Shown here: piece after piece, positions 1 through 64,000 of the stretch | How positions within the stretch are numbered: position 1 is the first letter of the stretch | Layout: each line of letters starts with the position of its first letter | Source: Candidatus Gastranaerophilaceae bacterium | GTDB lineage: Bacteria > Cyanobacteriota > Vampirovibrionia > Gastranaerophilales > Gastranaerophilaceae | Direction: 5' to 3' | Assembly: GCA_035354275.1 (NCBI GenBank) | Contig: DAOQAU010000001.1 | Location: forward strand, 42,377-106,376 | DNA length: 64,000 bases | The notes under the pieces: model-generated | The model's database searches: none | What the model saw: only the letters and a program-made list of their open reading frames with translations | What the model was told of the DNA's origin: nothing | Program-made: the position numbers and the translations under genes

Positions 1-333
1 CCTTGCTTTGAACATAGGAACGGGAACTATTTGATAACATTTATCCAAATCACCCGTTTTTAGCCAAAAAGTGTGCATAAATTTTGCCTGATAGTAGGCT
101 AAATCCCTTTGTTTATGGTATTTAATTCCTCTTATAAGTTTTTGCAATTCGCCTTCATAAACACCCGCACAGAACACTTTTACACCGCAAATTTCTCTTT
201 GCTCGAATTCGGGCAGATGCTCAAGGTTAGAAAAGCACTTTGAACACATTTTTACGCTCTCTTGTGAAGAAGAACAAAAATAACATTTCTTTTTATAAAT
301 CCAATCCAGACAGTATGAAATAAATTTTTTCAT
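1..333 (-). CDS. ComF-family (ComFC-like) protein, N-terminal part only (continues beyond window start)
   Basis: My own minus-strand translation from the ATG at 331-333 gives MKKFISYCLDWIYKKKCYFCSSSQESVKMCSKCFSNL...RGIKYHKQRDLAYYQAKF. It has a CxxC...CxxC zinc ribbon followed by a ComF-type KYhkqRdLA block. The frame stays open to position 1. Confidence 0.6.
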   Translation of the reverse strand, partial: MKKFISYCLDWIYKKKCYFCSSSQESVKMCSKCFSNLEHLPEFEQREICGVKVFCAGVYEGELQKLIRGIKYHKQRDLAYYQAKFMHTFWLKTGDLDKCYQIVPVPMFKAR

Positions 334-387
334 AGAAAAATTATACAATAGATATTTACATGTTAAAATATAGTTTGAGGAGAGAAA

Positions 388-1755
388 ATGTCAATTATAA
401 TAATGCTTCTTCTTTTAAGTGTATTAATTCTGGTTCACGAAGCCGGACACTTTATTGCCGCGCGTTATTTTAAAATCAAAGTTGACAAATTCGGATTCGG
501 GCTTCCGATAGGACCGACTCTTTATGAAACAAAATGGGGCGATACAAAAATTCTTATTCACGCATTTTTGTTAGGCGGGTATGTCGCATTCCCAGATGAC
601 GAAAAAGATTGTGAGCTTTCAAAAGATTCTCCCGAAAGGTTTATTAATAAACCGGTTTACCAGCGTGCGATTGTAGTTTCAGCCGGTGTTTTTGCAAATA
701 TCTTATGTGCTTTTTTCTTTGTATTTTTAACAGCCGCCCTTTGGGGAAATCTTCCTTCTGGCAAGTACGAAATATATGTAAACGACATCGTTGCGCCCAA
801 ACAAGAAAGCATTTGGCAGTCAGGATTACAAAAAAAAGACAGAATTATTGAAATTAACGGAACAAAAGTAGAGAACACATACGCGCTTTTAGATTTTATA
901 AAAATGAGCAAATCCTATGACGGAAAAATTGATGCAAATACAAAAACGGACAATTATTTGCGGCTAAAAGCCCTAAATTCTGTTTTTACACAAGATGAAA
1001 TCATACCCGAAGGTATTGCGGTCAAATTACCTGAAAAAACTTTTGAAGCACCGGTAAAAATAGAACAAAAAGTCTTAAAAGGAATGAAAAAACACGTTGA
1101 TAAACAGATTTCTTTAAATTCCAAACAGACAAAATTAAGAGATAAGCTCATCGGACAAACAGCTTACATTTCAGACGGAACTTGCACTTTAGATGATTTG
1201 GCTTATGCGATTTCCGATAATTCAAGACCTTTGGATATAAAAGTTTTAAGAAACGGAAAAACAATTAATCTCAAAACTGTTTATGCAAATAAAAAAGGGC
1301 TTTTAGGAATAAAATTGGAAGCAAAAGAGGTTTTAATCCCGACAAAGACCCCTCAACAAGTAATTACAAAAGGGACAAAATACCTTTGGGACAACACTTA
1401 TATGCTTTTATACGGGCTTTACCAGATCTTCAGCGGTCAAATCCCGCTTAAAGACCTGCACGGAATTGTCGCAATAACAAAAGTGGGCGGAGATATAATT
1501 ACAAACAGCGGAATTTTCTTCGGATTGCTTTTAATCGCAATAATCTCAATGGATTTGGCAATAATAAACTTCCTTCCGATTCCCGCACTCGACGGCGGAC
1601 ACATAATGTTTTTGATTATAGAAAAGCTTCGCGGAAAACCCCTTGACGAAAAAGTTATCGACAAAATAGGCTCCGTCGGCTTTGCTTTTCTGATAACATT
1701 AATGGTTTTTGTAATCTTTAACGACATTGCAGGCTTAATTACAAAAAAATTCTAA
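388..1755 (+). CDS. rseP: RIP metalloprotease RseP (M50 site-2 protease)
   Basis: HEAGH zinc motif at the N-terminus, a central PDZ-like region, and the NFLPIPALDGGH motif near the C-terminus. Multiple TM segments. Confidence 0.85.
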   Translation: MSIIIMLLLLSVLILVHEAGHFIAARYFKIKVDKFGFGLPIGPTLYETKWGDTKILIHAFLLGGYVAFPDDEKDCELSKDSPERFINKPVYQRAIVVSAGVFANILCAFFFVFLTAALWGNLPSGKYEIYVNDIVAPKQESIWQSGLQKKDRIIEINGTKVENTYALLDFIKMSKSYDGKIDANTKTDNYLRLKALNSVFTQDEIIPEGIAVKLPEKTFEAPVKIEQKVLKGMKKHVDKQISLNSKQTKLRDKLIGQTAYISDGTCTLDDLAYAISDNSRPLDIKVLRNGKTINLKTVYANKKGLLGIKLEAKEVLIPTKTPQQVITKGTKYLWDNTYMLLYGLYQIFSGQIPLKDLHGIVAITKVGGDIITNSGIFFGLLLIAIISMDLAIINFLPIPALDGGHIMFLIIEKLRGKPLDEKVIDKIGSVGFAFLITLMVFVIFNDIAGLITKKF

Positions 1756-1845
1756 TTTTATAACGAATTTGAAAAATACAGCAAATATATGGTCTAAATC
1801 CCGCTAAATTGTATTATCTTTGTATGATAAAGTGAGGGCTATTAT

Positions 1846-2490
1846 ATGGTTGATAAAATTACAATTGAACTGGATGAACAATTTCTTAAAAAGTTTTTCG
1901 GGCTTACGGAAAAATTTATCCCCGAAGATCAGGAAATAACTCTTTTGATGCTAAGAAAGCAACTCGAAGAAATTGAAGAAGCAATATTTAATGCAAAAAT
2001 GACCTCTTCTGCTGCTGCGGCTGCGCCTGCATATCAAAAACCATCAGGTCCGCAAGCTCCGACAAATGTCGATGCCTTTGGCGAAGAAATACATAACGGA
2101 GATGAGTTCAATGTACCTAAAAAAAGTATTTTGATAATTGATGATCTTGGGGTTATAACTTACCAACTCAGTGTTTTATTTAGGAATATGGGTTATTACG
2201 TTGTTGACTCAAAAGAAATTTATGATGCCATAGAAAAATTCAAAAAAAATAATTTCGACTTGGTTATTATGGATTTATTTATACCGACCGAAAGAGAAGG
2301 TTTTATCTTACTTGAAGAACTGAAAAAGACTTCTCTAAGCAAACAAAAACAAGCAAGAATAGGTATTATGTCGGCCTCTGCCAAAAAAGAACACAAACAA
2401 ATCTGCAAGATGAAAGGTGCCGAATTCTACGTCGAAAAAGTAGATGACTGGCAAAAAGAACTTATTAATGTAATTCAAAATTTAAGTTAG
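1846..2490 (+). CDS. Response regulator with a receiver domain only and a ~95 aa N-terminal extension
   Basis: REC signatures ILIIDDLG, DLVIMDLFIP (acceptor Asp) and IGIMSASAK. An Ala/Pro-rich linker follows the unknown N-terminal region. No output domain. Confidence 0.75.
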   Translation: MVDKITIELDEQFLKKFFGLTEKFIPEDQEITLLMLRKQLEEIEEAIFNAKMTSSAAAAAPAYQKPSGPQAPTNVDAFGEEIHNGDEFNVPKKSILIIDDLGVITYQLSVLFRNMGYYVVDSKEIYDAIEKFKKNNFDLVIMDLFIPTEREGFILLEELKKTSLSKQKQARIGIMSASAKKEHKQICKMKGAEFYVEKVDDWQKELINVIQNLS

Positions 2491-3416
2491 CCTTTTAATG
2501 CGTCTGCTCCTGATACGACTTCCAAAAGTTCCTGTGTAATTGCAGCCTGACGTGCTTTGTTGTAGTCGATTGTAAGTGTTCGTATCATCTCTTCGGCGTT
2601 ATTTGAAGCGGCAGACATTGCTGTCATCCTTGAAGCCAATTCGCTTGCCTGCGCTTCCAAAAGCGATTGAAATATAGTATTTGTAATATACATCGGAACA
2701 ACTTTTTGTAAGATACTGTGTTCATTAGGTTCAAAAATCATAACAGGATCAATTTTTACCGCCGATTCTGTTTTTAAATCTTCTTCAGCATTTATAGGCA
2801 ATAAATTCCATTTTTCTGCCAAATAAGACATCATATTTTTGAATTTTGTCGTAAAAATTTCTATAGTGTCAATTTCTCCGGAAACGTAAGCCTGAGAAAG
2901 GTCTTCAGCAACATATTGAGCACCTGCAGCAGAAATTTCGCCTGCCACTTTTATATAAGTTTTTACGATTTCAAATCCGTAATCTTCGGCTTTTCTTTTT
3001 AAAGCTGCATTTCCTTTTTGTCCGATAATAAAGAGTTTACAGTTAATTCCTTGCTGTTTATATTCTTCAATTGTTTTAATAGTATTTCTTACCACGTTTG
3101 CATTATAAGCACCTGCAAGTCCCTTGTTTGAAGTTATAACCAAAAGCCCTGCTGTTTTAACTTCGTGCTTTTTGAGCAATTCAGGGTAATTATCTATTGC
3201 CAGTTTAATTTTTAAACCTTCGGAAGAATAATCACCGACTGCCGACAAAAGCTTTTTGAAGGCAATTATCAGCTCCTCGCTGAAAGGTCTTGAAGCTTTT
3301 ACCGCATTTTCCGCTTTTTTAACGTTTGCGGCAGCAACCATTTTCATCGCACGGGTAATTTTCTTCGTGTTCTGAACGCTTAGTATTCTGCTTTTTATGT
3401 CCTTAAGATTTGCCAT
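2487..3416 (-). CDS. atpG: F0F1 ATP synthase subunit gamma
   Basis: N-terminus MANLKDIKSRILSVQNTKKITRAMKMVAAA and C-terminus ITQELLEVVSGADAL are typical of gamma. It follows the alpha gene in the operon. Confidence 0.95.
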   Translation of the reverse strand: MANLKDIKSRILSVQNTKKITRAMKMVAAANVKKAENAVKASRPFSEELIIAFKKLLSAVGDYSSEGLKIKLAIDNYPELLKKHEVKTAGLLVITSNKGLAGAYNANVVRNTIKTIEEYKQQGINCKLFIIGQKGNAALKRKAEDYGFEIVKTYIKVAGEISAAGAQYVAEDLSQAYVSGEIDTIEIFTTKFKNMMSYLAEKWNLLPINAEEDLKTESAVKIDPVMIFEPNEHSILQKVVPMYITNTIFQSLLEAQASELASRMTAMSAASNNAEEMIRTLTIDYNKARQAAITQELLEVVSGADALKG

Positions 3417-3429
3417 TATTATCCTTTTT

Positions 3430-3520
3430 GAGTGAATAAGTGTATTTTTTGTTATTATATTTTTTTGCGAAGCAAATAATTGAACCTATTCACCTATTTA
3501 CTTATTCACTTATTTACTTC
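3430..3520. repeat. Stop-rich 7/8-nt tandem tract pair between atpA and atpG
   Basis: GAGTGAATAAGTG at 3430-3442 and CCTATTCACCTATTTACTTATTCACTTATTTACTTC at 3485-3520. The second reads GTGAATA/GTAAATA on the atpA sense strand. The two arms are partly complementary. Confidence 0.75.
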
Positions 3521-3527
3521 TATATTT

Positions 3528-5596
<2,069 letters not shown>

Positions 5597-5607
<11 letters not shown>

Positions 5608-6118
5608 AATTTAACCTGTCCAATTCTTCTATACTTTCGTTTATGTATTTTTCGTGCAATTCAGGGTTGCTCACAAGCGAATTTGTAATATGGCTTTTTG
5701 CCGCCTCGATAGAAGCCTTTGATGCCTTTTGAGTAAGTTTTGAAATAATCATTTTTTCTTCGGCATCAATAATTTTTTTTGCATTTGTCCCGATATTTTC
5801 AACCTGTTTTTTAGCGTCATCTAAAATCTTTTCTCCAATAACATGCGCACTTGCTTTTGCCTCTTTTATCATCTCCTCAAGCTCTTGAGGAAGATTTTCG
5901 ACTAACTTTTCAACTTGTTTCAAATTTGCATGTGCTTCTTCCTTGCTTTTTTTTGCCGCTTCGATAGCTTCGACTATTTTTGTGTGAAGCGATTCGATAG
6001 CTTTTTTTATGTCGATTTTTTTGAAAATCCAAATAAAAATTGCAGCAAAAAAGATAAAATTGAAGGTGTTTGATTCAACTATAATATGCCATATTTGCTG
6101 TATTTGTTGATTAATCAT
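5597..6118 (-). CDS. atpF: F0F1 ATP synthase subunit b
   Basis: 173 aa with a single N-terminal TM helix and a long charged coiled coil. Second of two b-type genes after subunit c. Confidence 0.85.
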
Positions 6119-6121
6119 CTT

Positions 6122-6535
6122 TTATCCCAATATTTTTGTAGAAATTGTCTGCGCAAGTTTTTTTACTTCATCTTCCAAAACTTTTTGTGCCTCAGCTTTT
6201 GACTTTTCAAGCTCTTCTTTTGCCCCTGAAACTTCTTCTGACGCTCTTTTTTGGGCGATTCCGGTTAAGTCCGCTTTTTGCCTTTTTGCGCTTTCTGAGG
6301 TATCAAAAATTATTTTTTTGGCTCTTGTTTTGGATTCTTCGACTTTGTTTTCTTTGTCGGCAATTAATGCTTCGGATTTTTGCTTTGCCAAATTTGCCTG
6401 ATGATACTGCTCATCAAGAAATTCCTGCCTTTGGCTGACTATTTTGCTCAACGGTTTGTAGAAAATCCCGTTCATAATCAGCACAAATACAATAAAACTT
6501 ATTGCCGAAACTATAAATGTTGCGTTAAATTCCAT
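6122..6535 (-). CDS. F0F1 ATP synthase subunit b' (second b-type stalk subunit)
   Basis: 137 aa with an N-terminal TM helix and a charged helix. It lies immediately after subunit c, as in cyanobacterial atpI-H-G-F-D-A-C operons. Confidence 0.8.
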   Translation of the reverse strand: MEFNATFIVSAISFIVFVLIMNGIFYKPLSKIVSQRQEFLDEQYHQANLAKQKSEALIADKENKVEESKTRAKKIIFDTSESAKRQKADLTGIAQKRASEEVSGAKEELEKSKAEAQKVLEDEVKKLAQTISTKILG

Positions 6536-6547
6536 TTTTGTCCTTTT

Positions 6548-6650
6548 TAGTTGAAAAGTCGAACAGTCGATAAGTTGAAAAGTTTATGAGAGTATAAGAT
6601 TATGAGTTTATAAGTTTTCTTCTCACTCCTCACATCTCACCTCTCACTAC
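6548..6650. repeat. Stop-rich 7/8-nt tandem tracts, including the dispersed 36-bp unit
   Basis: AGTTGAAAAGTCGAACAGTCGATAAGTTGAAAAGTT (also at 23311 and 58731), then a TATGAGnn/TATAAGnn octamer run, then CTCACTCCTCACATCTCACCTCTCACTAC. The last tract abuts the subunit c stop codon and reads GTGAnnn on its sense strand. Confidence 0.8.
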
Positions 6651-6902
6651 TTACCCCATCATGCCTGACAGTTTAAGCGCGATAACAAAAGCGTAAAGTG
6701 CGCAAGCTTCTGATAATGCCGCACCCAACAAGAAAAATCCTACTGCTTTTCCTGCTATCTCTGGTTGTCTTGCAACTGATTCCAAAAATCCTTTTGTAGC
6801 AACCCCGATACCGAGCCCTGCACCCACTGCACCGAATCCGATTGCGATACCTGCACCTAACTGTGCCATTTCCGATAATGTTTTAATTTCTTCTGCTGCC
6901 AT
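6651..6902 (-). CDS. atpE: F0F1 ATP synthase subunit c
   Basis: 83 aa two-helix hairpin proteolipid. GAGLGIG glycine motif, ARQPE loop, and conserved Glu in the second helix (LSEA). Confidence 0.95.
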   Translation of the reverse strand: MAAEEIKTLSEMAQLGAGIAIGFGAVGAGLGIGVATKGFLESVARQPEIAGKAVGFFLLGAALSEACALYAFVIALKLSGMMG

Positions 6903-6942
6903 AATTTTTCTCCTTTTTTATTCTAATTTCTATTTCCTATTT

Positions 6943-7635
6943 TTAGTGATGTTCGGGTTCTTCAACCGCCATTGCAATGTAGGCGATAGTAAGCATCATA
7001 AATACCATTGCCTGAATACATGCTACCAGCACTTCAAAAAACATTATAGGAAGCGGCAGGAAGTATGCGCACATTCCCAAAAGTGCCGAAACAAGTATTT
7101 CGCCTGCCAAAATGTTGGCAAAAAGCCGCAGTGCAAGCGTTAGCGGTCTTGTAAACATATCAAGAACTTCCACAAGAGCAAGAATTATCGATATAAAATC
7201 AAACCCGTGCAAAAAGTATTTCGGGCCTTTTTTCTTTACTCCGGTAAAAACATAATAAACCAAAACAATGATTGCCATCGCCGCTGTCATGTTAATATCG
7301 TTTGTCGGGGATGCAAGCTCTCCTTGCTTAAGCTGAATAAGCCTTAAGGGAAGCTGCCCCATTAAATTTGCCGTTATGATAAATAAAAACAAAGAGGCAA
7401 CAAGAGGAATGTGTTTTCTGCCTTCTTTTCCTATCATAGAATCGGTCAAGTCCCAGAAAAATCCCATTAAACTCTCTGAAAATGCCTGAATTTTTGAAGG
7501 AATAAGAGTTAATTTGCGGGTGGCAATCAGCGCAAAAATAATAAGAAACGCCATTGCAGTCCACATAGTCACCAATGTGTCCATATTGAAACTGTAATTA
7601 CCAACCTGCGCTATCCAGTGCCCTGCTTCGCTCAT
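6943..7635 (-). CDS. atpB: F0F1 ATP synthase subunit a
   Basis: Polytopic 230 aa protein with the LALRLFANILAGE motif carrying the essential Arg. First gene of the operon. Confidence 0.93.
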   Translation of the reverse strand: MSEAGHWIAQVGNYSFNMDTLVTMWTAMAFLIIFALIATRKLTLIPSKIQAFSESLMGFFWDLTDSMIGKEGRKHIPLVASLFLFIITANLMGQLPLRLIQLKQGELASPTNDINMTAAMAIIVLVYYVFTGVKKKGPKYFLHGFDFISIILALVEVLDMFTRPLTLALRLFANILAGEILVSALLGMCAYFLPLPIMFFEVLVACIQAMVFMMLTIAYIAMAVEEPEHH

Positions 7636-7762
7636 CTACTTCCCTCGCTATGGTTATTGTAGCATTTAATTTTGTTTTGGCAAATTATTTCGATATATAA
7701 ATATGAAACAGGTTCAGGCGCCTTTTCTTTTCCCGCCTCTTTCTTATGATATAATCAATCAA

Positions 7763-8485
7763 ATGAAGTTAATCTTTTTTGAAAAAATAGATTCTACCAA
7801 CACTTATGCCAAATTAAACATTGACGATTTGGAAGATAAAAGCGTTGTTTACACGAATTTTCAAACCAGAGGCAGGGGAAGATTTGACAGAAGCTGGGTA
7901 AATCTGGGCTCTGAAAATATCTACATGACAATTATTCTTAAGCCCTCCGAAAAATTTGAACAAAACTATTCGAATTTAACCCAATATTTATCCCTTTGTC
8001 TTTGCAAACAGCTGAAAGAACCGGGATTAACCCCCCAAATAAAATGGCCAAATGATGTTTTGGTAAACGGGAAAAAAATAGCAGGAATTCTGGCTGAAAC
8101 TGTCATCAAAGGAGGCAACCTTAAGGGAATAGCACTTGGAATAGGGGTTAATTTAAATGCTGATTTACAAGATGTTTTAAATATTGACCGCCCAGCCACA
8201 AGTCTGAATCTTGAATTGGGCAAAAATATTGATAAACCCAAATTTATGAAAAAATTACTGGAAGAATTTTTTGAAAGCTATGACGATTTTTTAAAGCATG
8301 GGTTTAAATTTATAAAAGAAGATTACGAAAAAAGGGCATGCTTTTTAGGACAAAACCTTAAAGTAGTAATTTTTGACATAATAAAAGAAGGCTATTGCAA
8401 AGGTCTTGATGACTTTGGGAATTTAATTCTGACAGACAAAAACGGGCATGAACAAAGTATTAATATGGGCGAAATAATTGAATAA
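7763..8485 (+). CDS. birA: Biotin--[acetyl-CoA-carboxylase] ligase (group I, no HTH domain)
   Basis: GRGRFDRSW biotin-binding loop and KWPNDVLVNGKKIAGIL. The start was moved to the internal ATG (MKLIFFEKIDSTN). The track ORF begins at 7703. Confidence 0.8.
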   Translation: MKLIFFEKIDSTNTYAKLNIDDLEDKSVVYTNFQTRGRGRFDRSWVNLGSENIYMTIILKPSEKFEQNYSNLTQYLSLCLCKQLKEPGLTPQIKWPNDVLVNGKKIAGILAETVIKGGNLKGIALGIGVNLNADLQDVLNIDRPATSLNLELGKNIDKPKFMKKLLEEFFESYDDFLKHGFKFIKEDYEKRACFLGQNLKVVIFDIIKEGYCKGLDDFGNLILTDKNGHEQSINMGEIIE

Positions 8486-8524
8486 AAAAGGGCGCGAAAG
8501 TTAAAAACTTTCGCGCCCTTTTTT
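8484..8524. terminator. Bidirectional rho-independent terminator
   Basis: Perfect 13-bp stem GGGCGCGAAAGTT/AACTTTCGCGCCC with an A-run on the left and a T-run on the right. It lies between convergent birA and the DegT gene. Confidence 0.85.
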
Positions 8525-8532
8525 ATAATATT

Positions 8533-9657
8533 CTAAACCCCTACAGGATTTTTTGTTTTATTAATACATTCAACAACCGTATTTACGACCGTTTTTTGCT
8601 CATCAAGCGTCAATTCAGGGAACATCGGCAAAGAAATAACGACTTTGGTATCGGCTTCTGTTGCAGGAAGCGAGCCTTCTTTAACACCCAAATACTCATG
8701 AACTTTTTGCAGGTGCAAAGGTACGGGGTAATAAAGCATAGCACCTATTCCAGCCTCTTGAAGCATTTTGTGAACTTCATCGCGGTTAGGAATTTTTATC
8801 GTGTACTGGTGATAAACGCAGTAAGTGTCATCCAACTCTTTTGGTGTTTGAACGTCAGCGCAGTTTGCAAAAAGTTCATTATATCTGTAAGCATTTTGGC
8901 GTCTTTTTTTATTCCATTCGTCAATATGTTTGAATTTTACTCTCAAAATTGCCGCCTGAACCTCATCAAGTCTGCTGTTTACGCCGATTTCGTCATGGTA
9001 GTATCTGACAGCTCCGCCATGGTTTCTTAAGCCAATAACTCTGTCTTTTATACTTTGAGAATTTGTGGTCAACAGTCCGCCGTCACCCATAGCTCCCAAA
9101 TTTTTTGTGGGGAAGAAACTGAAACATCCCACATCGCCAAATGAACCCACCATTTTGCCTTTGTATTTTGCTCCTATTGCCTGACAGCAATCTTCAATTA
9201 CATAAAGATTGTGTTTTTTTGCAATATCCATGATTACATCCATATTGCAAGGCTGACCGTAAAGGTGAACGGGAATTATCGCCTTTGTTTTAGGTGTAAT
9301 GGCATTTTCTATTTTCTCAACATCAATGTTAAAAGTGTCAGGGTCAATATCTACAAAAACCGGTTTGGCACCCACAATTCCGATTGCCTCTGTCGTTGCA
9401 ACAAAAGTAAAAGCTACAGAAATAACCTCGTCGCCTGCTCCTATGTCAAGTGCTCTAAGTGCAAGATGAAGCGCATCTGTGCCCGAATTAAGCGCAATGG
9501 CATGCTTTACTCCGATATATTCAGAAAGCTCTTTTTCAAGTTCTTTATTGTGATTTCCCAAAATATAAGAACCTGAGCGCAAAACCGCTACAACTTCTTT
9601 TTCAATCTCTTTTCCAATCTTGTCATACTGTCTTTTTAAATCCAAAATAGGTATCAT
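8533..9657 (-). CDS. DegT/DnrJ/EryC1/StrS family PLP-dependent sugar aminotransferase
   Basis: NSGTDALHLAL motif and FSFFPTKNLGAMGDGG with the PLP-binding Lys. 374 aa. Confidence 0.88.
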   Translation of the reverse strand: MIPILDLKRQYDKIGKEIEKEVVAVLRSGSYILGNHNKELEKELSEYIGVKHAIALNSGTDALHLALRALDIGAGDEVISVAFTFVATTEAIGIVGAKPVFVDIDPDTFNIDVEKIENAITPKTKAIIPVHLYGQPCNMDVIMDIAKKHNLYVIEDCCQAIGAKYKGKMVGSFGDVGCFSFFPTKNLGAMGDGGLLTTNSQSIKDRVIGLRNHGGAVRYYHDEIGVNSRLDEVQAAILRVKFKHIDEWNKKRRQNAYRYNELFANCADVQTPKELDDTYCVYHQYTIKIPNRDEVHKMLQEAGIGAMLYYPVPLHLQKVHEYLGVKEGSLPATEADTKVVISLPMFPELTLDEQKTVVNTVVECINKTKNPVGV

Positions 9658-10105
9658 AACTATCTCCTTTATTTCAATTTTTCCGCATCCTCTATTTTAA
9701 GTTTATCACACCCCCGCCAAGCCTTTATATTAACTTAATATGAACCTAAAAAGCTGAAGAATAAACCCCCTCTTGATAATCTCTTTGTTACAATTTCTTA
9801 ACAAAAGTTTTTTTCTGAGGCAATAACTTTTAAAAAAAAAACTTTATATAAGAGTAAGGGAAAAGGAATTATAACTTTAGGGTTAAATTTCAAATAATAT
9901 GTTCATAACAATGAACTATTAAAACAAAGATTTCATTTTATACTCTCTCTCTTAATATCCTCGTGTTTATTTAATGTTTGCTCCAAAAGGGCAAACTTTT
10001 TTTTGCAAGCGAGCAGAGGCACGAACGAAGTGAGAGTCGAACAACAATAATCGGAAACCACGCTTTCCGATTTTGTTGTGAGCGTTGCCGTTTAATGCGA
10101 GCGCA

Positions 10106-10190
10106 GGTGCTACGCACGTAGCCACTCTGTATAGATTGATGAAAATTCCCTCAACCCATGTCTTTTGGCTTTTAGAAAATGCGCCAGTGT
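10106..10190 (+). repeat. Dispersed ~80-bp repeat, copy A (palindrome GCTACGCACGTAGC plus a short conserved ORF start)
   Basis: GGTGCTACGCACGTAGCCACTCTGTATAGATTGATGAAAATTCCCTCAACCCATGTCTTTTGG aligns with 18091-18178 at roughly 80 percent identity by eye. Confidence 0.8.
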
Positions 10191-10289
10191 GTATTTTGTT
10201 TATTGCGAGCGCAGAAAGACGTTTTTAAAGGTTATGCTGCCAAAGCAGCAAAAAAACATGCTTTAATAAATCATGTTAAAATAATATCT

Positions 10290-11114
10290 ATGACTAAATT
10301 AAGAATTTTTCTCGGGTATTTCATTTTAATTATAATCTCGCTGAGCATGCTTTTGCCGTTTTTTGCGATGCTGAGTCTTTCATTCATGCCGGGAAGCGAA
10401 ATTTTTTCCTATCCGCCAAAATTGTTTTCAAAAAATATCACGGTGCAAAATTACTTTAGCGTTTTTACATCAATCCCCGTTACAAGATATTTTTTAAACA
10501 GCCTTTTTGTTGCAACAATAACCACAATAGGACAAGTTTTTTTCGCAGCACTTGCGGGATATGCTTTTGCAAGGCTTAAATTTAAAGGTAAAGATATTTT
10601 ATTTTTTATTTTCTTAATAACCATGATGATTCCGCCTCAGGTGAATATAATCCCGCTTTTCTTTTTAATGCGCGAACTTCATCTGGTGGACACTTATCAA
10701 GCACTTATTATACCTGGCTTTTTCGGCGGGTTTGGAGTTTTTATGCTCAGGCAGTATTTTTTGAATTTGCCCAAAGAACTGGAAGAATCTTCCAAAATCG
10801 ACGGCTGCAATATTTTTCAAATGTTTTTTAAAATCGCGCTTCCGCTTGCGCTGCCTGCTGTTGCAACCCTTGCGATATTTACTTTTGTATCAAGCTGGAA
10901 CAGTTTTATGTGGCCTTTGATTATAACAAGCTCTGATTCAATGAGAACTTTACCTGTGGGTTTGGCGGCTTTTAAAGGAAGTTTCAGAGAAGTTACCATG
11001 TGGGGGGATTTGTTGGCATGTGCGGTTATTTGCACTTTGCCTGTTGTCGGAATTTTTCTTCTGGGTAAAAAATATTTCATAAACGATCTTTTGCAAGGCG
11101 GGGTTAAAGAGTAA
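10290..11114 (+). CDS. Carbohydrate-type ABC transporter permease (MalG/UgpE-like), orphan
   Basis: EAA-loop region EESSKIDGCNIFQMFFKIALPLALPA and six TM segments. The start is set at MTKLRIF, because the upstream part of the track ORF (10179-10289) crosses the repeat element. Confidence 0.8.
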   Translation: MTKLRIFLGYFILIIISLSMLLPFFAMLSLSFMPGSEIFSYPPKLFSKNITVQNYFSVFTSIPVTRYFLNSLFVATITTIGQVFFAALAGYAFARLKFKGKDILFFIFLITMMIPPQVNIIPLFFLMRELHLVDTYQALIIPGFFGGFGVFMLRQYFLNLPKELEESSKIDGCNIFQMFFKIALPLALPAVATLAIFTFVSSWNSFMWPLIITSSDSMRTLPVGLAAFKGSFREVTMWGDLLACAVICTLPVVGIFLLGKKYFINDLLQGGVKE

Positions 11115-11132
11115 AAAGTAAATAGTAAATGG
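11111..11132 (+). repeat. Stop-rich heptamer tract overlapping the permease stop codon
   Basis: GAG TAA AAAGTAAATAGTAAATGG. GTAAA(T/A) units begin at the stop codon itself. Confidence 0.65.
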
Positions 11133-11251
11133 AGAGCGGGCAAAAACCTTTCCGCCCATTCACCGAATATAACCCACCTGACCAGTTTAAATATATTCTT
11201 AAATCTATTATCATCCTAGGTAGTCTTTTGTTCAAAGTTCAGGATTAAAAA

Positions 11252-12703
11252 ATGTCAGAAACAAATTTTATTTACACCAACCAAAACGGTGTGAGTGAGG
11301 CTTTATACAATAATTTTTTGTTTGTAGAAAATACAGCAAGACTTAAAAGCATTAAAAATTTTGAAAAAACAAAACTTTGCGTAATAAAAACGGATTTTGG
11401 CAAAAATGATTTAAAAACGATAGAAAAAATCAAATCGGAAAACCAAGACGTTGAATTTTGGATTTGTTCCAACAATTCTTCAAGAAAAAACATTTTAGCC
11501 GCAAACAAAATAGGAATAAATACCGTTCTTGCATGCCCTTTTGATATTTCAATGATTGAAGAATACCTTAACAGCCAACAATTTCCTTACTTAAATAACC
11601 TTTCCGAAAACAATTACAGCGGACTGGAAGGGCTTAAGGTGATGATAGTTGATGATAATGTAATGAACGTTGAACTTTTAGAAGAGGTTCTATCAGAGCT
11701 TAATTTAAGGATATCAAGTTTCACAAAGCCGGCTCAAGCAATGGAATTTGTATTAAGGGAAAAATTCGATTTATTTTTGCTTGATATTATGATGCCCGAA
11801 ATTTCGGGATTTGATTTGATTAAAATCATTAAAAAAACCCCGCTTAACCAAAATGCCCCGATTATTTTTATCAGCGCACTTTCTGACGCCCAAAACAAGA
11901 TAAAAAGTTATAATTTGGGGTCTTATGCTTATATCGAAAAGCCTTTTGACATAAACATAGTTAAATCACAAATTTATAACATTTTAAAAAATCATAAAAT
12001 TCAAGAAATTCTATCTTCCGACAAAGAAACTTTTCTTGCCACCGTAGCTCATGACCTAAAAACACCTATAAAGGCTGAAATTAATGCGCTAAATATGCTC
12101 TTAGACGACAAGTTTGATAAAATGGAAGTTGATAAACAGGAAATTCTTGAAGATATTTTAAGTTCAACACGCTTCATGCAAGATTTGGTGGAAAATCTGC
12201 TTTGCAAAAACAAGATTGAACAAGAAAAAATCAACCTGTGCAAAGATTTTTACTGCGTTAAAGAACTTGTTTTACACTGTATTGAATTGACAAAATATAT
12301 TTTATTGCCTAAAAAACAAAAAATTAATTTTAAATGCAAAACAGAAGAAACACTGCTATTTTTTGATTTTTTAGAAATGAAAAGGGCTCTTCACAACCTT
12401 ATTGCAAATGCCAGCGAATACTCAAGCGAAAAAGACGAAATTTTAGTAGAAATTTTTAAAGAAGGGAACAATTTGGGTCTTTCAGTACAGGATTTTGGCA
12501 GGGGCATAAAACTTGAACATCAAAAAGATGTTTTTTCACAGTACATGTCGCTTGCTAAACAGCAAAAAACAGTAGGTTCAGGCTTGGGGCTCTACATTAC
12601 AAAAAGCATTGTAGAAGCCCATCAAGGGGAAATTTTGCTCGACAGCAAAGTCGGCGAAGGTACAAAAATTACAATTATGCTTCCGATTTATACTAAAGTT
12701 TAA
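11252..12703 (+). CDS. Hybrid response regulator / sensor histidine kinase (N-terminal unknown domain, REC, HisKA, HATPase_c)
   Basis: REC signatures VMIVDDN and DLFLLDIMMPEISG. H-box FLATVAHDLKTPI. N-box HNLIANASEYS. G-boxes DFGRGI and GSGLGLY. Confidence 0.88.
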   Translation: MSETNFIYTNQNGVSEALYNNFLFVENTARLKSIKNFEKTKLCVIKTDFGKNDLKTIEKIKSENQDVEFWICSNNSSRKNILAANKIGINTVLACPFDISMIEEYLNSQQFPYLNNLSENNYSGLEGLKVMIVDDNVMNVELLEEVLSELNLRISSFTKPAQAMEFVLREKFDLFLLDIMMPEISGFDLIKIIKKTPLNQNAPIIFISALSDAQNKIKSYNLGSYAYIEKPFDINIVKSQIYNILKNHKIQEILSSDKETFLATVAHDLKTPIKAEINALNMLLDDKFDKMEVDKQEILEDILSSTRFMQDLVENLLCKNKIEQEKINLCKDFYCVKELVLHCIELTKYILLPKKQKINFKCKTEETLLFFDFLEMKRALHNLIANASEYSSEKDEILVEIFKEGNNLGLSVQDFGRGIKLEHQKDVFSQYMSLAKQQKTVGSGLGLYITKSIVEAHQGEILLDSKVGEGTKITIMLPIYTKV

Positions 12704-12788
12704 AAAATATTATTATTTCAGATACTGGTATAAATCTGAATAAATGTTAGAATACTGGTGGTTAATATTTCCACAGATAAGGAAAAGT

Positions 12789-13154
12789 ATGAAAAAACAA
12801 TTGCCGTATGAAAAAAATTCAAACTGTATTTTTAAACTGAATTCTGACAATATTTCCTCGAATTTGGTTTACAAACTTAAAAAAACATTCAAAAAACTCC
12901 CTAAAAATAAATCCGTTGCAATTAATTTACAAAACGTAGAATATGTTTGCTCGGAATTTTTAGAATTTTTAAAAGAATTTTCAAAAAAAAGAGAAATTTC
13001 ACTATTTAATATTCAAGCTGAAATTTCGGCTCTTTTTTACCTGACAAAATATGACAAATTCGCGCACATTTACCTTAACGATATAGACTTTTACGAACAA
13101 AAAAGAATGCTTTTGAACAGAAACTTTTCGATTTTAAATAACTTTAAGCAATAA
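12789..13154 (+). CDS. Hypothetical protein, possibly STAS-like (anti-sigma antagonist fold)
   Basis: The ATG at 12789 is preceded by AAGGAAAAG. The pattern VAINLQNVEYVCSEFLEFL...ISLFNIQAEISALFYLTKYDKF resembles STAS domains. This is a weak call from sequence pattern only. Confidence 0.4.
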   Translation: MKKQLPYEKNSNCIFKLNSDNISSNLVYKLKKTFKKLPKNKSVAINLQNVEYVCSEFLEFLKEFSKKREISLFNIQAEISALFYLTKYDKFAHIYLNDIDFYEQKRMLLNRNFSILNNFKQ

Positions 13155-13201
13155 TTAATTACAATTTGTTTTTATAAATATATAGACTTCAAGGGGTTGT
13201 T

Positions 13202-13924
13202 ATGTTCGATTTTGTACAAAAGTTTATATATTGGGTTTTGTCGTTGCAGGAAAAACGGTTAAAACACAAATTAGGCGGCAGTTTGAAACGTTCTTTTTCA
13301 AACTCTACTTCAAAAATTGTTTTTTCAAAATCAGACAGTCTTAAACTTAATTCTATGACTGAAAAGAACAAAGAAAGACTTGAAAAAGAAGTAAAAATAA
13401 TATTGAAACATTGCGAGAATAATCCCGATAAAGTTTTTGAGTTTATTGAGAAAAAAGGTACAAAAGTCCACAAAATTCCTTTTGCTCACAAAATTTTAAA
13501 ATTAATAGGCCTTGAAGAAGGGCTTGTTGCAAAGCTTAACGGAATAAAAGCTTTGTATTTAACCTCTGTGCTTGCTGTTTTAGGCAAAGAAAATAAAATC
13601 TCATTAACTACAAAACCAATGTTTGTCATGAGGGATTTGCCGCTAAATTCATATTACACAATTCAGCAATTTCACAAATGGTATGCAACAAAGCTTGATA
13701 TGCCTGGATTTGATGCAAAATCTCAGGAACATTTCCAAAAATATCTGGACAATATCAATGATGAAAGTATAAAAAGTTTGAGCATGGAAGAAATTATCGG
13801 ACTTAAAGAAGCTATTGCAAGAGACGTTGAGGCGATAAATTTTGTAATAAGCCTTGCGAAATCAACAGAAGGTGCAAAAAACGCCCTGAATAAAATGGCA
13901 ACCGAAAAAGGTGCATCTGTTTAA
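13202..13924 (+). CDS. Hypothetical protein (240 aa)
   Basis: Long ORF with an AAGGGG ribosome-binding site 6 nt upstream. I recognise no family. Confidence 0.5.
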   Translation: MFDFVQKFIYWVLSLQEKRLKHKLGGSLKRSFSNSTSKIVFSKSDSLKLNSMTEKNKERLEKEVKIILKHCENNPDKVFEFIEKKGTKVHKIPFAHKILKLIGLEEGLVAKLNGIKALYLTSVLAVLGKENKISLTTKPMFVMRDLPLNSYYTIQQFHKWYATKLDMPGFDAKSQEHFQKYLDNINDESIKSLSMEEIIGLKEAIARDVEAINFVISLAKSTEGAKNALNKMATEKGASV

Positions 13925-13950
13925 TTAAATAAAAATAATTACAAAACAAT

Positions 13951-14559
13951 CTACTCGTTTAAATATTTTGCAGCACAATCAAAACCGTTTCCTGAAGGAC
14001 ATTCTATTTCGGTTGGGGCCACCCAATAACCATAAGGGCATAATCTGTCGTAAATTCCATTACCATTACAATCATATATTATTGAAAAAACATCTTTACC
14101 CATGACATTAGGTGGCTTAAGCCCGTTAACATCTACTAAAAATCCGGCATTTGCTAGATCATATGCTATTGCAGTTCCATCTTTAAGAATACTTCCGACC
14201 TTTCCGTCATCAGAAACGTAAAATCCACCTGCTCCGTCAAGTGTTTTAACTTCTTCAACAAAGCAATTTCCGGCAATAGTTGAATTATCACATGATTTTA
14301 TTACCGACAAATATTGTTCAAAAGTTGATTGAAAATCTTCATTTGTTAATTCGGAACCTAGTTTTTTATAAAAATCCGGATCCTCACTTAAAACCTGAAT
14401 TGAAACCTGATTAAGAGTTGAATATGCTTTTTTCAAAGCCACTCTCAGCTCCTTCTCGTTAGTTCTGTTAATGACCATGGGGATTGTAAGAGCTGCAACC
14501 ACTCCTATAATAGCTAGCGTTATCAAAACTTCTGCCAATGTAAATCCTTTTTTTCTCAT
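13951..14559 (-). CDS. Type IV pilin / pseudopilin-like protein with a prepilin N-terminal methylation motif
   Basis: MRKKG|FTLAEVLITLAIIGVVAALTIP class III signal. Cys-rich globular C-terminus. The start is set at MRKKGF; the track ORF extends to 14607. Confidence 0.78.
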   Translation of the reverse strand: MRKKGFTLAEVLITLAIIGVVAALTIPMVINRTNEKELRVALKKAYSTLNQVSIQVLSEDPDFYKKLGSELTNEDFQSTFEQYLSVIKSCDNSTIAGNCFVEEVKTLDGAGGFYVSDDGKVGSILKDGTAIAYDLANAGFLVDVNGLKPPNVMGKDVFSIIYDCNGNGIYDRLCPYGYWVAPTEIECPSGNGFDCAAKYLNE

Positions 14560-14579
14560 ATAAAAATCCTTTCTGTAAA

Positions 14580-15323
14580 CTATACTCCGACGCTTAACCC
14601 CGCACATAAATTTATTGACTGTCCGGTGATTCCTCTTGCATCGTTTGAAAGCAAATAAGCAACCAATTTTGCCACTTCTTTGGGCTCGACAAATCTTCTT
14701 TGAGGAATCATATCAAGGGTTTCTTCAAGCGAAAAATCGCTTTTTTCGATTGATTTTTCACCCAAATCGGTCTGCACCCAGCCCGGATTTATTGTATTTA
14801 CGGTAATGTTGTGTTGTGCAAGTTCAAGCGCAAGGGCTTTGGTGAATCCTATAAGCCCTGATTTTGAACCCGAGTAAAGGCTCGCATAAGCCTCTCCCAT
14901 AACCCCGCTTATTGAGCCGATATTTACTATCCTACCCCATTTTTGAACTTTCATAAAAGGAACTGCCTTTGAACACAAAACAATAGGAGAAAGCAAATTA
15001 ACTTCAAAAATTTGTGAAATTTTCTCCCTGTCGGCATTTTCTATGTTCGCATATAAATATTCCCCGGCATTGTTTACCAGAACATTTATTTCATTTTTTT
15101 GTATGAAATTACCGAGTTTTTCAACCTCATTAGGTTTTGACAAGTCGCAGGCAATAAAATCTTTTACCCCGAGTTCCTGAGCAATTTTTGTTAAATTAGT
15201 TTCGTTTTTTGCACTTAAAAAAAGATTATACCCTAATGCCTTTAATTCTAAAGCAATTGCCCTTCCTATACCTCTGGATGCACCGGTTATGAGAACATTT
15301 TTATTCATTTCCACCACTTTCAA
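14580..15323 (-). CDS. SDR family oxidoreductase (FabG-like)
   Basis: TGASRGIG cofactor motif, NNAG, and the YSGSK catalytic Tyr-x3-Lys. The start could be MNKNV at 15308. Confidence 0.88.
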   Translation of the reverse strand: MKVVEMNKNVLITGASRGIGRAIALELKALGYNLFLSAKNETNLTKIAQELGVKDFIACDLSKPNEVEKLGNFIQKNEINVLVNNAGEYLYANIENADREKISQIFEVNLLSPIVLCSKAVPFMKVQKWGRIVNIGSISGVMGEAYASLYSGSKSGLIGFTKALALELAQHNITVNTINPGWVQTDLGEKSIEKSDFSLEETLDMIPQRRFVEPKEVAKLVAYLLSNDARGITGQSINLCAGLSVGV

Positions 15324-15630
15324 AATAAATCAGCAAAACAGTTTGGATTATTTTTCTTACAATCTGGCACTGAACATCTTCAGGCACATCTTTTATAATC
15401 TCAAAAGAAGTATGCAAGTCTATATTTGTATCATACCAACGCTTGCACTTGTATGTATAATTTTTTGAAATATTATTTATTTTTTCATCCAAATCAAAAT
15501 TGAAATCGTTTACTAAAATTTGCAAAATATCCTTTGCAATATCTCCCTGACGTTGCTCATCAAGGTTCTCAATAAACTCAAAAACATCCTTTAAATCAGG
15601 ATTTTTATCATACCACCTTACATGTTTCAT
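15301..15630 (-). CDS. Hypothetical protein with an internally duplicated RWYD module
   Basis: Two ~35-aa repeats: RWYDKNPDLKDVFEFIENLDEQRQGDIAKDILQIL and RWYDTNIDLHTSFEIIKDVPEDVQCQIVRKIIQTV. Confidence 0.55.
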   Translation of the reverse strand: MKHVRWYDKNPDLKDVFEFIENLDEQRQGDIAKDILQILVNDFNFDLDEKINNISKNYTYKCKRWYDTNIDLHTSFEIIKDVPEDVQCQIVRKIIQTVLLIYFESGGNE

Positions 15631-15678
15631 AAAAAATTTATACCATATAAGTGCGGTTTAATCAAAATATTAAAGTTT

Positions 15679-15918
15679 CTAAACTTCCAAAAAAAGTCTT
15701 TGCCCCACTATATTGGGTCTGCCATTATAATAACCGGCAAAATATCCCCCCTGAACCGGCTTGTTTTTTGCATATCCGGCATAACTTTTTGCCGTTGAAG
15801 AAGTTACAAAAGGATTAGAAAAAGGATTTGAATTTGAAACCGGACTAAGTGCCGTTGTTTTTTGCAAATTATTTGCAGAAAACGCCCTTGACAATAAATT
15901 TACGATGTTGGCAACCAT
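15679..15918 (-). CDS. Small hypothetical protein (79 aa, S/N/P/G/Y-rich)
   Basis: AAGGA ribosome-binding site 6 nt upstream of the ATG. Low-complexity sequence with NPF repeats and a GGYFAGYYNG tail. Confidence 0.4.
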   Translation of the reverse strand: MVANIVNLLSRAFSANNLQKTTALSPVSNSNPFSNPFVTSSTAKSYAGYAKNKPVQGGYFAGYYNGRPNIVGQRLFLEV

Positions 15919-16060
15919 AATTTTCCTTTCACTTTGGGATATTTCAAATATTAATGATAATTTAAAATAAGTCCATGTATATTATAGGTTTAAATTAACA
16001 AAAATTAAACTTTTTTCAAAAAAATCATATATCTTATGTACTGATTTTTTATTAATTTAC

Positions 16061-16099
16061 AAAAAAGTGCGGGATGTCATTGACATCCCGCACTTTTTT
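16061..16099. terminator. Rho-independent terminator (bidirectional shape)
   Basis: GTGCGGGATGTCA-T-TGACATCCCGCAC perfect 13-bp stem flanked by A6 and T6. It is downstream of the minus-strand gene ending at 16114. Confidence 0.85.
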
Positions 16100-16113
16100 A
16101 TATTTAAATTTAA

Positions 16114-16428
16114 CTAAGCTGCGATTGAACCTTTGATTTCACTGATAAGATATTTTGCAATCCAAGCAAAATCTTCATTATCGGCTGCCGCTTTTTTAAG
16201 GTATTCAACTGAAGCATCACCGATTCTGATAAGAGTCATAGCCACAACTCCTCTTTTTACGCCTTTAACCACTTGAAGCTGGCTGACTAATTCCGGAACA
16301 GCTTGTGCTCCGATGTTTACAAGCGTATTTTCAATTTGATTTTTAACATTATTATCTGCCTCTTCTAACTGAGAAAGGAAGTAATGTATCGGATTCATAT
16401 TTTCAATTTTGTTGATTATAGCTTGCAT
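16114..16428 (-). CDS. Small HEAT-repeat-like protein
   Basis: 104 aa helical repeats (GAQAVPELVSQL..., LIRIGDASVEYLKK) resembling PBS-lyase/HEAT repeats. Pattern-level call only. Confidence 0.5.
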   Translation of the reverse strand: MQAIINKIENMNPIHYFLSQLEEADNNVKNQIENTLVNIGAQAVPELVSQLQVVKGVKRGVVAMTLIRIGDASVEYLKKAAADNEDFAWIAKYLISEIKGSIAA

Positions 16429-16515
16429 ATTGTCTCCAAATGTTCTTTTACTTGTTATTATTATAGACGAAAAAGCAACCCGTTTCGGATTTCCTTACAT
16501 AATCTTAATATCGAA

Positions 16516-16642
16516 AAAAGTGAAGAGTGATGAGTGAGCAGTGAACGGAATATTTTTGAAATCTACAATTTCAAAATTATTCCGTGCCATCAATTTTATT
16601 TATCCTGCCCCTTCACTTTTCACTTCTCACCCTTCACTTTTC
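16516..16642. repeat. Inverted pair of heptamer tracts flanking the conserved GAAATCTACAATTTC hairpin
   Basis: Left arm AAAAGTGAAGAGTGATGAGTGAGCAGTGAACGG and right arm CCCCTTCACTTTTCACTTCTCACCCTTCACTTTTC are imperfect reverse complements. The central hairpin is at 16546-16584. Confidence 0.8.
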
Positions 16643-16764
16643 AAGACTACCCACTTATCTTATGGGCATGTAGTCTAAAAGGGGATTTTTTATCAAATAA
16701 AAACATTTAAACTTATCTTACAGTGGGATAAATTCCCGTACTCAAGATATTGGGAGTGATAATT

Positions 16765-17073
16765 ATGTTAATGGAAAATTGTCAAGCTGACTGTAGCAGG
16801 CATGGTCATATGGAATTAAAAAATGTTAACAAAGAAATTATTTCATGGCTTGAAGATGTAATTGACGAAAACAACAGTCGAGTTGAAAGGAAAGAATGGA
16901 AAAGTAAATATAACAGCTACGTTGTATATGATTACGAACCGTTCTGCGCCGAAGGCTTTGAAATAAATTTGTTAATAACATCCTACGACAGTGCTTATCT
17001 TAATTTTATCAAATACCTGTATGACGAAAAAATAAATACAATCCAATATTTAAACAATTGTATAGGCGTTTAG
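16765..17073 (+). CDS. Hypothetical protein (~102 aa)
   Basis: The ATG at 16765 is preceded by GGGAG. I recognise no family. Confidence 0.45.
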   Translation: MLMENCQADCSRHGHMELKNVNKEIISWLEDVIDENNSRVERKEWKSKYNSYVVYDYEPFCAEGFEINLLITSYDSAYLNFIKYLYDEKINTIQYLNNCIGV

Positions 17074-17083
17074 GTAAAAACTC

Positions 17084-17111
17084 AAAAAGGAGACCAATCG
17101 GTCTCCTTTTT
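17084..17111. terminator. Rho-independent terminator between convergent genes
   Basis: AAAAAGGAGACC-AATC-GGTCTCCTTTTT. Confidence 0.85.
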
Positions 17112-17135
17112 ATTGGGGTATTTGCGAATATTTTT

Positions 17136-17495
17136 TTAAGAAAAAGACATCAAAGCTTTAACAGAACGTGCTGTTTCTCTGACCTCGTCATCTTCGTGAT
17201 TATTTTCAGTATTTTCAAGAACACTGATTGCTTCTTCTTTATCCTTCAACTGTAAAAGTTCGTTAATTGTACTCATTGCAACGCTTGTACTCAAATCGTT
17301 AATTCCTTTTCCTTTTGAAGAAATTACAACTGCAAGCGAATCCTGATTGTTCTTTTTAATAAGTGCTTTAGCTGTAAGTCTTCTTACATCATCATTTTCG
17401 CAATTAGTGCCGACTCTTTCCAGAACATTAACCGATTGTACATCTTCATGCTTTGCAAGTGCTTCTATAATACTGTTTACTCTTTTATTTTCCAT
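17136..17495 (-). CDS. Small HEAT-repeat-like protein
   Basis: Repeated xDDxVRxxAxxAL helices: NDDVRRLTAKALIK and EDDEVRETARSVKAL. Confidence 0.5.
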   Translation of the reverse strand: MENKRVNSIIEALAKHEDVQSVNVLERVGTNCENDDVRRLTAKALIKKNNQDSLAVVISSKGKGINDLSTSVAMSTINELLQLKDKEEAISVLENTENNHEDDEVRETARSVKALMSFS

Positions 17496-17507
17496 ATTTT
17501 TCCCCTC

Positions 17508-17975
17508 TTAAATTGTAGCCAATTCGGCTTTAAGCATTTCTTCCAACTCCGAAACCGGTCGTTTTACAAGATTTGAAACCTTATAAGTGCCTGTAAAAGA
17601 CGGCATTTTTGATGTTATTTTGTTGCTTAATTTTGCCATATCAATGTGTATTTCTGATTGTTGAGCTTTTGTCCAAAAATCAGTCGCATTTTGTCTGATT
17701 CTGTTTCCGAAAGACACAACTGAATTCAACCTGGTACTTATTGCAGAGCTCAGGTTTGTTATTGAACCCACAACCGCACTGGACAACATTCTGCTCTTAT
17801 TTTTTGCTCTTTCTATAAGATTTACATTGTTGTTTTTTGTTTCAAATACATCCGCGGTTAAAACGTTTCCCTTAAAGCTTACACCAAAAGGATTGGTGTG
17901 ATTTTTGTCCACTTTTTTAACTGTAGTGGTTCTGAAAAAATTTTTTGAAATATTATTTATGCTCAATTTTTCCAT
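17508..17975 (-). CDS. Hypothetical protein carrying the shared polar N-terminal leader
   Basis: The start is set at MEKLSINNISKNFF...NPFGVSFKGN, with AAAGG upstream. The track ORF extends to 18026. Confidence 0.5.
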   Translation of the reverse strand: MEKLSINNISKNFFRTTTVKKVDKNHTNPFGVSFKGNVLTADVFETKNNNVNLIERAKNKSRMLSSAVVGSITNLSSAISTRLNSVVSFGNRIRQNATDFWTKAQQSEIHIDMAKLSNKITSKMPSFTGTYKVSNLVKRPVSELEEMLKAELATI

Positions 17976-18090
17976 TTCGATACCTTTCTTACTTAATAAC
18001 TGACTCAACAAGAACAAAGTTATCACAACAAGGCACCCAGTAAATCATCTTTTCGTAGGATAAGTATATAAAAAAGCTATACTAAGGTTG

Positions 18091-18178
18091 GGTGCTACGC
18101 ACGTAGACATTCTGTGTAGACCAATGAAAATGCCTTCGACTCATGTTTTTTGGATTTTTGCAAAGAATAACGCTGTGA
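18091..18178 (+). repeat. Dispersed ~80-bp repeat, copy B
   Basis: GGTGCTACGCACGTAGACATTCTGTGTAGACCAATGAAAATGCCTTCGACTCATGTTTTTTGG aligns with 10106-10190. Confidence 0.8.
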
Positions 18179-18205
18179 ATATACTTTTACTTCTTACCGC
18201 CCACT

Positions 18206-19060
18206 TCATTGAAAATTATTGGTAATCGTATAGATATATTCAAGAATTTGTGAGAAATATTCTAAATCGGAATTTCCGTTTAAAATCATATCAGCTTCGT
18301 TTCTGAAGGGCTTAATGTATTTTTCGCCTGCGATTTTAACGTATTCCCAGTGTTTTTGGGCATTACACTCGTCTTGATTTCTGCAAACAGCCCTTGACAT
18401 AAATCGTCTTTGTCTTTCCTGACAATCCGCTTCTATATAAATTTTGATGTCAAAAATTTCTTTAACATCCTTATACATAGTTGACATTCCTTCGACAACC
18501 ACTATTTTTTGAGCTTGTACAGGAATTGATTTTGGCACAGAAACACCTGTGCCGTTAAGCAAATACTGAGGAATTTTTATATCAAGACCTTTTGAAATAA
18601 TTTCCAAATCTTCTTTCAATAAATCAAGCTGAAAACTTTCCGGTGCATCGACGTCGTATCCGTTATCACGAAGAGTATCAAAATCTCCCCAACGGCTTAT
18701 TAAATCTGAAATATCGTTAAAATAATTATCGGAACTTATTATTGTAACGGGAAGGTTAAGTAAGGCTATTGTATCTTTTATTTTGTTGCATATTGTTGAC
18801 TTGCCGCAGGCTGATTCTCCCGTAATTCCGACCAAAATCTTTTTTTGAGGATTGTTTATAAGTCTTTTTGAAAACCTTGAAATAAAATCGGGTCTTACTT
18901 CAATAAAAATAGGCGTATGGTATTTTTTGTCATGGGCAAGAATTTGCTTAAACTTTGACTGAAGATAAAACGCCAGCAGCTCCCTGCCGGTTTTTTGATT
19001 AAAGTCGGGCTTTAAAATTTTATCTGAGGTATTATTTTCTTTTTCAATTAATGCTATCAT
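18206..19060 (-). CDS. Uridine kinase / phosphoribulokinase family (PF00485-like) P-loop kinase, paralog 1
   Basis: GITGESACGKST P-loop, SSDNYF, VVVEG, and the Udk-type order of motifs. It has a ~75 aa N-terminal extension. Confidence 0.7.
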   Translation of the reverse strand: MIALIEKENNTSDKILKPDFNQKTGRELLAFYLQSKFKQILAHDKKYHTPIFIEVRPDFISRFSKRLINNPQKKILVGITGESACGKSTICNKIKDTIALLNLPVTIISSDNYFNDISDLISRWGDFDTLRDNGYDVDAPESFQLDLLKEDLEIISKGLDIKIPQYLLNGTGVSVPKSIPVQAQKIVVVEGMSTMYKDVKEIFDIKIYIEADCQERQRRFMSRAVCRNQDECNAQKHWEYVKIAGEKYIKPFRNEADMILNGNSDLEYFSQILEYIYTITNNFQ

Positions 19061-19072
19061 TTCCCCTCATTT

Positions 19073-19145
19073 GTCATCCTGAAATTGTTTCAGGATCTCT
19101 CCAACTTACACCGCTGACGAGATGCTGAAATAAATTCAGCATGAC
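19073..19145. repeat. REP-like element of two inverted hairpin units
   Basis: GTCATCCTGAAATTGTTTCAGGATCTC and GAGATGCTGAAATAAATTCAGCATGAC. Each is a hairpin, and the second is approximately the reverse complement of the first. Confidence 0.75.
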
Positions 19146-19322
19146 GTTTAAATGTATATTTAAGTATAATAATACTTGTAAAAATAAAATTTGCTATAAA
19201 ATATAACAAATCTTAAAAACATTTACAATTTAAAAAAAATTATTGTAAAAATTTTCTAAAAAAATATCGACGTACAAGAATTTTTTTGTACGCCGATAAA
19301 ATTAATAATATCTAAATTTTTT

Positions 19323-20345
19323 TTAAGCTTGATTTTCTTTTTCTTTAATTTCGTCTTCTTTTTCTTTAGCTGTTTGTTCGCCTTCTGCAATTTTATCAGT
19401 AGGTTGTTCGATTGACTCTTTTGCTTCTTCTACAGCCGCTTTTGCATCTTCAGCCTCTTTTTCTGCGACTTCGCCAATTCCTCTTATTTCAGCCTTTATT
19501 TCTGCATTTTTGTCTTTCTTGCCACCGAACAAACCAAATAAAGCTGCTGCTGCAACACCAACTCCAATAACGGCAACGGCAAGAAGAGCAGGGCTAAACG
19601 CTGCAGCACCGACAACTCCGACAACAGCTCCAGTTGTTGCGTCAACAACTGCTGTTCCAGCAAGCTGAACGGCTATTAAAGATTTTACCCCGACTACCGC
19701 TGCTGCACCAATTCCTCCTACTGCCAATGAACCCAATCCGATTTTTGCCAGTAAACTTTTTTTCCCTGATTTACCTTTTTTTACTTTAGCAAGTATATCT
19801 TTAACTGCGGAATCTGTTGTATCAATATCTTTTGAAACTTTACCAATTTTATCAGCATTAGTCTGAATATCTTCTCCTAAAGAATCTAAAGCAGATGATT
19901 TTTCTTCCAATTTACTTGACGCCTCTGTGTTGTCTGAATTTTGTCCGGTATTATCTTCTGAATCTTCTGTACCGGCTAAATTTAAAGAATACGCACTATT
20001 TTTACCGGCTCCGGTTCCATCTTCTGTCGATATTGATGAAATTTCATCCTTAAGTGTTTGTGCTTGCTCAGCTTTAGAAGAATTACCAGACACAAGTTGC
20101 GAAATGTAATTTGTCATTTCTTGAAATGCATCAACACATTTTTTCATAAGATCCTTTAACCCATCAAAAGAATCTTCTTCTTCGACCATTTCAGAATCAA
20201 TGACAGAATATTCAGCATTATCTATGGCTTCTTCTGCGGTTTTTCCTTCTGTGTTTTCAGTAGAACTTTCTTCTGTTGTCTTTACCTCTTCTTCATTTTC
20301 TATTTGATTAGTTTCAAGAGAATAGTTAAGTGGTTTTATATTCAT
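19323..20345 (-). CDS. Hypothetical acidic protein with a Gly/Ala/Val-rich membrane core
   Basis: 340 aa. The N-terminal 200 aa are E/D/S/T-rich. A ~75 aa G/A/V-rich hydrophobic block (GIGAAAVVGV...VGVAAAALFGLFGG) follows, then a charged helical tail. Confidence 0.55.
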   Translation of the reverse strand: MNIKPLNYSLETNQIENEEEVKTTEESSTENTEGKTAEEAIDNAEYSVIDSEMVEEEDSFDGLKDLMKKCVDAFQEMTNYISQLVSGNSSKAEQAQTLKDEISSISTEDGTGAGKNSAYSLNLAGTEDSEDNTGQNSDNTEASSKLEEKSSALDSLGEDIQTNADKIGKVSKDIDTTDSAVKDILAKVKKGKSGKKSLLAKIGLGSLAVGGIGAAAVVGVKSLIAVQLAGTAVVDATTGAVVGVVGAAAFSPALLAVAVIGVGVAAAALFGLFGGKKDKNAEIKAEIRGIGEVAEKEAEDAKAAVEEAKESIEQPTDKIAEGEQTAKEKEDEIKEKENQA

Positions 20346-20449
20346 CTTATACCTCCTTTTTTATATTTTTACGACATTTTAAGCAAAAAACTTTAGTTTT
20401 TTGTTAAGAGAAGTAAAACCGTTTTTAAATTGTCTTAAATGTAACAGAT

Positions 20450-20477
20450 TTGAAAATAAATTGTTTTAGTGTATTAT
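20450..20477 (+). promoter_or_regulatory. Candidate sigma70-type promoter for atpD-atpC
   Basis: TTGAAA, 16-nt spacer, TATTAT, about 35 nt upstream of the atpD ATG. Confidence 0.35.
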
Positions 20478-20501
20478 GGGATTAAGCAATAAGGAAGATG
20501 A

Positions 20502-21917
<1,416 letters not shown>

Positions 21918-21919
21918 AT

Positions 21920-22327
21920 ATGTCTGAACATAAATTACACCTTAAAATTACAACCCACGAAAAAGTGGTTTTTGACGCCGATGTGGATGAAATATATTCA
22001 AGAAGCATGCAGGGCGAATTCGGAATTTTACCCGATCACATTCCTTTTATGTGCGCTCTTGACATAGGTGTAACAAAAATTGTTATAGGCTCTGAAGTCC
22101 AATATTTTGCCATTATGGGCGGTGTTTTTCAACTTAAAGACAATCAAGCACTTATCTTAGCTCAAACCGCAGAAAACGGAAAAGACATTGATGCCACAAG
22201 AGCCAAAGAAGCTAAAGAACGTGCTCAGGCAAGATTAACCGAAAGCTCGGATGATATTGACATTAAACGCGCAGAAATTGCTCTTGCAAGAGCAATCATA
22301 AGATTAAAAGCCGCTTCGGGTAATTAA
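21920..22327 (+). CDS. atpC: F0F1 ATP synthase subunit epsilon
   Basis: 135 aa, immediately after beta. GEFGILPDHIPF motif. Confidence 0.92.
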   Translation: MSEHKLHLKITTHEKVVFDADVDEIYSRSMQGEFGILPDHIPFMCALDIGVTKIVIGSEVQYFAIMGGVFQLKDNQALILAQTAENGKDIDATRAKEAKERAQARLTESSDDIDIKRAEIALARAIIRLKAASGN

Positions 22328-22740
22328 TAAACTATCTGTACATGGACGGTTCTTGTTCTTGGACGGTTGTCAAAATCCACCAAAACAATCTGCTGCCATG
22401 TTCCAAGCTGCAATGCTCCGTCAATAAGCGGAACAGAAGTTGAATTACCCACGATTGCTGCCCTGACATGTGCATAGCCGTTTCCGTCATGCCATGTCGC
22501 ATCATGATGATATTCTATTCCTGTGGGTATAACCCTTTCTAACGCTTCAAATAAATCGACTAAAACACCCGGCTCAAATTCAATATTTGTAATCGAAACC
22601 GTACTTCCTGCCACATAAACCAAAACGGATGCATTTTGAAGCGAGTGTCTGTAAACACTGTTTTGGACATTTTTTGTAATGTCAATTATATCGGTGTGCC
22701 CCTTTGTGTTTACTACAAATTTTTCATTAATAACTGTCAT
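22324..22740 (-). CDS. yjbQ: YjbQ/UPF0047 family protein (secondary thiamine-phosphate synthase type)
   Basis: GNGYAHVRAAIVG and LQLGTWQQIVLVDFD motifs are typical of YjbQ. Confidence 0.85.
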   Translation of the reverse strand: MTVINEKFVVNTKGHTDIIDITKNVQNSVYRHSLQNASVLVYVAGSTVSITNIEFEPGVLVDLFEALERVIPTGIEYHHDATWHDGNGYAHVRAAIVGNSTSVPLIDGALQLGTWQQIVLVDFDNRPRTRTVHVQIVY

Positions 22741-22813
22741 TTTTAAATCCGTTTTTTATTACACTTTAATTTTAAAAAAGAAACAAAATAATTACAAGCT
22801 ATATGATAAAATC

Positions 22814-22851
22814 TAAAAAAAGCGGCGGATTTCTTAAAGAAATCCGCCGCT
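22814..22851 (-). terminator. Rho-independent terminator
   Basis: AGCGGCGGATTTCTT-A-AAGAAATCCGCCGCT, with a T-run on the minus strand. It is downstream of the gene ending at 22885. Confidence 0.75.
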
Positions 22852-22884
22852 TTAACCCATATCCCTTATCCCTTAAATCTATAA

Positions 22885-23154
22885 TTATTCTTTTGCAAAT
22901 AAATTTTTTATCTCAAAAAGAGAATCTTCTATGAATTCCATTGTTAACTGAAGAACACTTTTTTTCTCAATACAATCGAAAAGAAAATAGATAGGATCTT
23001 TTGAATTGTTAAATCTCATCCTATAATCAATTTTTTCTAAATATACAAAATCTTGAACCTGCTCCGAAGACGCCTGTTTTTTACGCTTGCGAAGAGGCTT
23101 GTATTTTCCGTTGCCGTTAGTATCATTTTTAGCACTGCTTGATGCCGTAATCAT
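22885..23154 (-). CDS. Hypothetical protein (89 aa)
   Basis: ORF followed by a terminator. I recognise no family. Confidence 0.4.
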   Translation of the reverse strand: MITASSSAKNDTNGNGKYKPLRKRKKQASSEQVQDFVYLEKIDYRMRFNNSKDPIYFLFDCIEKKSVLQLTMEFIEDSLFEIKNLFAKE

Positions 23155-23250
23155 TTTTTCTTCTCTCTCTTTATGTCTTATATATATAAAGAATATATAT
23201 TAACAAAAATTGCCTTTTTCGATTCGTTTTTGTAAACAAATGTTAAATAA

Positions 23251-23419
23251 GTGAGGGGGTAAATGTATTTAGCTGAATGGCTGAATGGGTGAACGGCTGA
23301 AAGGTTATTTTAGTTGAAAAGTCGAACAGTCGAATAGTTGAAAAGTTTTATATTAGTCGGGAAACAACAATTTGAACTTATTCACTTATTCACTTATTCA
23401 CTTTTTCACCCATTTACCC
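23251..23419. repeat. Largest composite of stop-rich 7/8-nt tandem tracts
   Basis: GTGAGGGGGTAAATG, then a CTGAATGG octamer run, then the 36-bp AGTTGAAAAGTCGAACAGTCGAATAGTTGAAAAGTT unit, then CTTATTCAC x3 TTTTTCACCCATTTACCCC running into the hydG stop codon. The ends are inverted copies of GGGGTAAATG. Confidence 0.85.
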
Positions 23420-24814
23420 CTAAACGTACAAATCTCTTGCACCGTTTTGGATTTTATCGAGGGTTTCTATGACTTTTGCTCTGATTTTTTCATCTTTTAT
23501 GTTATTTTTAATGTGATTTTCTATGGCTTCAAAACCTGCTTTTTTAGTTTCTTCACTAGCATAGTCATTAAGATATTCGGCAAAAGTAGCCACCGCATTA
23601 GGATCGCAAAATCTTTGAATTAAACCGACTTGCGCCAAATCCATAAAATCTTTTCCCACCCTTCCCAATCTGTAACAGCTTGTGCAAAAGCTGGGAATAA
23701 AGCCATGTTGTGCTAACTCTTCTACAATTTCATCCAGTGAGCGGGTGTCGCCCATGGTGAACTGTTCGGTTGAATTTTCATCAGAGTATCCGCCGGGGTT
23801 TGTTTTTGAACCTGCGCTGATTTGAGAAATTCCCAATTCAATAACTTCTCTTCTCACTTGGGCAGACTCCCTTGTGGTCAAAATCATGCCGGTGTAGGGC
23901 ACAGCAAGTCTTAATATCGCAACTATTTTCTTAAACTGCTTATCGTTAATTGCATGAGGCGGATTTTTTGATAAATCCGAACCTGAAGCAGGCTCAATCC
24001 TTGGAACAGAAAGCGTATGAGGTCCGACTCCGTATTTATTTAACAAATATTTTGAGTGTTCAATAAGAGCTAAAACTTCAAACCTGTAATCACAAAGCCC
24101 GAATAATGCACCCATACCGAAATCCTGAATCCCGCCTTCTATTGCCCTGTCCATTGTTTCCAAACGCCATTGATAATTTGCCTTAGGTCCTGAAAGGTGC
24201 ATTTTTTTGTAAACATCGGGGTGATAAGTTTCCTGAAAAGACTGGAAAGTCCCGATGCCAAAAGAAGCAAGACGCTTGAATTCTTCTGTTTTCAACGGAG
24301 CCATATTAACGTTAATTCTTCTAACTTCGCCGTTCATTATTTTCTTTTCGTAAATTTTATCAATAATTTCTTTTATATAATCAAGATTGCACTGGTTTGT
24401 ATCTTCGCCTGCCACAAGCAAAATTCTTTTGTGCCCCATATTTATTATCTGTTCTGCCTCATGCACGGCCTCATCAAATGTAAGTTTTCTTCTTTTAATT
24501 TCTTTGTTGTCACGGCGGAAACCGCAGTAAAGACAATTATTACAGCAATAATTTGAAAGATAAAGCGGTGCAAAAAGAACTATTCTTTTGCCGTAAATTC
24601 CTTCTTTAACTTTTTTTGCCGTTCTAAAAAGTTTATTCAAAAGATTTTCGTCTTCAAGATTCAAAAGAACTGCTATTTCTTCGGTTCCAAGTCCTTTTAA
24701 TTCCAATGATTTTGTAAGGATTTCATTAACCCTTTTTTCATCCCCTTTTAATTCCAAATAAGAATTAATTTTAGCTACATCAATAATATTCATAATAAAA
24801 TTCTCCTCTAACAC
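23420..24814 (-). CDS. hydG: [FeFe]-hydrogenase maturase HydG (radical SAM tyrosine lyase)
   Basis: CNNCLYC radical SAM CX3CX2C motif, plus a C-terminal CTSC-(22 aa)-C. I counted this CX2CX22C motif directly; it distinguishes HydG from ThiH. Confidence 0.85.
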   Translation of the reverse strand: MLEENFIMNIIDVAKINSYLELKGDEKRVNEILTKSLELKGLGTEEIAVLLNLEDENLLNKLFRTAKKVKEGIYGKRIVLFAPLYLSNYCCNNCLYCGFRRDNKEIKRRKLTFDEAVHEAEQIINMGHKRILLVAGEDTNQCNLDYIKEIIDKIYEKKIMNGEVRRINVNMAPLKTEEFKRLASFGIGTFQSFQETYHPDVYKKMHLSGPKANYQWRLETMDRAIEGGIQDFGMGALFGLCDYRFEVLALIEHSKYLLNKYGVGPHTLSVPRIEPASGSDLSKNPPHAINDKQFKKIVAILRLAVPYTGMILTTRESAQVRREVIELGISQISAGSKTNPGGYSDENSTEQFTMGDTRSLDEIVEELAQHGFIPSFCTSCYRLGRVGKDFMDLAQVGLIQRFCDPNAVATFAEYLNDYASEETKKAGFEAIENHIKNNIKDEKIRAKVIETLDKIQNGARDLYV

Positions 24815-24883
24815 AATAGTACAACTTTAAAAATAAAATGCACGTAAAAAAATCATAAAAATTTTTTAAAACAGCTAAAAAAT

Positions 24884-25747
24884 TTAAATTTCGCAGGCTT
24901 CGGCAATGGCATTAAATATTTTATCGGTAATGACTTCAATATAATCAACAGCAACCATTCCGTTTATAATAACATCAGAAATCTCCATTGCAGGTCTAAT
25001 GTAGCGTTGCGCGGTATGATTCACATCGGCAAACATCATATCTGCAGCTTCTCCGGTTTTTCCTCGTGTAGCTGCACGATTGTACCAACGATCTTTTATT
25101 ACATCAATCGGAGTAAACACATAAACCCTTATGTCCATTATCTCCCTTAAGTCTTCATTCAAAACATAAAGCCCTTCATTTAAGATTACTTTAGCGGGCT
25201 TTTTAACTTCGCCGTCAGATTTTGAAACGCAGGTTACAAAATCATAGTTGGGCGAAACAACGGTATTGCCCTGTTTTAGTTCAATTAAATGCTGTTTCAT
25301 CAAATCAAGATTAACTGCTTTTGGCGTATCAAAACTAAAACCTGTTTTAAATAAAGCTTCGTAGCTTCCCGCATCAATAAGTTCTTTTGAAGTATCATAA
25401 AAATAATCATCGCAACGAATTACGGTATAAATTCCTTCTTTTTTTTCTTTAACGCATGCTTTTACGGTGTTATCGACAAAAGTGGTTTTACCCGAAGCCG
25501 ATTCTCCTGCAATTCCTATAAGAAAAGTCTTTTTCTTATCATGCACGACTCTTTTTGCTATATCAAAAAGAAAATTATTAGTTGTACGCAAAAACAAAGG
25601 CTGTTTTTCTTTTCTGTCTTCGGCAATAATTTTATTTAAGGAGTCAACTATATTAGCCACCAATTCCATTTCATGACGGCTTGAATAAAAATCGTAATTT
25701 GTTAAATTAAAATTGCTTTGCAACATCCTATCCGAAGTTTCTTCCAT
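24884..25747 (-). CDS. Uridine kinase / phosphoribulokinase family P-loop kinase, paralog 2
   Basis: GIAGESASGKTT P-loop, CDDYFYD, and the same architecture and length as 18206-19060. Confidence 0.7.
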   Translation of the reverse strand: MEETSDRMLQSNFNLTNYDFYSSRHEMELVANIVDSLNKIIAEDRKEKQPLFLRTTNNFLFDIAKRVVHDKKKTFLIGIAGESASGKTTFVDNTVKACVKEKKEGIYTVIRCDDYFYDTSKELIDAGSYEALFKTGFSFDTPKAVNLDLMKQHLIELKQGNTVVSPNYDFVTCVSKSDGEVKKPAKVILNEGLYVLNEDLREIMDIRVYVFTPIDVIKDRWYNRAATRGKTGEAADMMFADVNHTAQRYIRPAMEISDVIINGMVAVDYIEVITDKIFNAIAEACEI

Positions 25748-25908
25748 ACTTACAACAACATCATAACTTAAACTATTTTATTTTTCCGCTTTTGGCAACA
25801 TGGAAAAATACAAAAATTTACAATTTTTTACTGTTAAAAATATACTTTACTTAAAATTATGTGTCTATTAAAATAAAAGAAAGCCGTACTTAAAAAAGGA
25901 GCGAGAAA

Positions 25909-27114
25909 ATGAAAAAATCAATAAAGGATTTAGGCGACATAAAAGGCAAAAGGGCACTGGTGAGAGTTGATGTTAACGTTCCTCTCGACGAAAACAAAAA
26001 CGTGACAGACGACACAAGAATTCAGGCTATTATTCCGACAATAAAGTTTTTACAGGAAAAAGGCGCAAAAATAATTCTCATGGCGCATTTGGGAAGACCA
26101 AAAGGCGAATGGAATATGGAATTTACACTTGCTCCTGTTGCAAAAAAACTTTCTAAAGTCTTAGGACAAGAGGTTTTATTCATTTCAACTCCGATAGGTC
26201 AAGGTGCCGAAAAAGATTTAACAGAGCTTAAAGACGGTCAGGTTGCCTTATTGGAAAATATTCGTTTTTATAAAGCCGAAGAAGCAAAAGACGATGACAT
26301 GACATTTGCCAAAGAACTTGCAAAACTAGGCGATTTTTACGTTAATGATGCTTTCGGTGCTGCGCACAGAAATCACACTTCAACATCAAAACTTGCAAAA
26401 GTTTTAAAACCGGCTGTTTCAGGATTTTTAATGGAAAAAGAAATAAGATGTCTGGGAAATGCCCTTAATAATCCCGTAAAACCTTTTACCGCAATAGTAG
26501 GCGGTGCTAAAGTTTCGACCAAAATCGGGGTTTTGGAAAACTTAATCGATAAAGTGGACAACCTGATAATCGGCGGGGGCATGGCTTACACGTTTGTCAA
26601 AGCAAACGGCGGCAAAATCGGAAATTCAATCTGCGAAGACGACCAGCTTGAAGTCGCAAAAGAAGTAGAGAAAAAAGCTGCCGCAAAAGGCGTTAAAATA
26701 ATTATGGCAAAAGATGTTCTTGTAACAGACGATTTTTCAGGAAACGGTACAAACAAAATCGTAGATGTTTATGAAATCCCCGACGGCTTTGAAGGAGTTG
26801 ACGCAGGCCCTGAAACTCAAAAAGCGTTTGAAGCTGTAATCAAAACCTCAAAAACAATTCTTTGGAACGGGCCTGTAGGTGCGTTTGAAAACGACAAATT
26901 TACTCAAGGCACAAAAGCTGTTGCACTTGCGGTTCAAGAAGCCACAAAAAACGGCGCGGTAAGCGTTCTTGGAGGCGGCGATACCGTTGCGGCGGTTAAA
27001 AAATACAAATTGGATGAAAATACTTTCACCCACATTTCAACAGGCGGCGGCGCAAGCCTTGAATTTATCGAAGGCAAAGTGCTTCCTGGCGTTGACGCTT
27101 TAGATGATAAATAA
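25909..27114 (+). CDS. pgk: Phosphoglycerate kinase (canonical copy)
   Basis: 401 aa. RVDVNVPL, MAHLGRPKG, NDAFGAAHR and GGGDT motifs. No N-terminal extension. Confidence 0.96.
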   Translation: MKKSIKDLGDIKGKRALVRVDVNVPLDENKNVTDDTRIQAIIPTIKFLQEKGAKIILMAHLGRPKGEWNMEFTLAPVAKKLSKVLGQEVLFISTPIGQGAEKDLTELKDGQVALLENIRFYKAEEAKDDDMTFAKELAKLGDFYVNDAFGAAHRNHTSTSKLAKVLKPAVSGFLMEKEIRCLGNALNNPVKPFTAIVGGAKVSTKIGVLENLIDKVDNLIIGGGMAYTFVKANGGKIGNSICEDDQLEVAKEVEKKAAAKGVKIIMAKDVLVTDDFSGNGTNKIVDVYEIPDGFEGVDAGPETQKAFEAVIKTSKTILWNGPVGAFENDKFTQGTKAVALAVQEATKNGAVSVLGGGDTVAAVKKYKLDENTFTHISTGGGASLEFIEGKVLPGVDALDDK

Positions 27115-28897
27115 CATGATTGAATTACTGGCACCTGCTAAAGATAAAATATGTGCTAAAGCAGCAATAGATTTCGGTGCAGATGCAATATACATAGGTG
27201 CAAGCGAATTCGGGGCAAGAAAAAACGCCCCGAATTCGCTTGCTGATATTGAAGAAATTGTTCAATATGCCCATAAATTTAATGTAAAAGTTTATGCTGC
27301 GGTAAACACAATTTTAACCGATGAAGAAATTAAGAGGGCAGAAAAACTAATTGAAGATTTATCAAAAATCGGCATTGACGCGATAATAATACAGGATATG
27401 GGCTTACTTTCAGCAATAAAAGCCAATAATATTTGCTGCCATGCCTCAACCCAATGCGATAATACAACGGCCGAAAAAGTTAAATTTCTTGAAAGTATAG
27501 GGTTTTCAAGAGTAATTTTGGCGCGGGAACTCTCGATTGAACAAATTAGAGAAATAAAAAAGCAAACCAATCTTGAACTGGAAGCCTTTATCCATGGTGC
27601 ATTATGTGTTTCATACAGCGGAAAATGTTACCTAAGTTATGCCATAGGCGGACGCTCGGCAAACAAGGGCGAGTGTGCCCAGCCTTGCAGAAAAAAATAT
27701 TCACTCATTGACGAAAAAGGAAATTACCTCGCAAAAGACAGATATTTGCTTAATTTAAAAGATTTTAACGCCTCAAATTACATAAAAGAATTAGCTGAAG
27801 CAGGCGTTACATCATTTAAAATTGAAGGAAGATTAAAAGACGAAAATTACGTAAAAAATGTCGTCGCATATTACAGAAAACTAATCGACGATTTAGATTA
27901 CCAAAAAACATCGTCTGGTAAAATATTATTTGATTTTGAACCCGATTTGAATAAAAGTTTTAACAGAGGCTTTACGGATTATTTTCTCGAAGGCAAAAGA
28001 AAAAAATGCTTTGACTTTGACAGCCCAAAATCAAAAGGTGAATACATCGGAGAGGTTACGAAAATCAAAAAAGATAACTTTGAAATCACGTCACCCCTCA
28101 CCCTTCACCCTTCACATCTTTTTTCCCAAGACGGCTTATGTTTTATGTACAACGGCGAAATTCAGGGCTGTCTTGTAAACAAGGTTGAAAATAACAAAAT
28201 ATTTCCCAACAAAATGAATGGGGTTAAAATCGGGACAAAAATTTATCGAAATTTGGATTCTGAATTTGAAAAAAAACTAAAAAATTCAAAAACACAAAGA
28301 AAAATAGGGGTTAATTTAACTTTTGAATCAGATAAAATCACCGCAGTTGATGAGGACGGAAATATTACCAAAATTAATTATGCTTATGAAGAACTTGCTA
28401 AAAACAGCATAAAAGCAAAAGAAACAATAATTAAACAGCTTAAAAAATCGGGAGATAGTGATTTTGAAGTTGAAGATGTAACTATAAACATTAACAAGAT
28501 GCCCTTTTTGCCTGTTTCAAAACTAAACGAACTTCGCCGCGAATTGCTTGAAAAATTGATGAAAAAACGCCTACAAAACTATTCCCCTATACATCATCCT
28601 GAACCAATTTCAGAATCTCATCAACCCTTAAATCAAACAATCAATTATCAAGGCAATATTTTAAACAAAAAAGCAAATATTTTTTACGAAAAACACGGAT
28701 GCAAAATTGTTGAATCCGCACTTGAAAGTGGTAAAATTCCTGTTTGCGGTAAAATAGTTATGACCACAAAACATTGTCTGAAATCGGCTTTTAATATGTG
28801 CAAATCAAGTGAAAAGATGTTTTTGGTTGATGAAAAGGGCAAAAAATATTCGCTAAAATTTAATTGCGATAAATGTGAGATGGAAGTTATTTTTTAA
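27104..28897 (+). CDS. Peptidase U32 family protein
   Basis: ELLAPA...AIDFGADAIYIG..FGAR N-terminus and the E.F.HGALC.SYSG.C motif are typical of U32 proteins. Confidence 0.85.
   Translation: MINNMIELLAPAKDKICAKAAIDFGADAIYIGASEFGARKNAPNSLADIEEIVQYAHKFNVKVYAAVNTILTDEEIKRAEKLIEDLSKIGIDAIIIQDMGLLSAIKANNICCHASTQCDNTTAEKVKFLESIGFSRVILARELSIEQIREIKKQTNLELEAFIHGALCVSYSGKCYLSYAIGGRSANKGECAQPCRKKYSLIDEKGNYLAKDRYLLNLKDFNASNYIKELAEAGVTSFKIEGRLKDENYVKNVVAYYRKLIDDLDYQKTSSGKILFDFEPDLNKSFNRGFTDYFLEGKRKKCFDFDSPKSKGEYIGEVTKIKKDNFEITSPLTLHPSHLFSQDGLCFMYNGEIQGCLVNKVENNKIFPNKMNGVKIGTKIYRNLDSEFEKKLKNSKTQRKIGVNLTFESDKITAVDEDGNITKINYAYEELAKNSIKAKETIIKQLKKSGDSDFEVEDVTININKMPFLPVSKLNELRRELLEKLMKKRLQNYSPIHHPEPISESHQPLNQTINYQGNILNKKANIFYEKHGCKIVESALESGKIPVCGKIVMTTKHCLKSAFNMCKSSEKMFLVDEKGKKYSLKFNCDKCEMEVIF
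28087..28118 (+). repeat. Heptamer tract (TCACCCY x4) embedded in-frame in the U32 gene
   Basis: CACGTCACCCCTCACCCTTCACCCTTCACATC encodes TSPLTLHPSH. Confidence 0.8.
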
Positions 28898-28910
28898 AAA
28901 AGGTTAATCA

Positions 28911-29603
28911 ATGTCATATAGGGGAAAAAAATTACTAAAAATAATGCAAAATGCTAATAATTACAATAATTTTGTAATTAATTTAATTTTAAAATCAATC
29001 GTTGATAAAAACTTTAAAACCCTTGATTTTGGAGCAGGATATGGTTTTTTTGCTAATCTTTTAAGAAAAAGCGGGGTTAGTAATATCAAATGTGTCGAAA
29101 TAGACGAAGAATTAAGCGAACATTGCAAAAATCTTGATTTTTTTGTGTTTAAGAATCTGCATGACATAGAAAATAACTCTTATGATTTTATTTATACCCT
29201 TAATGTTCTTGAGCATATCAGAGATGACAAAGCGGTTTTACTTGCACTAAAAGCAAAATTGAAAAAAGAAGGGAAAATTTTTATTTATGTTCCTGCTTTT
29301 AAATTATTATATTCATCCTTTGACAAAAAAATTCGCCACTGCAGAAGGTACAAAAAAGAAGATTTGATTCCGTTTTTAGAAAACAACGGATTTGAAATTT
29401 TAAATGCAAAATATGTTGACAGTTTTGGGTTTTTCTTAGCTCTAATATACAAATTTATAAACAAAAACGACGGTGAAATTAATATGTTAAGCGTTAAAAT
29501 ATTTGATAAAATTTTATTCCCTGTCGGAAGAATTTTTGACAAAATTATCTTTGAAAAATTTTTAGGGAAAAACCTTATTGTAGAAGCAAAACTTATTCAA
29601 TAA
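28911..29603 (+). CDS. Class I SAM-dependent methyltransferase
   Basis: LDFGAGYGFFA motif I, and a DFIYTLNVLEHI motif. Confidence 0.72.
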   Translation: MSYRGKKLLKIMQNANNYNNFVINLILKSIVDKNFKTLDFGAGYGFFANLLRKSGVSNIKCVEIDEELSEHCKNLDFFVFKNLHDIENNSYDFIYTLNVLEHIRDDKAVLLALKAKLKKEGKIFIYVPAFKLLYSSFDKKIRHCRRYKKEDLIPFLENNGFEILNAKYVDSFGFFLALIYKFINKNDGEINMLSVKIFDKILFPVGRIFDKIIFEKFLGKNLIVEAKLIQ

Positions 29604-30597
29604 TTTTTATAATAAGTTCTTTGGCGGTTTTTGAGGCTTGCTCAAAAACCGCTTTATTTGTCCAAAAATCATCGCGTTCAATATATTTTTTTACAATTTT
29701 TCTTGCGTAAGAGCCGACGGAAATTCCGTTGAAATCAATTCCGAAAATTTTTGCAAGCTCTGCGGTCTTAGAATTTGTTCCGCCTGAAATTAAAAGATAA
29801 ACAGGCAGTTTTTCGTTAGCTATAATTTCTGCCATGGCAACTGCAGGAAGTGTTGTTTTAAAATCATCTTCGCCTCCGGACATCGGGTTTCCGTCTGCCT
29901 GAATTATTGTTGTATAAAGTTTTCTGTTTTTTATTAAATTTTTAATCCTGTTTAAAACTGCTTCATTTGATAGTTTTGACCTGTCAATACAAATACTCAG
30001 CATTCCGTCAAAGTTTTTGTTTAAATAATTCCATCTTTCCTGAACATCTTTTTCATCTGTGCCGGAAGCATGCAATTCAATACAGGTGAAGGGTGAAGGG
30101 TGAAGGGTGAAGAGAGGAAAAAATATGTCTTCTATCGGCTTATTTTTTTGATATATTTCAATAGCACTATGTTTACAGGTTTTTAAACATCTTGCACAGC
30201 CGATACATTTTTCTTCGATAACCATAAAATCAGGGTTGATGGCTTTTTGCAGGCAGGAATCAATGCAATTGACACATTTTTTGCAAAATTTTTGATTGAT
30301 TTTTGCTTTATTAAAATGCGGCTCGCCTTTTATTCCGACACTTATGCAAAAATGGTAATCAGATAAGTTTTTTTTGTCCGTAACCCTTAGGATGCCTTTT
30401 TGTGCAGCCTCAATAACTTCTTTATGCGGAGATAGGTCAAAAAATCTGCAGCCGGATGCAGCATAAATTGCAACAAGTTTTTCGACTTCGTCTAAATCCT
30501 CGTTTCCCGCCCCGCAAATTAACTTGAAACATTTTCTGCTTTCTAAAAGTTTTTGCAATCCGCATTGTCGGGATTGCAATCCCGACCTACCTCTCAC
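29593..30597 (-). CDS. 4Fe-4S dicluster domain protein, LdpA/DUF561-like
   Basis: FKLICGAGNED N-terminal block and two ferredoxin-type motifs, CKKCVNCIDSC and CIGCARCLKTC. The start is uncertain: the track ORF begins with GTG inside a repeat tract. Confidence 0.55.
   Translation of the reverse strand: MRGRSGLQSRQCGLQKLLESRKCFKLICGAGNEDLDEVEKLVAIYAASGCRFFDLSPHKEVIEAAQKGILRVTDKKNLSDYHFCISVGIKGEPHFNKAKINQKFCKKCVNCIDSCLQKAINPDFMVIEEKCIGCARCLKTCKHSAIEIYQKNKPIEDIFFPLFTLHPSPFTCIELHASGTDEKDVQERWNYLNKNFDGMLSICIDRSKLSNEAVLNRIKNLIKNRKLYTTIIQADGNPMSGGEDDFKTTLPAVAMAEIIANEKLPVYLLISGGTNSKTAELAKIFGIDFNGISVGSYARKIVKKYIERDDFWTNKAVFEQASKTAKELIIKIIE
30083..30117 (-). repeat. Heptamer tract embedded in-frame in the Fe-S protein gene
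   Basis: The plus strand reads CAGGTGAAGGGTGAAGGGTGAAGGGTGAAGAGAGG. The coding strand encodes PLFTLHPSPFT. Confidence 0.8.
30567..30586. other. Perfect 20-bp palindrome
   Basis: GTCGGGATTGCAATCCCGAC, between the rfbA stop codon and the Fe-S protein gene. Confidence 0.85.
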
Positions 30598-30631
30598 CCA
30601 TTTACCCCCTCACCTCTCACTTCTCCCCAAT
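30586..30631 (-). repeat. Stop-rich heptamer tract abutting the rfbA stop codon
   Basis: The minus strand reads GGGGAGAAGTGAGAGGTGAGGGGGTAAATGGGTGAGAGG immediately after the rfbA TAA. Confidence 0.75.
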
Positions 30632-31513
30632 TTATCCCAATTCTTGTGCTACACGGGCAACATATTCATAATATTCGTTTTTCTTATATTTTGCCGCTTG
30701 TTCAAGGAGGTCTTCTTTTTTCAAAAACTTCATTCTTAGCGCAACTTCTTCAAGACATGCGATTTTGACACCCTGGTTTTCTTCTATTGTCTGAACATAC
30801 TGGCTTGCCTGCAAAAGCGAAGAGTGAGTTCCTGTATCAAGCCATGCAAAGCCTCTGCCTAAAAGTTCAACGCTCAAATTTCCATTTTTAAGATAAACAT
30901 TGTTTAAATCGGTAATTTCTAATTCGCCTCTTGCAGAAGGCTTAAGATTTTTAGCATATTCTACAACTTTGTTGTCATAAAAATAAAGTCCGGTAACCGC
31001 ATAATTTGATTTAGGATTAGCGGGTTTTTCTTCAATGGAAAGTGCTTTGCCGCCTTTATCAAAATCAACCACCCCGAATCTTTGGGGATCTTTTACCTGA
31101 TACCCAAAAACCGTTGCTCCACCTTGAGACTTGATTCTTCTTACCACGCCTTCAAGCATGCTTGAAAACCCCTGCCCGAAGAAGATATTATCCCCTAAAA
31201 CAAGTGCAGCTGTGTCATTTCCTATAAATTCTTCACCCAAAATAAAAGCCTGCGCAAGCCCGTCGGGACTTGGCTGTTCCTTATAAGAAAACTCTACCCC
31301 GAATTGTTTTCCGTCTCCCAAAAGTTTTTTAAAATTGGGCAAATCCTGCGGGGTTGAAATTATCAAAATTTCTTTTATTCCTGCAAGCATTAATACCGAA
31401 ATCGGATGATAAATCATGGGTTTATCATAAATCGGCAACAGCTGTTTTGAAACAACCATTGTTGTAGGAAACAATCTTGTTCCGGCTCCGCCGGCGAGTA
31501 CTATTCCTTTCAT
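30632..31513 (-). CDS. rfbA: Glucose-1-phosphate thymidylyltransferase
   Basis: [17 protein letters not shown]-terminus and full-length RmlA conservation. Confidence 0.94.
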
Positions 31514-31514
31514 T

Positions 31515-32504
31515 TTAACTTCCTTTCAAGGCTGCTTTTTTATCTTCTATTGAATGCATCCATGCCTGATTTTTCAAATACCAGTCGATTGTTAATTTAA
31601 TTCCTTCCTCAAAGGTCAAAGAAGGTTCCCAGCCCAGTTCTGTTTGGATTTTTTCATTATCGATAGCATATCTTTTATCGTGTCCCAGCCTGTCTTCGAC
31701 ATATTTAATAGAACTTTCGTCTTTACCCATGGCATCAAGAATGATTTTTGTAATTTCCATATTGGTTTTTTCATTGTGTCCGCCGATATTGTAAACTTCA
31801 CCAAGTCTGCCCTTGTGCAAAACAGTATCGATAGCCGAACAATGGTCATAAACGTAAAGCCAATCGCGGACATTCAAGCCGTCTCCATAGACAGGGACTT
31901 TATCCCCTTTTAAAAGCTGTGAAATAAAGAAAGGAATAAGTTTTTCAGGATACTGGTAAGGTCCATAGTTATTTGAACATCTTGTTGTCAAAACAGGAAG
32001 TTTATAAGTTTCCCAATAAGCCCTCACAAGCATGTCCGCACTTGCTTTTGAAGCCGAATACGGCGAATTTGGTGCAAGCGGCGTTGTTTCATAAAAATAA
32101 CCGGTTTTGCCCAATGTTCCGTAAACTTCGTCTGTTGAAACCTGCAAATATCTTTGAATTCCTAATTCTTTGCATGCCTGAAGCAAATTCAGCGTACCTT
32201 TAACATTGGTTTCTATAAAAATCTCGGGTCCTGTTATACTTCTGTCCACGTGACTTTCTGCTGCAAAATTAACAACGTAATCGACTTTTTCAACCAACTC
32301 GCGAACAAGCGTCCTGTCACAAATGTCACCTTTAACAAAAGTATAATTCAGATTATCTTTAACATCGTCAAGATTTTCTATATTGCCTGCATATGTAAGT
32401 GCATCAAGATTTATTACTTTATAATCGGGATATTTATTTAAAATGTGCCTCACAAAACAGCTTCCGATAAATCCGGCCCCACCCGTTACAAGCAATCTTT
32501 TCAT
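31515..32504 (-). CDS. rfbB: dTDP-glucose 4,6-dehydratase
   Basis: [17 protein letters not shown], and the YSASKA catalytic motif. Confidence 0.94.
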
Positions 32505-33076
32505 AGCAATTCCTCTTTATTTAATTCTTTTAATTTAGGCTGAATCTTATCTTTTTCGCTCAAAATCGGCTCAAAGTCAATTCCCCAATCAATTCCTATT
32601 TCTTCATCATTCCACAAAAGCCCTCTGTCACATTCTGGACAAAATTCTGCATCCGTTTTGTATAAAAGTTCTGCTTCATCCGATAAGACAACAAATCCGT
32701 GAGCAAAGCCTGCCGGAACAAAAAGCATGTTTTTATTTTCTTCTGAAAGTTCGGCCTTAAACCACTTACCGAATGTTTTTGAATTTTTTCTCAAATCCAC
32801 AATAACATCAAAAACTTTTCCTTTTGAACATCTTATAAGTTTTGCCTGCGGCTTTGGAGTTGCCTGATAATGAAGTCCCCTCAATACACCCTTGGAAGAT
32901 TTTGAATGATTATCCTGAATAAAATCGCAAGTTATGCCATTTTGAAAAAATTCGGATTTTCTGTAAGTTTCCATAAAAAACCCGCGGTTATCACCAAAAA
33001 CCTTTGGTTTAACCAAGATAACGCCTTCTATTTCTTGTTTTTCAAATTCAAACGGCATTAAATCCCCTATCATCAA
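32501..33076 (-). CDS. rfbC: dTDP-4-dehydrorhamnose 3,5-epimerase
   Basis: DNRGFF, LRGLHYQ and HGF motifs. The start may be MPFEFEK at 33058. Confidence 0.92.
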   Translation of the reverse strand: MMIGDLMPFEFEKQEIEGVILVKPKVFGDNRGFFMETYRKSEFFQNGITCDFIQDNHSKSSKGVLRGLHYQATPKPQAKLIRCSKGKVFDVIVDLRKNSKTFGKWFKAELSEENKNMLFVPAGFAHGFVVLSDEAELLYKTDAEFCPECDRGLLWNDEEIGIDWGIDFEPILSEKDKIQPKLKELNKEELL

Positions 33077-33407
33077 TCATTACAAAAGCGATTGCCTTTG
33101 TTTTATCATGCGACAAACTGACTTGTATTGTCAATTTATTATCAAGATTGTTTAACAATCTTATTTTTGGAAAATTATTTTCAATGTGATAAACTTCTAT
33201 CATATTTAAAGGCGGATGAGAAATATTTAATCCTGTAAGTGCTTTTAAAACAGCTTCTTTAGCGCAGAATCTTACGGCAAAATGCTTTGCAGGCAGTTTT
33301 TTGGATAAACAATACTCCTGTTCGGATTTTGTGTAAACCCTGTCCAAAAAATCCTGCGATTTATCCTGAAATCTTCTTATATCTTCAATATCAACGCCAA
33401 TACTCAT
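33048..33407 (-). CDS. acpS: Holo-[acyl-carrier-protein] synthase
   Basis: IGVDIEDIRRF and FCAKEAVLKA motifs. 119 aa. Confidence 0.88.
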   Translation of the reverse strand: MSIGVDIEDIRRFQDKSQDFLDRVYTKSEQEYCLSKKLPAKHFAVRFCAKEAVLKALTGLNISHPPLNMIEVYHIENNFPKIRLLNNLDNKLTIQVSLSHDKTKAIAFVMIDDRGFNAV

Positions 33408-33484
33408 AAATTAATAATAATAAAAACCCTATCGAAAAACAATAGGGCTTTTGCTTTTATTAAATTAGGTTAATGTTTATCCTC

Positions 33485-34312
33485 TCAGCTTTTTTGATTT
33501 ACCAAACTATGTACTATTTTGCTGAATTTTTCTGCATCTAAGCACGCTCCGCCGACAAGACCGCCATCAATGTTGCTTTGAGCAAATAATTTGTCTGCAT
33601 TGCTATCATTTACACTTCCGCCGTATAAAATTGAAACATCTGCCGCGTTTTGTTCGCCATATATTTTTGCAATTTCATTTCGTATCATTCGACACATTCT
33701 GTCAGCTTCATCGGCATCACAGGTTTTTCCTGTATTAATTGCCCAAATAGGTTCGTATGCTATAACAACTTTTGTTATATCTTCTTCTTTAATATTTTTT
33801 AATGCTTTTATAACCTGTGTAGAAACCACATCATCGGCATCGCCTGCTTCTCTTTGTTTTAAAGATTCACCCACGCACACAACAGGCATTAACCCTTTTT
33901 CAAGTGCGGAAAGTGTTTTTGCGTTAACTTGTTTATCGGTTTCTGCAAATTTGCCTCTTCTTTCGGAGTGCCCTATTATGACAAAATCCGCTCCTGCTTC
34001 TTTGTACATATCCTGAGATATAGCCCCTGTAACAGCTCCGCCTTTTTCTATGCCAAGATCGGCTTCCTGCCCGCCCAATTTGATATTTGCCATATCTACA
34101 TAATTTCTACCCTCTTTAACTTTACAAAAAGCCAACGCCGTTGGAGCAAAGCCTACATAAATATCGTTATGAGTAGGCAAATCCAACATTTCAAAAGCAC
34201 TTCTGTTAATAAGTTCTGATGTTTCTTTCGGGCTTTTGTTCATTTTCATATTTCCTATTACCATAGGTTTACCAGTGAAATTCATATTTGTTTGTATTGA
34301 ATTAATTCTCAT
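33485..34312 (-). CDS. tpiA: Triose-phosphate isomerase with a 14-aa N-terminal leader
   Basis: GNMKMN, IGHSERR and AYEPIWAI(N)TG motifs. The ATG at 34312 has an AGGA ribosome-binding site upstream. The leader MRINSIQTNMNFTG precedes the canonical KPxxxGNxKMN start. Confidence 0.92.
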   Translation of the reverse strand: MRINSIQTNMNFTGKPMVIGNMKMNKSPKETSELINRSAFEMLDLPTHNDIYVGFAPTALAFCKVKEGRNYVDMANIKLGGQEADLGIEKGGAVTGAISQDMYKEAGADFVIIGHSERRGKFAETDKQVNAKTLSALEKGLMPVVCVGESLKQREAGDADDVVSTQVIKALKNIKEEDITKVVIAYEPIWAINTGKTCDADEADRMCRMIRNEIAKIYGEQNAADVSILYGGSVNDSNADKLFAQSNIDGGLVGGACLDAEKFSKIVHSLVNQKS

Positions 34313-34376
34313 CTTTTATCCTTTCTTCTGAAATACAAAGCAAAGATATAAAATATCTTTGCTTTGTATAAATAAT

Positions 34377-35657
34377 TTATGCTTTTATATCAAGATTTTT
34401 TGCCAATTCGACAGCTTTGGTTGCTTTATCTGTTGCATCCATTGCCTGACCTGAAGAATTTAACATATCGGTTTTTCTTGCGCCTATTGTTTCAAGAGTT
34501 TTCATAATAGGTTTTCCGTAAGTTCTGGGGTCAATAGATGCTTTATCTGTAACGTCAAGTTCTCCTGCGACATTTTTGAACGTTCCAACATAGCCCAGTC
34601 TAAAATCAGTATCTACGTTAACTTTTGAAATACCTCTAAGCGTTGCTTCTTTATACATTTCTTCGGGAACACCTTTTCCAAAATAATTAGCAGTATTTGA
34701 TTTCATTGCCTCTATTGCGCTTAAAACAGTCAAAGCACCTGCTCTGGAATTAACTAAATCATTAATACTGTTTTCTAAGGTTTCAAATTTTTTACGGGGA
34801 ATAACCACGCTTTGATTAAACATGTCAATCAAATCTTTTGGGGCACTTGACGCACCGTGTAATACAAAAGGATATTGTCTCCATCCTGCATCACCGGGCT
34901 TTTTACCTATGTTTTCGGGCAATATTGCTTCGACCGCTTTTTTAATTTCAGATAACCTTTCGAAATCTAATTGCGGTTTTTCGTCAGGACGGAATTTAAC
35001 CGCACCGTGGGATGTTCCGATTGAAATTGCAAGCGAATCACAACCGGTTTCTTTTACAAACCTTGCCGCCTCTTGAGGGTCTGTAAATTTAGAAGTTTTA
35101 TTTGAAACTTCATCTTCAACACCTGCAAGTTTTCCCAATTCTGCTTCTACAAAAATACCTTTTGAATGTGCATAATCAACAACTTCTTTTGTTAATCTGA
35201 TATTTTCATCCAACGGAAATTTTGAACCGTCAATCATAACAGAATCAAATCCGCCGTCAATACACTCCTTACATACTTGGAATGTGTCGCCATGGTCAAG
35301 GTGAAGCATTACGGGAATACCTTTTGCCTCTTCTTTTGCAACTTTTACCATTTGAACCAAATAAGGAAGCCCCGCATAATCTCTTGCACCTTTAGATGCT
35401 TGAATAATTAAAGGGGATTGTGTTCTTTTTACCGCATTAATTATCCCGTGGACATTTAAAAGATCGTTCACATTAAACGCCGGTATAGCATAACCTTTTT
35501 CTAAAGCATGCTGATAATATGCTCTTGTCTGTGCAAGTTTTTGTGCCGGTGATAACTCTGTATTATTGCCAAAATTTACTTTTTGAACATTTGTTCTTTG
35601 TACCAATGCAATATTTTTGTTTGCATAAAACCCCTGTGTTTGTAAATTAACCCTCAT
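34377..35657 (-). CDS. fba: Class II fructose-bisphosphate aldolase with N-terminal leader and C-terminal extension
   Basis: GYAIPAFNVN, LHLDHG and VLHGASS motifs. The start is set at MRVNLQTQ, with AAGGAG 9 nt upstream. The track ORF extends to 35723. Confidence 0.9.
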   Translation of the reverse strand: MRVNLQTQGFYANKNIALVQRTNVQKVNFGNNTELSPAQKLAQTRAYYQHALEKGYAIPAFNVNDLLNVHGIINAVKRTQSPLIIQASKGARDYAGLPYLVQMVKVAKEEAKGIPVMLHLDHGDTFQVCKECIDGGFDSVMIDGSKFPLDENIRLTKEVVDYAHSKGIFVEAELGKLAGVEDEVSNKTSKFTDPQEAARFVKETGCDSLAISIGTSHGAVKFRPDEKPQLDFERLSEIKKAVEAILPENIGKKPGDAGWRQYPFVLHGASSAPKDLIDMFNQSVVIPRKKFETLENSINDLVNSRAGALTVLSAIEAMKSNTANYFGKGVPEEMYKEATLRGISKVNVDTDFRLGYVGTFKNVAGELDVTDKASIDPRTYGKPIMKTLETIGARKTDMLNSSGQAMDATDKATKAVELAKNLDIKA

Positions 35658-35754
35658 TATTTTTAACTCCTTAAACTGTTTACAACATGCTTTAAAAAGC
35701 GTAAAAATATTTTTTGCTACCAAATTTTAAAAAAATTACATTTCTTAATAACAA

Positions 35755-35790
35755 TAGGGCGGCGGATTTTTTAAAAAATCCGCCGCCCTA
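35755..35790. terminator. Perfect 36-bp palindrome, probable terminator or insulator hairpin
   Basis: TAGGGCGGCGGATTTTTT/AAAAAATCCGCCGCCCTA, between the tail-fibre-like pair and fba. Its stem is related to the hairpin at 22821-22851. Confidence 0.6.
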
Positions 35791-35806
35791 TATTATTTCA
35801 ATAAAA

Positions 35807-36154
35807 TTACAACTCCGCCAACTGTTGTCTTAAATCAATTATTTGCTGTGTGTAATATTCAAGCCAGGTTTGTTCTGTTGTTTCATCTTTAACTTCGGGC
35901 TCTGCGATTGCCCTTATTCTTTTTATATCAAACTCTTCTATTTGAGTTTTCAAATTTTCGATATCGGCTTCTCTTTGTTCTTGAATTCTTGCCTGAGCAT
36001 ATTCTTGAGTGTGAGAAATATCAGTTAATATTCCGTCAATGACTCTATATTTTTCGGGCTCAAAGGTCGCATAGTCAATATCTACATAAACATAATCCAA
36101 ATAAGGATTTTCGCACCAGCTTAATAATTTATTTTCTTCAATTTCTACGTACAT
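35807..36154 (-). CDS. Hypothetical protein, phage tail-fibre accessory/chaperone-like
   Basis: 115 aa acidic protein directly downstream of the tail-fibre-like gene. Its C-terminal helix (IKRIRAIAEP...WLEYYTQQIIDLRQQL) resembles proteins seen next to phage tail fibres. Pattern-level call only. Confidence 0.4.
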   Translation of the reverse strand: MYVEIEENKLLSWCENPYLDYVYVDIDYATFEPEKYRVIDGILTDISHTQEYAQARIQEQREADIENLKTQIEEFDIKRIRAIAEPEVKDETTEQTWLEYYTQQIIDLRQQLAEL

Positions 36155-36209
36155 TTTTATACCTTTCTTTATTATTTTTTGTAAAATTACAAGTTATATC
36201 GCTAAGAGC

Positions 36210-37223
36210 TTATGTTCCCTTCGTTGGGAAAAATTTAAGGTGTTTCCACGAACTTCCGTCATATTCATAATTAAGTTTATAATAGATACCCTTAGGAATA
36301 GGAATAAAACCCCATGCCCCATAACCTTGCCCTGAGTGATTAAACAAAAGATTACTTGTCCAATTTGTTCCGTCAAAGCTGTAGGAAAATGTTAATCCGA
36401 AACCGCAACCTACCATAACAAATCCGTCAGATTCGGCAAGATAAGAAGTGTTCCAACTCTTTGATACCCCGCTTGAATAATTTGGCATCGGCAAATTAGT
36501 TATGGATTTTGCCAAATTTGTAGAAGCCTTTATCGCTGAATTTAAAGTTATATCATAGTCATTCTGATTGTAAGGGAAAGTTTCAACCGCGGTGATGACT
36601 CCGCCTGCAATTGTTACTTTACCCAAAGGAATATCCAAAAATTCCACATCCGTGCCGCTTGTATATTTTATTGCTTTAAGAGGTTCAACACTTGTATTTA
36701 GCCAAATATCCCCTTCAACCAATGTCGGACGGGTTGCCTGCTTGTAAATATTATTAGCAAGCGAATATACGTTTCCGCTCGTTGAAATAAAAACATTATG
36801 CGCCCCGTTAGGCTTTCCGCTCATACTCAATGTCCCTACAGAAGTAAAAGTTGCAAAAGTTCCTCTTGCGTTAGAAATTATTAAGCTCGGATAAGAACCT
36901 CCGACTTTAAAAGACACTGACATACTTGAATAACTCAATAAATCACCGGCTCCGTTTGTAACATTTCCGGATTTTACACAAAATCTTGTTTCGGCTGCGT
37001 TGATTTTAGAATTCAAGTCCGTTGACAAAGAATCCAACTGCGATTTATTGATTGCATTTGTAGATGTTGTAGCAGCAGCTACATTAAAAGCTTGTGTAGA
37101 ATTTCCTGCTTTATCTGCTTTTTCCGAAAGAGCAATGCTCACCGCCTGAAAATTTTCATTGATTTCCTGTGCTTTTGCTTTTGTTCCGGGCACAAATTCT
37201 ATTAACGATAAATATCCCGACAT
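36210..37223 (-). CDS. Phage tail-fibre-like protein
   Basis: The N-terminus SLIEFVPGTKAKAQEINENFQAVSIAL...AINKSQLDSL matches the common tail-fibre N-terminal pattern. The body is Ser/Thr/Gly/Asn-rich and beta-like, and the C-terminal lobe is aromatic-rich. Confidence 0.55.
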   Translation of the reverse strand: MSGYLSLIEFVPGTKAKAQEINENFQAVSIALSEKADKAGNSTQAFNVAAATTSTNAINKSQLDSLSTDLNSKINAAETRFCVKSGNVTNGAGDLLSYSSMSVSFKVGGSYPSLIISNARGTFATFTSVGTLSMSGKPNGAHNVFISTSGNVYSLANNIYKQATRPTLVEGDIWLNTSVEPLKAIKYTSGTDVEFLDIPLGKVTIAGGVITAVETFPYNQNDYDITLNSAIKASTNLAKSITNLPMPNYSSGVSKSWNTSYLAESDGFVMVGCGFGLTFSYSFDGTNWTSNLLFNHSGQGYGAWGFIPIPKGIYYKLNYEYDGSSWKHLKFFPTKGT

Positions 37224-37370
37224 ATTTTCTCCTTTCTTTTTTACCCTAGCATTATGAAAGATTTTTGAAACAAAAAAAAGTCCGCAAAAGTGCTTCCGTA
37301 CAATAACGTAAGTATTTTTACGGACAGCTTTAAATTTGCATTTTTATAAAAAATGAAGTATCATTTTTTT

Positions 37371-38264
37371 ATGAAAATATCTGTTATAGTTCCGGCTTAC
37401 AATACAAGCAGCTACCTTAAACAGTGTCTTGAAAGTTTAATTTCACAAACTTTTAATGACATTGAAATAATTTGCGTAAATGACGGCTCAACCGATAATT
37501 CGCTTGAAATTTTAAACAAGTTTGCCAAAAAAGACAAAAGGATAAAAATTATTTCTCAAAAAAATCAAGGATTGTCTGCCGCAAGAAACACGGGAATAAA
37601 GGCGGCAAAAGGTGAATATATAGGTTTTGTCGATTCAGACGACTGGGCTGATGAGTCGATGTTTGAAAAACTTTATCAAAACGCCAAAAAATTTGATGCC
37701 GATATTTCAATGTGTTCTATAACCACATTCAATGAGGATACGGGCGTTTATAATAATTCCGACCCTTATATGACAATGAATTTATTTCCTGAAAGCTTTG
37801 AAGACAGAGTCTTTAGCCCTAAAGAAACCTATGACTTTATTTTCAGAATCTGTGTAGTTGCGTGGAACAAAATTTATAAGAGAGATTTTCTTGATAAAAT
37901 CGGAGGTTTCTTCAAAGAAGGTTTGGTCTTTGAAGATAATTTATTTTTCTGTCAAACCTTTATGCAAGCAAATAAAATTTGCATAACAAAAGAAAATCTG
38001 ATTTTTTACAGACTAAATTCGCCAAAATCAATAACTTTCGGGGATAAAGATTTTCAAAAATTGGATTTTTTTGAGGTTTTTGAACTTATAGAAAAATTTT
38101 TGAAAGAAAAAAATTACTACGGCCAACTTGAAGATTATTTTCAAAATTACAAAAAAGGCACACTTGTTTACTGGTACAAAAAATTAAAAAATGAAGACAC
38201 AAAACAAAAGTATCTTAAAAAGTTTAAAAAATTATATCCTGAAGAAAGCTTGATACTAAAATGA
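37371..38264 (+). CDS. Family 2 glycosyltransferase
   Basis: ISVIVPAYNTSSYL, NDGSTD and DSDD motifs. The start is set at MKISVIVP. Confidence 0.88.
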   Translation: MKISVIVPAYNTSSYLKQCLESLISQTFNDIEIICVNDGSTDNSLEILNKFAKKDKRIKIISQKNQGLSAARNTGIKAAKGEYIGFVDSDDWADESMFEKLYQNAKKFDADISMCSITTFNEDTGVYNNSDPYMTMNLFPESFEDRVFSPKETYDFIFRICVVAWNKIYKRDFLDKIGGFFKEGLVFEDNLFFCQTFMQANKICITKENLIFYRLNSPKSITFGDKDFQKLDFFEVFELIEKFLKEKNYYGQLEDYFQNYKKGTLVYWYKKLKNEDTKQKYLKKFKKLYPEESLILK

Positions 38265-47530: not shown

Positions 47531-48643
47531 GTGGGAGATTTAAAGTTGGATAAATTTGAAATAAACGATTTTCTTAAAAAATCGGTTTTAATGGGTGCCT
47601 CTGACGTTCACCTGAAAGTTGATGAACATCCGGTTATAAGAAAAGACGGGCGAATTATAAAAATAGATATGCCTAAATTAAATGATGAAAACATTGAAAA
47701 CATTATAAATGTTCTTGCGCCAAAAACCATAAAAAACAAAATAAATACTGTTTTTGACATCGATTTTTCATACGAACTTCCCGGTATTTCAAGATTTAGG
47801 GTAAATTTAAGTCAACAATTGGGCAAAAGTGCTCTTGTTATAAGAAATATCCCTTACAAAATCAAGAGTCTTGAAGAATTAAACCTGCCGGTTTCAATGG
47901 AACAATTTGCGCAGTATAACAACGGACTTGTAATTGTAACAGGCCCCACAGGCTGCGGAAAATCAACAACTCTGGCATGCTTAATAGACTATATAAATAC
48001 GAATTATCCGAAGCACATTGTTACCATAGAAGACCCTGTTGAATTTATTTTTACCAATAAAAAATCAATAATTTCTCAAAGACAGGTGGGAGTTGATACT
48101 CCTTCTTTCCATGAAGGAGTAAAATATGCTCTCAGGCAAGATCCGGATGTCATTCTGATAGGCGAAATAAGAGATAGAGAAACCATAGAAAGTGCCCTTA
48201 AGGCTTCAGAAACAGGGCATTTGGTTTTTGCCACACTTCATACAAACGATGCAGTACAGACAATAAACAGAATAGTTAATTTATTTGACCCTCAAGACAG
48301 GCAATATATAAGAAATCAAATATCAAGCACCTTGCGCGGAACTATTGCCCAAAAACTTCTTAACAAAAAAAACTCGGACGGAAGAGTCCCCGCACTTGAA
48401 ATTTTAGTTTCAACCCCTACAGTAAAAGATTTTATAGAAAAAGATGAACTTGAGCAGATATATTCACTTGTTAAAAAAGGTTCTTTCAACGAAATGATTA
48501 CAATGAATATGTCTTTGCTTAAACTTGTGCAAAATGAAATTATAACAAAAGATGAGGCGATTAATGCTTCAGAAAACAAAATTGAGCTTCAGCAAATGCT
48601 AAGAGGAGTTTACCATGGCACGGCAGAAGACGGCGGAGTTTAA
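47531..48643 (+). CDS. pilT: Type IV pilus retraction ATPase PilT
   Basis: GASDVHL, Walker A GPTGCGKST, Walker B DVILIGEIRD, and the GHLVFATLHT His box. GTG start. Confidence 0.9.
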   Translation: MGDLKLDKFEINDFLKKSVLMGASDVHLKVDEHPVIRKDGRIIKIDMPKLNDENIENIINVLAPKTIKNKINTVFDIDFSYELPGISRFRVNLSQQLGKSALVIRNIPYKIKSLEELNLPVSMEQFAQYNNGLVIVTGPTGCGKSTTLACLIDYINTNYPKHIVTIEDPVEFIFTNKKSIISQRQVGVDTPSFHEGVKYALRQDPDVILIGEIRDRETIESALKASETGHLVFATLHTNDAVQTINRIVNLFDPQDRQYIRNQISSTLRGTIAQKLLNKKNSDGRVPALEILVSTPTVKDFIEKDELEQIYSLVKKGSFNEMITMNMSLLKLVQNEIITKDEAINASENKIELQQMLRGVYHGTAEDGGV

Positions 48644-48646
48644 TTA

Positions 48647-49399
48647 ATGAATAATTTTGTAACTGATGCCATCAACTTAAAATCCTATAACTTAAGCGAA
48701 AATGACAAAATAATTTTAATGTATTCAAAAGAAAAAGGATTGATAAAAGGCGTTGCCAAAGGCTGCAAAAAACCCAAAAGTAAGCTTGGTGCAAGAATGG
48801 ATTGCCTTATCGCAAACACATTAATGCTCTACAAAGGTAAAAATCTCGACACAATATGTGAAGCACAGGCAATTAACACTTTCAAAAACAGCCGTCAGGA
48901 CTTGGATAAACTTTTTAATTCGGTTTATATTTCAGAGATTGTAGGAAATTTCGGAATGGAAAATGACCCGGCGTCTGAAGAAATTTACAACCTTCTTTAC
49001 AAAGCACTGGAAAAAATTTCAAGCGCAAAAGATAAAAAAGATATTTTAATAAGCGTAATAAAATTTCAACTGAAATTCATGCAGCTTTCAGGCTTTGGTC
49101 TTGAGCTTGACACTTGTCTTTGTTGCTCTAAGCCTGTTTTAGAAGAAAACATGTATTTTTCGTCGCAAAAAGGCGGGATAATTTGTGAGAATTGCAAAAA
49201 AGGTGAGATAAAACTTCATAATAAACTCAGGGATTTTTTAACGGCAATGCTGCAATTTGATTTTGATTATGAAAGCGAATACGACAAAAAAGCAACCGAA
49301 AAAATCTGCAATGTGTGTTTTGAACTTTTAAAAGACTACATTCAACTTCATTGTCCAAAAAAAATTAAAACAACAAAAATCATGCACGAAATCGCTTAG
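48647..49399 (+). CDS. recO: DNA repair protein RecO
   Basis: N-terminal OB-fold pattern (LKSYNLSENDKIILMYSKEKGLIKGVAKG) and a CxxC...CxxC zinc finger. Confidence 0.8.
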   Translation: MNNFVTDAINLKSYNLSENDKIILMYSKEKGLIKGVAKGCKKPKSKLGARMDCLIANTLMLYKGKNLDTICEAQAINTFKNSRQDLDKLFNSVYISEIVGNFGMENDPASEEIYNLLYKALEKISSAKDKKDILISVIKFQLKFMQLSGFGLELDTCLCCSKPVLEENMYFSSQKGGIICENCKKGEIKLHNKLRDFLTAMLQFDFDYESEYDKKATEKICNVCFELLKDYIQLHCPKKIKTTKIMHEIA

Positions 49400-49563
49400 A
49401 TTAAAGCTTTCATGAAGCTTTTCCGATTTATTAAAAAATTTTTTTATACAAATTATGAAGACAAATGTTAATTTTTTTGTCATTTTAGCAAAAACTGGGC
49501 ACTACATGTTTTATAATAATAATATCGGGTGTTTATTCAGTAGTGTGATAAGGTTAGAAAATT

Positions 49564-51408
49564 TTGAATCAAAACAAACAAGCAGAAGACAACAAAAAGG
49601 TCTTGTATAGTGGCAATGGCAGCTCTAACCCCATTAAAGACGGGGGGATTCTTGCGCGCATAAACACTTTAAACACCAGAACAAATTTAAATAAAGTCTA
49701 CGGAGGATATAGCCACCATCTTTACAATGTTTCTACAAGCGTTGATTATTCGGATGTTTTGCAAGCACTAAATGAAATGACGCAAAATAAAAAAACTCTC
49801 AGTGACGTTTTTTATTCTATCCATAGTATTTTAGTGAACAAAATGAACTGTTTTTTCACTGCCTACGGGATTTATCAAAACCAATCAAACTATATTAACC
49901 TTAAGCTTATTGACAGAATAGGCGGAACATATTCTTCAAAGATATTTTCTGCTGAAGAAAATCACCCTATCATTACAAGCTACGGCAACAGGGCTTTAGA
50001 ATTCAAGTCAGATTCAAGTTTTTTAAATATTCCTTATCTTAAAAACTCCCCCGTTGTAATTTTACCTTTAATATCCGTCGATAACTGCATAGGAGTTTTA
50101 CTCATAGGTGATAATAATCCTCAGGCAAATATAGATTTTTATTCTCTTCTTGCAAGCCACTTTGCACTATTTGCACACAATACTGACTTAATAGAAAAAG
50201 TGACAGAAACCACAAACACGGATTCTCTTACTCTTTTGAAAAATCACAGCGGATTTCAAGAAAGCTTTGCCTGTGAACTTAAAAAAACACAAGAGGCAAA
50301 CACCAATTTGTCGGTAATATTAATGGATATAAATAATATTTCAAAAATAAACCGCGAATTGGGACATGCAAAAGGCGATGAAATAATAAAACTTGTCGCA
50401 GAAAAAGTTAAACAAAACATCCGAAATACAGATATAGCAGGAAGATACGGGGGAGATGAAATAGCTGTAATTTTACCTGATACTGATACATCCGAAGCAA
50501 AATACATAGCAGAATTTTTAACTTACAGTTTATCTTGCTGTTTTGTTGATGATGTCGGACCTGTCAAGGTTTCTGTCGGGATTTCAACATATCCGAGCTG
50601 CTCAAGAGAGCAAGAAAAACTTTTAATTCTTGCCGAACAGGCCATGTTTATATCTCAATCAAAAGGTTACAAAGACGGAATGTCTGCAATCGTAAGCTCA
50701 CAGGATTATAATCTTTGGGATGATGCTGCGCTAAGTTCTTTTGCAGAAGTTTTCACCAAAAAGCACGCTCAAATAGGAATAAATTTTGAAGATGAACTTA
50801 TAAACAAATTCAACAGCGAAAACATTATCTCAAAAAATCACCTGATAGAAATGGTAACCTCTCTTGCAAGTGCGATTGACGCCAAAGACACTTACACAAA
50901 AGGTCATTCTACTTCGGTTTCTCGCTACGCTGAAGCCCTTGCCAGAGCCATAGATTTGCCCGAAAAAGAAGTTGAAAGAATTGCCCTGGGAGCACTTTTG
51001 CATGATATAGGCAAAATAGGAATCCCCGAAGATGTTCTCAGAAAACCCGACAGACTTTCTGATGAAGAATGGAATATCATGAAACAACACCCTGTAATCG
51101 GTGCGGAAAAAGTTCTTATGCCAAACGAATCTCTGAGAGATTTGATTCCAATGGTTAAATATCACCACGAACACTGGGACGGCACAGGGTATCCAGAAAA
51201 ATTAAAAGGTGAAGAAATACCTGTTGCCGCAAGAATTGTATCAATCGCCGACGCTTACCACGCGCTTATAAGCAACCGCCCTTACAGAAAAGGTTTAAGC
51301 GTTACAAAAGCATGCGAAATTTTAAATATGGGAGCAGGTGTCCAGTGGGACAGAAATCTTATAAGACACTTCATTCAAATTGCCCCCTCTCTTTCTACAA
51401 AAGTATAA
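49564..51408 (+). CDS. Diguanylate cyclase (GGDEF) / HD-GYP phosphodiesterase fusion with an N-terminal sensory region
   Basis: GRYGGDEIAV GGDEF motif, then HDIGK and HHEHWDGTGYP HD-GYP motifs. TTG start. Confidence 0.87.
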   Translation: MNQNKQAEDNKKVLYSGNGSSNPIKDGGILARINTLNTRTNLNKVYGGYSHHLYNVSTSVDYSDVLQALNEMTQNKKTLSDVFYSIHSILVNKMNCFFTAYGIYQNQSNYINLKLIDRIGGTYSSKIFSAEENHPIITSYGNRALEFKSDSSFLNIPYLKNSPVVILPLISVDNCIGVLLIGDNNPQANIDFYSLLASHFALFAHNTDLIEKVTETTNTDSLTLLKNHSGFQESFACELKKTQEANTNLSVILMDINNISKINRELGHAKGDEIIKLVAEKVKQNIRNTDIAGRYGGDEIAVILPDTDTSEAKYIAEFLTYSLSCCFVDDVGPVKVSVGISTYPSCSREQEKLLILAEQAMFISQSKGYKDGMSAIVSSQDYNLWDDAALSSFAEVFTKKHAQIGINFEDELINKFNSENIISKNHLIEMVTSLASAIDAKDTYTKGHSTSVSRYAEALARAIDLPEKEVERIALGALLHDIGKIGIPEDVLRKPDRLSDEEWNIMKQHPVIGAEKVLMPNESLRDLIPMVKYHHEHWDGTGYPEKLKGEEIPVAARIVSIADAYHALISNRPYRKGLSVTKACEILNMGAGVQWDRNLIRHFIQIAPSLSTKV

Positions 51409-51470
51409 ATTTTACATTTAAAAATCCTTGCAAATGCTTGAATTTCATTCTTTTGCATTAGCCTAAAGGG

Positions 51471-51498
51471 TTGTATTTGTCACAAACAATGCTATAAT
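51471..51498 (+). promoter_or_regulatory. Candidate sigma70 promoter with extended -10 upstream of fliD
   Basis: TTGTAT, 16-nt spacer ending in TGC, then TATAAT at 51493-51498. This is 40 nt upstream of the ATG. I saw no sigma28-type TAAA-N15-GCCGATAA. Confidence 0.4.
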
Positions 51499-51537
51499 AT
51501 AATAATAGTGTTATTAAGAAGTTGAAAGAGGAACTTT

Positions 51538-53319
51538 ATGTCTATATCAATATCAGGACTAGGCTCAGGTTTACCCGTAGATACCTGGATAGAAAAATTA
51601 TTAGCCCTAAAACAAGCAAAAATAGATGAAATTTCACAAGAAAAAACTTTTGCCGGATATTCAAGTTCAGCTTTGAGTACTATAAAAACATCTTTCAATA
51701 CTCTTTTATCTTCAATGCAAAAAGTCACCGATTCAAGATTCGGCTCTACAAGCGATCTTTTTGCGCAAAAAACCGCAACATCTTCCGATTCAAATATATT
51801 GACGGCATCTGTTACGGCTCTTGCCTCAAAACAAACCGTGAGTGTTTCTGTATCACAATTAGCAAGTTCGACTGTCGCAAAAAGCGTAAATACGGCTTCT
51901 GCTAAAATGACCGGAACAACCACTGTGAGCTCTCTTGCAAACGGCGGGGTAACCGAAGGTAATTTCAGTGTTTATGTAAACAACACCAAATACAGCATTT
52001 CCGTTGCGTCAACAGACACCTTAAATAACATTTTAGGAAGAATAAATTCTCAAACAGGGATGAGTGCAACTGTTACCGACGGCAAAATAACAATTTCGGA
52101 CCCTGCCCAAACAGCAAATATTGTAGTGGGCTCAAATTCTGACACCACAAATTTTGCAAATATTGTTGCTCTAAAGAAAAACGCCCAGGGTGCTTATGTA
52201 AGCAACCAATCTGTTTTGCTGGCTAACACATCGGCAAACCTTACTTCTGCAAATGCAGGATTTGCACAGCAAATCAACACAAGTTCTTTTAAAATAGGAA
52301 ATGCTACATTTAATGTTGATTCCAGTACAACTTTGAATGGCTTGATTTACGAAATTAATAACAGTGAAGATGCCGGTGTAAATGCTTATTGGGATACAGG
52401 TGCAGGTAAATTGGTTTTAACCTCAAAAACAACCGGGGCTTCAAACATCAACGTTCAAAATCTTTCAGGCAATTTCACCGATGTAATGGGGCTTACAGCC
52501 TCAACTTTTAATCCCGACGGAAGTATTGCAACAACAAAACTTGCAGATAATACCCAAACTCTGGGGAATCTTGCAACGCTTACAATAAACGGAACCTCTA
52601 TGATTTCATCTTCAAACACAATTACAAGCGATATTTCAGGAATTACCGGTTTAACCCTTAATTTAAAATCGATAAATACTGAAGAAACCCCTACAACAAC
52701 AATAACAATAGAAACAAACAATTCAAGTCTTAATTCTGCAATAAGCGATTTTATATCAAACTTCAATGAGGTAATTGCAAATGTTGATGAAGCGACCGGA
52801 AGCGACGGTTACCTCAACGGAGAAAGCGTTTTAGTAAGTATTCGAAACAACTTGCGAATGACGGCAACAGCATCTGTCGATATTGACGGAAACTACAAAA
52901 CCCTTGCAAGCATAGGAATCACCACAGGTGCGGTGGGATCAGATATTAATGCCAACACCAACCAGCTTCAAATTGATTCAACAAAACTTGCAGCTGCGTT
53001 GGCTGATGACCCTGATGCTGTCAAAAAACTGCTTTTAGGTGATGATACACACGACGGGGTTTTCAAAAAACTCGAATCCATAATTGACAGTTCTATGGAT
53101 TCATCTTACGGATATTTCACGACAAGAAGTGCGACCTTAAGTGAAAATATCTCAGATTTAACAGACACTATTACAAAAAAGACAGAAGAACTCGGAGACT
53201 ACAAAATTGAATTGCAAGATAAATTCAACCAAATGGATCAACTGATTGCAACACTTCAAAACCAATACAGCAAAGTCATTTCGGCTTTAAGCACAATTAC
53301 TTCAAACAGTTCTTCATAG
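51538..53319 (+). CDS. fliD: Flagellar filament capping protein FliD
   Basis: SISGLGSGLPVDTWIEKLL N-terminus, an S/T/N-rich middle, and a C-terminal coiled coil (DQLIATLQNQYSKV). Confidence 0.85.
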   Translation: MSISISGLGSGLPVDTWIEKLLALKQAKIDEISQEKTFAGYSSSALSTIKTSFNTLLSSMQKVTDSRFGSTSDLFAQKTATSSDSNILTASVTALASKQTVSVSVSQLASSTVAKSVNTASAKMTGTTTVSSLANGGVTEGNFSVYVNNTKYSISVASTDTLNNILGRINSQTGMSATVTDGKITISDPAQTANIVVGSNSDTTNFANIVALKKNAQGAYVSNQSVLLANTSANLTSANAGFAQQINTSSFKIGNATFNVDSSTTLNGLIYEINNSEDAGVNAYWDTGAGKLVLTSKTTGASNINVQNLSGNFTDVMGLTASTFNPDGSIATTKLADNTQTLGNLATLTINGTSMISSSNTITSDISGITGLTLNLKSINTEETPTTTITIETNNSSLNSAISDFISNFNEVIANVDEATGSDGYLNGESVLVSIRNNLRMTATASVDIDGNYKTLASIGITTGAVGSDINANTNQLQIDSTKLAAALADDPDAVKKLLLGDDTHDGVFKKLESIIDSSMDSSYGYFTTRSATLSENISDLTDTITKKTEELGDYKIELQDKFNQMDQLIATLQNQYSKVISALSTITSNSSS

Positions 53320-53322
53320 TAA

Positions 53323-54426
53323 TTAATAAAGCAATTTTAAACAAGTTTCTATTTCTTTATTTGTAATGTCGTTGAAAACTTCGACAAACGATTTTTGCAC
53401 GGGCAAAATAAAGTTTATATTTCCGTTTTCGACTTTTTTGTCTGATTCCATTATTTGAATTAACTTTTGAGGGTTAAATTTTGGAATTTTTTTAATTATT
53501 TTGTAATTATCTATAAGCTCAAATGCTTTTACTTTTAAGCTTTTTCTTATAATTTTTCTCTCATACGCAACAATTACGGCAAACTTCATTCCTATAGAAA
53601 TCGCCTCTCCGTGATTAAATTTTTTGTAATTGGTAATTTTTTCTATCGCATGCCCTAAAGTATGACCAAAATTAAGAACTTTTCTTAGCCCTTGTTCTTT
53701 TTCGTCTTTTTTAACCACGGCGATTTTAAGAGTCAGAGAAATTTTAATAATTTCGCCCAAAGTATTTGTATTTCTTGAAAAAATTCTCTGGGGGTTTGCA
53801 ATCAAAAAGTCAAATAAATCAAAATCCTGCTCAACACCGCAGTTTTTTTCTATAAAAGCGTATTTGATAACTTCTGCCATACCGCATTTAAGCTGCCTTT
53901 CATCAAGTGTTTTGAGAAAATTAAGATTACAAAACACGGCTTTTGGCTGATAAAATGCCCCTACCATATTTTTACCTAAATTGCTGTTGATTGCGACTTT
54001 GCCACCCACGGAAGAATCCACACAGGCAAGAAGAGTTGTGGGAATTTGTATAAAATCTATTCCCCGAAGGTAAGTTGCTGCGGCAAAGCCTGCGATATCA
54101 CCCACGACGCCTCCTCCTATAGCAACTATCGCGTCATTTCTTTCAAGTTTATTTTTAATTGCAAAGCGGACAATTTTTTGAAAATTTTTAAAATTTTTCT
54201 GCCCTTCGCCGTCTTTGAGGACAAATTTAACACTGTTTGGAATATTAAGCAGATTTCCGTAAAGCTTATTGACTTTTTGGCTTATTACGACAAGAATTTT
54301 ATTGGCATTGGTGTGTTTGAAAATCTTTTCTCCAAGACTTTCAATAGACTCATCATCAATAAATATCGGGTATTTTTTACCTGAAGGCAGATCAACCCAA
54401 AGCTCGTTACTTAACATGTCCCTCAT
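53323..54426 (-). CDS. aroB: 3-dehydroquinate synthase
   Basis: GGGVVGD(I)AGFAA, a VDSSVGGK-type motif, and FGHTLGHAIE. Confidence 0.92.
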   Translation of the reverse strand: MRDMLSNELWVDLPSGKKYPIFIDDESIESLGEKIFKHTNANKILVVISQKVNKLYGNLLNIPNSVKFVLKDGEGQKNFKNFQKIVRFAIKNKLERNDAIVAIGGGVVGDIAGFAAATYLRGIDFIQIPTTLLACVDSSVGGKVAINSNLGKNMVGAFYQPKAVFCNLNFLKTLDERQLKCGMAEVIKYAFIEKNCGVEQDFDLFDFLIANPQRIFSRNTNTLGEIIKISLTLKIAVVKKDEKEQGLRKVLNFGHTLGHAIEKITNYKKFNHGEAISIGMKFAVIVAYERKIIRKSLKVKAFELIDNYKIIKKIPKFNPQKLIQIMESDKKVENGNINFILPVQKSFVEVFNDITNKEIETCLKLLY

Positions 54427-54940
54427 ACTCTTTCAGAATACTGTCAAGAATAGTATAAGCCTGTTTTTTATTCGTGTCAATCACAAAATCCGCTTTTAGA
54501 TAGTTTCTGCGCCTCTTTGAGAGAAGTTTTTTTATTTCTTCGAGCGAATTTTCAACGTTAAGAAGCGGCCTTTTAGTTTCGTTTTTAATTCTACTGAAAA
54601 GTTCATCTGATGTTGCGCTAAGATAAAAAATAATCCCGTTTTTCTTTAAATTAAGTACATTTTTGGGGCTTTGACAAGTTCCCCCGCCTGTTGCGATTAT
54701 TTGATTTTTTAATTTTGAAAATTTTTCAATAATTTCCTGCTCTAGTTTTCTGAAATAATCTTGACCGAATTTTTCAAAAATTTCACAAATATTCATTTTT
54801 GCTTGTTTTTCAATTTCGCTATCGATATCTACAAAGTCAAAATGAACAAGAATCTTTGCAAGCTTATTTCCTATATAGGTTTTACCCGCTCCGGGCATAC
54901 CTGTTAAAACTATATTTTTGTTGTTTTCTTCAGCCGACAC
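54407..54940 (-). CDS. aroK: Shikimate kinase
   Basis: GMPGAGKT P-loop and an ATGGG motif. Overlaps aroB by 20 nt. Confidence 0.88.
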   Translation of the reverse strand: MSAEENNKNIVLTGMPGAGKTYIGNKLAKILVHFDFVDIDSEIEKQAKMNICEIFEKFGQDYFRKLEQEIIEKFSKLKNQIIATGGGTCQSPKNVLNLKKNGIIFYLSATSDELFSRIKNETKRPLLNVENSLEEIKKLLSKRRRNYLKADFVIDTNKKQAYTILDSILKEYEGHVK

Positions 54941-54941
54941 T

Positions 54942-56006
54942 TTATCCCCTATAGTTTTTTGTTATTTCAGTAAGTGAGTCTTTGCCGAATTTCTCCAAAA
55001 ATTCATCGGCAAGAATGCACGCTGACATAGCTTCTGCCACAACACAGCAGGCTTCTACCGCACAGGTGTCCGAACGTTCAAAATAGGATTCGACTTGAGA
55101 ATTATCTTTAAAATCAACGGTACTTAAAGCTTTTTTCATTGTCGGAATAGGCTTCATTGAAGCTTTTATCACAATGTTTTCACCGTTTGAAATTCCGCCT
55201 TCTATCCCGCCTGCATTATTTGTTTTTCTCAAATATTTTCCGTTTTCAAAAAATATTTCATCTTGCATTTGACTGCCCAAAGTTTGCGAAGATTTTTCAC
55301 CCAAACCGATTTCGACCGATTTTATCGCAGGAATACTCATAACAGCCTGCGCCAAAAGCCCGTCTAATTTCCTGTCCCAGTGTACATGTGAGCCAAGACC
55401 TACAGGCAAATTTTCAAAAATAACTTCAAACTTACCGCCCAGAGTTTCGCCCTGCCCTTTTGCCCAATCGACTTTTTCTTTAATTTTTTCTTCTTCGCTT
55501 TCGCCTGCTATATGAAGAATTTTTGAAAAACAATTTATCCCGAATTCTTTTAAAATAATTTTTGCAACAGCACCGACCGCCACATCAACGGCTGTTTTTC
55601 TGGCACTTGAACGTTCCAGAACATCTCTTAAATCTTTCAAGTCATATTTTATCGCGCCTGCAAAATCGGCATGGCCCGGACGTGGAGCACTGAAAGATTT
55701 TTCATCTGTAAAATCGTGTTCTTCAGTGCTCATAATTTTTTGCCAGTTTTCAAAATCCTTGTTTTTAATCTCTAAACAAATCGGCGCACCTGTTGTCTTG
55801 CCGAACCTTAAGCCTGATTTGATTTCAACCGTATCGGCTTCAATATTCATCCGCTCGCCCCTGCCGTAGCCTTGTTGGCGGCGGCTCAGTTCTGAATTAA
55901 TAAAATCAAAATCAATTTTAAGTCCTGCTGGAACACCTTCTATTATTGCATTTAAGCACTGCCCATGGGATTCGCCTGATGTCAGAAATCTAAAATTTTT
56001 TAACAC
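54942..56006 (-). CDS. aroC: Chorismate synthase
   Basis: FLTSGESHG, GRGERM, RPGHADF and SARKTA(v) motifs. Confidence 0.95.
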   Translation of the reverse strand: MLKNFRFLTSGESHGQCLNAIIEGVPAGLKIDFDFINSELSRRQQGYGRGERMNIEADTVEIKSGLRFGKTTGAPICLEIKNKDFENWQKIMSTEEHDFTDEKSFSAPRPGHADFAGAIKYDLKDLRDVLERSSARKTAVDVAVGAVAKIILKEFGINCFSKILHIAGESEEEKIKEKVDWAKGQGETLGGKFEVIFENLPVGLGSHVHWDRKLDGLLAQAVMSIPAIKSVEIGLGEKSSQTLGSQMQDEIFFENGKYLRKTNNAGGIEGGISNGENIVIKASMKPIPTMKKALSTVDFKDNSQVESYFERSDTCAVEACCVVAEAMSACILADEFLEKFGKDSLTEITKNYRG

Positions 56007-56040
56007 TTTTCATACCTCAACAATTTTTAATTATAAATGA

Positions 56041-56080
56041 ACTTACTCACCTATTCACCTATTTACTTATTCACTTATTT
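56041..56080 (-). repeat. Stop-rich octamer tract overlapping the stop codon of the 56075 gene
   Basis: The minus strand reads AAATAAGTGAATAAGTAAATAGGTGAATAGGTGAGTAAGT. Confidence 0.75.
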
Positions 56081-56539
56081 AGCATACTTAAGAAAAATCT
56101 GCTCCTTTGTCTGCATCAGTTCTTCTACAATAAGCCACCTTCCGTCAGACTGTTTTTGCACAACCATCGAACTTTTAAGATAATAATTGCTCAATGACGG
56201 CCTTCTCAAAGAATCAATCCTGTAACCGTTTGAAACTTTTGTAACTTTTATGTTGGAATAATAATTTTTATAATTTTTAAGTTTAGCGATTTTTTCGCTC
56301 AACCGCATTTGTGCTCTGTACTGGTCAGCCGTAAAATAAGCGTTTGCAAGGCTTCCGTCGGGTTTTACAATTTGTCTTATGATTTTTGCATTATCCGAAT
56401 ACATCGAAGGAACAGCTTGACTGTAACTGTTTGCGGCATTTACAAAGCTGTTAAAAAATTTCAAAGCATCTTCCTGCCCGTCTGCAAAAGTGCATAAGCC
56501 AAACATCATTATTGTAAAAACGGTCAGTATTTTTTTCAT
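56075..56539 (-). CDS. Hypothetical exported protein
   Basis: Signal-peptide-like N-terminus MKKILTVFTIMMFGLCTFA. I recognise no family. Confidence 0.5.
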   Translation of the reverse strand: MKKILTVFTIMMFGLCTFADGQEDALKFFNSFVNAANSYSQAVPSMYSDNAKIIRQIVKPDGSLANAYFTADQYRAQMRLSEKIAKLKNYKNYYSNIKVTKVSNGYRIDSLRRPSLSNYYLKSSMVVQKQSDGRWLIVEELMQTKEQIFLKYAK

Positions 56540-56604
56540 TAACAAAATCCTTAAGTGTTTTTAAATGTTACCATAAAAAAAATTAAAAATATCACCCTTT
56601 AAGG

Positions 56605-57648
56605 CTAAATATTATAATGATAATCAGGATTATTTTTCAATTTTTCTTCTATCTCATCAAAAGTCAAAAAGCCTTCGCTTGCACCGAATTTTGACACAAC
56701 GGAAGCCGAATTTACAGAAGCGTACATAAGCGATTTTCCTATATCAAAACCGGTTTTTGTAAGCGAAGCGCAGAAAGTCGATGAGAAAGCATCGCCCGCA
56801 CCGAGCGTTGAAACAATTTGAACGGGAAAAGGCGGACATTGAAAGAAAGTTTTTCCGTCATAGGCGTAAACCCCGTTTTTGCCGTCTGTGATTACTATTA
56901 TCTGCTCATCTCCGACTTTTAATTTTTTAAGCATTTCTTTAATGTCGGGGTGGATGAGTTCTTTCGAGAAATTTTCATTTCTGTTATCTGGTCTTACCTG
57001 AATTTTAGTGCACATCATAGCTTCTTCTTTATTCATAACAGCCACCTGCGCCGTATCAATAATCTTTTTAATATATTCAAACCCTCTTTTAAGACTTGTT
57101 GTACCTGCATTAAAGCAAACTTTAACCCCGTTTTCGTTTGCAAATTCGACTATAGATTGCAAAACCCTGTTGGATTCACCGCTTAAAGGCGCGATATAAA
57201 GCAGTTTTGCATTTTTTATTGCATCAAAATTTATTTCCGATTTTTTCAAAGTGGCATTTGCCCCTCTTTGTGCAAGAACCGTTCTGTCGCCTTGGAAACT
57301 CATCAAAATTATCGAAAAACCCGTCGAAACTGAATTATCCTGAATTATGTTTGAAAGGTCGAGATTCGGTTTACAACAAAGTGCCTGTAAAATTCCTTTT
57401 GAATAAATATCATCGCCTATCTTACAAATTGCGCTTGTGTTAAAACCTAAATTGGCAAAATTTAGGGCGGTGTTAACCCCTCCTCCGCCCACATTTGAAG
57501 CAAAAGCCGACACTTCCATTTTTGCACCGTAGGGGTAACTCATAAATTCGGATTTTGAATTTTTTGTCGAAACCGACACTATATTTGCGTCTTCGCATTC
57601 CACAAAAACGTCCATTGTCGCACTGCCTATTGTTATTACGTCTGTCAT
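56605..57648 (-). CDS. PfkB-family carbohydrate kinase
   Basis: The GGGG(V)N diglycine region and the C-terminal TLGAGDAF motif. Confidence 0.82.
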   Translation of the reverse strand: MTDVITIGSATMDVFVECEDANIVSVSTKNSKSEFMSYPYGAKMEVSAFASNVGGGGVNTALNFANLGFNTSAICKIGDDIYSKGILQALCCKPNLDLSNIIQDNSVSTGFSIILMSFQGDRTVLAQRGANATLKKSEINFDAIKNAKLLYIAPLSGESNRVLQSIVEFANENGVKVCFNAGTTSLKRGFEYIKKIIDTAQVAVMNKEEAMMCTKIQVRPDNRNENFSKELIHPDIKEMLKKLKVGDEQIIVITDGKNGVYAYDGKTFFQCPPFPVQIVSTLGAGDAFSSTFCASLTKTGFDIGKSLMYASVNSASVVSKFGASEGFLTFDEIEEKLKNNPDYHYNI

Positions 57649-57699
57649 CTTTTCTCCTTTTTTAAGTCATTGCGAGAGGGAATAAGCATAAATCTAAAT

Positions 57700-57737
57700 C
57701 ATTTACCCCTTCACTGCTCACCTCTCACCCTTCACCT
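57700..57737 (-). repeat. Stop-rich heptamer tract abutting the xerC/D stop codon
   Basis: The minus strand reads GGTGAAGGGTGAGAGGTGAGCAGTGAAGGGGTAAATG directly after the stop codon. Confidence 0.75.

Positions 57738-64000: not shown

Follow-up and report, generated by a model that had tools for sequence, protein, structure and literature searches.

Purine-rich heptamer and octamer tandem arrays at gene ends in a Candidatus Gastranaerophilaceae genome

The hydG site and other array-bearing loci

The window, that is, the whole 64-kb stretch of DNA analysed here, belongs to a metagenome-assembled genome of Candidatus Gastranaerophilaceae (Melainabacteria), a gut-type relative of cyanobacteria that is not photosynthetic; its AtpA is 100% identical to a protein assigned to 'Candidatus Gastranaerophilaceae bacterium'. 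At the focal site, hydG (23420..24814, minus strand), which encodes radical SAM and BATS domains, ends with a TAG stop codon that adjoins an array. This purine-rich, stop-bearing arm (23376..23419, minus strand) begins at the hydG stop and reads TAG followed by GGGTAAATGGGTGAAAAAGTGAATAAGTGAATAAGTGAATAAG; TRF describes it as period 8, with 4.2 copies and 96% matches. A distal purine-rich arm (23251..23303, plus strand), composed of GTGAGGGGGTAAATG and then 3.8 copies of GCTGAATG, is predicted to pair with it in the transcript. Between the two lies a 36-nt dispersed core (23312..23347, plus strand), AGTTGAAAAGTCGAACAGTCGAATAGTTGAAAAGTT, corresponding to 4.5 units of AGTYGAAN.

Similar arrangements are found throughout the window. 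After the atpA stop, 8-mers AAGTGAAT and AAGTAAAT form a purine-rich arm (3487..3519, minus strand), and a short inverted partner, GAGTGAATAAGTG, is placed 14 nt upstream of the atpG start (3430..3446, plus strand). The atpE-atpF' spacer carries a copy of the core with 2 mismatches (6549..6584, plus strand), an 8-mer array of TATGAGNN and TATAAGNT (6585..6617, plus strand) and a GTGAGNN 7-mer arm running from the atpE stop (6618..6650, minus strand; TAAGTAG TGAGAGG TGAGATG TGAGGAG TGAGAAG). An AGTAAAT 7-mer arm is present at 11105..11132 (plus strand), one unit being the TAA (11112-11114) that ends the permease gene. In a divergent intergenic region, an AGTGAAG 7-mer arm (16516..16546, plus strand), an inner perfect hairpin and an inverted AGTGAAG-type partner arm (16611..16642, minus strand) give a predicted fold of -47.4 kcal/mol (z = -8.3). 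An AAGGGAT 7-mer arm (22852..22884, minus strand) is located between the stop of an 89-aa ORF and a canonical terminator (22819-22853), while a GTGAGAG/GGTAAAT arm after the rfbA stop (30586..30631, minus strand) is followed by the palindrome GTCGGGATTGCAATCCCGAC (30567-30586).

The dnaK stop (40880-40882) is overlapped by an AGTAAAT/AGTGAAT arm (40855..40893, minus strand), after which a GC-rich terminator-like hairpin with a T-run, recognised by eye rather than by the scan, is seen at about 40810-40852. The divergent spacer between dnaK and a PGK-like gene holds an AGTAAAT arm (42765..42790, plus strand) and its inverted counterpart (42797..42832, minus strand). Further along, an 8-mer arm of AGGTGAAT and AAGTAAAT (56041..56080, minus strand) contains the stop of ORF 56075-56545, and a GGTGAAG/GGTGAGA 7-mer arm (57700..57737, minus strand) begins 1 nt past the stop of an xerC/D-like gene. 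At 58709..58766 (plus strand), GTAACAGGTAAATAGGTG precedes another core copy (58731-58766, 4 mismatches), and an inverted AGTTGAAN arm (58770..58806, minus strand) adjoins the stop of an OEP/TolC-like gene. Finally, a lone GGTAAAT-type arm occupies a divergent spacer (60249..60276, minus strand).

Abundance and scope of the tandem tracts

All 13 sites listed in an earlier note on this DNA do contain degenerate tandem runs (13/13), and two additional arrays were found within ORFs (28091-28115 and 30085-30112). The note had proposed a scan for self-similarity at periods 7 and 8; applied to the window, it detected 9 period-7 and 9 period-8 tracts, against averages of 0.25 and 0.15 in 20 Markov-type shuffles of the window that approximately preserve its dinucleotide content. 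Other periods were close to background, save period 16, which is twice 8. The runs exceed what composition predicts, as in long simple sequence repeats, and TRF also lists such runs. Intergenic DNA holds 16 of the 18 tracts, yet 90% of the window is coding, and the spacers that carry an array have a median length of 118 nt, versus 20 nt for those without. The view of the tracts as genome-pervasive was considered on the 64-kb window and on pieces of related genomes, about 90 kb of related loci in all, some of whose sites are orthologous and hence non-independent.

At the gathering score, Rfam 15 gave 0 matches in the window, and neither known RNA families nor tRNA-derived repeats were found there. 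A literature search on Melainabacteria repeats turned up nothing. The arrays are best read as a lineage-specific short tandem-repeat family, equivalent to the heptamer SSR/STRR arrays known from Nostoc and Xanthomonas.

Units, arms and modules

The repeated unit is 7 or 8 nt long and based on G-N-T-R-A-A, so that one strand consists almost wholly of A, G and T. Unit sequences vary widely around GTGAA, GTAAA, GTTGAA, GCTGAA and GGGAT; the purine strand of the arms has a C fraction of 0-0.11, and its complement is G-free with a C fraction of 0.2-0.54. A full module starts with a purine-rich arm, continues with an optional central hairpin, terminator or 36-nt core, and ends with an inverted pyrimidine-rich arm. 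The second, oppositely oriented tracts reported earlier for several sites are real. This polarity, purine to pyrimidine, was observed in 5/5 pairs with a strict detector and in about 11/11 by inspection. Since the module is quasi-palindromic, the purine arm comes first on both strands, and a gene ending at a module from either side would meet a purine arm in sense orientation.

Arms of the same module pair better than arms of different modules (-0.70 versus -0.53 kcal/mol/nt, permutation p = 0.0007), and composite sites are predicted to fold as long imperfect stem-loops (z between -3.2 and -8.3). About one site in two consists of a lone arm without a partner, and a lone C-free arm cannot form a fold of its own. 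No canonical G-quadruplex motif (G3N1-7 x4) occurs in the window; the nearest approach to it is the AAGGGAT array, with three G3 tracts here and four in a related genome (L016).

Position of the arrays at stop codons

When the 45 nt downstream of every stop codon in the window were scanned without bias, 17 gene ends proved to bear a tract. In 15 of these the sense strand is purine-rich (>0.6), and in none (0/17) is it pyrimidine-rich (<0.4). The ten genes for which a sense-strand tract at or overlapping the stop had been claimed all check out (10/10), namely atpA (3528), atpE (6651), the permease (11114), the 89-aa ORF (22885), hydG (23420), rfbA (30632), dnaK (40880), the ORF at 56075, the xerC/D-like gene (57738) and the OEP/TolC-like gene (58808).

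The statement that every unit contains a stop triplet does not hold, as AGTCGAAC, GGGATAT and GGCGAGA have none. Closure of all three frames, likewise proposed, was found for most purine arms, but only two of the three frames are closed at the core (23310-23350) and at the tract 22849-22880. TGA is the commonest stop triplet of the units but terminates just 5 of the 67 ORFs of the window, and the tract-bearing genes themselves end with TAA (n=9) or TAG (n=1). Arrays are thus not copies of the local stop codon, given that their units mostly carry TGA. In many arrays, the T-R-A of the downstream units continues the phase set by the true stop codon. Some arrays are located in divergent spacers, i.e. 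in promoter regions, and some occur as antisense arms.

Two further candidate identities were rejected. Shine-Dalgarno-like 'standby' arrays are not indicated, as complementarity of the purine arms to the 16S 3' end was no higher than in composition-matched shuffles (mean z = +0.54). Nor are the arrays terminators, since they themselves lack the GC-rich stem and U-run of an intrinsic terminator, and a separate terminator follows the 22885 tract according to the scan, and a similar hairpin follows the dnaK tract as judged by eye.

Arrays within open reading frames

Both in-ORF arrays have the stop-free orientation and encode LHPSPFT-like linkers. The one in the U32 peptidase gene (28091..28115, minus strand; GGGTGAA) is read without stops as SPLTLHPSH, and the perfect GGTGAAG x4 array of LdpA (30085..30112, plus strand) is translated from the minus strand as PLFTLHPSPFT. 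At the LdpA site, four genomes carry arrays of different unit types, GGTGAAG, GGCTGAAA, GTGAGAA and CTTCACY, respectively. A recent insertion at this position was rejected, since the encoded peptide is kept in homologues down to 60% identity; the underlying DNA is still repetitive, with genome-specific units.

Stability among strains and turnover between species

Five independent strain-level assemblies (GCA_964605115.1, ERZ27257449, ERZ27257423, SRR5007244 and SRR4236661) were compared over stretches lying between positions 19.6 and 40.4 kb of the window. They are 99.7-100% identical over the covered stretches and reproduce the covered arrays base for base, so these arrays are not assembly artefacts, a possibility that had been raised earlier. 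No unit change was observed in five arrays, each covered by 2-4 assemblies, the assemblies themselves carrying 0-47 flanking substitutions, and the perfect 4x7 LdpA array is among those unchanged. The number of slippage events in these strain comparisons is accordingly 0 for the five arrays.

Between species, with an identity at 4-fold sites of about 0.5-0.65, arrays switch unit type, change by whole units, or appear and disappear. In genomes at 96% and 94% AtpA identity, the same junctions of the atp operon hold other unit types or none. The atpE stop is followed by an array in three genomes, with a completely changed unit sequence, and the arrays of hydG and the permease also differ in unit type between species. 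The 22885 array differs between species by exactly one 7-nt unit. It shows 31/32 identity, and the rfbA array 25/26 over its first 26 nt, despite 50-65% identity at 4-fold sites. Such conservation above neutral sites suggests that these arrays either are constrained or were recently homogenised to one and the same unit. Where arrays appear, protein lengths remain constant (AtpH, 184 aa; AtpE, 83 aa; RfbA, 293 aa). No tracts were found in about 79 kb of relatives with 89-91% AtpA identity, nor in about 54 kb from HydG relatives; judged from these sequences, only a narrow clade shows the phenomenon.

The 36-nt dispersed core

The 36-mer described earlier as recurrent does have copies at 6549, 23312 and 58731, with 2, 0 and 4 mismatches, respectively. 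An identical copy was found in the STE_97 MAG, and one scan of a genome collection gave no other match; the orthologous atpE spacers at two related loci (L009 and L010) are without it. Viral contigs gave no match either, and a phage origin was rejected. The edges of the core are sharp, its flanks differ from copy to copy, and the core is not itself a hairpin. Slippage alone does not account for its near-invariance across loci and two genomes, which implies that the core is mobile, undergoes conversion or has a sequence-specific function. Among the 67 ORFs of the window, none encodes a transposase or reverse transcriptase, including the Y1 (RAYT) type.

Comparison with known repeat families

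The STRR heptamers of Calothrix and Nostoc are reportedly tandem, dispersed between genes and lineage-restricted. STRR1-3 have the units CCCCAGT, TTGGTCA and CAACAGT and are hosted by heterocystous cyanobacteria. The arrays described here resemble them as tandem heptanucleotides with many dispersed intergenic copies and a lineage-restricted distribution. They differ in that octamers are also present and that the host belongs to a non-photosynthetic, non-heterocystous sister lineage of photosynthetic cyanobacteria; no tandem copies of the three STRR units occur in the window. The Nostoc SDR is said to be a dispersed element of 21-27 nt that inserts into otherwise homologous sequence, and the 36-nt core behaves like a dispersed element of small size in that its ends are sharp and its flanks differ. 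More generally, REP/BIME, REPIN and SDR elements (PMC3116915) are, like our modules, short repeats outside genes that form hairpins and are found where genes end. However, the arms are here tandem arrays rather than a single palindrome, and the RAYT transposase associated with REP/REPIN is missing from the window ORFs.

There is a close resemblance to the GGGNATC/GGGGAYT heptamers of Xanthomonas and Nostoc, which are dispersed, mostly between co-directional ORFs (Rehm et al. 2015, PMC4692102). Where they overlap a stop codon or lie no more than 50 bp from it, their purine/G-rich strand coincides with the coding strand, and upstream of ORFs with the non-coding one; 70-75 convergent inverted pairs were described, and array length differs between species whereas the type, single or pair, is kept (PMC4692102). 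The arrays here share the dispersed heptamers between mostly co-directional ORFs, the stop-proximal purine strand in sense orientation (15/17 ends), its non-coding placement upstream of ORFs, the convergent pairs (5/5) and the change of length, but not of single or paired type, between species. The likening to cyanobacterial heptamer repeats in the earlier note was apt, with a Gastranaerophilaceae host and the geometry published for Nostoc and Xanthomonas (PMC4692102). On the other hand, GGGNATC heptamers contain no stop triplets (PMC4692102), whereas the units here have T-R-A and lack C. Most arrays of the window also lack a G3 per unit, and the G-quadruplex motif is missing; 7- and 8-nt periods are mixed, the 36-nt core is present and the host phylum is another one. 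Tandems of GGGAATC, GGGGACT or GGGGATT do not occur in the window.

The TAACTGA repeats, with a patchy distribution over marine Beggiatoaceae, cyanobacteria and Bacteroidetes (MacGregor 2015, PMC4679880), provide a second parallel. In forward orientation TAACTGA puts stops in three frames and can consequently overlap ORFs only at their ends, while the reverse orientation is translated within ORFs (PMC4679880). Both features, together with the patchy phyletic distribution, are shared by the arrays studied here. TAACTGA arrays are mainly found just upstream of start codons, with a single unit type and one inverted pair reported (PMC4679880); in contrast, the arrays here adjoin stop codons, and the window contains no TAACTGA tandem. 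For long simple sequence repeats with 5-11-nt units, the account of Mrazek et al. 2007 given in PMC4679880 mentions predominance of heptamers, sporadic occurrence across phyla and an origin proposed to be slippage. That is a statistical class without rules of orientation or module structure, whereas a fixed polarity, a C-free strand and a core are added here.

Origin and possible roles of the modules

We favour, with a probability of about one half, the interpretation that the modules represent a slippage-maintained repeat family with inverted arms, filtered by where such repeats are tolerated. Arrays would originate by replication slippage or unequal exchange, combined with inverted copying in cis, and would last only where an insert of non-triplet period is harmless. 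The interval from a stop codon to whatever signal follows, be it a terminator or the Shine-Dalgarno sequence ahead of the next cistron, would be such a place. With T-R-A about once per unit, the purine arm would close most or all frames, so it can adjoin or even supply a stop codon and the protein is not lengthened. The opposite arm is stop-free and would for this reason be the sole orientation to survive in ORFs. Since the stop-bearing arm is tolerated at stops and the stop-free arm in ORFs, the all-frame stops would act as a filter on location rather than being the purpose of the arrays. In the transcript, pairing of the arms would give long imperfect stem-loops, placed upstream of the separate canonical terminators, and these might plausibly influence mRNA 3' ends or how strongly single cistrons are expressed. 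Several observations fit this interpretation less well, among them the conservation of some arrays above neutral sites, the near-invariant core, the count of 0 slippage events in the strain comparisons and the lack of a transposase or reverse transcriptase in the window. The tolerance filter accounts for contact with stop codons but not, by itself, for modules that are exclusively purine-first. Moreover, the near-total lack of C on one strand is left unexplained by slippage and tolerance, and counts against them.

It is possible, though rather doubtful, that the modules are functional RNA stem-loops of the REP/BIME kind. Hairpins in 3' UTRs or between cistrons could protect against 3' exonucleases or attenuate read-through, and would then set the relative expression of neighbouring genes, for instance atpE versus the downstream atp genes, a role that we regard as equally tentative. 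The composite folds far beyond shuffles, the matching of arms in cis, the return of arrays after atpE in three genomes despite total unit change, their stability among strains and the conservation of some arrays above 4-fold sites all argue for this. However, about half of the sites are lone arms whose C-free sequence is unable to self-fold, the tracts have separate terminator-like hairpins of their own downstream, no Rfam family matches, presence and absence differ at many orthologous junctions, and sister genomes are array-free.

A role as a strand-asymmetric binding platform appears unlikely. According to this explanation, the purine arm (A, G and U) or its G-free, C-rich complement would recruit a protein. 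Rho on the C-rich strand, acting against antisense transcription or read-through past the stop, would be one improbable candidate, and a lineage-specific RNA- or DNA-binding protein another; the stop triplets would, with as little likelihood, serve to clear ribosomes first. The extreme three-letter composition, the regular 7-8 nt spacing, the fixed polarity and the conserved core are consistent with such a platform, but unit sequence varies widely, arm pairing would hide a single-stranded site, the window ORFs include no candidate protein, and arrays are gained and lost between close species.

We consider it similarly unlikely that the modules are purpose-built, strand-symmetric insulators, whose C-free arm would stop translation in every frame while the G-free, C-rich partner would load a termination or processing factor. 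In that improbable case, the partner, or the antisense copy of a lone arm, would provide an unstructured pad, so that sense read-through and antisense transcripts are both cut off. With no greater likelihood, a clade-specific protein would recognise the 36-nt core and would also be what spreads the modules.

It is highly improbable that the arrays are fail-safe terminators, selected to halt read-through or frameshifted ribosomes in every frame, as the earlier note had suggested. Purine arms do start at or contain the stop, most close three frames, and the units after the real stop frequently keep its phase with their T-R-A. As a purpose, nevertheless, all-frame termination fails on several counts. 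Four to six units are much longer than needed; there are units and core sequence without stop triplets, and two arrays close two frames only; TGA dominates the units but rarely ends the ORFs; and arrays are also present in promoter-region spacers, as antisense arms, and not at all in sister genomes. In addition, the stop-less heptamers of Xanthomonas and Nostoc show the same position and strand bias (PMC4692102), and for TAACTGA repeats the location at ORF ends has already been recognised as a logical necessity (PMC4679880).

Contingency (phase-variation) loci, where gain or loss of a 7- or 8-nt unit would switch neighbouring genes or an internal frame, are hardly credible here: neither 7 nor 8 is divisible by 3, LdpA contains a perfect 4x7 array and one orthologous array differs by one unit between species, but the strain comparison of copy number that the earlier note had put forward showed no unit change in the five covered arrays, and the arrays are found where housekeeping genes (atp, dnaK, hydG) have their 3' ends rather than in promoters or 5' coding regions of surface genes.

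There is no evidence here for a new termination mechanism. The geometry has already been published for GGGNATC and the all-frame-stop point for TAACTGA, and what is new looks like a further example of this repeat class. Heptamer arrays now extend to a non-photosynthetic sister lineage of cyanobacteria, in which an unrelated unit sequence follows the same odd geometry, with the purine strand in sense after the stop and convergent inverted pairs. That one rule holds in Xanthomonas, Nostoc and Gastranaerophilaceae alike suggests a general cause, which may be either the mode of array origin or a shared constraint at gene ends. The clade also offers a natural experiment, in which array-bearing species stand beside array-free sisters, arrays are stable among strains, and linkers captured by proteins persist down to 60% identity.

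Census and authenticity of the tandem arrays

A period scan of the window revealed nine tracts of period 7 and nine of period 8, where shuffled sequences gave 0.25 and 0.15; the other periods were close to background. Tandem runs are present at all 13 intergenic sites proposed in the earlier note, and two additional arrays were found within ORFs (28091-28115 and 30085-30112); 16 of the 18 period-7/8 tracts are intergenic, although coding sequence fills 90% of the window. The accompanying claim of a stop triplet in every unit is slightly overstated, since AGTCGAAC, GGGATAT and GGCGAGA contain none. Only two reading frames are closed by the tract 22849-22880 and by the 36-nt core at 23310-23350.

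This core, a dispersed block, belongs to the composite site 23251-23419, flanked by the start of an 89-aa ORF on one side and by the hydG stop on the other. On the plus strand, this site consists of GTGAGGGGGTAAATG, GCTGAATG x3.8, the 36-nt block AGTTGAAAAGTCGAACAGTCGAATAGTTGAAAAGTT, a 28-nt spacer, and finally ACTTATTC x4.2 and TTTTTCACCCATTTACCC, the last base of which (23419) lies one base ahead of the hydG stop.

A protein named 'MAG TPA: Candidatus Gastranaerophilaceae bacterium' matches the window AtpA at 100% identity, and the presence of an LdpA homologue, a b/b' ATP synthase operon and an atpD-atpC pair at a separate place fits a cyanobacteria-related lineage. Other samples provided five independent assemblies that align to parts of the 19.6-40.4 kb region of the window at 99.7-100% identity (0-47 substitutions), and none of them differs in any array that it covers (22852, 23251-23419, 28091, 30085, 30586). 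The tracts are therefore real, which rules out an assembly artefact, and they are not hypervariable at the strain level; between-strain array variation was dropped on the same ground.

Arrays are positioned relative to stop codons

Arrays at gene ends have a defined polarity. Within the array-bearing genomes, a scan of the 45 nt 3' of each stop codon gave a period-7/8 tract at 17 gene ends; on the sense strand, 15 of these are purine-rich and zero are pyrimidine-rich. The same scan in four array-free relatives gave zero tract-bearing gene ends. The native stop is often in phase with the T-R-A triplet of the units after it, as for atpE (TAAGTAG TGAGAGG TGAGATG), the permease (TAAAAAG TAAATAG TAAATGG) and atpH of the related genome L010 (TGAACAG TAAACGG TAAAAGG). 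Copying of the arrays from the local stop was rejected, since the tract genes end with TAA (nine) or TAG (one) whereas the units mostly carry TGA. TGA is the terminal codon of only 5 of the 67 window ORFs.

Spacers with arrays have a median length of 118 nt, versus 20 nt without. A terminator scan matched a hairpin 3' of the array 22852-22884, at the stop of the 89-aa ORF, and a GC-rich stem with a T-run was recognized by eye 3' of the dnaK tract; since both terminator-like hairpins lie beyond the tracts, the latter occupy the zone from stop codon to terminator. In operons, they are placed from the stop codon to the following Shine-Dalgarno sequence, and the atpE-atpF' and atpA-atpG spacers carry AAAAAGGAC/AAAAAGGAT directly ahead of ATG. 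The purine arms themselves show no excess of Shine-Dalgarno-like sequence over the composition-based prediction, and such a role was dropped.

Module anatomy

The purine-rich strand of each array is nearly C-free (C 0-0.11), and its complement lacks G and reaches a C fraction of 0.54. The units are G-N-T-R-A-A variants, namely AGTGAAG, GGTGAGA, AGTAAAT, AAGTGAAT, AGTTGAAA, GCTGAATG and AAGGGAT. With such three-letter arms, for instance at 57700-57737 and 30586-30631, neither arm is able to self-fold.

In two-armed spacers, the purine arm comes first and the pyrimidine arm second in 5/5 cases with a strict detector, and in about 11/11 arm pairs by inspection; because the module is a quasi-palindrome, it reads alike on either strand. 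A hairpin or the core often lies between the arms, as illustrated by the perfect inner stem at 16549-16590; the palindrome GTCGGGATTGCAATCCCGAC after the rfbA tract (30567-30586) is another such hairpin. Folding of the composite sites gives long imperfect stem-loops (-39, -47.4, -27.9 and -32 kcal/mol; z -3.2 to -8.3), and arms match in cis, pairing more strongly within a module than across modules (permutation p = 0.0007).

Comparison with related genomes

In a species-representative collection, the core pattern matched a single genome, the Candidatus Gastranaerophilales MAG STE_97, two contigs of which show the window architecture of 7-mer arm, core and inverted 7-mer arm. Alignment of five core copies revealed sharp edges and unrelated flanks.

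Close relatives were retrieved via AtpA and LdpA: L009/L016 (96% AtpA identity), L010 (94%) and L017. All of them carry arrays, yet different ones. Downstream of atpE, GTGAG 7-mers and the core are present in the window, GGCTGAA 8-mers with an inverted ACTTATTC arm in L009, and forward units only in L010. An array follows atpH in L009 and L010 but not in the window, atpA only in the window, and atpG only in L009. In L016, rfbA and ldpA overlap by ATGA; in the window and L017, an array plus palindrome occupies their junction. Protein lengths stay constant where arrays are present (AtpH 184 aa, AtpE 83 aa, RfbA 293 aa); the array therefore starts exactly at the ancestral stop position. In the window, atpG overlaps the convergent response-regulator gene by 4 nt (2487-2490); in L009, an insert of about 90 nt with an array at its start (12539-12631) parts the two genes, and both proteins are longer than in the window (319 vs 309 aa and 217 vs 214 aa).

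Turnover proceeds by units and by unit type. The unit type is altered between species in the hydG, atpE and permease arrays, the array 22852-22884 is 31/32 identical to that of L016, which adds exactly one 7-nt unit, and the rfbA array matches that of L017 at 25/26 positions up to an indel; 4-fold-site identity among these genomes is only 0.5-0.65. In L016 (16960-16996), four G3 tracts give the AAGGGAT array a formal G-quadruplex motif; the window array (22852-22884) has three, a difference of exactly one 7-nt unit. The arrays are restricted to a clade: tracts are absent from about 79 kb of relatives at 89-91% AtpA identity and from about 54 kb of HydG relatives at 66-69% identity.

Arrays inside reading frames

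LdpA is known from cyanobacterial clocks as the light-dependent period protein; its homologue here (29593-30597) belongs to a non-photosynthetic Gastranaerophilaceae host and is widespread in that group. At 30085-30112 it contains a perfect GGTGAAG x4 array, translated on the opposite strand as PLFTLHPSPFT. A similar peptide is kept in homologues as low as 60% identity, and in four genomes the DNA is still a tandem array with differing units: CTTCACC in the window, the 8-mer TTTCAGCC in L016, CTCACYT in L017 and CTTCACY in the relative L018. This change of unit type and period (7 vs 8) is a concerted change in a coding region.

In three genomes, the U32 peptidase contains array-derived peptides at one site; there is also a second, variable site, and a TsaB-like protein of L018 contains one as well. 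All these in-ORF arrays are in the stop-free orientation, the sole one able to survive inside ORFs. They encode LHPSPFT-like linker peptides and are located at 30085-30112 (LdpA) and 28091-28115 (U32 peptidase) in the window, 10481-10528 and 11772-11803 in L016, 2254-2288 in L017, and 10446-10478, 13201-13236 and 15372-15414 in L018. The longest LdpA ORF (30558-30597 end) has a GTG start within the rfbA tract and translates the palindrome (MRGRSGLQSRQCGLQ...). L017 LdpA is called with the same extension and other homologues begin about 12 residues downstream; this GTG is one candidate LdpA start.

Origin of the arrays and known repeat systems

The best-supported reading is that these tandem arrays, with their inverted arms, form a lineage-specific family maintained by slippage. 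Slippage and inverted copying would be the generating processes, and the flush position at stops could reflect a tolerance filter: arrays would persist where a non-triplet insert does no harm. The stop-rich arm may adjoin or provide the stop codon with the protein unchanged, and the stop-free arm would be the only one tolerated within ORFs, so that all-frame stops could act as a filter on placement rather than as a function. A functional role, as RNA stem-loops or strand-asymmetric binding pads, is kept alive as a candidate, because this filter leaves unaccounted for the exclusive existence of purine-first modules, and slippage with the filter likewise leaves the C-free strand and the strong conservation of the 36-nt core and a few arrays.

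The arrays have counterparts elsewhere. In many bacteria, heptamers are the predominant long simple sequence repeats (Mrazek 2007, as cited in PMC4679880), and TAACTGA arrays were described by MacGregor (2015; PMC4679880). GGGNATC heptamers of Xanthomonas and Nostoc are concentrated between aligned ORFs, form 70-75 convergent inverted pairs per genome in Xanthomonas, and keep their type between species while differing in length (Rehm et al. 2015, PMC4692102). They share the geometry of the window arrays, and their units lack a stop triplet, so that the rule of position and strand is broader than the stop-codon property. The window contains no STRR, TAACTGA or GGGNATC units and no G-quadruplex motifs, and a literature search on Melainabacteria found no paper on such repeats. 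The arrays are a real phenomenon and an addition to the known bacterial heptamer-array class, not a new mechanism. The same geometry recurs across phyla, and this clade is well placed for finding its cause.

Other repeats and paralogues

One REPIN-like double hairpin bears no relation to the 7/8-mer tracts. It consists of GTCATGCTGAATTTATTTCAGCATC, 23 nt and GATCCTGAAACAATTTCAGGATGAC, with terminal inverted GTCATSC...GSATGAC, and occurs at 19073-19162 in the window, at 1169-1257 in the sequence L002 and at about 11510-11585 in L009, inside the atpA-atpG spacer; it is shared with STE_97. Small GTYGGGWTT..AAWCCCGAC palindromes often adjoin arrays (window 30567-30586; L016 after dnaK and hydG; L009 atpH-atpA spacer); the copy beyond the rfbA tract shows 100% identity in the window-L017 comparison, against about 50% at 4-fold sites. 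The window also encodes two phosphoglycerate kinase paralogues (25909-27114 and 42975-44414), the latter extended N-terminally by about 57 residues, and, within the 64 kb, two PRK/uridine-kinase-family paralogues (18206-19060 and 24884-25747).

Follow-up and report, generated by a model that had tools for sequence, protein, structure and literature searches.

The window, a stretch of 64,000 nucleotides from the genome of a Candidatus Gastranaerophilaceae bacterium (here G000), an uncultured gut-type organism related to cyanobacteria, contains a U32 peptidase-family gene and an LdpA-like Fe-S protein gene that converge upon a class I SAM methyltransferase gene (Table 1), identities that were proposed in an earlier note on this DNA and are confirmed by Pfam. 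Two homologues of the U32 gene carry the JGI name '23S rRNA 5-hydroxycytidine C2501 synthase' (RlhA). The U32 gene is present in 40 of 41 related genomes and the LdpA-like gene in 41 of 41, both being conserved single-copy genes across the order. The methyltransferase gene, with a GC content of 26% versus 33-36% for neighbouring genes, is missing at this position in two congeneric species: LdpA and U32 are separated by 14 bp in G001 and overlap by 7 nt in the third congeneric species, and no orthologue of the methyltransferase gene was found in the fetched 76% of G001. The methyltransferase gene is not part of the repeat phenomenon described below.

Table 1. Genes and arrays of 7-nt or 8-nt units in the window.
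Feature	Position	Strand	Basis and remarks
U32 peptidase-family gene, U32/RlhA-like	27104..28897	+	Pfam Peptidase_U32 (77-300) and DUF3656 (380-490)
Heptamer array (TCACCCY)x3.6	28091..28115	+	TRF, 94%; in-frame SPLTLHPSH, residues 330-338 of the U32/RlhA-like protein
Class I SAM methyltransferase gene	28911..29603	+	Pfam; wedged between the convergent U32 and LdpA-like genes
LdpA-like Fe-S protein gene	29593..30597	-	Pfam LdpA_Fe-S-bd and LdpA_C
Heptamer array (TTCACCC)x4	30085..30112	-	TRF, 4.0 copies, 100% matches; in-frame LFTLHPSPFT, residues 162-171 of the LdpA-like protein
Intergenic 7/8-nt array (example)	23272..23409		TRF
Other intergenic 7/8-nt array	6549..6647		TRF
Other intergenic 7/8-nt array	16519..16643		TRF
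Other intergenic 7/8-nt array	42767..42830		TRF
Other intergenic 7/8-nt array	56047..56079		TRF
Other intergenic 7/8-nt array	58731..58806		TRF

Each of the convergent genes holds a heptamer tract in frame, with the sequence, host ORF and peptide that the earlier note had described. The U32 tract consists of one TCACCCC unit, two TCACCCT units and a final TCAC, is translated as ...ITSPLTLHPSHLF..., and falls between the Peptidase_U32 and DUF3656 domains; the LdpA tract is translated as ...FPLFTLHPSPFTCI... and falls between the Fe-S domain (110-154) and LdpA_C (170-313). The AlphaFold2 model of the U32 protein has pLDDT values below 50 only at residues 332-336, in a loop between strands 326-329 and 344-349, and the lowest-confidence blocks of the LdpA model are residues 151-170, which cover the end of a helix (155-163), a loop, and the start of a strand (170-176). 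As modelled, the U32 tract is a predicted disordered beta-hairpin loop of a U32/RlhA-like protein and the LdpA tract is the predicted helix-to-strand connection of an LdpA-like protein, and the models show both to be predicted tolerant locations. Solved-structure homologues were sought by sequence for the two proteins, and none was found for either.

Codon register, mirror layout and inversion

The 18-mer TCACCCTTCACCCTTCAC has five matches with no more than two mismatches, versus 0.00 expected from shuffles, and the two tracts form a perfect inverted repeat of 18 bp in the same codon register, which corrects the earlier figure of at least 17 bp. A longer alignment of the two tracts (24/25) also exists, shifted by one unit. 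The shared register and peptide and the inverted arrangement had been considered meaningful, but they are forced by the coding properties of the unit: (TCACCCT)n encodes the cyclic peptide SPFTLHP in all frames, and every frame of its complement contains TGA. The TLHPS common to both peptides and the inverted layout of the tracts arise because 7 x 3 = 21, because the complementary strand contains TGA, and because the genes are convergent; with TGA in every frame of the complement, two convergent genes can therefore hold (TCACCCT)n only as an inverted repeat. By this arithmetic of codons, the shared peptide and mirror layout would be expected of any such pair, and provide no evidence for a device. 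The probability that at least one pair of loci with TCACCCT units would lie within 2 kb of each other is estimated at about 0.18, given approximately 13 loci in 1.7 Mb.

The perfect 18-bp repeat in a common codon register, which provides the flanking inverted repeats of an invertible segment (24/25 in the other register), underlies the proposal that the tracts are the arms of a 2-kb segment, in which recombination would flip positions 28116-30084 and swap the 3' halves of the two genes to create in-frame chimeras. Judging from codon phases, frame would be preserved only in the 18-bp register and in registers offset from it by 21 nt, whereas a crossover in the longest alignment (24/25) would produce out-of-frame chimeras, so that the prediction of in-frame products stands for the former registers and fails for the latter. 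The chimeras would also lose two functions, because both genes are conserved and single-copy across the order, and the geometry on which the proposal is built is forced in any case by the unit's coding and its TGA complement. Repeats of 18-25 bp are too short, or barely long enough, for efficient RecA-dependent exchange, which counts against inversion. No recombinase gene was found among the scanned neighbours (uridine kinase-like, PGK, RmlA-like and RmlB-like; other ORFs within 20-38 kb were listed only).

Contigs of two independent metagenomes span the region in the reference orientation only, and independent assemblies yielded collinear U32 (six of six) and LdpA (three of three) sequences, these orientation data (X1, X2 and six assemblies) being assembled contigs, which drop rare variants. 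Two activated-sludge runs contain this genome. Strand-changing joints were sought in the contigs of X1-X4 and none was found; loose contig ends at 30084-30115 derive from heptamer loci elsewhere and do not fit the predicted junctions (...ATCACGTCACCCC(TCACCCT)nTCACCTGTATTGAATTGC...; ...GAAATCACGTCACCCC(TCACCCT)nTCACCTGTATTGAATTGC...; ...CCGTCTTGGGAAAAAAGATGTGAAGGGTGAAGGG...AGAGAGGAAAAAATATG...). A second look at 29900-30300 with X3, X5, X6 and X9 added nothing. The metagenome scan yielded 0 matches to a predicted inversion junction, as it did for the reference junction that served as positive control. No support was found for an inversion switch, which is considered extremely unlikely; recognition of the idea as a consequence of arithmetic saves follow-up effort.

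A lineage-restricted family of heptamer and octamer arrays

Exact arrays of at least 20 nt in the genome number 63 with period 7 and 14 with period 8, versus eight with period 6 and none with period 9 or period 10. A TRF census detected 147 heptamer and 118 octamer arrays, mostly within the non-coding 10% of the genome, bearing out the earlier placement of the two tracts in a largely intergenic repeat family. When merged (n = 250), 149 arrays are intergenic, 118 of which have one stop-free strand; 30 are contained in ORFs and read in the stop-free direction, as anticipated from the claim that arrays can reside within ORFs without breaking them; and 40 overlap the 3' ends of ORFs with the stop-bearing strand in sense and supply their stop codons, the last two counts being approximate because they are based on a crude ORF map. 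The hosts of in-ORF arrays are roughly 20 housekeeping proteins, among them ArgRS, LigA, PolA, MutL, Era, RsgA, Alr, GrpE, a Mur ligase, KdtA, PGM and HydF, and by our own tally 13 of 20 arrays fall between or outside Pfam domains. Most of the array units share a YCAC or TTAC core. With at least three tandem copies, an excess of their periods relative to both other periods and shuffled sequence, a mainly non-coding location and a patchy distribution among lineages, the arrays have the features of STRR-like repeats, and both tracts belong to this known class of heptamer simple-sequence arrays.

Matches to four consecutive TCACNNN units number 61 in G000, 17 in G001, and 222, 91, 22, 32, 80 and 7 in six other genera, but in the remaining 53 genomes, which represent the family and order, they number only 0-3, as in the reversed-pattern control; counts are thus appreciable (7 to 222) in eight of 61 genomes, with 1-3 matches in three others. 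In a tree of LdpA, six array-rich genomes form one clade, and there are two isolated lineages in addition. At the U32 site as at the LdpA site, the linkers of relatives from outside the clade are shorter or contain no repeat, and the alignment of orthologues confirmed that the segments of about 10 amino acids are lineage-specific, being absent outside one clade of Gastranaerophilaceae. Within it, the same two sites of sister species hold perfect arrays of different units, or with an 8-nt period: across three congeneric species the position is kept and the unit is replaced, and in LdpA the period is replaced too. The arrays of the two congeners are of TCTCRCC type in U32, and of TCACYTY type or (CCTTTCAG)3 in LdpA, and the TCACCCT unit itself occupies five loci in G000 but none in the 76% of G001 that was covered. 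The NCBI label 'uncultured Muribaculaceae' on a sister-species contig was treated as a mislabel, its homologues being named Gastranaerophilales or Gastranaerophilaceae.

The finding of one pentapeptide in two proteins encoded 2 kb apart, and the recurrence of S-x-x-T-x-H-x-like peptides at the U32 and LdpA sites of many relatives, might suggest that TLHPS or SPFTLHP is a protein-level motif for binding, modification or targeting, recruited by selection into both proteins. Any heptamer array with a TCAC core must encode S-x-x-T-x-H-x, however, and what persists between species is the periodicity of the DNA rather than the peptide, the congeners having NLLTSYLSPLAS or NCSPFQPFSLS. In both AlphaFold2 models, moreover, confidence is lowest or disorder is predicted at the peptide, and the same types of peptide are found in about 20 unrelated proteins, so that a selected motif is exceedingly improbable.

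Two candidate factors behind the distribution of arrays were rejected. PF05635 ('23S rRNA intervening-sequence protein') is absent from the array-rich genomes G000, G001, G042 and G045 and present in the array-free genomes G004, G046, G047 and G031, and was rejected for the lineage. Loss of mismatch repair was rejected as well: the MutS domain I family occurs in 60 of 61 genomes including all those that are array-rich, and MutL is present in G000.

Stability of the tracts within the species

A unit length that is not a multiple of three, in perfect or near-perfect arrays that favour slippage, is what might be expected if the tracts were phase-variation switches, in which gain or loss of one 7-nt unit would frameshift the gene off or on. 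Yet among the six U32 and three LdpA sequences obtained for the species in independent assemblies, residues elsewhere vary but the tract peptide and the number of units do not, and the contigs contain no indels; the polymorphism in unit number among strains that the earlier note suggested looking for did not appear. A strain approximately 95% identical has tracts of unchanged length, with base substitutions only, and both tracts are stable within the species. The genes that host in-ORF arrays are essential and have housekeeping rather than surface or contingency functions, and the arrays occupy loops in the middle of the proteins, away from the 5' end. Neither unit-number polymorphism nor dispensable, variable host functions, which characterize phase-variable contingency loci, were found, and a switch of this kind is very unlikely. 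The 7-nt array of neuO lies within the coding region and is in frame only if the unit number is a multiple of three, and its copy number varies and switches expression. The U32 and LdpA tracts resemble it as 7-nt tandem arrays inside coding regions, but differ from it in that their copy number is constant within the species and their host genes are essential. In E. coli K1, neuO is a phase-variable gene with heptanucleotide repeats (PMC13001214).

Origin and renewal of the arrays

The most probable reading (roughly 0.85) is that both tracts belong, as ordinary members, to a lineage-specific family of 7/8-nt arrays, encode filler peptides and constitute no device. The family would have bloomed in one clade of the Gastranaerophilaceae, non-photosynthetic relatives of cyanobacteria, with arrays arising or landing anywhere and their orientation and length deciding their fate. 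An array with its stop-free strand in sense, a net length divisible by three, and a tolerant loop or interdomain linker as its site would become a translated filler peptide, the kind to which the U32 and LdpA tracts would both belong, whereas an array with its stop-bearing strand in sense would end the ORF. The tract peptides are probably functionally neutral fillers, and slippage or non-reciprocal exchange appears to have renewed the arrays in the course of evolution. The sequences of the sister species argue against the simple neutral decay of a single old insertion: because their sites hold perfect arrays of other units or of 8-nt period, some renewal process would be needed.

Single-unit slippage inside essential genes would frameshift them, which complicates how the arrays stay homogeneous.

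It is possible, though doubtful, that the dispersed arrays evolve in concert by a non-reciprocal templated process, that TCACCCT overwrote both sites in G000, and that exchange by conversion, not inversion, connects the two tracts. The process might be ectopic conversion or template switching between arrays, with the shared TCAC core as microhomology, and would rewrite old arrays in place, leaving the frame unchanged even within essential genes. In the G000 lineage, two older, decayed arrays 2 kb apart would have been overwritten with the lineage-specific TCACCCT, the older types being those visible in the two congeners.

Heptamer direct repeats with the unit TAACTGA occur in marine Beggiatoaceae, Cyanobacteria and some Bacteroidetes; they are found within ORFs only in the stop-free orientation, encoding LSVISYQ, and in the other orientation have stops in all three frames, so that the arrays end ORFs (MacGregor 2015, PMC4679880). 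The arrays of the Gastranaerophilaceae are similarly tandem, mostly intergenic, patchy in phylogenetic distribution and dependent on orientation for their fate in ORFs, but their units are TCACCCT, ACTATTT and others. In-ORF TAACTGA arrays are mostly in hypothetical proteins or at protein termini (PMC4679880), unlike those described here, which lie within about 20 conserved housekeeping proteins, at internal loops or linkers whose positions are common to species while the units change. The quadruplex-forming heptamer arrays GGGNATC and GGGGAYT of Xanthomonas and Nostoc are likewise genome-wide, of about four units, over-represented in non-coding and under-represented in coding DNA (Rehm 2015, PMC4692102). 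G-quadruplex formation was rejected as a general explanation for the present arrays because most of their units, including the commonest (ACTATTT and ACCATTT), lack G-runs and each of the two tracts has only three GGG runs.

The STRR heptamer repeats of heterocyst-forming cyanobacteria, reportedly described by Vioque in 1997, are said to occur even inside the RNase P RNA gene. As there, heptamer arrays of a cyanobacterial lineage are accommodated in a variable region of a gene that remains functional; in contrast, the host here is a non-photosynthetic member of the Gastranaerophilaceae, the targets are protein-coding genes, and the units are unrelated. Small dispersed repeats (SDRs) are reportedly nested in heptamer arrays in Nostoc (a finding attributed to Elhai, 2008), and Rickettsia palindromic elements are inserted in frame in genes. 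These are comparable as tiny selfish repeats that proteins tolerate in frame within their loops, but the two tracts are pure tandem arrays with no hairpin element.

The pattern constitutes a clean natural example of non-triplet microsatellites absorbed into essential proteins as loop filler, of which the U32 and LdpA sites are the best-covered cases, each across three congeneric species. It bears on the open question of why heptamer arrays are abundant in some bacteria and how they are kept homogeneous, for which the clade offers a comparative system for telling slippage from ectopic conversion. In G001, hairpin mini-elements sit in frame at three sites where G000 has arrays.

Two in-frame heptamer tracts in convergent genes

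Tract read-out, translations and Pfam bear out the earlier note's description of the two tracts, their host genes and the shared repeat. The 18-mer common to both tracts, which are translated as ...EITSPLTLHPSHLFSQDG... (U32) and ...FFPLFTLHPSPFTCIELH... (LdpA), has 5 matches versus 0.00 expected, far above chance. One host encodes Peptidase_U32 and DUF3656 domains (two homologues bear the JGI name 23S rRNA 5-hydroxycytidine C2501 synthase), the other encodes an Fe-S protein of LdpA-like type, and the gene between them encodes a class I methyltransferase (Pfam). Neither tract lies within a Pfam domain envelope. AlphaFold2 models the U32 protein with a mean pLDDT of 86.4; residues 332-336 (LTLHP) are the sole stretch with pLDDT below 50 and form a loop linking strands 326-329 and 344-349. 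In the LdpA-like model (mean pLDDT 92.3), in which residues 151-170 are the lowest blocks, the tract runs from the last part of helix 155-163 through a loop into the beginning of strand 170-176. No solved homologue of either protein was found by sequence. The finding is real but mechanistically ordinary: two in-frame heptamer-family arrays in tolerant loops.

Repeat arrays at the two sites and associated features (G000, the genome holding the window; G001, its congeneric sister species; other G numbers, related genomes)
Feature	Genome	Unit or sequence	Position	Strand	Host ORF
U32 tract	G000	TCACCCC TCACCCT TCACCCT TCAC	28091-28115	+	27104-28897
LdpA tract	G000	(TTCACCC)4, 100% matches	30085-30112	-	29593-30597
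LdpA site	G001	perfect octamer array (CCTTTCAG)3			
LdpA site	third congener	decayed TCACYTY heptamers			
LdpA site	G043	(CTCTTYA)x4.7			
LdpA site	G023	(CTTCTCA)4			
LdpA site	G052	mixed 7/8-mers			
ORF-terminating array	G000		23272-23409		
Methyltransferase gene	G000		28911-29603		
MITE-like element	G000	two hairpins, GTCATGCTGAATTTATTTCAGCATC ... GATCCTGAAACAAGTTCAGGATGAC	about 19070-19165 (G000:C1:61449-61540)		

Since 7 and 3 have no common factor, three units (21 nt) run through all three codon phases, so that (TCACCCT)n yields the cyclic heptapeptide SPFTLHP in every frame; the complement (AGGGTGA)n has TGA in every frame. A TCACCCT array of at least three units survives in genes in one orientation only, necessarily encoding SPFTLHP, and because the U32 and LdpA genes are convergent, two sense-oriented copies necessarily form an inverted repeat. 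The identical peptide and inverted layout pointed out in the earlier note are thus a mathematical consequence of unit and gene orientation. TCACCCT occurs at about 13 loci in the genome, and the chance that some pair of these lies within 2 kb is estimated at about 0.18.

It had also been proposed, as a low-probability idea, that recombination between the tracts might invert the 2-kb segment and create in-frame chimeras of the two genes. According to the codon phases, the shared register holds for the 18-bp perfect alignment only; the longer one (24/25) is offset by a unit, so that chimeras formed through it would be frameshifted. As both genes are conserved throughout the order, the price of chimeras would be two functions. 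In metagenome run X1 a single 3218-nt contig spans 27600-30600 with zero differences, and in run X2 the region is covered by two contigs; metagenome contigs over the region had no reported joint that changes strand, their loose ends at 30084-30115 differ from the flanks expected from inversion, and no recombinase gene was found among the genes neighbouring the tracts. These observations argue against inversion at the level of contigs, rare molecules being below their reach. A metagenome scan for the predicted inversion junction gave no match, but the reference-junction control was likewise blank.

Nor was the suggested unit-number polymorphism among strains found in six U32 and three LdpA sequences of this species from independent assemblies (NCBI, JGI, ENA and Logan), the tract peptides of which are identical despite I132V, E158K and S542N elsewhere. 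In a 194-nt biofilm metagenome contig of about 95% identity, the tract is equal in length but substituted (TCACCCC TTAACCT TCAACCT TCAC), and seven of the nine differences in the contig sit in 28099-28124, indicating that the tract evolves quickly by substitution without gain or loss of units, as would be expected of unconstrained filler.

A genome-wide and lineage-specific array family

The window comes from a 1.70-Mb metagenome-assembled genome (35% GC); homologues of the LdpA-like protein encoded there are named Candidatus Gastranaerophilales or Gastranaerophilaceae. Exact arrays 20 nt or longer number 63 with period 7, 14 with period 8, 8 with period 6 and none with periods 9 and 10. The arrays detected by TRF (147 with heptamer and 118 with octamer units) lie mostly in non-coding DNA, which makes up approximately 10% of the genome. 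Exactly one strand is stop-free in 199 of 250 merged arrays. By an approximate count on a crude ORF map of our own, 30 merged arrays lie within ORFs with the stop-free strand as sense, and 40 extend over the 3' end of an ORF that has the stop-bearing strand as sense, so that the array provides the stop codon. The roughly 40 ORFs that terminate within 7/8-nt arrays, for example at 23272-23409 in the window, form the mirror-image case to the in-frame arrays.

The hosts of in-ORF arrays are housekeeping proteins: KdtA, RqcH/NFACT, a GT4 glycosyltransferase, MutL, ArgRS, DUF366, LigA, a CCG Fe-S protein, PolA, a PurL-like protein, a DUF512 radical-SAM protein, Era, HydF, RsgA, alanine racemase, GrpE, a Mur ligase and PGM. 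By our own tally, 13/20 in-ORF arrays are located in stretches that no Pfam domain envelope covers, either between domains or beyond them. The arrays of the mismatch-repair protein MutL (G000:C4:7535-9379, L175) are in the interdomain linker, at residues 424-433 and in flanking sequence; the G001 MutL has unrelated non-repeat sequence of equal length at the array site.

The same orientation logic applies to TAACTGA arrays, which in forward orientation have stops in all frames and terminate ORFs, and in reverse are found in ORFs, encoding LSVISYQ, in most cases at a protein terminus or in a hypothetical protein (MacGregor 2015, PMC4679880). The G-rich heptamer arrays of Xanthomonas and Nostoc are mostly non-coding (Rehm 2015, PMC4692102). 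The present case adds the host lineage, numerous array sites in the interior of essential proteins, and conservation of the site with turnover of the unit.

Matches to four consecutive TCACNNN units number 61 in G000, 17 in G001 and 222, 91, 22, 32, 80 and 7 in six other genera; the other 53 family and order genomes have 0-3, not above the reversed-pattern control. A single-gene LdpA tree groups six array-rich genomes in one clade (support 88/77) and places two more among array-free genomes, so that at least three changes are needed on this tree. One genome, G042, has 91 TCAC-heptamer matches, and its nearest relatives in the LdpA tree (G016 and G050) have none, which suggests either a bloom that was rapid and lineage-specific or a driver acquired horizontally. 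Loss of MutS was rejected as the cause of the bloom, which it does not explain, and PF05635 failed as an array-linked factor in this lineage. The G001 contig CAZXID010000004.1 (L069) is publicly titled 'uncultured Muribaculaceae bacterium', likely a taxonomic mislabel, as gene content and homologue names point to Gastranaerophilaceae.

Turnover of repeat units at conserved sites

In alignments with orthologues from across the family and order (29 for U32, 30 for LdpA), both tracts occupy positions of variable length. The expectation that the segments are lineage-specific insertions holds in that most relatives are shorter and non-repeat there (for example, ...ELDA---KVYPQDG and ...PLVK---KGLSAIELH). 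In the wider protein database, array-coded peptides such as TIHHSPLT, TSHVSPLT, LFPLHSSPFT and the octamer-coded TFQPFNLS are present at both sites in many relatives of 58-78% identity; in more distant relatives there, the linker is similar in length but not repetitive. A decayed TCTCRCC-type array, identical in length and alignable base by base, occupies the U32 site in both G001 and the third congener; G000 instead has a TCACCCY array, 3 nt longer.

Comparison of 21 interior in-ORF array sites of G000 with the 1.46 Mb (76%) of G001 covered found, by our own reading, the same unit kept at 3/21 sites, a different unit or period at about 10/21, an in-frame hairpin mini-element at 3/21 and non-repeat sequence at 5-6/21. 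TCACCCT is present at five loci in G000 and none in the covered 76% of G001; CCTTTCAG is present at none in G000 and two in that part of G001. Unit repertoires are species-specific. Non-reciprocal exchange between arrays could have given both neighbouring tracts the same G000-specific unit, a possibility that we consider less likely than not. What an account of ordinary arrays in tolerant loops leaves over is how perfect arrays of a new unit replace old ones at the same essential-gene sites.

The methyltransferase gene and mini-elements

The methyltransferase gene that separates the U32 gene from the LdpA gene is specific to the lineage: in G001 these convergent genes lie 14 bp from each other, in the third congener they overlap by 7 nt, and no methyltransferase orthologue was found in 76% of G001. 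With 26% GC versus 33-36% in its neighbours, it is probably a recent insertion.

The MITE-like element in the window is about 90 bp long, and each of its hairpin motifs has about 30-50 matches elsewhere in G000 (counts of 32-48, with 42-82 in the covered part of G001). Three G001 ORFs contain parts of the element in frame (peptides ...RSRNKFGMT... and ...HAELVSAS...), at sites of 7/8-nt arrays in G000. The LdpA linkers of L035 (G023) and L072 (G052) contain, besides the heptamer array, a further in-frame insertion of about 20 amino acids (...LRARLELLPLPQGARV... and ...LVSRVEKSPPPQGGRG...) that holds a GC-rich, CCCCAAGGGG-like palindrome and is probably another inserted mini-element.

Follow-up and report, generated by a model that had tools for sequence, protein, structure and literature searches.

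Spatial organisation of enzymes is well known from eukaryotic glycosomes and flagella and, for other pathways, from bacterial microcompartments (BMCs). Among the N-terminal signals of bacterial proteins, a Sec signal consists of a hydrophobic h-region of 7–15 residues that follows a basic n-region, a Tat signal has the twin-arginine motif S/T-R-R-x-F-L-K ahead of an h-region, and lipoproteins carry the lipobox L-x-x-C. The L27 protein of Firmicutes has the leader MLKLNLQFFA, which is cut before SKKG, and Prp cleaves the leaders of both L27 and some phage capsid proteins. In the literature that was searched, we found no description of a tag like the one presented here and no report of a bacterial glycolysis that is spatially organised in this way.

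The window analysed here is a stretch of 64,000 nucleotides from a Gastranaerophilaceae (Melainabacteria) genome. A first-pass annotation of this DNA had proposed that its triosephosphate isomerase (TPI), fructose-bisphosphate aldolase (FBA), and second phosphoglycerate kinase (PGK2) share a polar N-terminal extension that may serve as a localisation, assembly, or export signal.

Leaders of the glycolytic enzymes in the window

The tpiA gene (33485–34312, minus strand) encodes a TPI in which the Pfam TIM domain covers residues 16–269 (2.3e-79). The alignment of orthologues shows no variation at the catalytic K, H, and E residues, and the enzyme is catalytically intact by sequence. The 14-residue leader MRINSIQTNMNFTG (34271–34312, minus strand) contains motif A, MRINSIQT, and motif B, NMNFTG (34271–34288). 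The neighbouring fba gene (34377–35657, minus strand) encodes a divergent class II aldolase paralogue with an insertion of about 70 residues and a 42-residue leader (residues 1–42; 35532–35657, minus strand), in which motif A is MRVNLQTQGF (35628–35657) and motif B is QKVNFGN (35565–35585); the Pfam F_bP_aldolase match (5.5e-90) begins at residue 43. One gene caller annotates this aldolase from an upstream TTG, as a 448-residue product. The promoter and 5′UTR of fba, including the AAGGAG site, occupy 35658–35760 (minus strand). The pgk2 gene (42975–44414, plus strand) encodes a second, divergent PGK with a 57-residue leader (42975–43145, plus strand) containing MKIYAINN as motif A and DSVNFTC (43068–43088) as motif B, and the Pfam PGK domain starts at residue 58. 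Extensions of 14, 42, and 57 residues before the catalytic domains were thus confirmed for all three enzymes; every Pfam-A or NCBIfam match begins after the leader, and no model covers it. An untagged copy also exists in the same genome: the canonical pgk1 (25909–27114, plus strand) matches Pfam PGK from residue 5, has no extension, and its product is 40% identical to PGK2. The coexistence of a tagged and an untagged PGK suggests two pools of the enzyme. For annotation, the tagged enzymes are paralogues that would have a distinct role.

All four leader ATGs, including that of the coiled-coil protein described below, are preceded at 5–9 nt by a Shine–Dalgarno sequence (aaagga, aaggag, aaaggagg, and gaaagg), which bears out the ribosome-binding sites initially reported for tpiA and fba and shows them to be strong. 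The TPI orthologue P0004 (...TSFTGAPTIIGNMKMN) has no internal Met ahead of the conserved GNMKMN strand. When PGK2 is compared with its counterpart from an 82%-identical species, no indels are found in the leader, and non-synonymous codons make up 10/57 of the leader versus 77/422 of the core, i.e., the leader is as conserved as the core. At conserved leader residues, synonymous codons differ (Ser TCA/AGT; Val GTT/GTA/GTC/GTG). By this synonymous variation and the core-like constraint on the PGK2 leader, selection acts on the peptide and not on RNA. Judging from these sequence features, the leaders are translated; an internal start or an annotation artefact is rejected on the evidence of P0004, the Shine–Dalgarno sites, the core-like constraint, and the synonymous variation.

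The tag opens with motif A (M-[RK]-[VI]-N-[SF]-I-x-Q), which forms the very start of the protein. It is followed by a variable polar linker of 0–50 residues (N/S/Q/T/K) and then by motif B ([DNQ]-x-[VI]-[SN]-F-[TGK]-G, or more loosely [VI]-[SN]-F-x-G). Its length is 9–60 residues (9–14 in TPI), and its composition includes 13% N, 10% S, 7% T, 7% Q, 6% F, and 3% Y. The regular expression first derived from the window is close to this pattern, but it is too narrow.

For the scoring of each leader, the protein family to which it belongs was excluded from the matrices. Among the 967 candidate starts of the window, the leaders of TPI, FBA, and PGK2 rank 4th, 5th, and 4th, respectively, and they beat 2000, 1998, and 2000 of 2000 residue shuffles of themselves. 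The control DNA totals 1.25 Mb, comprising 397 kb of Clostridia loci and 858 kb of unrelated loci. The Clostridia controls are loci of TPIs that have GNMKMN and lack the leader; they come from a TPI-alignment scan of genome contigs, which returned a single related species, the remaining matches being Clostridia TPIs. Compared with the ATG starts in these 397 kb, the TPI and PGK2 leaders of the window fall within the top 0–0.04% and the FBA leader at about 0.7%. An FBA-alignment scan of metagenomes was swamped by universal FBA motifs and yielded one new leader-type FBA (L034), the others being added to the controls. The TPI, FBA, and PGK2 leaders thus score above nearly all shuffled and control sequences, and composition or chance as the source of the similarity is rejected on the evidence of the family-excluded matrices, the shuffles, and the two control sets.

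Several other candidates were rejected. The partial match proposed for the ORF at 19323–20345 did not hold, as motif B is absent and the score is below the threshold, so that scoring does not flag it. Two PRK-family kinases with N-terminal extensions have neither motif and also score below the threshold. Scans of viral contigs with the MR[VI]NSIQ DNA pattern and with the alignment of the coiled-coil family described below gave chance matches or nothing.

That family is represented in the window by a small helical protein (17508–17975, minus strand) with a motif-rich disordered N-terminus (17841–17975: MEKLSINNISKNFF...TNPFGVSFKGNVLTADVFE). It comprises 140 clusters. Across 28 divergent members, NPF and DVF do not vary, and the majority sequence at the third motif is GVSFKGN, which is mostly invariant in the nine closer ones. 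The protein has three Phe motifs (GVSFKGN, VVSFGN, and MPSFTGT), and in the AlphaFold2 (AF2) model residues 1–52 are coil, the remainder forming long helices. The proposal that it carries the tag stands as far as the strongly conserved, motif-bearing N-terminus of the family is concerned, but its family-excluded score is only marginal (rank 12; 45 of 2000 shuffles; 1.5% of controls). That it belongs to the tag class is only moderately supported; it is probably a tag-bearing scaffold or adaptor. Its gene forms a conserved pair with the gene of a 119-residue HEAT-repeat protein (17136–17495, minus strand; Pfam HEAT_2, 1.4e-6), and the pair is also found in the loci L122 and L123, with an upstream partner of 41% and 27% identity. 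HEAT repeats are known binders of peptides and Phe motifs. A PDB sequence search with the HEAT protein gave nothing useful; we infer only that it is a candidate receptor for the Phe motifs.

Conservation, further carriers, and modularity of the tag

The conservation of the leader expected in orthologues was found for all three enzymes, down to about 40–55% identity. The TPI pattern is kept in five orthologues. The FBA leader is kept in eight further orthologues (P0122–P0128 and L034), which form a clade with 50–74% identity; the canonical 316-aa FBA of Gastranaerophilales (P0173, 44% identical) has no leader. The PGK2 leader is kept in P0382–P0384, and analogous leaders are present in P0397 and P0471.

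In related contigs, the tag was also found on phosphoglucomutase (PGM), on adenylate kinase and GH77 glucanotransferase, outside their Pfam domains, and on a 5′-nucleotidase-like (UshA-type) enzyme, where it stands in place of a signal peptide. In addition, it is carried by membrane proteins with two transmembrane (TM) segments and by a 59-residue protein consisting of the tag only. The tagged two-TM proteins have a positively charged C-terminal flank after TM2, and one of them, L033_3445, has an acidic loop between the TM segments; both termini, and therefore the tag, are predicted to be cytoplasmic from this distribution of charges. The tag marks a set of enzymes leading from glycogen to ATP: GH77 glucanotransferase, PGM, aldolase, TPI, PGK, and adenylate kinase.

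Exchange of the tag between genes can be noted in several lineages. A deletion in one species has joined the promoter of fba and its codons for MRVNL to the tag of tpiA, in frame, so that a hybrid tag results; the fused segment, consisting of the fba promoter/5′UTR and the first five fba codons, drives tpiA in this related species, as seen by DNA alignment of window positions 35600–35810 (minus strand) with 8745–8960 of L001. One lineage has the leader on a PGK of the PGK1 type and another has it on a PGK of the PGK2 type, and the untagged PGK1 of the window is 69% identical to a leader-carrying PGK of another lineage. In a sister strain, the tpiA leader is a divergent DNA patch within near-identical DNA, with the motif preserved. 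At the level of sequence, the tag is shown to be portable between genes as a module. The cargo proteins that it defines can be listed for every MAG of the clade, and it could serve as a synthetic scaffolding tag.

Possible functions of the tag

In the AF2 model of FBA, obtained with an eight-sequence alignment, residues 1–32 of the leader have a pLDDT below 30, and the chain is coil until the first helix at residue 37. The tag is thus predicted to be intrinsically disordered. Docking of the leader onto its own enzyme was rejected, as the FBA leader is left disordered in the model.

Known signals were then compared with a set of 34 leaders. The maximum Kyte–Doolittle mean over 10 residues does not exceed 1.72 in any of them (median 0.60), and this low hydrophobicity does not fit the h-region of a Sec signal. 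A twin-arginine expression for Tat signals, a PTS2 expression ([RK]-[LVIQ]-x5-[HQ]-[LAF] within the first 20 or so residues), and an L27/Prp-type expression (L-[QN]-x-F-[AF]) each matched 0 of the 34, and no lipobox L-x-x-C was seen when they were read by eye. No L27 gene was present in any fetched locus, and no Prp gene in the available sequence. The amphipathic BMC encapsulation helix of about 18 residues was rejected on the basis of AF2, with no helix before residue 37 in FBA and coil over residues 1–52 of the 17508–17975 protein. The earlier statement that the leaders are not Sec, Tat, lipobox, or amphipathic-helix signals agrees with all these results. BMC shell domains (PF00936 and PF03319) are absent among the called genes of L001–L006, L031–L033, and L120–L124 and the scanned window proteins; no encapsulin-family protein was found among the loci read, and the leader consensus differs from the G-S-L-x-I-G-S-L-K type. 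In the related loci, which amount to about 200 kb, no gene for a receptor, a compartment, or a shell was recognised.

We favour, with a probability of roughly 45%, the explanation that the tag is a docking or targeting peptide which acts in the cytoplasm, draws the glycogen-to-ATP enzymes together, and is specific to the Gastranaerophilales-type lineage. Motifs A and B would bind a common partner as extended short linear motifs, and this cytoplasmic partner would sit at the membrane or close to it. The binding would bring together GH77 glucanotransferase, PGM, aldolase, TPI, PGK, and adenylate kinase, which turn stored glucan into triose phosphates and ATP. The tagged two-TM proteins and the coiled-coil protein could anchor or scaffold the assembly, and the receptor may be the small HEAT-repeat protein, whose gene shares an operon with that of the tag-bearing coiled-coil family. 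The docking action, the cytoplasmic site, and the role of the HEAT protein are all three what we infer. The predicted disorder of the tag and its lack of a hydrophobic core, a twin-arginine, or any other export hallmark speak for docking. Against it, the related loci revealed no receptor, compartment, or shell gene; the link to the HEAT protein is adjacency in three loci, with a partner whose tag membership is marginal; the TPI tag lies only 2–3 residues from the first β-strand, which is tight for a docking peptide; and the tag borne by the UshA-type enzyme instead of a signal peptide fits export. The initial idea of a shared localisation, assembly, or export signal is strengthened by the TPI, FBA, and PGK orthologues, by the PGM, GH77, and adenylate kinase carriers, and by modular transfer.

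Should the tag indeed serve in docking or sorting, these uncultured, widespread, non-photosynthetic gut relatives of cyanobacteria would spatially organise their central carbon and adenylate metabolism, and would do so by a simple portable peptide code.

Export independent of Sec and Tat, by flagellar type III secretion or a lineage-specific system, with the enzymes acting on the cell surface, in the periplasm, or extracellularly, is unlikely. Like type III signals, which are N-terminal and disordered, the tag is N-terminal, disordered, rich in Ser/Thr/Asn/Gln, and apparently uncleaved. The organism is flagellated (FliD at 51538–53319; FliMN/CheX in L031), flagellin starts resemble MR[IV]N, and 5′-nucleotidase/UshA-type enzymes, one of which bears the tag without a signal peptide, are usually exported in other bacteria. 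However, PGK and adenylate kinase need ATP/ADP, which is absent outside the cytoplasm, and the two-TM proteins with their putatively cytoplasmic N-termini would be odd substrates of secretion. To our knowledge, type III signals have no conserved sequence motif, whereas the tag is strongly conserved, and in TPI it is just 9–14 residues long. FliD, the one flagellar substrate in the window (N-terminus MSISISGL), is not among the top tag scores. The flagellin and flagellar type III link suggested at first thus gained no support past the first four residues, MR[IV]N, and the TM carriers, the ATP/ADP-dependent cargo, and the short TPI tag argue against it.

A role as a regulatory pro-peptide or as a degron is quite improbable; a dedicated protease, chaperone, or adaptor would then either remove the tag, for example by Prp-like cleavage beside the invariant Phe, or use it to control the stability of conditionally expressed enzymes. 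The motif does end with a conserved Phe and small residues after it (T/G/K-G), loosely as in the L27 leader; the TPI tag ends exactly where canonical TPIs start; and the 59-aa tag-only protein could be a competitor or regulator. However, besides the failure of the Prp/L27 expression, no protease gene is consistently adjacent, two motifs with a linker of 0–50 residues are atypical of a cleavage site, and the membrane and coiled-coil carriers better fit localisation. A similarly small probability is assigned to the tag as the sorting signal of an undescribed compartment that houses the glycogen-to-ATP module, or as a mark of a module exported for extracytoplasmic ATP. Either would call for a receptor or translocon of its own, with the HEAT protein as the first candidate. 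Such a compartment, if it exists, would be the functional counterpart, in a prokaryote, of glycosomes or of flagellar glycolysis.

Slightly less probable are tags that bind each other, with F/Y stickers in an N/Q/S/T-rich spacer leading to co-condensation or co-filamentation, as a bacterial counterpart of hypoxic glycolytic bodies. The N/S/T/Q-rich composition with its F and Y content, the predicted disorder, and the multivalent coiled-coil protein with its three Phe motifs would agree with this, as would the obligately fermentative metabolism that the organism has by its lineage. However, the positional conservation (V/I at −2, S/N at −1, F, G at +2, and the M-R-V-N start) is tighter than would be expected of compositional stickers, the signal is lost in shuffled leaders, and most of the enzymes have just two motifs. 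Finally, it is highly improbable that the starts are mis-called upstream of a true internal start, or that the similarity arose by chance from codon bias in AT-rich DNA or from an mRNA element in common: the TPI tag is short and the TPI copy of the window has an internal Met, but besides the orthologue, Shine–Dalgarno, codon, and shuffle evidence given above, just 2 of 7901 starts in the 858 kb of unrelated loci falsely reach the threshold.

Comparison with known sorting signals

The starts MKIYAINN and MNIYSINS of the tag recall ESPR (MNKIYR...) and YSIRK, but after these there is always the hydrophobic h-region of a Sec signal, which is absent here (maximum 1.72). Type III signals share with the tag the N-terminal position, polarity, and disorder, and MR[IV]N is near to flagellin starts. 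The Prp-cleaved L27/phage capsid leader is similar in having a conserved (I/L)-x-(I/L)-Q...F followed by small or basic residues on unrelated proteins; unlike the tag, it is a single nine-residue motif and is always cleaved. The PP1-binding RVxF motif ([RK]-x(0,1)-[VI]-{P}-[FW]) matches 13 of the 34 leaders, and MRVNF, QKVNF, and NNVSF look like its extended V-x-F, which places two hydrophobic side chains in a groove. However, PP1 presents a eukaryotic groove and motif B does not conserve the basic residue; only the style of binding is alike.

PTS2 (R-[LVI]-x5-[HQ]-[LA], as in trypanosome aldolase) is an N-terminal R-V signal on the scale of a nonapeptide that sorts a set of glycolytic enzymes, aldolase among them, to one place. 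Motif A (R-V-N-F-x-T-Q-x-F) looks similar with a spacing one residue off, but the PEX7/peroxisome machinery is eukaryotic, and the tag requires the second motif B.

Encapsulin cargo-loading peptides (...GSLxIGSLKG) are also short extended motifs with alternating hydrophobic residues, which dock varied enzymes to one partner from the end of a disordered tail, and VSFKG of the tag superficially recalls GSLKG. They differ in being usually C-terminal, in consisting of a single motif of another consensus, and in their cargo of ferritin-like proteins, peroxidases, and desulfurases. The encapsulation peptides of BMCs (N-termini of PduP and PduD) resemble the tag as short, portable N-terminal extensions with a poorly conserved linker on several enzymes of one pathway. 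They are, however, amphipathic α-helices of about 18 residues that bind shell proteins, whereas the tag is predicted to be coil, two-part, and Asn/Ser/Gln-rich, with a V-x-F core; it is also present on TM proteins, and there is no shell gene in the loci read.

The N-terminal extensions of eukaryotic flagellar enzymes (trypanosome adenylate kinases; glycolysis of sperm and Chlamydomonas) are axonemal and have no sequence relationship to the tag; they offer an analogy. They are extensions of about 50 residues that, as here, are found on ATP-generating glycolytic enzymes and on adenylate kinase, in a setting of local ATP supply.

Leaders of the glycolytic genes

The DNA, with a G+C content of 33–38% over 64 kb, comes from one of the uncultured, non-photosynthetic Melainabacteria; the best match of its TPI is a protein assigned by NCBI to a Candidatus Gastranaerophilaceae bacterium (97% identity). 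The window also encodes a split ATP synthase of the cyanobacterial type, type IV pilin-like proteins, PilT, FliD, DnaK, the glycine cleavage system and rml genes. LdpA, an Fe–S protein that acts in circadian input in cyanobacteria, has a homologue at 29593-30597(-) in this non-photosynthetic lineage; the gene is kept in the loci of two relatives, L001 and L003.

The first-pass annotation had called tpiA (33485-34312(-)), fba (34377-35657(-)) and pgk2 (42975-44414(+)), and Pfam domain placement and Shine–Dalgarno sites bear out these calls. The TIM domain begins at residue 16, the class II aldolase domain at residue 43 and the PGK domain of pgk2 at residue 58; in a second, canonical PGK gene, pgk1 (25909-27114(+)), the ORF and the domain start together. 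Every extended ORF begins at an ATG located 5–9 nt downstream of a strong Shine–Dalgarno site. For fba, a TTG lying 22 codons upstream of the ATG is another possible start, and one pipeline used it, giving a product of 448 aa; the ATG with AAGGAG is the start conserved across all orthologues.

The consensus of 34 leaders is M-[RK]-[VI]-N-[SF]-I-[NT]-Q at the extreme N-terminus (motif A) and [DNQ]-[SK]-[VI]-[SN]-F-[TGK]-[GAC] further on (motif B), and the leaders are rich in N (13%), S (10%), K (8%), T (7%) and Q (7%). None of the 34 has a hydrophobic core or a twin arginine or matches the PTS2 and L27/Prp regexes, and no Pfam or NCBIfam model spans the leader region. An AlphaFold2 model based on an eight-sequence alignment gave a confident aldolase core, with residues 1-32 at pLDDT <30 and without secondary structure. 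The tag is predicted to behave like a disordered tail bearing two short linear motifs.

Position weight matrices were built for motif A (first 8 residues) and motif B (7 residues around the Phe), always excluding the protein family under test. Among 967 candidate starts in the window, TPI ranked 4th, FBA 5th and PGK2 4th, the higher ranks presumably being filled by other window leaders, which were kept in the training set for those runs. Shuffles of their own residues were beaten in 2000, 1998 and 2000 of 2000 cases, respectively. Against 2530 ATG starts from 397 kb of Clostridia loci, the TPI and PGK2 leaders are in the top 0–0.04%, and the FBA leader stands at about 0.7%. Unrelated metagenomic loci, another 858 kb in all, had 7901 starts, of which 3 reached a score of 22; one of these belongs to a genuine leader-type aldolase.

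In all five TPI orthologues (56–98% identical), the extension is built alike (MRINSIQTNMNFTG, MNIYSINSINFTG, MRVNLFSTVGFTG, MRVNSIQNYNYFKG and MNIQSIQS...TSFTG). An internal start is impossible in one of them, since it has no internal Met ahead of the conserved GNMKMN strand. Eight further aldolases, 50–74% identical, start with M-[RLQ]-V-N-[FL]-x-x-Q-x-[FY], followed 10–35 residues later by [VI]-[NS]-F-[GTQE]. The 57-residue leader of PGK2 has no indels among orthologues, and its non-synonymous divergence (10/57 codons) equals that of the core (77/422 codons). Conserved leader residues use differing synonymous codons, including a TCN/AGY switch for serine, which disfavours an RNA-level explanation of the conservation. 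The extensions are translated and selected as peptides. The catalytic residues are kept in invariant columns of the TPI and FBA alignments; therefore, the tagged proteins are enzymes and not relics.

Portability of the tag and further carriers

The tag is a portable module, as follows from three observations: an fba–tpiA fusion, a strain-specific patch and a switch between PGKs. In the L001 species, the TPI of which is 83–84% identical, fba is missing from the locus. A comparison of L001 8745-8960 with window 35600-35810(-) indicated that the promoter, 5'UTR and codons 1-5 (MRVNL) of fba drive tpiA, and in the hybrid leader MRVNL|FSTVGFTGKP the fba codons are in frame with motif B of tpiA. The deletion of fba made a working hybrid tag, which was retained by selection. 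The window and the near-identical strain (34260-34320 and L003 9990-10050) differ almost solely in about 40 nt encoding the TPI leader, with heavy divergence and a 3-nt indel in almost identical flanking DNA; both versions still match the motif. Such a pattern would fit local recombination, or a diversifying turnover of the TPI tag between strains. Compensatory changes can be noted in the terminator hairpin upstream of this patch. As for PGK, the window genome has the tag on the divergent PGK2, which is 40% identical to PGK1, and in another lineage it is carried by a PGK sharing 69% identity with the untagged PGK1.

Where TPIs usually have GNWKMN, the tagged one has GNMKMN. The same substitution occurs in the untagged TPIs closest to it, which are from Clostridia (L008-L030; about 49% identity), a hint that the tagged paralogue was acquired from Firmicutes.

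Other carriers were searched for in contigs of relatives fetched through orthologues; the taxonomy of distant contigs was assigned by similarity to Melainabacterial genes. A phosphoglucomutase adjoining tagged tpiA carries the same design (MRISSIQANLMSNVNFTS; Pfam domain I from about residue 60). Beside tagged PGK, an adenylate kinase (MQITKIKN...SIQKINFTGTD; ADK domain from residue 71) and a GH77 4-alpha-glucanotransferase (MKVSPICI...NNLISFNGLN; domain from residue 63) were found. The tag is also borne by a 5'-nucleotidase/UshA-like metallophosphoesterase without a signal peptide, two paralogous two-TM membrane proteins, a TM protein of 504 residues, two proteins lacking known domains (236 and 348 residues) and a 59-residue protein consisting of barely more than the tag itself. 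In the 21-kb locus L033, six or seven of 15 genes are tagged.

A candidate partner and neighbouring genes

The first-pass annotation had also counted a hypothetical protein, 17508-17975(-), and, in part, 19323-20345(-) among the carriers. The former gave a marginal score (1.5% of controls, 45/2000 shuffles), and the latter does not qualify. In the latter protein (340 aa, no known domain), the N-terminal half is very acidic, residues 198-276 form a hydrophobic block of about 80 residues rich in Gly, Ala and Val, and the C-terminus is acidic and rich in Lys and Glu.

Clustered at 50% identity, the 17508-17975 family makes up at least 140 clusters, and all of these proteins are 140–180 residues long and have no known domain. 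The predicted-disordered N-terminus (...TNPFGVSFKGNxLTADVFE, with invariant NPF and DVF) is its best conserved part and is followed by long predicted helices. Beyond GVSFKGN, the window protein has the Phe motifs VVSFGN (residue 87) and MPSFTGT (residue 125); of these, the copy at residue 87 (NSVVSFG.R) is largely kept across the family. In all three loci examined (window 17136-17495(-), L122 and L123), a well-conserved HEAT-repeat protein of about 119 residues is encoded 2–20 nt downstream; its upstream partner falls to 27% identity across them. HEAT repeats commonly bind Phe motifs and extended peptides, so this neighbour is, by adjacency, a reasonable first candidate for the tag receptor.

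Downstream of the L123 pair, a truncated ORF (1685-1897(+)) starts with MDLKLKQIVNNNPIQQKQDKQDINFGCG; its motif B is strong and motif A is absent, and it may be another tag variant. Small proteins of 79 aa (window 15679-15918(-)) and 59 aa (L031 14285-14464(-)) have a common C-terminus, ...[LV]FLEV*, which no further ORF shares among the loci retrieved (about 1.6 Mb); the former contains SNPFSNPF, echoing the NPF of the 17508 family.

Two paralogous P-loop kinases of the PRK/uridine-kinase family (18206-19060(-) and 24884-25747(-)) each have about 75 additional N-terminal residues ahead of the kinase domain; considered as carriers, they were rejected, the tag being absent from both. The first directly precedes the 17508/HEAT pair, in one gene string with 19323-20345(-), and its region falls outside the L001 and L003 loci. 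The second is divergent from pgk1 and is kept next to it in both. Immediately upstream of fba, proteins of 337 aa (36210-37223(-); weak YadA-stalk-like match) and 115 aa (35807-36154(-); weak T7 gp14-like match) resemble proteins of the phage tail-fibre type; the two keep their position in L001 and L003.

Possible function and known systems

Beyond a conserved, translated, portable and disordered tag on a set of enzymes, we infer what is said here of function. A cytoplasmic docking or targeting peptide is our leading reading, with a probability of about 0.45. The tagged cargo is a coherent module, and docking would gather glucan remodelling, the conversion of G1P to G6P, the ATP-yielding aldolase–TPI–PGK segment and adenylate kinase. 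The presence of tagged and untagged PGK in one genome suggests two pools of this enzyme. In the tagged two-TM proteins, the C-terminal flanks after TM2 are positively charged, and the inter-TM loop of one of them (L033_3445) is also acidic; read this way, their N-terminal tag would be cytoplasmic, and they could anchor the assembly at the membrane.

An unconventional export signal would suit the 5'-nucleotidase-like cargo; the ATP-dependent and TM-bearing cargo and the strong conservation of the motif speak against it, and we consider it unlikely. Flagellar export, raised earlier as a speculation from a likeness to flagellin, found no support: the likeness is confined to MR[IV]N, and nothing was found tying the tag to this pathway. 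A mark for processing or degradation is somewhat less probable than export, and condensation of tags with one another slightly less so again. That the leaders are an artefact is very improbable.

In function, the tag would come closest to the encapsulation peptides of microcompartments, the cargo-loading peptides of encapsulins and the PTS2 of glycosomal enzymes; in cargo, its closest counterparts are N-terminal extensions by which adenylate kinases and enzymes of glycolysis are placed in eukaryotic flagella. The tag fails the structure test of the microcompartment peptides and the sequence test of PTS2, and its consensus differs from that of the encapsulin peptides. No shell, encapsulin or Prp genes were found in about 200 kb of related sequence, and a full-text literature search returned no description of such a tag. 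For these reasons, we class it as a putative short enzyme-sorting or docking peptide of a known kind, with a new motif and a new cargo set.
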